From Catenulisporales bacterium (lineage in GTDB: Bacteria > Actinomycetota > Actinomycetes > Streptomycetales > Catenulisporaceae): a DNA stretch of 24,000 nt. The stretch lies in assembly GCA_019510485.1 (NCBI GenBank), contig JAEKKI010000142.1, positions 19,839 to 43,838 on the forward strand. The letters are read 5' to 3'. A program made the translations under genes and the position numbers. The notes under the pieces are model-generated. The model was not told the DNA's origin, did no database searches, and saw nothing but the letters and a program-made list of their open reading frames with translations. This document shows positions 1 through 24,000 of the stretch, one piece after another (positions within the stretch are counted from its first letter, which is position 1; each line of letters opens with the position of its first letter).

Positions 1-1
1 G

Positions 2-472
2 CTGGACCTGATGCGGCGCGAGCGCGGCACGGAGAACGGTCTGGTCGAGTTCATGGTCATCGACCTGATCAAGGCCGGCCCGGAGCACGCGGTGGAGCGG
101 ATCTCGCTGAACTTCGCGATGTTCCGCAGCGTCTTCGAGCGGTCCGGCCGGCTCGGCGCCGGACCGTTCCTGCGGCTGGCGCGGGTGGTGCTGTCGGTGT
201 TCTCGCGGTGGTGGCAGCTGGAGTCGCTGTACCGGGCGAACACGAAGTACCGGCCGGTGTGGGAGCCGCGTTATCTCTGCTTCCCGAAGGCGCGGGATCT
301 GGCGCGGATCGCGATCGCGGCGGGACGGGCCGAGGGGTTCTTGGCGATGCCGGCGCCGAGGTTCTCGCGGTTTGTGCGGCGTCGGAAGTGCCGGGCGGTG
401 TCGGAGGGGCTGCCTGCTTCCGAGGCTTTGGAACCGGAACGGGAATCGGAGCCGGTGCCCGGCGCGAAATGA
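2..472 (+). CDS. MprF-like aminoacyl (lysyl)-phosphatidylglycerol synthase, C-terminal part; 5' end lies outside the window
   Basis: The frame is open from the window edge. The translation ...ISLNFAMFRSVFERS...RWWQLESLYRANTKYRPVWEPRYLCF... matches the conserved C-terminal block (K-x-x-P-x-W-x-PRYL) of DUF2156/LPG-synthase domains of MprF/LysX-type enzymes. The last ~40 codons after AEGFL look unconserved and overlap the modB tail on the other strand. Confidence 0.7.
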   Translation: MDLMRRERGTENGLVEFMVIDLIKAGPEHAVERISLNFAMFRSVFERSGRLGAGPFLRLARVVLSVFSRWWQLESLYRANTKYRPVWEPRYLCFPKARDLARIAIAAGRAEGFLAMPAPRFSRFVRRRKCRAVSEGLPASEALEPERESEPVPGAK

Positions 473-1263
473 CGCAGCGTGAGTAGTGCCATGGCGGCGA
501 CCAGGACCAGCAGGAGTGAGACGGCTGTGGCGCCGTCGGGATCGTCGGTGAGCAGCAAGTAGACCTTCAGGGGAAGGGTCTGTGTGGTGCCGGGCAGGTT
601 GCCGGCGAAGGTCAGCGTCGCGCCGAACTCGCCGAGGGCCCGGCACCAGGCCAGCACCGCTGCCGCGACCAGCGTGTCGGCGACGATCGGCAGCGTGACG
701 GAGCGGAACGTGCGCCAGGTGGAGGCACCGGCGGTCGCGGCGGCTTCGTGGACGGTCGGGTCGACGGTCGCGAACGCGGCTTCCATGGTGATCACCACGA
801 ACGGGAGCGCGACGAAGGTCGCGGCCAGTACGGCGCCGGCGGTGGAGAACGGTAGGACGACGCCGAAATGCTCCAGCAACGGCCCGAGCACGCCCCGGCG
901 CCCGAACGCGGACAGCAGCGCCACCCCGCCGACCGTCGGGGGCAGAACCATGGGGAGCAGGACGAGCGCGTGGACAGCCGTCTTCGCCGCGCTGTGCGGA
1001 ACGCGGGCCAGCATCCAGGCCAGCGGTACGCCGAGGACGAGCGCGAGGGCGAGCGCGCTCAGGGAACACACCAGGGAGAGGCGCAGCGCTTCCAGCACCG
1101 CGGCGTCGGAAAGGTAGTGCGGCAGCCGTGACCACGGAGCGCGCGCCGCGATGCCGACGAGGGGCATTGCGAGGAACAGGACCGCGACGGCAGCCGGGAC
1201 GAGGAGGGCGGCCGGCGGACGGGGTCTGGTTCTCAGCCGGCGGCGGGCGGCGGGGCGGCGCAT
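271..1263 (-). CDS. modB: molybdate ABC transporter permease ModB
   Basis: From ATG 1263 the product is MRRPAARRR...LLVPAAVAVLFLAMPLVG..., a multi-TM permease. It carries the ABC EAA loop (EAAATAGASTWRTFRSVTLP) and GEFGATLTFAGN typical of ModB, and it lies downstream of modA. The tracked ORF reaches 1569, but its first 102 codons are Arg/Pro-rich and overlap modA. TTG 1326 is an alternative start. The last ~64 codons (271-465) look like unconserved read-on. Confidence 0.85.
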   Translation of the reverse strand: MRRPAARRRLRTRPRPPAALLVPAAVAVLFLAMPLVGIAARAPWSRLPHYLSDAAVLEALRLSLVCSLSALALALVLGVPLAWMLARVPHSAAKTAVHALVLLPMVLPPTVGGVALLSAFGRRGVLGPLLEHFGVVLPFSTAGAVLAATFVALPFVVITMEAAFATVDPTVHEAAATAGASTWRTFRSVTLPIVADTLVAAAVLAWCRALGEFGATLTFAGNLPGTTQTLPLKVYLLLTDDPDGATAVSLLLVLVAAMALLTLRHFAPGTGSDSRSGSKASEAGSPSDTARHFRRRTNRENLGAGIAKNPSARPAAIAIRARSRAFGKQR

Positions 1264-1492
1264 GGACCAACGGTAGTCGGTGGCGAGATCGCCTGGTCGC
1301 AGCCGCTTGTCGCCCGTTCGCAGCAACTTTCGGGTGAACTCGTTGACGGTTCCGGCCGCCGGCGGCGATGCTGAGCGGCATCGGCTGGGCGCGCGCTCTC
1401 TTCTGAGGTCGGTGAGCCCCCGTGGTGGGTGGGGCCGGAACCGTGTGTCAACTGGTTGACGGCCAGGTAGTCGACGGCCGGCTAGCTGACGA

Positions 1493-2320
1493 TCAGGACG
1501 CCGGCGAGAACCCCGCCGCCCGCAGAATCCGCTGCCCCTCCGCCGAGGCGAGCCAGGCCACGAACACACCCGCCGCGTCCTTGTTCGCCGAGTCCGCCAG
1601 CACCGCGGCGGGGTAGGTCGCGATCACGTTCTGGGCGTCGGGGATGTCGATGGTGGCCACCTTGGAGCCGGCCGACTTCGCGTCGGTGGTGTACACGATG
1701 CCGGCGTCGGCCTCGCCCCGTTCGACCAGCGACAGCACCGAGCGGACGTCCGGCTCCTGCGACACCGGCTTCACGCTCGCGTGCGCCGTCGCCAGCGCCT
1801 GCTCGGCGTACTTGCCCGCCGGCACCTGCGGGGCGGCCAGGACCACCTTCAGCTTCGGGGACGCCAGGTCGGTCAGGGACTGGACGTGCTCCGGGTCGCC
1901 GGGGGCGGTGACGATCGCCAGCCGGTTGTGCGCGATCACCGTCTTGTCGGCCACCGCGTCGCCGAGGCCGTTCATGGTGGCCGAGTCGGCGGTCACCAGC
2001 ACGTCCGCCGGCGAGCCGGCCTTCACCTGCGCGGCCAGCGTCTGCGAGCCGGCGAAGGAGAACTTCAGCTTCACCCCGGGGTGCTCGGCCTCGAAGCTCT
2101 GCGCCGCCTGGTTGAACACGTCGGTGAGCGACGCCGCCGCCAGCACCGTCAACGTCTTCTGCGAGGTCGCGGACTTCGCCGGGGCCGGGGAGCCCGGCGA
2201 TCCCGGCGAGGACGTGCCGCTCGAACACGCCGTGACGGTCGCCAGGAGCGTCGCCGCCCCCGCACCCGATATCACGCGGGTCCGGTGCTTCCTGAGAACG
2301 CTGGTCGTCATGGAGGCCAT
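1493..2320 (-). CDS. modA: molybdate-binding periplasmic lipoprotein ModA
   Basis: MTTSVLRKHRTRVISGAGAATLLATVTAC-SSG is a lipoprotein-type signal. It is followed by LTVLAAASLTDVF...KFSFAGSQTLAAQVKAGSPADVLVTAD...GKYAEQAL, a ModA-family signature. The start is ATG 2320 or ATG 2311; the GTG 2377 extension is unlikely. Confidence 0.9.
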   Translation of the reverse strand: MASMTTSVLRKHRTRVISGAGAATLLATVTACSSGTSSPGSPGSPAPAKSATSQKTLTVLAAASLTDVFNQAAQSFEAEHPGVKLKFSFAGSQTLAAQVKAGSPADVLVTADSATMNGLGDAVADKTVIAHNRLAIVTAPGDPEHVQSLTDLASPKLKVVLAAPQVPAGKYAEQALATAHASVKPVSQEPDVRSVLSLVERGEADAGIVYTTDAKSAGSKVATIDIPDAQNVIATYPAAVLADSANKDAAGVFVAWLASAEGQRILRAAGFSPAS

Positions 2321-2499
2321 AGTGTCATCGACGCTGAATGTCGTGCGAGGAGCGCACGAGGGCTGGGACGTCCGCACGGGCTGACACCCAAGCTACCCCC
2401 GGGCGTCCCGGCCCGCACCGCGCATGGCGGACCGGCGTCCTCGGCCTGGTCCGCAGGTAGGGCGGATAACGAGGGGACGGGCGCTGGTACCCTTGTCGT

Positions 2500-2529
2500 A
2501 TGCGGGCTGTGACGCTGCTTCTTATGTAG
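2500..2529 (+). CDS. candidate 9-codon leader peptide MRAVTLLLM upstream of leuS
   Basis: ATG CGG GCT GTG ACG CTG CTT CTT ATG TAG has three consecutive Leu codons, two of them the rare CTT. No SD precedes it, but TACCCT (2488-2493, TANNNT-type -10) ends 6 nt before the A of the ATG. That fits a leaderless transcript. The stop codon abuts a strong hairpin. Confidence 0.35.
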   Translation: MRAVTLLLM

Positions 2530-2577
2530 CCGCGCTGAAACAGGCCGGAGCGCCGTGAGGCTCCGGATCAGCGCGGC
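2529..2577 (+). promoter_or_regulatory. two-part RNA hairpin in the leuS leader (candidate anti-antiterminator)
   Basis: The outer stem is GCCGCGCUGA (2529-2538) paired with UCAGCGCGGC (2568-2577), 10 perfect bp. The inner stem is CCGGAGC (2545-2551) paired with GCUCCGG (2560-2566), 7 bp, with loop GCCGUGAG. Confidence 0.45.
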
Positions 2578-2580
2578 TCC

Positions 2581-2618
2581 CCTCCATGGCCGGAACGGCC
2601 CCGGGGGCTTTTTCTTTT
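2581..2618 (+). terminator. intrinsic-terminator-like hairpin plus U tract inside the leuS leader
   Basis: CCUCC (2581-2585) pairs with GGGGG (2603-2607), including one G-U. GGCCG (2588-2592) pairs with CGGCC (2596-2600) around a GAA loop. The stem is followed by C TTTTT C TTTT (2608-2618), an unusually T-rich run for this sequence, 54 nt upstream of the leuS ATG. Confidence 0.45.
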
Positions 2619-2671
2619 CCAGCCCAGATCTGCATCTGACCAGACGTACCCGCGAGGACTAGAAGACGACT

Positions 2672-5548
2672 ATGAGCGAGCAGACCGCACAGCCCAAGCC
2701 TGCGAGCGAGGAGCCCAAGTTCCGCTACACGGCCGCCGTCGCCGCCGAGATCGAGCCGAAGTGGCAGGAGTACTGGGCCGCTCACCACACCTTCCAGGTC
2801 CCGAACCACCCGGCCGACATGTCCGAGCCCAAGGCCTACATCCTGGACATGTTCCCCTATCCCTCCGGCGCCGGCCTGCACGTCGGCCACCCGCTGGGCT
2901 ACATCGCCACCGACGTCCTGGGCCGCTACAAGAAGATGACCGGCCACCACGTCCTGCACACCATCGGCATGGACGCCTTCGGCCTGGCCGCCGAGCAGTA
3001 CGCGGTCGAGCACGGCGTGCACCCCCGGGTGAGCACCGAGGCCAACATCGCCCGCTACCGCGAGCAGATCCACCGCATCGGCTTCGGCCACGACACCCGG
3101 CGCGGCGTGTCGACCATCGACGTGTCCTTCTACAAGTGGACGCAGTGGATCTTCCTGCAGATCTTCAACTCCTGGTACGACCGGGACGCCGGCCGGGCCC
3201 GCCCGATCGCGACCCTGATCGAGCGGTTCGCCTCCGGCGAGCGCCGCACCCCGGACGGCCGGGCCTGGGCGTCGCTGTCCGTGCCGGAGCAGGCCGCGGT
3301 CATCGACTCCCACCGCCTGGCCTACATCGCCGAGGCGCCGGTGAACTGGTGTCCGGGGCTGGGCACCGTGCTGTCCAACGAGGAGGTCACCGCCGACGGC
3401 CGCTCCGAGCGCGGCAACTTCCCGGTGTTCAAGCGCAACCTGCGGCAGTGGATGATGCGCATCACCGAGTACAGCGACCGGCTGCTGGCCGATCTGGACC
3501 GGCTGGACTGGCCGGAGCCGATCAAGCTGCAGCAGCGGAACTGGATCGGGCGCTCCGAGGGTGCTCGCGTGCACTTCGGTGTGACGGCGATCGACGGCTC
3601 CGAGAAGACCATCGAGATCTTCACCACCCGGCCCGACACCCTGTTCGGCGCCACCTACATGGTGCTGGCCCCGGAGCACGAGCTGGTGGACTCCTTCGTG
3701 GCCGCGGAGTGGCCGGCCGGCACGAAGGACGTCTGGACCGGCGGGTTCGCCACCCCGGCCGAGGCCGTCGCCGCCTATCGTGCGCAGGCCGCCGCCAAGA
3801 CCGAGGTCGAGCGCCAGACCGAGGGCCGGCAGAAGACCGGCGTGTTCACCGGAACCTTCGCGGTGAACCCGGTCGACGGCGAGGGCGTGCCGGTGTTCAT
3901 CGCCGACTACGTCCTGATGGGCTACGGCACCGGCGCGATCATGGCGGTGCCGGCGCACGACCAGCGCGACTTCGAGTTCGCCCGGGCCTTCGACCTGCCG
4001 ATGCGGATCGTGGTCTCGGCCCCGGCGGACTGGCCGGCGGACATCGCCGACTGGACCGAGGCCTACGACTCCAAGACCGCGCAGATCACCAACTCCGCCA
4101 ACGACGAGGTGTCCCTGGAAGGTCTGCCGGTCCCGGCCGCGATCCGCGCCATCTCCGAGTGGCTGCGGGCCAAGGGCATCGGCGAGGGCACCGTCACCTA
4201 CCGCCTGCGCGACTGGCTGTTCTCGCGGCAGCGCTACTGGGGCGAGCCGTTCCCGATCGTCTACGCGGTCGACGGCCCCGACGCCGGGATCGCGAAGGCC
4301 CTGCCGGAGTCGATGCTGCCGCTGGAGCTGCCGGAGGTCGACGACTTCTCGCCGAAGACCTTCGAGGCCGGCGACGTCACCAGCGCCCCCGAGCCGCCGC
4401 TGTCGCGCGCCGCCGACTGGGTGAACGTGACGCTGGACCTGGGCGACGGCCCGCGCCAGTACCGGCGCGAGACCAACACCATGCCGCAGTGGGCCGGCTC
4501 CTGCTGGTACTACCTGCGCTACCTGTCGCCGGACGACGACAGCCGGTTCGTCGAGGCCGAGGCCGAGAAGTACTGGATGGGGCCGCGGAACCCCGACGAC
4601 ACCGGCGGCGTGGACCTGTACGTCGGCGGCGCGGAGCACGCGGTGCTGCACCTGCTGTACGCGCGGTTCTGGCACAAGGTGCTGTTCGACCTGGGCCACG
4701 TCACCAGCGCCGAGCCGTTCCGCAAGCTGTACAACCAGGGCATGATCCAGGGCGCGTCCTACACCGACGCGCGCGGGGTCTACGTCCCGGCCACCGAGGT
4801 CGAGGAGATCGACGGAAGGTTCCACTACAAGGGCGAGCCGGTCACGCAGCATTTCGGCAAGATCGGCAAGTCGCTGAAGAACGTCATCTCCCCGGACGAC
4901 ATGATCGACGAGTACAGCGCCGACACCCTGCGCATCTACGAGATGTCGATGGGCCCGCTGGACATGTCCAAGCCCTGGGACACCCGCGCCTCGATCGGCT
5001 CGTTCCGCTTCCTGCAGCGGCTGTGGCGCAACGTGGTCGACGAGGAGAACGGCGAGGTCACCGTCACCGACGCCGAGCCCGACGAGGCGACGCTGCGCGT
5101 GCTGAACAAGACCATCGACGGCGCGCGCAACGATATGGAGGCCATGCGCTTCAACACCGCCATCAGCAAGCTGATCGAGCTGAACAACCACCTGACCCGC
5201 CTGCCGTCGGTGCCGCGCTCGGCGGCGGAGACACTGGTGGTGCTGGTCGCTCCGTTCGCCCCGCACATCGCCGAGGAACTGTGGTCCCGGCTGGGGCACC
5301 GCGACACGGTGGCCCACGCGCCCTATCCGGTCGCGGACCCGGCGTACCTGGTCGACGAGACGGTGACGTGCGTGGTGCAGGTGGCCGGCAAGGTCAAGGA
5401 CCGCCTGGAGGTGCCGCCGGGGATCGCCGAGGACGCGCTGCGCGAGCTGGCGCTGGCTTCGGACGGCGTACAGCGGGCGCTGGAGGGGCGCGGGGTGCGG
5501 ACGGTGATCGTGCGGGCGCCGAAGCTGGTGAACGTGGTGCCGGCTTAG
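2672..5548 (+). CDS. leuS: leucine--tRNA ligase (LeuRS)
   Basis: This is a 958-aa ORF. It has the class I HIGH motif (HVGHPLGY), a KMSKS-type motif (KIGKSLKN), the CP1 editing region and the typical LeuRS C-terminal domain. It is collinear with bacterial LeuRS throughout. Confidence 0.98.
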
Positions 5549-6852
5549 CTCTCCGCGGTAAGCGCGTGCGGCCCGGTGCCGACCGATTCCTGGTCGGCAC
5601 CGGGCCGTTTCGCTGTGTGCGGCAGGAGCATCGGTGTCGCGAGGAGCAGCAGACCAGCGGCGGCGAGTGCCGTTCGGGGCCCGGTGCCGGCGGCCAGGAG
5701 GCCCCAGGCGGCGGTGAAAACGGCGATGGCCGTCTTGGTGGAGACCGACCAGGCGGACAGTACTCGGGCCACGCGGGTGGAAGCTGTCTGTTCCAGGCGG
5801 TATGTCGCCATGATCGGGCTATAGACGGCAGCGCTGGTGATCAGCGCGAGCTCGATGCCCATGACCAGCACCAAGCCCGGCAATCCGGGGCGCAGGAAGG
5901 CCAGGCCGATCGGGGGCAGCGCGCGCAGCGTGCCGGCGGTGATCAGGACCCTGTGACGACCGAAGCGGGCCGCCAGCCGAGCGGCCGCGCGCGATCCCGC
6001 CAGCCCTCCGACGCAGGGCACCGCGAAGGCCAGCCCGTACTCCCAGGGTGCGAATCCCAGGCGGCCGAGCATCCACACCGCCAACAGCGGCTCCCCAGCC
6101 ATGATCAGAGCATTGACGGCCATGTTGTTCAGCAGCAACCGACGCAGAACCCTGTCGTTCAGGATGTAGCGCCAGCCATCGAGAAGATCGGTCGGCCGGA
6201 AACTCCTGTCCGGGAGCGGTTCGGATCTGGTCTCGCTGCCGCCGATCGCCCGAATCCCCAGTGCCGACAGCAGATAGCTGACCGCGTCGGCGACCACCGT
6301 CACCACCGGTCCGAACAGCGCGACCGCCGCCCCGCCGAGGGGCGGCCCGAGAACGATCGCCGTCCACGTCGTGGACTCGAAGCGGCCGTTCGCGATCAGC
6401 AGGTCCTCCCGGGCGACGATCGACTTCACATACGCTCCGCTGGCCGCGCCGAACGTGATATCGCAGGCCCCTACCACGATCGACACGGCCAGCAGCTGCG
6501 CGAACCCGAGCACGCCGAACGCATACGCCACCGGGATCGTCAGCAGCGCGGCGAACCGGGCCACGTCCATCGCCACCATCACCGGCCGCTTGCGCCGGAA
6601 CTCGATCCACGGCCCGAGCGGCACGGCCACCAGCGCGCCCACCGCCGTACCGGCCGCCGACATCGCCGCGACCCGCGCGGGGCCGGCGTGCAGGACGCGG
6701 ATCAGGATGAGGGTGAAGGCGTTGAAGGCCAGCCAGGTGCCGATCGTGCTGACCGTGTACGCGGACCACAGCCATCCGAATCGGCGTCCCAGCCGTCGTC
6801 GCTCCACGTCCTCACACCCCAGTATCGACAACCATCCGATGGCCACCGACAT
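5545..6852 (-). CDS. MFS transporter (MFS_3/EntS-like efflux type)
   Basis: About 12 hydrophobic helices are present. The N-terminal [23 protein letters not shown] and the loop [10 protein letters not shown] are typical of the MFS_3 family. The start is uncertain: ATG 6852, TTG 6855 or GTG 6807. The stop overlaps the leuS stop by 4 nt (convergent). Confidence 0.85.
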
Positions 6853-6902
6853 CAAAGCGAGCGGGGGAAGGCGAGGTCAAACAACTAACAGGCCCATGAG
6901 GT

Positions 6903-6917
6903 ACAACCATTGGTTGT
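6903..6917. promoter_or_regulatory. perfect palindrome ACAACCA-T-TGGTTGT in the MFS/LysR divergent intergenic region (likely LysR operator)
   Basis: The 7-bp arms are perfectly inverted, and the centre lies 26 nt upstream of the LysR ATG. An extra half-site ACAACCAT occurs at 6828-6835. Divergent LysR/target pairs classically carry a dyad operator. Confidence 0.5.
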
Positions 6918-6935
6918 CTGGATACCCTTGCGGCC

Positions 6936-7877
6936 ATGGACCTCGATGCCGTGCGCACCTTCATCTCCGTCGCCGACGCAGGCCGTTTCCAAGAGGCCGC
7001 GGCGGAGCTGGAGATCACGCAACAAGCAGTCTCCAAGCGCATCGCGACCTTGGAGAAGGACCTCGGCGCGCGCTTGTTCACCCGGACGGCGCGCGGGGCG
7101 CAGCTCACGATCGACGGACAGGCGTTCCTGCCGCATGCCAGGGCCCTGCTTCAGGCGGCGGAGAAGGCGATCTCGTCGGTGCGTCCGGGACGGCGGGCGC
7201 TGCGCGTCGACGTGGTCGCCATGCGCAGCGCGGTGGCGGCGTCGCTGCGCGGGTTTCACGAGGCGCGTCCCGACGTCGACCTCGATGTCGTGACCCTGCC
7301 CAACGCCGACTCGGCGATCGCCGCCGTGCAGGCCGGGACGATCGACGCGACGTTCCGGTTCGTCGCGGCACCGCGCGGTCTGCCGGCGGACGTGGCGGCC
7401 ACGCGGGTACTCGACGAGACGCTCGATCTGCTGGTCGGTCCACGCCATGCGCTCGCCACCGCCCGGACGGCGACGCTCCGGCAACTGGTCGGCCACCGCA
7501 TCTGGATCCCGGGGATCGCGGCCGGCGCCGAGTGGACGCTGTACTACGAGGAACTCGCGTCAGCGTTCGGACTCTCCATCGACGGCATCGGGCCGCACTT
7601 CGGCAGCGACCATCTCCTGGACGTGATCGCCGACTCCGCCGACGTGGCCTCGCTCGTCGGGGTCAAGCCGCAACTGGCGTGGCCGGCCGGACACGGTCTG
7701 CGCCGCATTCCGCTGCGGGATCCGACGCCGGTGTATCCGCATTCGTTTCTGTGGCGCGGCGACAATCCGCATCCGGGGCTCGCCGCGTTGCGTCGGCATC
7801 TCGCGGCCTCGCGCGAGCCCGAGCCGCCGTCCAGCGCCGATCCGGTGTGGACTCCGCCTACTTCGGCGCCACGATGA
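6936..7877 (+). CDS. LysR-family transcriptional regulator
   Basis: The N-terminal wHTH is MDLDAVRTFISVADAGRFQEAAAELEITQQAVSKRIATLEKDLGARLFTRTARG. It is followed by a LysR substrate-binding-type domain and is divergent from the MFS gene. Confidence 0.93.
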   Translation: MDLDAVRTFISVADAGRFQEAAAELEITQQAVSKRIATLEKDLGARLFTRTARGAQLTIDGQAFLPHARALLQAAEKAISSVRPGRRALRVDVVAMRSAVAASLRGFHEARPDVDLDVVTLPNADSAIAAVQAGTIDATFRFVAAPRGLPADVAATRVLDETLDLLVGPRHALATARTATLRQLVGHRIWIPGIAAGAEWTLYYEELASAFGLSIDGIGPHFGSDHLLDVIADSADVASLVGVKPQLAWPAGHGLRRIPLRDPTPVYPHSFLWRGDNPHPGLAALRRHLAASREPEPPSSADPVWTPPTSAPR

Positions 7878-8709
7878 CGCCCAGCACGCCAGGCCCGACA
7901 TGCGCCCCGATCACCGCACCGACTTCGCAGACTACGACGTCGGCCAACCCCGGCAGACGATCGCGCAGACGTCCGGCCAAGGCATTGGCGCGCTCGGCGG
8001 CGTCCAGGTGCTGCACGGCGATCCGGACCGAGGAACCGTCGCCCCCGGCGCGCTCCACCGCGATCTCCTCCAGCCGGGCGATGGCACGGGACGAGGTCCG
8101 GACCTTCTCCAGCGGCTCGACGCGGCCGTCCGCCATATGCAGCAACGGCTTCATCGCCAGCGCCGAACCGAGCAGCGCCCGGGCCGAGCCGATGCGGCCG
8201 CCGCGGCGCAGGTACTCCAGCGTGTCGACGTAGAAGAAGGCTGAGGCCGTGGCGGCGTGCTTGGCGGCGATGTCGGCGACGGCGTCCAGGTCGTGACGGC
8301 CGTCCCGGCCGGCCTCGGCGGCGGCCAGCACCGCGAACCCCAGAGCCATGCCGATGGTGCGGCTGTCCAGTACCCGCACCGGCAGCGGCGCGTCCTTCGC
8401 GGCCAGCTCCGCCGACTCCAGCGTGGCCGACAACTCGGCGGAGATGTGCAGCGACACCACACCTTCGGCCCCGGCCTCGGCGGCGGCCCGGTACGCGGCG
8501 GCGAAGTCCTCCGGCGACGGCCGCGACGTGGTGGCGGTCTCGTGCGCCCGCAACGCCTCGACCAGCAACTTCCCGGTCGCCGGAGCGGCCTCGCTGTGCG
8601 GCGCCCCCCGCACGATCACCTCCAGCGGAACCGCTGTGACACCGAGAGCTGCCGCCGACGCAACGGGCAGACAAGCAGTGGAGTCGGTGACGAGCGCGAT
8701 ACGGGGCAT
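7858..8709 (-). CDS. DegV-family (fatty-acid-binding) protein
   Basis: MPRIALVTDSTACLP...TSRPSPEDFAAAY...VVSLHISAELSATLESA...FFYVDTLEYLRRGGRIG...LAMKPLL shows the typical DegV motif order. The 3' end overlaps the LysR gene by 20 nt (convergent). Confidence 0.9.
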   Translation of the reverse strand: MPRIALVTDSTACLPVASAAALGVTAVPLEVIVRGAPHSEAAPATGKLLVEALRAHETATTSRPSPEDFAAAYRAAAEAGAEGVVSLHISAELSATLESAELAAKDAPLPVRVLDSRTIGMALGFAVLAAAEAGRDGRHDLDAVADIAAKHAATASAFFYVDTLEYLRRGGRIGSARALLGSALAMKPLLHMADGRVEPLEKVRTSSRAIARLEEIAVERAGGDGSSVRIAVQHLDAAERANALAGRLRDRLPGLADVVVCEVGAVIGAHVGPGVLGVIVAPK

Positions 8710-8750
8710 ACCGCCGAGGTTATCCGGAGGTGGCGTCCGGGCAAATGGCG

Positions 8751-8769
8751 GGCGCCGCCACGCGGCGCC
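8751..8769 (-). terminator. GC hairpin downstream of the surface-protein gene (possible terminator)
   Basis: GGCGCCGC-CAC-GCGGCGCC is an 8-bp perfect stem with a 3-nt loop. On the - strand it is followed only by a weak CCAUUUG. It sits between the LPXTG gene stop and the DegV start. Confidence 0.3.
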
Positions 8770-8886
8770 GATGACGCAATCGCGACGCGGCGCGAGCTGC
8801 GGGAGCGCAGACCGGTCGGCGCGCTCAGCGGCACGGTCCCGGCGCCGACCGAAAGCCGATCGCGCCGGGTACTCCTGCCGCCGACG

Positions 8887-9729
8887 CTACCGCCGGGCGA
8901 CTCGGCGGACCAGGACCGCGCCGCCGGTGATCAGAGCGAGGGCAGCCGCTGCGACCATCGCGAGCACAGGCGCGGACATGCCGGTGAAGGGGAGTCCGCC
9001 GTGCTTGTGGACCGTGTCGGTCGAGGCCTGCGCTGGTTGGCCGCAGCCTGAGCCGCCGGGACAACCCCCGCCCTCCACCGGCACCGAAGGCCCGGCCGCC
9101 GAAGTCACCGGCGCGGCAGGCGGGCCCGCCTGACCCACCAGCGGCGCCGGCGCTGGAGCCGACGGCATCGGCTGTGCCCGGTGCGGACGCGCGGCGGCCG
9201 GCTCGGGGACCGACGTCTGCGCCGGACGCACGACCGCGGGCGCGGGCGCGGGCGGCGCGGGCGGTGCAGGCGGAGGCGGCGGAGGCGGCGGCAGGAAGCC
9301 CGTGTAGTGCAACACGACCGACCGCTCCAAACTCCCGCCACCCGGCACCCGCGAACTGGCCCGCGCGAGCAGCGTCCGATAACCGAACTCAGCAGACACC
9401 ACAGCGGTGCACTGCAACGACTGCTCAGGCTCCAGCGACAAATGCCCGTTCACCCCCGCCGGACACGTGACCGGCACCGGATGCGGGGCCAGGTCTTCCA
9501 GGTCGACAGTGATATCCCGCAGGTCCGCCTCACCGGGTGTGTCGCTGACCGTGATCGTCACCAGATGCTGAGTACCCACCAGCAGCCGCTGATCCTGGCC
9601 CTCCATCGTGGCGAACACCGTCATCCCGGCCCCGCCACCGGCGAAAGCCGGCATTGTGCCGCCCGCCACCGAACCCACGAACGGACTGAGGCCGAGCCCC
9701 AAAGCAGCAACCAATCGCAACGAACGCAT
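8887..9729 (-). CDS. LPXTG-anchored, proline-rich secreted surface protein
   Basis: - N-terminal signal peptide (MRSLRLVAALGLGLSPFVGSVAGG).
- A ~110-aa domain with a DUF11/TIGR01451-like pattern (LVTITVSD...DITVDL...C...LEPEQSLQCTAVV).
- A poly-Pro/Ala stalk.
- C-terminal sorting signal LPFTG (8980-8994) plus a hydrophobic helix and an RRVARR tail. Confidence 0.8.
   Translation of the reverse strand: MRSLRLVAALGLGLSPFVGSVAGGTMPAFAGGGAGMTVFATMEGQDQRLLVGTQHLVTITVSDTPGEADLRDITVDLEDLAPHPVPVTCPAGVNGHLSLEPEQSLQCTAVVSAEFGYRTLLARASSRVPGGGSLERSVVLHYTGFLPPPPPPPPAPPAPPAPAPAVVRPAQTSVPEPAAARPHRAQPMPSAPAPAPLVGQAGPPAAPVTSAAGPSVPVEGGGCPGGSGCGQPAQASTDTVHKHGGLPFTGMSAPVLAMVAAAALALITGGAVLVRRVARR
9235..9291 (-). 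repeat. GGC/GGA/GGT-type triplet low-complexity run encoding PPPPPPPPAPPAPPAPAPA
   Basis: The + strand reads gcgggcgcgggcggcgcgggcggtgcaggcggaggcggcggaggcggcggc. On the - strand this translates to the proline stalk of the LPXTG protein (aa 147-165). Confidence 0.7.
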
Positions 9730-9813
9730 GCTCCCTGATATCGGAGGACCAGCGTTCTGTTATGCGCGGCGCGCCGTCGTTTCCACCCGATGGCACATTA
9801 TGCGACCAAGGGT

Positions 9814-9832
9814 CCACTCATGTGATGAGTGG
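9814..9832. promoter_or_regulatory. palindrome CCACTCAT-GTG-ATGAGTGG between the kdpE stop and the LPXTG gene start
   Basis: It is an 8-bp perfect inverted repeat in a lower-GC intergenic stretch. It lies about 16 nt upstream (- strand) of a CATAAT -10-like hexamer and 85 nt upstream of the LPXTG gene ATG. It could be an operator or the kdpDE terminator stem. Confidence 0.3.
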
Positions 9833-9914
9833 AGCTCATTGGCTTGGCCTGGGGAGTTCCAGCAGGATGTGGCGTTCCTGAATAACTCAATACCAACAAC
9901 TTGAGAAAGGCATA

Positions 9915-10613
9915 TCAGGGCTGGAACCGATATCCCATGCCCGGCTCGGTCAACAGATGCTCCGGCCGCGAAGGCTCACGCTCCAACTTCCGCCGCAGCT
10001 TCGTGAAGTGGAACCGCAACAGCGGCGTGTCGTTCTCATACCCGTGCCCCCACACCTCGGCCAGCAACTGCTTCGCCGTGACCAGCCGCCCGGCGTTCTT
10101 CAGCAGCACCTCGACGATGCCCCACTCGGTCGGCGTCAGGTGCACACCAGCCGGCACGGCCAGCGGCGCCTCAGGAGAGCGCGTCACCGTGTGCGCCGCC
10201 ACGTCCACCTCGTAATCGCCGATCCGCTGCACCGCCGCCTTGGGCGCATTCCGGTCCGCATGCCGCCGCGCCACCCGCAGCCGCGCCAGCAACTCCTCCA
10301 TCGAGAACGGCTTCGTCAGGTAGTCGTCCGCCCCCGCGTCCAGCGCCTCGACCTTGTCCGAGGCGTCGGCGCGCCCGGACAGGACCACGATCGGAACCTC
10401 GCTCCAGCCCCGCAGCCCCTTGATCACCTCGGCACCGTCCAGATCCGGCAGCCCCAGATCCAGCACCACCAGGTCCGGCAACGTACGCGCGGCCAACGCC
10501 AGCGCCGAGGTCCCGTCCACGGCCGTGACCACCTCGTACTTGCGCGCCGTGAGGTTGATCCGCAGCGCCCGCAGCAGCTGCGGCTCGTCGTCTACCACCA
10601 GGACCTTGATCAC
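9915..10613 (-). CDS. kdpE: OmpR-family response regulator KdpE
   Basis: The receiver domain is (M)IKVLVVDDEPQ...DLVVLDLGLPDLDG...KPF, followed by a winged-helix output domain (LTPTEWGIVEVLLKNAGRLVT...YRF). The GTG start overlaps the kdpD stop (GTGA). Confidence 0.95.
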   Translation of the reverse strand: MIKVLVVDDEPQLLRALRINLTARKYEVVTAVDGTSALALAARTLPDLVVLDLGLPDLDGAEVIKGLRGWSEVPIVVLSGRADASDKVEALDAGADDYLTKPFSMEELLARLRVARRHADRNAPKAAVQRIGDYEVDVAAHTVTRSPEAPLAVPAGVHLTPTEWGIVEVLLKNAGRLVTAKQLLAEVWGHGYENDTPLLRFHFTKLRRKLEREPSRPEHLLTEPGMGYRFQP

Positions 10614-13216
10614 CGGACGGACTCCTCAGCGCCGGTGGACACGGCGACGTCAGCCCCCGCCACCGGCAGCGAAACCACCATCGTCATCCCCCCGCCCGGC
10701 GTCTCCTCCGGCGCCACCGTACCGCCCATAGCCTCCACCAGCCCCCGCGACAGCGCCAGCCCCAGCCCCACGCCGGTCGTGTTGTCCCGGTCCCCGAGAC
10801 GCTGGAACGGCGTGAATATCCGCTCCCAATCCTCCGGCCGGATCCCCGGACCCCGGTCGACGACCCGCAGCTCCACCCGCCCGGCCAGCTCCGAGGCGGT
10901 GATCAGCACCGGCGCGTCCGGCGAGCCGTGCTTGAGCGCGTTCGCGATCAGGTTCGCCACCGCCCGCTCCAGCAGCACCGGGTCGGCGGCCACCTCCGGC
11001 ACGCCGTCCAGGTCCCGGAACTCCACCCGCGACGGATCCGCGCCCAGGGAGTCCAGCGCCATCGCCGCGACGTCCTCGACCGCGACGTCCTCCATCCGCA
11101 GGTTCAACGCCCCGGCCTGCAACCGGCTCATGTCCAGCAGGTTGTCCACCAGCCGCGACAACCGGTCCAGCGACTCCTCGGCCCCGGCCAGCAGCTCGGC
11201 GCGGTCCTCGGCCGACCACTGCACGGAGGTGTCCCGCAGCGAGGCCACCGACAGCTTCGCCGCCGACAACGGCGTGCGCAGATCATGCGACACCGCCGCC
11301 AACAGCGCCGTGCGCATCTTGTCCGCCGCCGCCAGCGGCACCGCCTCGGCCGCCTGCCGCGCCAGCCGCGAGCGCTCCAGCGCCACCGCCGCCTGCGCCG
11401 CGAACGCCGTCAGCACATGCTGGTCCGACGCCGGCAGCACGCGCCCGGCCAGCACCAGCATCGCGTCCGGCCCCGCGGGCACCACCACGTCGCCCTCGCC
11501 CGGCGTCCGGCACGGCATCGCCCCGGATCCCGACGTCGCCGCCACGATCCGCCACGCCCGAAGGTCGTCGGCCTCGTCCGGCAGCACCGGCGTGTTCGGC
11601 TCCGTCCGCTCCAGCAGCGCCACCGACTCCATCCCGAACGTCTCCCGGAACCGCCCCAGCAACGCCCCGATCGCCTCATCCCCGCGCAGCACCGAGCGCG
11701 CCAGCTCCGAGAGCGTCTCAGCCTCCGCCGACGCCTTCGCCGCCCGCCGCTCCTGGCGCGCGGCGAAGTCCACGACCGAGGCCACGATCAGCGCCACCAC
11801 CACGAACACCACCAGCGCCACGATGTTCTGCGGATCGGCGATGGTCAGCCGGTAGAACGGCGAGATGAAGTAGTAGTTCAGCAGCAGCGAGGCCGTCAGC
11901 GAGGCGAAGAACGCCGACAGCAGACCGCCCAGCCGCGCCACCGCGACCACCCCGGCCAGGAAGATCAGCACCTGGTTCACCAGATGCAGCTGGGGACGGA
12001 AGTTCGCCAACACCAGCGTGAGCACGAGCGGCAGGACCAGCCCGGCCACCGGCCCCCACCAGCGCGGTCCCTTCTCCGGCTGCCGCAGCACCCGGCGCAG
12101 CCCGGTCCAGCGGCTCTGCTCGGCCGCCGAACGCTCATGGGTGACCATGTGCACGTCGATGTCGCCGGACAGCTGGACCACGGTCTCGCCGATGCCGTAG
12201 CCGCCGAGGAACCGCTCCAGCCGGCCCCGCCGCGACACGCCGACCACCAGCTGCGTGGCGCTCTCGGCGCGCGCGAACTGCATCAGCGCCTCGGGGATGT
12301 CGTCGCCGACCACCGAGTGGAAGCTGCCGCCCAGTGACTCCACCAGCTCGCGCTGCTCGGCCAGCCGGGCCGGCGAGGCCCCGGTCAGCCCGTCGGAGCG
12401 GGCCACGTGCACCGCCAGCAGGTCCGAGCCCTTGGCGCCGAGCCGCTGCGCGATGCGTGCCCCGCGCCGAATGAGCGTGGCGCCCTCCGGGCCTCCGGTC
12501 AGCGCCACCACCACGCGCTCGCGGGTCTCCCAGACCTTGTCGATGCCGTGCTGGCCGCGGTAGCGCTGCAGGGCCTCGTCGACCCGGCCGGCCACCCACA
12601 GCAGCGCCAGCTCGCGTAGCGCGCCGAGGTTGCCGGGGCGGAAGTAATTGGACAGCGCCGCGTCGATCTTCTCCGGCTTGTAGATGTTGCCGTGCGCCAT
12701 CCGGCGGCGCAGCGCCTCCGGCGCCATGTCGATCAGCTCGATCTGGTCGGCCGCCCGCACCACCTCATCGGGCACGGTCTCGCGCTGCGGCACACCGGTG
12801 ATCTTGTGGACGACGTCGTTGAGCGATTCCAGATGCTGCACGTTGACCGTGGTTATGACGTCGATCCCGGCATCGAGCAGGTCATCGACGTCCTGCCAGC
12901 GCTTGGCGTTGCGCGAACCGGGGACGTTGGTGTGCGCGAGCTCGTCGACCAGCGCCACGGCCGGACGCCGGTCCAGCACGGCGTCCAGGTCCATCTCCTC
13001 GAACTGCGCGCCCCGGTACTCCATCCTGCGGCGCGGCACGACCTCCAGGCCGTCGACCATCGCCTGGGTGTGCGGCCGGTCGTGGGCCTCGACGAAGCCG
13101 ACCACCACGTCCCCGCCCCGCTCGGCGCGGCGCTGGCCCTCGTCGAGCATGTGGTACGTCTTGCCGACGCCCGGGGCGGCGCCGAGGTAGACGCGCAGTC
13201 GGCCGCGCGCGCTCAT
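10610..13216 (-). CDS. kdpD: osmosensitive K+ channel sensor histidine kinase KdpD
   Basis: The product is 868 aa. The N-terminal KdpD domain has a Walker-like GAAPGVGKTY and is followed by a USP-like region and four TM helices. It also has the H-box AVSHDLRTPLSA and a HATPase_c domain (...DRGPGI...GLGLAL...). Confidence 0.97.
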   Translation of the reverse strand: MSARGRLRVYLGAAPGVGKTYHMLDEGQRRAERGGDVVVGFVEAHDRPHTQAMVDGLEVVPRRRMEYRGAQFEEMDLDAVLDRRPAVALVDELAHTNVPGSRNAKRWQDVDDLLDAGIDVITTVNVQHLESLNDVVHKITGVPQRETVPDEVVRAADQIELIDMAPEALRRRMAHGNIYKPEKIDAALSNYFRPGNLGALRELALLWVAGRVDEALQRYRGQHGIDKVWETRERVVVALTGGPEGATLIRRGARIAQRLGAKGSDLLAVHVARSDGLTGASPARLAEQRELVESLGGSFHSVVGDDIPEALMQFARAESATQLVVGVSRRGRLERFLGGYGIGETVVQLSGDIDVHMVTHERSAAEQSRWTGLRRVLRQPEKGPRWWGPVAGLVLPLVLTLVLANFRPQLHLVNQVLIFLAGVVAVARLGGLLSAFFASLTASLLLNYYFISPFYRLTIADPQNIVALVVFVVVALIVASVVDFAARQERRAAKASAEAETLSELARSVLRGDEAIGALLGRFRETFGMESVALLERTEPNTPVLPDEADDLRAWRIVAATSGSGAMPCRTPGEGDVVVPAGPDAMLVLAGRVLPASDQHVLTAFAAQAAVALERSRLARQAAEAVPLAAADKMRTALLAAVSHDLRTPLSAAKLSVASLRDTSVQWSAEDRAELLAGAEESLDRLSRLVDNLLDMSRLQAGALNLRMEDVAVEDVAAMALDSLGADPSRVEFRDLDGVPEVAADPVLLERAVANLIANALKHGSPDAPVLITASELAGRVELRVVDRGPGIRPEDWERIFTPFQRLGDRDNTTGVGLGLALSRGLVEAMGGTVAPEETPGGGMTMVVSLPVAGADVAVSTGAEESVR

Positions 13217-13285
13217 CGTCCGATCACTCCCACCGCCATCACGTGGTCGATCGTCGCACGCGCGGACGTTCGTCGAGGTCCGTCA

Positions 13286-13307
13286 GCGTTTGCATTGCGT
13301 TTGCGAT
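13286..13307 (+). promoter_or_regulatory. 11-bp-phased direct repeat GCGTTTGCATT|GCGTTTGCGAT upstream of kdpD (candidate KdpE box, copy 2)
   Basis: GCGTTTGC is repeated exactly 11 bp apart. The site is 17/22 identical to the motif at 15099-15120, and all differences are C/T transitions. It lies 70-91 nt upstream of the kdpD ATG. Confidence 0.4.
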
Positions 13308-13334
13308 GGTTCTGCGACGTATCCGCGAGGCGAA

Positions 13335-14975
13335 CTACAGCCGAGTGAACGGCCCGCTCTCGTAGACCACCCGGCCGCCGACCACGGTCAGCACCGACTC
13401 CAGCGCCGCGAGCTCGGTGTCGGGAACACTGAAGTAGTCCGCAGAGAGCACCGCGAAGTCCGCGAGCATCCCCGGCTCCAGCGATCCGCGCCGCCGCTGC
13501 TGCCCGGTGAACCACGCGCTGCCCTCGGTGAACAGCCGCAGAGCGAGCGTCCGGTCCAGCCGATGCTCCGGCCGCCACATCTCCAGTCCGCCGAGGGTCG
13601 TCCCGGTGGTGAACCAGCGCAGCGCCTCCCACGGGTTCGCCGCCGCCATCCACGTGCCGTCCGTACCGCCGCCGACCGGCACGCCGCGGGTCAGCATCTC
13701 CAGCACCGGCTGCACGCGCCGCGCAGCCTCGGGGCCGTACCGCTTCAGGAAGTGCTCGCCCCGGTAGGCCATCCGGTGCTGCGCCGTGATCCCGCCGCCG
13801 AGCGCCGCGACTCGGTCGATGGTCTCCGGCAGGATCGTCTCGGCGTGCTCCACGGCCCAGCGCAGGCCGTCGAACGGCACGTCCCGGTCCACCTTCTCCA
13901 GTACGGCCAGGAACCGTTGGATCGACTCGTCGTAGGTGGCGTGGAAGCTGAACGGCCACCGGCGCTCCACCAGTAGCCGCACCACCGGCTCCAGGTGCTG
14001 CCCCATCGCTTCCGACAACTCCGGACGCGGCTGGGTGAAGTTGGAGAAGTCCACGCCGTCCAGTGTCAGCGCCTCGCCGACGCCGTTGAACCACAGCAGG
14101 TCGTCGGTGCCCAGATCGAGTCGCTCGGTGAGGGTGTCCAGTTCCGTGCGTTCCTGGCCGGGGTGCGAGGCGAACACGTTCAGTGCCGCGCGCACGTTCA
14201 GCCGGTTCTGGACCCGCAGCGTCCGCAGTGCGCCGTAGCAGTCCGGGAAACCGGTGGCGCCGGCGTCGATCGCGCCGGTCACGCCGAGCCGGTTCAGGTC
14301 GCGCACGAAGCGGTGTGTGGAGTTGACGCGCTCATCCTCGTCCAGCTGCGGCGCGTGGGCCGCGGCGAGCGCCAGCACGGCCGGACTGGGCTTGGCGATC
14401 AGCATCCCGGTGGGATTCCCGGCGGCGTCGCGGTGGATCTCACCACCGGGCGGGTCCGGGGTGTCCTTTCCGTAGCCGAGAGCACGCACCGCGGCCCGGT
14501 TCAGGAAGGCGGCGGCGTCCAGGAACACCACCATGACCGGCACGTCGGCGGAGACCGAATCGATCTCGGCCCGCGTCGGCAGTCGGTGCTCGGCGAACTG
14601 GTTCTCCGACCACCCGCCGATCACCTGCACCCACTGGCCGGGCCCGGCCACCGCGGCGCGCTCGCGCAGCAGCCGCAGGCCGTCGGCCAGCGAGGGGACG
14701 CCGTCCCAGCGCACTTGCAGGTTCCAGCTGTTCCCGGCGTCGGCCAGGTGCAGGTGCGAGTCGTGCAGGCCGGGGACGACCGTGCGGCCGCCGAGGTCGA
14801 CCACCTCGGTCGACGGCCCCAGCAGCACCGCCGTCTCCCGGTCGTCGCCGACCGCGGCGATCTCGTCGCCGACCACGGCCAGCGACGACGCCACGGTCCC
14901 GGCGGCGTCCAGCGTGTGGATCCGCCCTGCTCGGACGATCAGGTCGGCCTGGCGGATCACCGGTAGGTCGCTCAT
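13335..14975 (-). CDS. Amidohydro_3 (YtcJ-like) metal-dependent amidohydrolase
   Basis: From ATG 14975 the product reads MSDLPVIRQADLIVRAGRIHTLD...VVGDEIAAVGDD...VVPGLHDSHLHL (HxH metal motif), then ...GGGTDG.... This architecture is typical of TIM-barrel amidohydrolase family 3. The tracked ORF start at 15161 adds 62 Arg/Cys-rich codons and is unlikely. Confidence 0.85.
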   Translation of the reverse strand: MSDLPVIRQADLIVRAGRIHTLDAAGTVASSLAVVGDEIAAVGDDRETAVLLGPSTEVVDLGGRTVVPGLHDSHLHLADAGNSWNLQVRWDGVPSLADGLRLLRERAAVAGPGQWVQVIGGWSENQFAEHRLPTRAEIDSVSADVPVMVVFLDAAAFLNRAAVRALGYGKDTPDPPGGEIHRDAAGNPTGMLIAKPSPAVLALAAAHAPQLDEDERVNSTHRFVRDLNRLGVTGAIDAGATGFPDCYGALRTLRVQNRLNVRAALNVFASHPGQERTELDTLTERLDLGTDDLLWFNGVGEALTLDGVDFSNFTQPRPELSEAMGQHLEPVVRLLVERRWPFSFHATYDESIQRFLAVLEKVDRDVPFDGLRWAVEHAETILPETIDRVAALGGGITAQHRMAYRGEHFLKRYGPEAARRVQPVLEMLTRGVPVGGGTDGTWMAAANPWEALRWFTTGTTLGGLEMWRPEHRLDRTLALRLFTEGSAWFTGQQRRRGSLEPGMLADFAVLSADYFSVPDTELAALESVLTVVGGRVVYESGPFTRL

Positions 14976-15098
14976 GGCGGACACCCGTGTGTTCTTTCCG
15001 AATGGTCGTACGCGGCCGACTTGGCCGCTTTCCCCACGGATCGTAGGCGGACCGCTCTCTACCCGCATGTTTGGGACGCATGCGCATCCGCGGCCCGC

Positions 15099-15120
15099 GC
15101 GCTTGCATCGTGCTTGCGAC
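15099..15120 (+). promoter_or_regulatory. 11-bp-phased direct repeat GCGCTTGCATC|GTGCTTGCGAC upstream of the kdp pump operon (candidate KdpE box, copy 1)
   Basis: Two CTTGC(A/G) units lie one helical turn apart, 68 nt upstream of the first ATG of the operon (15188). The site is near-identical to the 13286-13307 motif. Confidence 0.45.
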
Positions 15121-15187
15121 GGCGGTCGGCGCGATCCGCGCGGCTTGACTGATCCGCACATCCCATTCCCCGAGGCAAGGAGTACTG

Positions 15188-15277
15188 ATGGCCGACGTGG
15201 TTTTCGGCGGCGTCACGATCGCGTTCTTCGCGCTTCTCGCGCTGATCGTCAAGGGGGTCGAACGCCTTGAGCGCTGA
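15188..15277 (+). CDS. unannotated 29-aa hydrophobic micropeptide ORF preceding and overlapping kdpF
   Basis: AAGGAG (15177-15182) lies 5 nt before ATG 15188. The product is MADVVFGGVTIAFFALLALIVKGVERLER, one TM helix plus a charged tail. Third codon positions are mostly G/C. The stop lies 11 nt inside kdpF. Confidence 0.5.
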   Translation: MADVVFGGVTIAFFALLALIVKGVERLER

Positions 15278-15356
15278 GAATGTCGTCGGCCTCGTCGTGT
15301 CGGTCCTGCTGGTCGGATACCTGATAGCGGCCCTGATCCGTCCGGAGAGATTCTGA
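15267..15356 (+). CDS. kdpF: K+-transporting ATPase subunit F
   Basis: The TTG start gives (M)SAENVVGLVVSVLLVGYLIAALIRPERF (29 aa). This closely resembles the M. tuberculosis/E. coli KdpF pattern (..NIVGLV...L..YL..AL..PE(K/R)F). AAGGGGG lies 9 nt upstream. The TGA overlaps the kdpA ATG (TGATG). Confidence 0.8.
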   Translation: MSAENVVGLVVSVLLVGYLIAALIRPERF

Positions 15357-17017
15357 TGTCGGACACCTGGGCCGGTGCGCTGCAAGTCGCGGCTCTGATA
15401 TTCCTGCTGGCCGTTTCCTATCGGCCGCTGGGCGATTACCTGGCACACATCCTCACCACGAGGAAGCACCTTCGTGCCGAGAAGGCCCTCTACAAAACGA
15501 TCGGCGTGGATCCCGAGGCGGATCAGACGTGGGGCGTGTACCTGCGTTCGGTGTTCGCGATCTCGGCTGTCGGCGTCCTGCTGCTGTACCTGATCCTGCG
15601 CGTCCAGCACCACCTGATGATGGCGCTCGGGATGCCGAAGATGCAGGCGGATCTGGCCTACAACACCGCTGCCTCGTTCGTCACCAACACCAACTGGCAG
15701 AACTACTACGGCGAGAACACCCTGGGCTACCTGGCCCAGATGATCGGCCTGACGGTCCAGAACTTCGTGTCGGCAGCGGTCGGCATCGCGGTGGTCGCCA
15801 CTTTGATCCGCGGCTTCACCCGGAACCGGACCGACCGGCTGGGCAACTTCTGGGTCGACCTCACCCGCGTCCTGATCCGGCTGATGCTGCCGTTCTCCAT
15901 CGTGTTCGCGCTGGTCCTGATCGCCGGCGGCGTCACCCAATCCCTGGGCGACCATATGACCGTCGTGCACACGGTCAACGGCGATCAGAGCCTTTACACC
16001 GCCGGGACCGGTTCCCAGGAGGCCATCAAACTCCTGGGAACCAACGGCGGCGGCGTCTTCGATGCCAACAGCGCGCATCCCTTCGAGAACCCCGACGGCT
16101 TCACGAACCTGATCGAGATCTACCTGCTGCTGGTCATCGGCTTCGCGCTGCCGCGCACGTTCGGCAGGATGGTCGGCTCGCACAAGCAGGGCTACACGAT
16201 CGTCGCGGTGATGGCGGTGATCTGGCTGGGCTCGCTGGCGTTCTCGACCTTCTTCGAGATGCACCACCACGGCCTCGACCTGGCCACGGGGCACGCCGCG
16301 CTGGAGGGCAAGGAGACCCGGTTCGGGATCCCGGCCTCGGCCCTGTTCATGACCGGCACGACGCTGACGTCGACCGGCGCCGTGAACTCGACGCACGACT
16401 CCTACTCGCCGCTCGGCGGCGGGGCCGCGATGGTCGACATCATGCTCGGCGAGATCGCGCCCGGCGGTACCGGATCAGGGCTCTACGGCATGCTCGTCCT
16501 GGCCATCGTCACGGTGTTCATCGCCGGTCTGATGGTCGGCCGGACACCGGAGTATCTGGGCAAGAAGATCCGCCCGGCGGAGATGAAGTACGCCGCGCTC
16601 TACATCCTCACCACGCCCGCCATCGTCCTGATCTTCGCCGGCATCGCGATGGCGCTGCCCGGCGAGACCGCTCGGATGACCAACTCCGGGCCGCACGGTT
16701 TCTCCGAGGTCTTATACGCCTTCACCTCCATGGGCAACAACAACGGATCGGCGTTCGCGGGCCTCGGCGGCGACACCACCTGGTTCAACACCGCCGGCGC
16801 CCTGGCCATGCTGTTCGGGCGCTTCCTGCCGATGGTCTGGGTGCTGGCCCTGGCCGGCTCGCTGGCCCGGCAGCGGCCGGTGCCGGAGTCCTCCGGCACG
16901 CTCAAGACGGCCTCGCCGCTGTTCGCCGGGATGCTGCTCGGCACCGTGCTGCTGGTCGTCGGCCTCACCTACTTCCCGGCCCTGTCGCTGGGCCCGCTCG
17001 CTGAAGGACTCCACTGA
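15356..17017 (+). CDS. kdpA: K+-transporting ATPase subunit A
   Basis: The product is a 553-aa polytopic membrane protein. It begins [30 protein letters not shown] and contains the conserved [19 protein letters not shown] and NNGSAF selectivity-filter-like segments of KdpA. Confidence 0.97.
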
Positions 17018-19043
17018 TGTCTGTCCCTGCCTCTGAGACCTCACATCGCATCGGTGGCGGCTTCTTGGACCCGCGGATGTTGGGCAAGTCGCTGCCGGAG
17101 GCCATGCGCAAACTCGACCCCCGGGCCATGGTCAAGAACCCGGTCATGTTCGTGGTCGAGATCGGCTCGGCCTTGACCACTTGGCAGGCGATCGCGCACC
17201 CGTCGGTGTTCGCGTGGGTGATCACCGTGTGGCTGTGGCTGACGGTCGTCTTCGCCAACCTCGCCGAGGCGGTGGCCGAGGGTCGCGGCAAGGCGCAGGC
17301 CGCGACGTTGCGCAAGGCCAAGACCACCACGGCCGCCCGCAAACTGGCCTCCTGGTCCCCGGGGAACGCGGGCCCTGAGACCGAAGTCCCCGGAACCGAT
17401 CTCCAGCCCGGCGACTTCGTCGTGATCGAGGCCGGGCAGGTCATCCCCGGTGACGGTGACGTCGTCGAGGGCGTGGCCAGCGTCGACGAGTCGGCGATCA
17501 CCGGCGAGTCGGCCCCGGTGATCCGGGAGTCCGGCGGCGATCGCTCGGCGGTCACCGGCGGCACCAGAGCGCTGTCCGACCGGATCGTCGTGAGGATCAC
17601 CGCCAAGCCCGGCGAGACGTTCATCGACCGGATGATCGGTCTGGTCGAGGGCGCCAACCGGCAGAAGACGCCGAACGAGCTGGCGCTGAGCGTACTGCTG
17701 GCCTCGCTGACCATCGTGTTCCTGCTGGCGGTCGTGACGCTGCAGCCGATGGCCACCTGGGCCGGGGCCGCGCAGTCGCTGGTCGTGATGATCGCGCTGC
17801 TGGTGGCGCTGATCCCGACGACGATCGGGGCCCTGCTCAGCGCCATCGGCATCGCCGGGATGGACCGCCTGGTGCAGCGCAACGTGCTGGCGATGTCCGG
17901 CCGCGCGGTCGAGGCCGCCGGCGATATCAACACGCTGCTGCTGGACAAGACCGGGACCATCACGCTGGGCAACCGTCAGGCTTCTGAATTCCTCCCGGTG
18001 CGGGGTGTCGACGCCTCGGCTCTGGCCGATGCCGCACAGCTGTCTTCGCTGGCCGACGAGACGCCGGAGGGCCGCTCGATCGTGGTGCTGGCGAAGTCGG
18101 CGTACGGCTTGCGGGAGCGGCACTCCGGCGAATTGGGCGGTGCGGAGTTCGTGCCGTTCACCGCGCAGACGCGGATGTCCGGCGTGAACCTGGCCGACGG
18201 CCACCAGGTCCGCAAGGGCGCCGGATCGGCGGTCAGGAAATGGGTGCGCGACAGTGGCGGGCACCCCACCGACGAGGTCGGCTCCCTGGTCGACGCCATC
18301 TCCGCGGCCGGCGGCACCCCGCTGGTCGTCGCCGAGCACGTCCCCGGCCGGCCCGCGCGCACGCTCGGCGTCATCCACCTGAAGGACGTCGTCAAGGACG
18401 GCATCCGGGAGCGCTTCGCCGAGCTGCGGGCGATGGGCATCAGGACCGTCATGATCACCGGCGACAACCCGCTGACCGCCGCGGCCATCGCCGCCGAGGC
18501 CGGGGTCGACGACTTCCTGGCCGAGGCCACGCCGGAGGACAAGATGGCGAGGATCTTGGCCGAGCAGGAGGGCGGCAAGCTGGTCGCGATGACCGGCGAC
18601 GGCACCAACGACGCCCCGGCCCTGGCCCAGGCCGACGTCGGCGTGGCCATGAACACCGGCACCTCGGCCGCCAAGGAGGCCGGGAACATGGTGGACTGAT
18701 CACCCGCGGGGCGCTGACCACGTTCTCCATCGCCAACGACGTAGCGAAGTACTTCGCGATCATCCCGGCGATGTTCACGGTGGTCTATCCGGGCCTGCAC
18801 GTGCTGAACGTCATGGGGCTGCACTCGCCGAAGTCGGCGATCACCAGCGCCGTCATCTTCAATGCCTTGATCATCATCGGCCTGATCCCGCTGGCGCTGC
18901 GCGGTGTCCGCTACAAGCCCTCGTCCGCCTCGGCGCTGCTGCGCCGCAACCTGTTGGTTTACGGCCTCGGCGGACTGGCGCTGCCGTTCGTCGGCATCAA
19001 GCTGATCGACCTGATCGTCCAGTTCCTCCCCGGGCTGAAGTAG
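17017..19043 (+). pseudogene. kdpB: kdpB (P-type ATPase catalytic subunit) disrupted by an internal deletion plus frameshift
   Basis: - Frame 1 (17017-18699) encodes 560 aa with [33 protein letters not shown] and ...[10 protein letters not shown], then TGA at 18697.
- The conserved continuation [27 protein letters not shown]...GIKLIDLIV runs in frame 3 from 18696 to the stop at 19041-19043.
- Relative to E. coli and M. tuberculosis KdpB, as I recall them (NMVD-LDSNPTKLIE.V.IGKQL-L(M/I)TRG), about 18 residues are missing at the junction. Confidence 0.85.
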
Positions 19044-19057
19044 GAAGCGACACCGTC

Positions 19058-19699
19058 ATGAAGAATGCAGGAGCAGCACTGCGGCGACACATCGCCGCCA
19101 TCCGGGCGATGCTGGTGTTCACGGTGGTCCTCGGGATCGCCTACCCGCTGCTGATCACCGGTATTGCGCAGCTGGCTCTCAAGGACAAGGCCAACGGTTC
19201 GCTGGTCAAGGACGCCTCGGGCCGCGTCGTCGGCTCGTCGCTGTTATGCCAGCAGTACGTGGACCGCGATGGGAACGCGCTCCCGCAGTACTTTCAGGCA
19301 CGTCCCTCGAACGCCTCGGATTCCTCGAACCCGAAGGATCCCGGCTGCGACTACGCCTGGTCCGGCGGCAGCAACCGGGGCACCACCGACCCGACGCTGA
19401 AGGAGACCATCAGAGCACGCATCGACGCCTACGCCAGGGCTTACAACGTGGACCCGGCCAAGGTGCCCGAGGACGCGGTCACGGCCTCCGGCTCCGGCGA
19501 GGACCCCGGCATCTCGGTCGCCAACGCCGACCTCCAGGCGCCGTCGGTGGCCAGGGCGCGCGGCCTGAATGTGACAACCGTCCAGCAGCTGATCAAAGAG
19601 AACACCCACGGCCGCGCCCTGGGATTCCTCGGCGAGCAGTACGTGGACGTGGTAACCCTCGACCTCGACCTCGACAAGCGCGCGGGGGCGAGCCCGTGA
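19058..19699 (+). CDS. kdpC: K+-transporting ATPase subunit C
   Basis: An N-terminal TM anchor (AMLVFTVVLGIAYPLLITGIAQL) is followed by GSLV...GSSL..Q, FQ.RPS and VTASGSG.DP.IS.A.A..Q, the KdpC signature segments. AGGAAG lies 10 nt upstream of the ATG. Confidence 0.95.
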   Translation: MKNAGAALRRHIAAIRAMLVFTVVLGIAYPLLITGIAQLALKDKANGSLVKDASGRVVGSSLLCQQYVDRDGNALPQYFQARPSNASDSSNPKDPGCDYAWSGGSNRGTTDPTLKETIRARIDAYARAYNVDPAKVPEDAVTASGSGEDPGISVANADLQAPSVARARGLNVTTVQQLIKENTHGRALGFLGEQYVDVVTLDLDLDKRAGASP

Positions 19700-19902
19700 C
19701 CTGCATCCGGGTCGTCGACATGAACCGCGAGCGCGTTTTCCAGTGCCTTCGCTGTCGGGGTCTTAAGCGTTTCCATAACGACTGTTCTCTGCCAAGGTAG
19801 GGCCCTGACCAGCGGCGGGCGTTGGTCTTCGGTGGGGGAACGCGGGCCTGCGGCGTCGATGGCGTCGAGCTGAGGCGCGTGCACGGCCCTGGGAGGGGAA
19901 TC

Positions 19903-20466
19903 ATGCTTCGGCAGCGATGGGCGTCGGCTTTGGCCTGCGCGGTTACGGTTCTGGTGGCGGCCGCGTGTCAGTCGGCCACCTCGGGTTTGGCGGCACGGCA
20001 GGCGGCCGCTGCCGGGAGCACTATTTCGAGCTCCGCGGCGGTGACGTCGACCAGCTCAGCAGCAGCTCTCGCCGACACTTCGACTTCATCCTCGGCGCCG
20101 GTCCCGGCCGCGCCGACCTCGACTTCGCACTCTGCGACGCCGGCTCCGTCCCAGGCCGCGCCGCACGGCACGACCGCCGCCGCTCCGTCCACGAGCGCCA
20201 GGACGACTGGCGCGCCGCCTTCGACCTCGCACTCCACCCAACCCTCGACCTCGCACTCCGCGGCGCCGAGCACCTCGAAGCCGGCGGCGGTCAGCGGCGG
20301 CTGCATCCACCATGCGACCATCGACGATGGAACGGCCCGCTGCGGTGCGGGAGAGCCGCACCCGGACGGCGCCATGGCCCAGTGCCACGACGGCACCTTC
20401 AGCGACAGCACGTCGCCGTCAGGCACGTGCTCGCACCACAAGGGCGTCGCGGTTTGGTACTACTGA
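19903..20466 (+). CDS. DUF3761-domain secreted/lipoprotein with a Ser/Thr/Ala/Pro-rich linker
   Basis: - GGGAGGGG SD, then ATG 19903.
- MLRQRWASALACAVTVLVAAAC is a signal peptide with a lipobox-like Cys.
- The low-complexity linker carries repeated (P)STSHS units.
- The C-terminal C.HH...DG..RCG......AQCHDGTFSDSTSPSGTCSHHKGVAVWY matches the DUF3761 pattern (C.DG..S.S....GTCS.H.GV..W). Confidence 0.75.
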   Translation: MLRQRWASALACAVTVLVAAACQSATSGLAARQAAAAGSTISSSAAVTSTSSAAALADTSTSSSAPVPAAPTSTSHSATPAPSQAAPHGTTAAAPSTSARTTGAPPSTSHSTQPSTSHSAAPSTSKPAAVSGGCIHHATIDDGTARCGAGEPHPDGAMAQCHDGTFSDSTSPSGTCSHHKGVAVWYY

Positions 20467-20477
20467 ACTGCTGCTGA

Positions 20478-20524
20478 GCTCTGCGGCGAGCGACCTGCCG
20501 AACGTCTTCCGCTCGTCGCAGAGC
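20478..20524. terminator. long hairpin between the convergent DUF3761 and hemQ genes (bidirectional terminator candidate)
   Basis: GCTCTGCGGCGAGCG (20478-20492) pairs with CGCTCGTCGCAGAGC (20510-20524). This is 15 bp with one G-T position and a 17-nt loop. There is no clear U tract, which is common in GC-rich actinobacteria. Confidence 0.5.
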
Positions 20525-20534
20525 CCTGCGCCGT

Positions 20535-21290
20535 CTACGGCAGCGAGTCGACGACCTCCGCGATCGACCGCCGCCGCCCGGTATAGAACGGCACCTCCTC
20601 GCGCACGTGCCGCCGGGTCTCCGAGCCGCGCAGGTGCCGCATCAGGTCGACGATCCGATCCAGGTCATCGGCCTCGAAGGCGAGGATCCACTCGTAGTCG
20701 CCGAGCGCGAACGCCGGCACCGTGTTGGCCCGCACGTCCGGGTACTCCCGCGACATCATGCCGTGCTCGGCCAGCAGCCGGCGGCGCTCGGCGTCGGGCA
20801 GCAGGTACCACTCGTAGCTGCGGATGAACGGATACACCGCGACGTAGGCGCGTGAGTGTTCGTCGGCGATGAACGCCGGGATATGGCTCTTGTTGAACTC
20901 CGCCGGGCGGTGCAGCGCCATCTGCGACCACACCGGCTCGGTCAGGCGGCCGAACGCGGTGCGGCGGAAGCGCTGGTAGGCGTCCTGCAGCTGGTCGGAA
21001 TTCTCGGCGTGCAGCCAGAGCATGACGTCGGCGTCGTGCCGGAAGCCGGCCACGTCGTACACGCCGCGCACCACGACGTCGTCCTTGGCCAGGGTCTCGA
21101 ACAGCGCCTCGACCTCGGCGGCCAGCTCCGCGCGCGCGTCCTCGGCGGCCGGCAGCTCGGCCCGCACCTTGAACACCGACCACATCGCGTAGCGGGTGAC
21201 CTCGTTCAGCTCCACGGCCCGCTTGCCGATGCGGACGTTGCTCACCACGCCGGCGGGGCGCTCGGGACGCTCGTTCGTGTTGTCGCTCAT
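20535..21290 (-). CDS. hemQ: coproheme decarboxylase / chlorite-dismutase-family heme synthase HemQ (ChdC)
   Basis: The product begins [10 protein letters not shown] and contains ...[15 protein letters not shown]..., ...[17 protein letters not shown]... and ...[15 protein letters not shown]..., which are typical actinobacterial HemQ blocks. ATG 21290 lies 4 nt after the hemY stop; ATG 21308 is an alternative. Confidence 0.92.
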
Positions 21291-21294
21291 GTCC

Positions 21295-22803
21295 TTATTC
21301 TTCCTCATGGGTGATCTCTCGGGCCGCACGCGAAGCGGAGGCCACACACGCCGCGATCCCGACGCCGTCATACGCCGCCCCGCACACGGCCAAACCCGGC
21401 TGCGAGGCGACGGCCGCGAGGATGCGCCCTACCCGCGCCACGTGTCCGACCGCGTACTGCGGAAGCCCACCGCCCCAGCGCTGCACGTGCCAGTCGACCG
21501 GTTCGCCGAGCGCGTTCGGCCCCAAGGCTTTGCGCAGGTCGGCCAGCGCGAGCGCGGACAGCTCGGCGTCCTCGCGCCGCAAGTCCGCGCTCTCGCGATG
21601 CCGTCCGACCGACGCGCGGATCACGGTCTTGCCGGACTCGGCCAGCCAGGACCATTTGACGCTGGAGAACGTCGAAGCCTTGATGAACCGGCGGTCGGCC
21701 GGCGGCACCAGGAACCCGGAGCCCGCGGGCAGGGCGGTGGCGTCGTCGAACACGAACGTCGCCAGCGCGACCGAGGCGTATTCGATGTCTGCGAGCTCCG
21801 CGGCCGCCGCCGGAGCGACGTCCCGGAGCAGGCGGGCCGCCGGAGCGCCGGGCACGGCGACGACGACCGCGTCGAACTCGTGCGCCTCGGCGGCCGGCAC
21901 CGGTCCGCAGACCAGCCGCCAGCCGTCCGGTGTGCGACTCAGCTCCCTGACCATCGTCGAGGCCAGCACCGTGACCCCGGCCTTCTCGCAGGCCTGCGCC
22001 AGCACCGCCGGGAACCGCCCGACGCCGCCCCGGATGCCGGCGAACACCGGCTTCGGATTCGCCGCGGCGGCCTGCGCGGCCAGGATCTTGGACACCGCCT
22101 CGTCCACCGGCTCGCCGGACTCATAGGCCGGGACCAGCGCCGGGATCGCGGCCCGCAGCGAGATCTCGTCGGCGCTCCCGGCGTAGACGCCGCCGAGCAG
22201 CGGCTCGACCAGCCGGTCCACGACTTCGGGTCCGAACCGGTCGGCGACGTACCGGCCCACCGCGACGTCGTCGGTCTCCGCCTCGGCCCGCAGCCGCGCG
22301 CGCGAGGGCAGCGCCGGACCGGATTCGGCCCGCTTCAGCCCGGCCCGCGACAGCAATCCGGCCAGCACTCGCGGATCGCCCGGAATCCCCATCAGGTGGC
22401 CCTTGGGCATCGGCACCAGCTCGCCACGGCTCCATACCGACGCCGAGGCCGTCGCCGGGTGCACGACGTCCTCGGCCAGGCCCACGGCGCGCACCAGATC
22501 GACGGCCTCGGGCCGCCGGTTCAGGATCGACTCGGCGCCCAGGTCCACCCCGACCCCGCCGACCTCGCCCACCGCCAGCTTGCCGCCGAGCCGCGGGGAA
22601 CCTTCGAACACCGTCACGGCCGCCTCGGGCGCCGACTGCTTGACGAACCACGCCGCCGCCAGCCCCGAGATGCCGCCGCCGATCACCGCGATGGTGCGGG
22701 GGCGACCGCTCGGCGTGTCCGGGGTCGAACCCTGAGACGCCGTCTCGGCCGAGCCGGCCGAGCGAACCGCGGTCGCCGAACCCGCCGAGCCCGCCGCACT
22801 CAT
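21295..22803 (-). CDS. hemY: protoporphyrinogen/coproporphyrinogen III oxidase HemY (CgoX), FAD-dependent
   Basis: It has the dinucleotide-binding motif [14 protein letters not shown] and HemY-family blocks (GGKL..., FSSVKW..., [13 protein letters not shown]). ATG 22803 is preceded by AGGGGG at 5 nt; GTG 22827 is an alternative start. Confidence 0.9.
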
Positions 22804-22846
22804 CGCAGCCCCCTGTGTCGTGCCCACCGCCGCCTGTCTTTCCGCC

Positions 22847-23989
22847 TCAGCGCGCCGACGCCTCGTGCACCAGCTCGACCACCCGCGCCAGCGTGTCCGG
22901 ATCCATCTCCGGCATCACCCCGTGCCCCAGGTTGAAGATGTGGCCCGGCGCCTGCGCACCCTCGCGCAGCACCTCCCGCACCCTGGTCTCGATCGCCGGC
23001 CACGGCGCGAAAATCACCGCCGGGTCCAGGTTGCCCTGCACCGCGTAGCCGGGGCCGATCCGCCGCGACGCCTCGTCCAGCGGCACCCGCCAGTCCACGC
23101 CGACCACGTCCGCGCCCGCCGCCGCCATCAGCGGCAGCAGCTCGCCGGTGCCGACGCCGAAGTGGATGCGCGGCACGCCGAGGTCGGCCACCGCCGCGAG
23201 CACCTTGGCGCTGTGCGGCATCACATAGCGCTGATAATCGCGCGGCGACAGCGCCCCGACCCAGGAGTCGAACAGCTGCACGATACTGGCGCCGGCCTCG
23301 ATCTGCACCCGCAGGAACCCGGCGGTCAGGTCGGCCAGCCGGTCCAGCAGCGCGGCGAACAGCTCCGGCGCGCCGAGCATCATCGCCTTGGTCTTCTCAA
23401 GGTTCTTCGACGGCCCGCCCTCGATGAGGTAGCTGGCGACCGTGAACGGCGCCCCGCCGAAGCCGATCAGCGGCTTCGGGCCCAGCTCGCCGACCAGCTG
23501 CCGGACCGCCTCGGTGACGAACCACAGGTCCGCGTCCGGGTCCAGCGGCCGGATCTGCTCCAGCCCGGCGAAGTCGCGCACCGGGTTGGCGATCACCGGG
23601 CCGACGTCCGGCTTGATCTCCAGGTCCACGCCGATCGCCTTCAGCGGCAGCACGATGTCGCTGAAGAAGACCGCGGCGTCCACGCCGTAGCGGCGCACCG
23701 GCTGCAACGTGATCTCGGTCACCAGGTCCGGGCGCATGCACGATTCGAGCATCGGGATCCCGGCGCGCACCTTGCGGTACTCCGGCAGCGCGCGACCGGC
23801 CTGCCGCATGAACCACACCGGTGTGCGGGAGACCGGCTCCCGGCGCGCAGCGCGCAGCAAATCGCTGTCGTAAGCGGCGGATCGCCCTTCGACCGGCGGC
23901 CTCTCCTCGCGAGGTCCAGGCACTTGCTGCTCGACCTTCTCAATAGCCGACAGGTTCGGCGCCGCCGCGCGATTCGGGCTCTCGGTCAC
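22847..23989 (-). CDS. hemE: uroporphyrinogen decarboxylase
   Basis: The HemE/UroD signature is ...[24 protein letters not shown]...FFSDIVLPL...FGGAPFT...IFNLGHGV.... The tracked start is GTG 23989, but the frame stays open to the window edge, so the true start is uncertain. Confidence 0.93.
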
Positions 23990-24000
23990 ACTCTCGCGCA

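Follow-up and report, generated by a model that had tools for sequence, protein, structure and literature searches.

The window analysed here, the whole 24,000-nt stretch (24 kb) of a Catenulisporales contig, carries leuS on the plus strand, and the encoded LeuS is 89% identical to that of Catenulispora sp. EB89; an exact look-up of the window LeuS returned no record. A leader element occupies positions 2488–2620 on the same strand, directly upstream of the leuS ATG at 2672 (Table 1). Upstream of the leader lies modA, divergent on the minus strand, and nothing on the plus strand requires termination. A promoter scan of 2200–2800, a method that is weak for actinobacteria, found no sigma-70-like promoter. 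The original prediction, made from the sequence alone, had proposed a leaderless Leu-codon attenuator in this region with three mutually exclusive helices. All of its features were recovered at their coordinates and exceed chance, except that the third helix did not hold as a meaningful element. The shuffling control that it had called for gave z = -2.47 for the fold of 2500–2625, with 3 of 200 shuffled sequences folding equally well.

Table 1. Features of the leuS leader and the downstream gene in the window.
Feature	Position	Strand	Remark
-10 hexamer TACCCT (TANNNT) of the leader promoter	2488–2493	+	6 nt ahead of ATG 2500
Leaderless uORF, MRAVTLLLM-stop	2500–2529	+	shortened form of the family's 12-codon leader, codon 10 TCG to TAG
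Regulatory Leu codons CTG CTT CTT	2515–2523	+	Leu run ending 5 nt before P1 (G2529)
Hairpin P1	2529–2577	+	outer stem 2529–2538/2568–2577 (10 bp), inner stem 2545–2551/2560–2566 (7 bp); -32.9 kcal/mol
CCG CGC TGA	2530–2538	+	final two codons and stop of the ancestral uORF, same frame as ATG 2500; no longer translated
Linker between P1 and terminator, 1 nt	2578–2578	+	
Terminator hairpin	2579–2608	+	CCCC 2579–2582 and GGGG(G)C 2603–2608 family-like; -17.1 kcal/mol for 2576–2609
U-tract TTTTTCTTTT, then conserved CC	2609–2620	+	covariance-model alignment extends to 2620
leuS, leucine--tRNA ligase, 958 aa	2672–5548	+	regulated gene; TIGR00396 leuS_bact, 889 bits

Comparison of the promoter regions disclosed a TANNNT motif 6–7 nt before an in-frame ATG or GTG in 113 of 114 leaders (6 nt in 83, 7 nt in 26), in a region that was outside the metagenome search pattern. 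As shown by sequence and comparison, the window transcript is predicted to be leaderless and to start at the A of the ATG at 2500; the basis is this conserved -10 spacing together with dRNA-seq of Streptomyces lividans. The -10 element proposed originally is thereby upheld, and the S. lividans counterpart, leuL2, is itself called leaderless (PMC8079986).

The mini-ORF was confirmed with its three Leu codons; what had been missed is that its TAG (2527–2529) is a derived early stop. Relatives continue through CCG CGC to an in-frame TGA, present in the window at 2536–2538, and the window copy departs from the twelve-codon peptide ending in P-R/C/H-stop with its UGA within the P1 5' arm. The leader of Catenulispora sp. 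EB89 (L081) encodes MRAVTLLLMSPR followed by a stop. Independent early stops recur in leaders L102 and L129 (LLLT-stop-PR-stop), L135 (LLLR-stop-PR-stop), and L145 (LLLM-stop-PR-stop), all otherwise intact. Since these four other leaders share such stops, the one in the window looks like a tolerated variant. The CCG CGC TGA series is kept as the 5' arm of P1; where this arm varies in the family, the 3' arm changes to compensate.

Among 125 family members, the first Leu codon is CTG in 93, the second CTC in 56 and CTT in 55, and the third CTT in 96 and CTC in 28; the third base of these codons was unconstrained in the metagenome search pattern. The rarity of CTT that had been remarked upon was borne out, as CTT accounts for 0 of the 66 Leu codons of leuS and 21 of 684 (~3%) in the high-GC3 ORFs of the window. 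The Leu codons fall at transcript nt 16–24 and P1 starts at nt 30, which places the regulatory codons outside region 1. The distance from the third Leu codon to P1 was identical in 19 of 19 pattern-free copies among the matches listed, including the two-Leu variants L001 and L070. The metagenome pattern had fixed this spacing and the CCCCTC/GAGGGG arms, and their conservation is read from these 19 LeuS-anchored copies.

The 17-bp two-part hairpin described earlier as starting in the stop codon is present as P1. In the family, its outer stem shows covariation (C-G 53/U-A 13, G-C 50/A-U 11, and C-G 55/U-A 7), while its interior is variable in length and sequence. The G preceding CCG is invariant (125/125), though unconstrained in the search pattern. 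The linker between P1 and the terminator measures 1–3 nt in 125 of 125 leaders and 2 nt in 103, at a place where the metagenome pattern permitted a gap of 20–50 nt.

The GC hairpin and T-run that had been taken for a terminator without a plus-strand gene upstream are likewise present, with CUUUUUCUUUU following the hairpin at 2608–2618. In the minimum free energy (MFE) structure the terminator pairs 2576–2581 with 2603–2608 and 2588–2592 with 2596–2600. Relatives carry CCCCTC-CATGCGC-GAGGGG here; the window has the 1-nt linker, a CCCC/GGGG core, and the U-tract, and its loop consists of an inserted stem. This insertion of ~10 nt forms the extra stem 2588–2592/2596–2600 and carries a GGCCGGA direct repeat (2543–2549 and 2588–2594). 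The 3' arm reads CGGGGG where the family has GAGGGG, and the hairpin is more stable than is usual in the family (-10 to -14 kcal/mol). Across the family, the seventh terminator pair covaries (G-C 29/A-U 28). The T-run, unconstrained in the search pattern, is near-universal: position 9 past the stem is T in 120 of 125, and positions 12–13 are CC. The window retains an intact -10 element, Leu run, P1, U-tract, and post-terminator CC. With its early stop and remodelled terminator, the window copy is an odd variant, and its behaviour could differ from that of the consensus.

To place the window element in a family, we used a covariance model, R1, trained only on 66 independent metagenomic leuS leaders. 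R1 matched the window at 2500–2620 over its full length (model positions 1–94 of 94) with 47.1 bits and an E-value of 3.3e-11. This was the sole real match in the 24 kb, and its score was the lowest among true matches, which range from 50 to 82 bits. In all, 125 distinct leaders, drawn from many families of Actinomycetes, have this architecture before leuS. Its conserved order is TANNNT, a Leu run that closes with the rare CUU 5 nt ahead of a covarying hairpin whose 5' arm is formed by the uORF end, a linker, a CCCCUC/GAGGGG terminator with U-run, and leuS. Among the metagenomic pattern matches (n = 120), leuS was the next gene in ~105 of the ~108 with enough downstream DNA. In a pattern-free set anchored on LeuS, the element occurred at no fewer than, and so at least, 18 of 84 loci listed, always just upstream of leuS and on the same strand. 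The LeuS-anchored genome scan served as the outgroup and distribution set, with no Streptomyces among the matches listed; none of the matches listed with the leader design was from Mycobacterium or Corynebacterium. The leader family precedes two quite different LeuS protein lineages. We conclude that it is a widespread, well-conserved Actinomycetes RNA family that is not confined to Streptomyces.

The core of the original prediction, a leaderless ribosome-mediated attenuator with Leu codons before leuS, was supported by this comparison, as its architecture recurs in the 125 leaders and both its hairpin and its terminator covary. The positions of P1 and the terminator were 92.7% paired in the family alignment. 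Two-sided changes were counted in 68 cells against 15.9 ± 8.5 in shuffles (0/500), and slid controls were far lower. In a mutual-information scan of all column pairs, the only signals were the pairs of P1 and the seventh pair of the terminator, and no hidden further helix appeared. Covariation now supports the hairpin and terminator, and conservation supports the leaderless promoter. In the comparison with relatives suggested earlier, the Leu-run uORF and these two helices are conserved, and the third helix is lacking in relatives.

The Rfam search proposed with the original prediction gave no known leader or T-box. At E-values up to 10, the region 2200–2900 produced four chance-level matches only, with no T-box and no Leu_leader or Leu-Phe leader, and at the gathering threshold the whole window produced nothing relevant. 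The actinomycete leuS leader matches no Rfam 15 model.

A leuS leader was predicted as a classical attenuator in Streptomyces by Seliverstov et al. in 2005 (Fig. 4; PMC1262725). In S. lividans, leuL2 was annotated by Droste et al. in 2021 (Table 4; PMC8079986) as a leaderless peptide, MRAVRLLLSEPR, with a hairpin and a U-stretch, and its TSS came from dRNA-seq. These two papers contradict the statement in the original prediction that no Leu-leader attenuator had been described for actinobacterial leuS. The leuS leader as such has been in the literature since 2005, and control of this kind is therefore not new. The searchable literature yielded no further account of a leuS leader and no experiment on one, the 2005 paper being a prediction and the 2021 paper a TSS with a description.

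The window leader shares with Streptomyces leuL2 the gene, the position, and the leaderless start, and the peptide core MRAV-LLL is near-identical. Both have CCGCGCUGA as the hairpin 5' arm, followed by a hairpin and a U-tract terminator, and the covariance model joins them in one RNA family. They differ in that the window host is Catenulispora-like, its peptide is cut to 9 residues by the TCG-to-TAG change, its terminator loop has the ~10-nt insertion with the extra stem, and its linker is 1 nt. The full-length R1 match and the peptide MRAVTLLLM(SPR), which resembles both MRAVRLLLSEPR of S. lividans and MRAVRLLLSGPR of Streptomyces sp. Go-475, support its identity as a leuS leader. We consider it likely that 2488–2620 is the Catenulispora-lineage orthologue of the Streptomyces leuL2 leader, a putative ribosome-mediated attenuator tying leuS transcription to the charging of tRNA-Leu.

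With Leu-tRNA plentiful, the ribosome would pass the Leu codons and, in reading the final codons and stop, unwind P1; the terminator would then form, and most transcripts would end at about 2610–2618. With Leu-tRNA scarce, the ribosome would wait at CUU, and more polymerases would reach leuS. In leaders L096, L109, L142, L184, and L187, leuS starts ~25 nt beyond the U-tract and ~34 nt past GAGGGG. Because only ~25 nt separate the U-tract from the gene, leuS there must be expressed by read-through.

That spacing also bears on whether the element senses anything. The element might only yield a short RNA that always terminates, or be a relic in decay in this genome, and a separate promoter within 2619–2671 might drive leuS. 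The premature stop and remodelled terminator of the window copy would allow this, and the searchable literature yielded no experimental demonstration of function for any leuS leader. We regard this as quite improbable. The several relatives with leuS ~25 nt past the U-tract have no room for a promoter, and the scan of 2200–2800, weak as it is for actinobacteria, gave no sigma-70-like site. The -10 element, Leu run, P1, U-tract, and CC remain intact in the window, and the leaders with early stops (L102/L129, L135, and L145) are otherwise intact as well. Leu codons placed specifically before leuS across many families argue for sensing.

How a stalled ribosome would act on the terminator was the next point of comparison, and the three-helix switch of the original prediction could be judged from folding energies. 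In it, GGCCGGAG (2543–2550) pairs with CUCC-AU-GGCC (2582–2591), a pairing incompatible with the inner stem of P1 and with the terminator's 5' half. The eight Watson-Crick pairs do exist, with a duplex energy of -10.9 kcal/mol, but the pairing is window-specific and energetically poor. In constrained folding, enforcing the third helix cost 13.4 kcal/mol relative to the MFE in the free leader. Under every ribosome mask tried (30, 34, and 41 nt) it was 2.4–15.6 kcal/mol worse, and the GC hairpin beside the U-tract still formed with the pairing enforced. Its GGCC partner lies in the insertion, which is missing from L081, L128, and L137 (LeuS 88–89% identical) and from the rest of the family. Moreover, the helix would require release of the 5' strand of the inner stem. 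This strand finds its local partner immediately, and a ribosome at 2515–2523 or at the TAG cannot reach it. The switch is scarcely credible in this form.

A classical relay of the trp type is the main alternative to a steric one. Here, a stall would block P1, and the freed 3' arm GCGCGG would pair with the terminator loop YUGYGY and trap CCCCUC in a hairpin loop until polymerase clears the U-tract. This is the mechanism of all well-studied leader-peptide attenuators, and the leuS leader was classified accordingly in 2005 (PMC1262725). In 81% of alignment cells, the 3' arm of P1 can pair with the terminator loop, and the conservation of the loop is unusual for a terminator loop. When region 1 is masked and the terminator 3' arm is not yet made, RNAfold predicts the antiterminator in most members (-3 to -9 kcal/mol). 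The two strands are complementary but do not covary: 81.0% of cells are paired against 81.3% in shuffles, and 379 of 500 shuffles reach the observed value. Leaders of the GCACGG class retain CUGCGU, which gives an A-C mismatch, and the pairing is missing where an extra stem replaces the loop (the window, L010, L013, and L070). The codon-to-hairpin spacing is likewise against it, as the Leu codons lie upstream of P1 and not within it, and a ribosome stalled at the third Leu codon should spare at least 8 of 10 P1 pairs. A ribosome at the stop codon would free the same arm, so starved and fed cells would not be distinguished, and the terminator is the MFE structure under all masks. A textbook antiterminator was not found, and we rate the classical relay as possible, on the doubtful side.

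Equilibrium folding of the RNAfold type with ribosome masks left the terminator as the MFE in nearly all members and states, and thermodynamics alone therefore gives no switch. Our preferred reading, plausible though rather short of probable, is that the stall is relayed sterically or kinetically, without an RNA antiterminator. When the third Leu codon occupies the A site, the ribosome would be unwinding RNA at transcript nt 29, ~+11 from the P site. Because this precedes the start of P1 at nt 30, a stalled ribosome would leave P1 folded and stand docked at its foot. Intact P1, with a docked ribosome or none, would then obstruct closure of the terminator stem within the RNA exit channel, as P1 ends 1–3 nt before that stem, and only a ribosome that melts P1 would license termination. 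The fixed spacing from the third Leu codon to P1, the 1–3-nt linker, the want of a covarying antiterminator, and the terminator as MFE under masks all speak for such a relay, as do the two U/G steps described below with their fit to pause geometries. The ribosome and RNA polymerase dimensions behind this geometry and behind the ribosome coverage are those of the literature; we know of no direct precedent for a steric relay.

The more specific proposal, that the actinomycete leuS leader is an attenuator without an RNA antiterminator in which P1 places the CUU-waiting ribosome 1–3 nt from the terminator stem and docked ribosome and intact P1 together block the terminator, is one we put forward as rather unlikely. 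A U/G step lies in the terminator loop 11 nt past P1, and U9/G10 lies past the terminator stem. These steps fit known hairpin-dependent and elemental pause geometries. As conserved pause-like sites, 11 nt past P1 and 9–10 nt past the terminator stem, they would synchronise ribosome and polymerase. In a more remote variant, the CCCCUC/GAGGGG arms might resemble anti-SD and SD, and a ribosome on leaderless mRNA, whose anti-SD is free, would use it to compete for GAGGGG.

The same geometry would also fit an inverse logic, as P1 survives a stall and is melted by a translating ribosome. Translation through P1 would free the 3' arm and cause read-through, while a stall would keep P1 and the terminator and lower leuS, so that the leader would report general translation capacity. 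We hold this to be very improbable. It amounts to positive feedback in which less Leu-tRNA yields less LeuRS, whereas the known synthetase controls, T-boxes and pheST among them, all run the other way. Such logic leaves the Leu-specific rare codons without a reason, and the antiterminator it requires does not covary.

Three further candidates were rejected. A second ORF from a conserved RUG past the U-tract, with GAGGGG as SD, has its start in only ~60% of leaders, with lengths from 1 to >130 residues and no conservation. Judged by eye, GGG...CCC pairs that would lengthen P1 into the 5' arm of the terminator are confined to a Gly-Pro subclass and do not extend to the family at large. The Leu-codon tract CUYCUU could in principle pair with GAGGGG, but it lies under the stalled ribosome.

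Like the E. coli pheST (pheM) and trp/leu/his leaders, the leuS leader combines a cognate-codon peptide with a following intrinsic terminator, and ribosome stalling in those systems controls a synthetase or biosynthetic operon, as proposed here. The E. coli leaders have an SD-led uORF, codons inside region 1, and a defined 2:3 antiterminator, whereas the window leader is predicted to be leaderless, its Leu codons end 5 nt before the hairpin, and its stop lies inside the hairpin 5' arm; the leuS leader has no covarying antiterminator and no Rfam Leu_leader match. T-box leaders (Firmicutes; ileS in Actinobacteria) similarly raise a synthetase through a 5' leader terminator when cognate charging is poor. 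They sense uncharged tRNA directly by RNA-tRNA pairing, without translation, and no T-box model matched at E-values up to 10. Actinobacterial leaderless uORFs (mycobacterial Cys-rich uORFs, the leuA LEU element, and ilvB) also carry cognate-codon runs upstream of the regulated gene, but most have no obvious terminator or act translationally, whereas the leuS leader has a covarying terminator and U-tract. Codon substitutions in the Streptomyces ilvB and leuA leaders were reportedly without effect (PMC1262725), which suggests that Actinobacterial leader peptides are not always classical.

In E. coli pyrBI, the leader ORF runs through the terminator, which is covered by the translating ribosome itself. 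Under a steric relay, the leuS leader would resemble pyrBI in that a ribosome near RNA polymerase, and not an RNA antiterminator, decides termination; at leuS, it would be the P1 fold that brings the ribosome beside the terminator. LeuRS is an antibiotic target (benzoxaboroles), and for this reason the drug response of these bacteria could also be affected by a leader that increases leuS expression as charging drops.

Comparative evidence, together with published Streptomyces transcription start site data, supports the original prediction in reading the leuS leader as a candidate leaderless, Leu-sensing attenuator, and re-inspection of the window found its coordinates and sequences correct. 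The leader features are real and non-random; the 2500-2625 fold gave z = -2.47 against dinucleotide shuffles, and R1, a covariance model of leuS leaders, matched 2500-2620 over its full length (47.1 bits, E 3.3e-11), the lowest score of all true hits. Rfam returned no match at the leader, even at E up to 10. The sole other R1 match in the 24 kb was at chance level (22292-22344, - strand, partial, 10.5 bits, E 0.23); it sits within two overlapping ORFs, 21196-22935 (+) and 21295-22827 (-), and was judged a chance GC-rich hairpin.

Features of the leuS leader and of the kdp locus in the window
Feature	Position	Strand	Remarks
Leader uORF	2500 (ATG) to 2529 (TAG)	+	Encodes MRAVTLLLM*
Hairpin P1	G2529-A2538 with U2568-C2577, plus 2545-2551 with 2560-2566	+	-32.9 kcal/mol
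GC terminator hairpin	3' end 2608, then UUUUUCUUUU	+	U-tract after the stem
leuS	2672-5548	+	ATG 2672, 958-aa ORF, 889 bits to equivalog TIGR00396
kdpD	10610-13216	-	Neighbour of kdpB-like ORF
kdpA	15356-17017		Neighbour of kdpB-like ORF

The upstream neighbour, modA, lies on the opposite strand, so that 2378-2671 is a divergent intergenic region. CTT is scarce, accounting for 0/66 Leu codons in leuS and 21/684 across the window's high-GC3 ORFs. All 66 leuS Leu codons are CTG (zero CTC, CTT, TTG, CTA or TTA), a bias that is extreme even by the standards of this genome and contrasts with the CTT CTT of its own leader.

The statement that no Leu-leader attenuator had been described for actinobacterial leuS was wrong. 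A leuS attenuator was predicted in Streptomyces by Seliverstov et al. in 2005 (PMC1262725), and Droste et al. 2021 list leuL2, a leader peptide they call leaderless (MRAVRLLLSEPR), before leuS in S. lividans TK24 and describe a hairpin and uridine stretch 3' of it (PMC8079986). Further literature searches revealed no leuS-leader description beyond these two. The window LeuS shares 89% identity with its Catenulispora sp. EB89 counterpart, 71-72% with Actinocrinis and 67-69% with Streptomyces, placing this leader copy outside Streptomyces. The element is an additional copy, in variant form and in a Catenulispora-like genome, of an already known kind of leader. The remaining interest lies in the breadth of the family, the absence of a matching Rfam model, and a possibly non-classical relay.

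The same leader design was found upstream of four related leuS genes, with the peptides MRAVTLLLMSPR in Catenulispora sp. EB89 (L081), MRAGQLLLMPPR in a metagenome (L082), MYAVRLLLTGPR in Actinocrinis (L083), and MRAVRLLLSGPR in Streptomyces sp. Go-475 (L084). A LeuS-anchored scan, using one genome per species, covered at least 80 other actinobacterial loci; among the 80 anchored loci listed, a simple LLL-uORF search picked out 13 carriers and the covariance model 14, or 18/84 with the four relatives included. Carriers among the loci listed include Micromonospora, Actinopolyspora, Prauserella, and Pseudonocardia, as well as MAGs of Streptosporangiaceae, Propionibacteriaceae, and Dermatophilaceae; the element was missing from every Mycobacterium/Mycolicibacterium, Corynebacterium, Nocardia, Acidimicrobiia, and Bifidobacterium locus among them. 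Only two Leu codons occur in the Micromonospora copy (L001 1275-1371, MAGVFLLTQPC*) and the Actinopolyspora copy (L070 1277-1380, V..ARLLTKPR*); because the final Leu (CUU) keeps its distance to P1, it is the upstream Leu that was lost. A metagenome pattern (Leu run, N6, CCGNNNTGA, gap, CCCCTC, loop, GAGGGG) retrieved at least 120 loci, and leuS was the next gene in about 105 of the ~108 listed with sufficient downstream DNA. In a subgroup (L090, L093, L099, L103, L113, L117, L134, and others) the N-terminal part of LeuS is only ~35% identical to that of the window, and protein search placed these proteins, a second lineage, in Nocardioidaceae, Actinopolymorphaceae, and relatives. Genes of two LeuS protein lineages thus carry this leader.

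Conservation was counted over 125 distinct leaders, largely at positions left free by the search pattern. Of 114 leaders, 113 have a TANNNT upstream of an in-frame ATG/GTG, with its end 6 nt from the start codon in 83 and 7 nt in 26; this region lay outside the pattern, and in the 70 nt preceding the Leu run the hexamer is almost confined to that site. The free third bases give CUG at Leu1 in 93/125, CUC (56) or CUU (55) at Leu2, and CUU (96) or CUC (28) at Leu3. Also at free positions, G precedes CCG in 125/125, every change in the P1 5' arm is compensated in the 3' arm (CCGUGC/GCACGG, CCGCGU/ACGCGG, CCGCAC/GUGCGG), the P1-terminator linker measures 1-3 nt (2 nt in 103/125), its last base forms a pair with the nucleotide following GAGGGG (U-A 49, C-G 44), and a T-run comes after GAGGGG. 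The post-stem consensus is UUUUUU-C-R-U-K-Y-C-C, with U at position 9 in 120/125 and CC at positions 12-13, and possibly signals a pause or the point of termination. This motif (window 2609-2624; pattern loci L085-L204) often supplies an ATG/GTG 9 nt after the SD-like GAGG, and the ORFs so opened showed no conservation among family leaders. The CCCCUC/GAGGGG arms, which look like an anti-SD/SD pair, are sequence-invariant across several orders in the LeuS-anchored copies (L001-L084) and the window, while P1 covaries freely.

In the 66-sequence alignment from which R1 was built, the P1-plus-terminator structure is 92.7% paired; doubly changed cells number 68 versus 15.9 +/- 8.5 in shuffles (0/500), and the covariation score is 0.186 versus at most 0.084 with partners slid. 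A mutual-information scan of all columns disclosed no further helix.

The window copy reads AUG UAG CCG CGC UGA where its relatives have AUG UCG CCG CGC UGA, so the 9-residue peptide is a derived truncation; the former stop (2536-2538) remains in frame. A codon-10 UAG recurs in independent lineages (L102/L129, LLLT*PR*; L135, LLLR*PR*; L145, LLLM*PR*), which argues that the peptide tail is dispensable and that CCGNNNUGA is retained as RNA rather than coding sequence. Among the stop codons, only UAG preserves the invariant G, which forms the pair at the base of P1. The terminator loop has changed from CAUGCGC in the closest relatives (L081, L128, L137) to GGCCGGAACGGCCCC, adding an extra stem and raising terminator stability to -17.1 kcal/mol. 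GGCCGGA occurs twice, at 2543-2549, where it belongs to the 5' side of the inner P1 stem, and at 2588-2594 in the window-specific loop insertion, which may derive from a local duplication.

The insertion creates the complementarity read as an antiterminator in the proposed three-helix switch, which we rejected on energy, ribosome reach, and its window-specific partner. The duplex of GGCCGGAG with CUCC-AU-GGCC is worth -10.9 kcal/mol; enforcing it costs 13.4 kcal/mol, is favourable under no ribosome mask, and leaves a GC hairpin beside the U-tract. Its 3' partner falls in the insertion, and its 5' partner, the 5' strand of the inner P1 stem, lies beyond the reach of a ribosome positioned on the Leu codons or TAG. 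With the 5' end masked as if a ribosome stood on Leu1, Leu3, or the stop codon, equilibrium folds kept the terminator in essentially all members. With the terminator 3' arm omitted and region 1 masked, many members form a weak hairpin (-3 to -9 kcal/mol) between the end of the P1 3' arm (GCGCGG or GCGG) and the terminator loop (CUGCGY); 81% of cells allow this pairing, which matches the shuffled expectation; it shows no covariation and is absent where the loop has gained a further stem, the window included.

The Leu codons of the leuS leader precede P1, whereas trp-type leaders have their regulatory codons within region 1. In the 12-codon form these codons occupy transcript nt 16-24 and P1 starts at nt 30. 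The ribosome unwinding point is ~+11; with Leu3 in the A site and the P-site codon from nt 19, it would fall at nt 29. P1 would thus be expected to remain intact under starvation, opening only while codons 9-12 and the stop are read. Given that negative feedback would be required, the only consistent reading would be that read-through is favoured when P1 is folded and a ribosome is docked at its base, and that termination is licensed by a ribosome melting P1. We tentatively prefer this steric relay, with a classical trp-type relay only slightly less likely. P1 ends 1-3 nt before the terminator stem, whose lowest pair covaries, and folded P1 plus ribosome would crowd the RNA exit channel where that stem must complete. 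Two conserved U|G steps, one within the terminator loop, 11 nt beyond P1, and one 9-10 nt after the stem, preceded by GG, fit known pause geometries, and such pauses would give time for the decision. The leuS start lies ~34 nt after GAGGGG in L096, L109, L142, L184, and L187, leaving no room for a separate leuS promoter; expression of this essential gene thus requires, in these organisms at least, a leaky or regulated terminator.

Elsewhere in the window, a kdpB-like ORF at 17017-18699 (+) carries E1-E2 ATPase and hydrolase domains, looks short for KdpB at 560 aa, and is overlapped in another frame by a second + strand ORF (18240-19043), which may reflect a frameshift or sequencing error.
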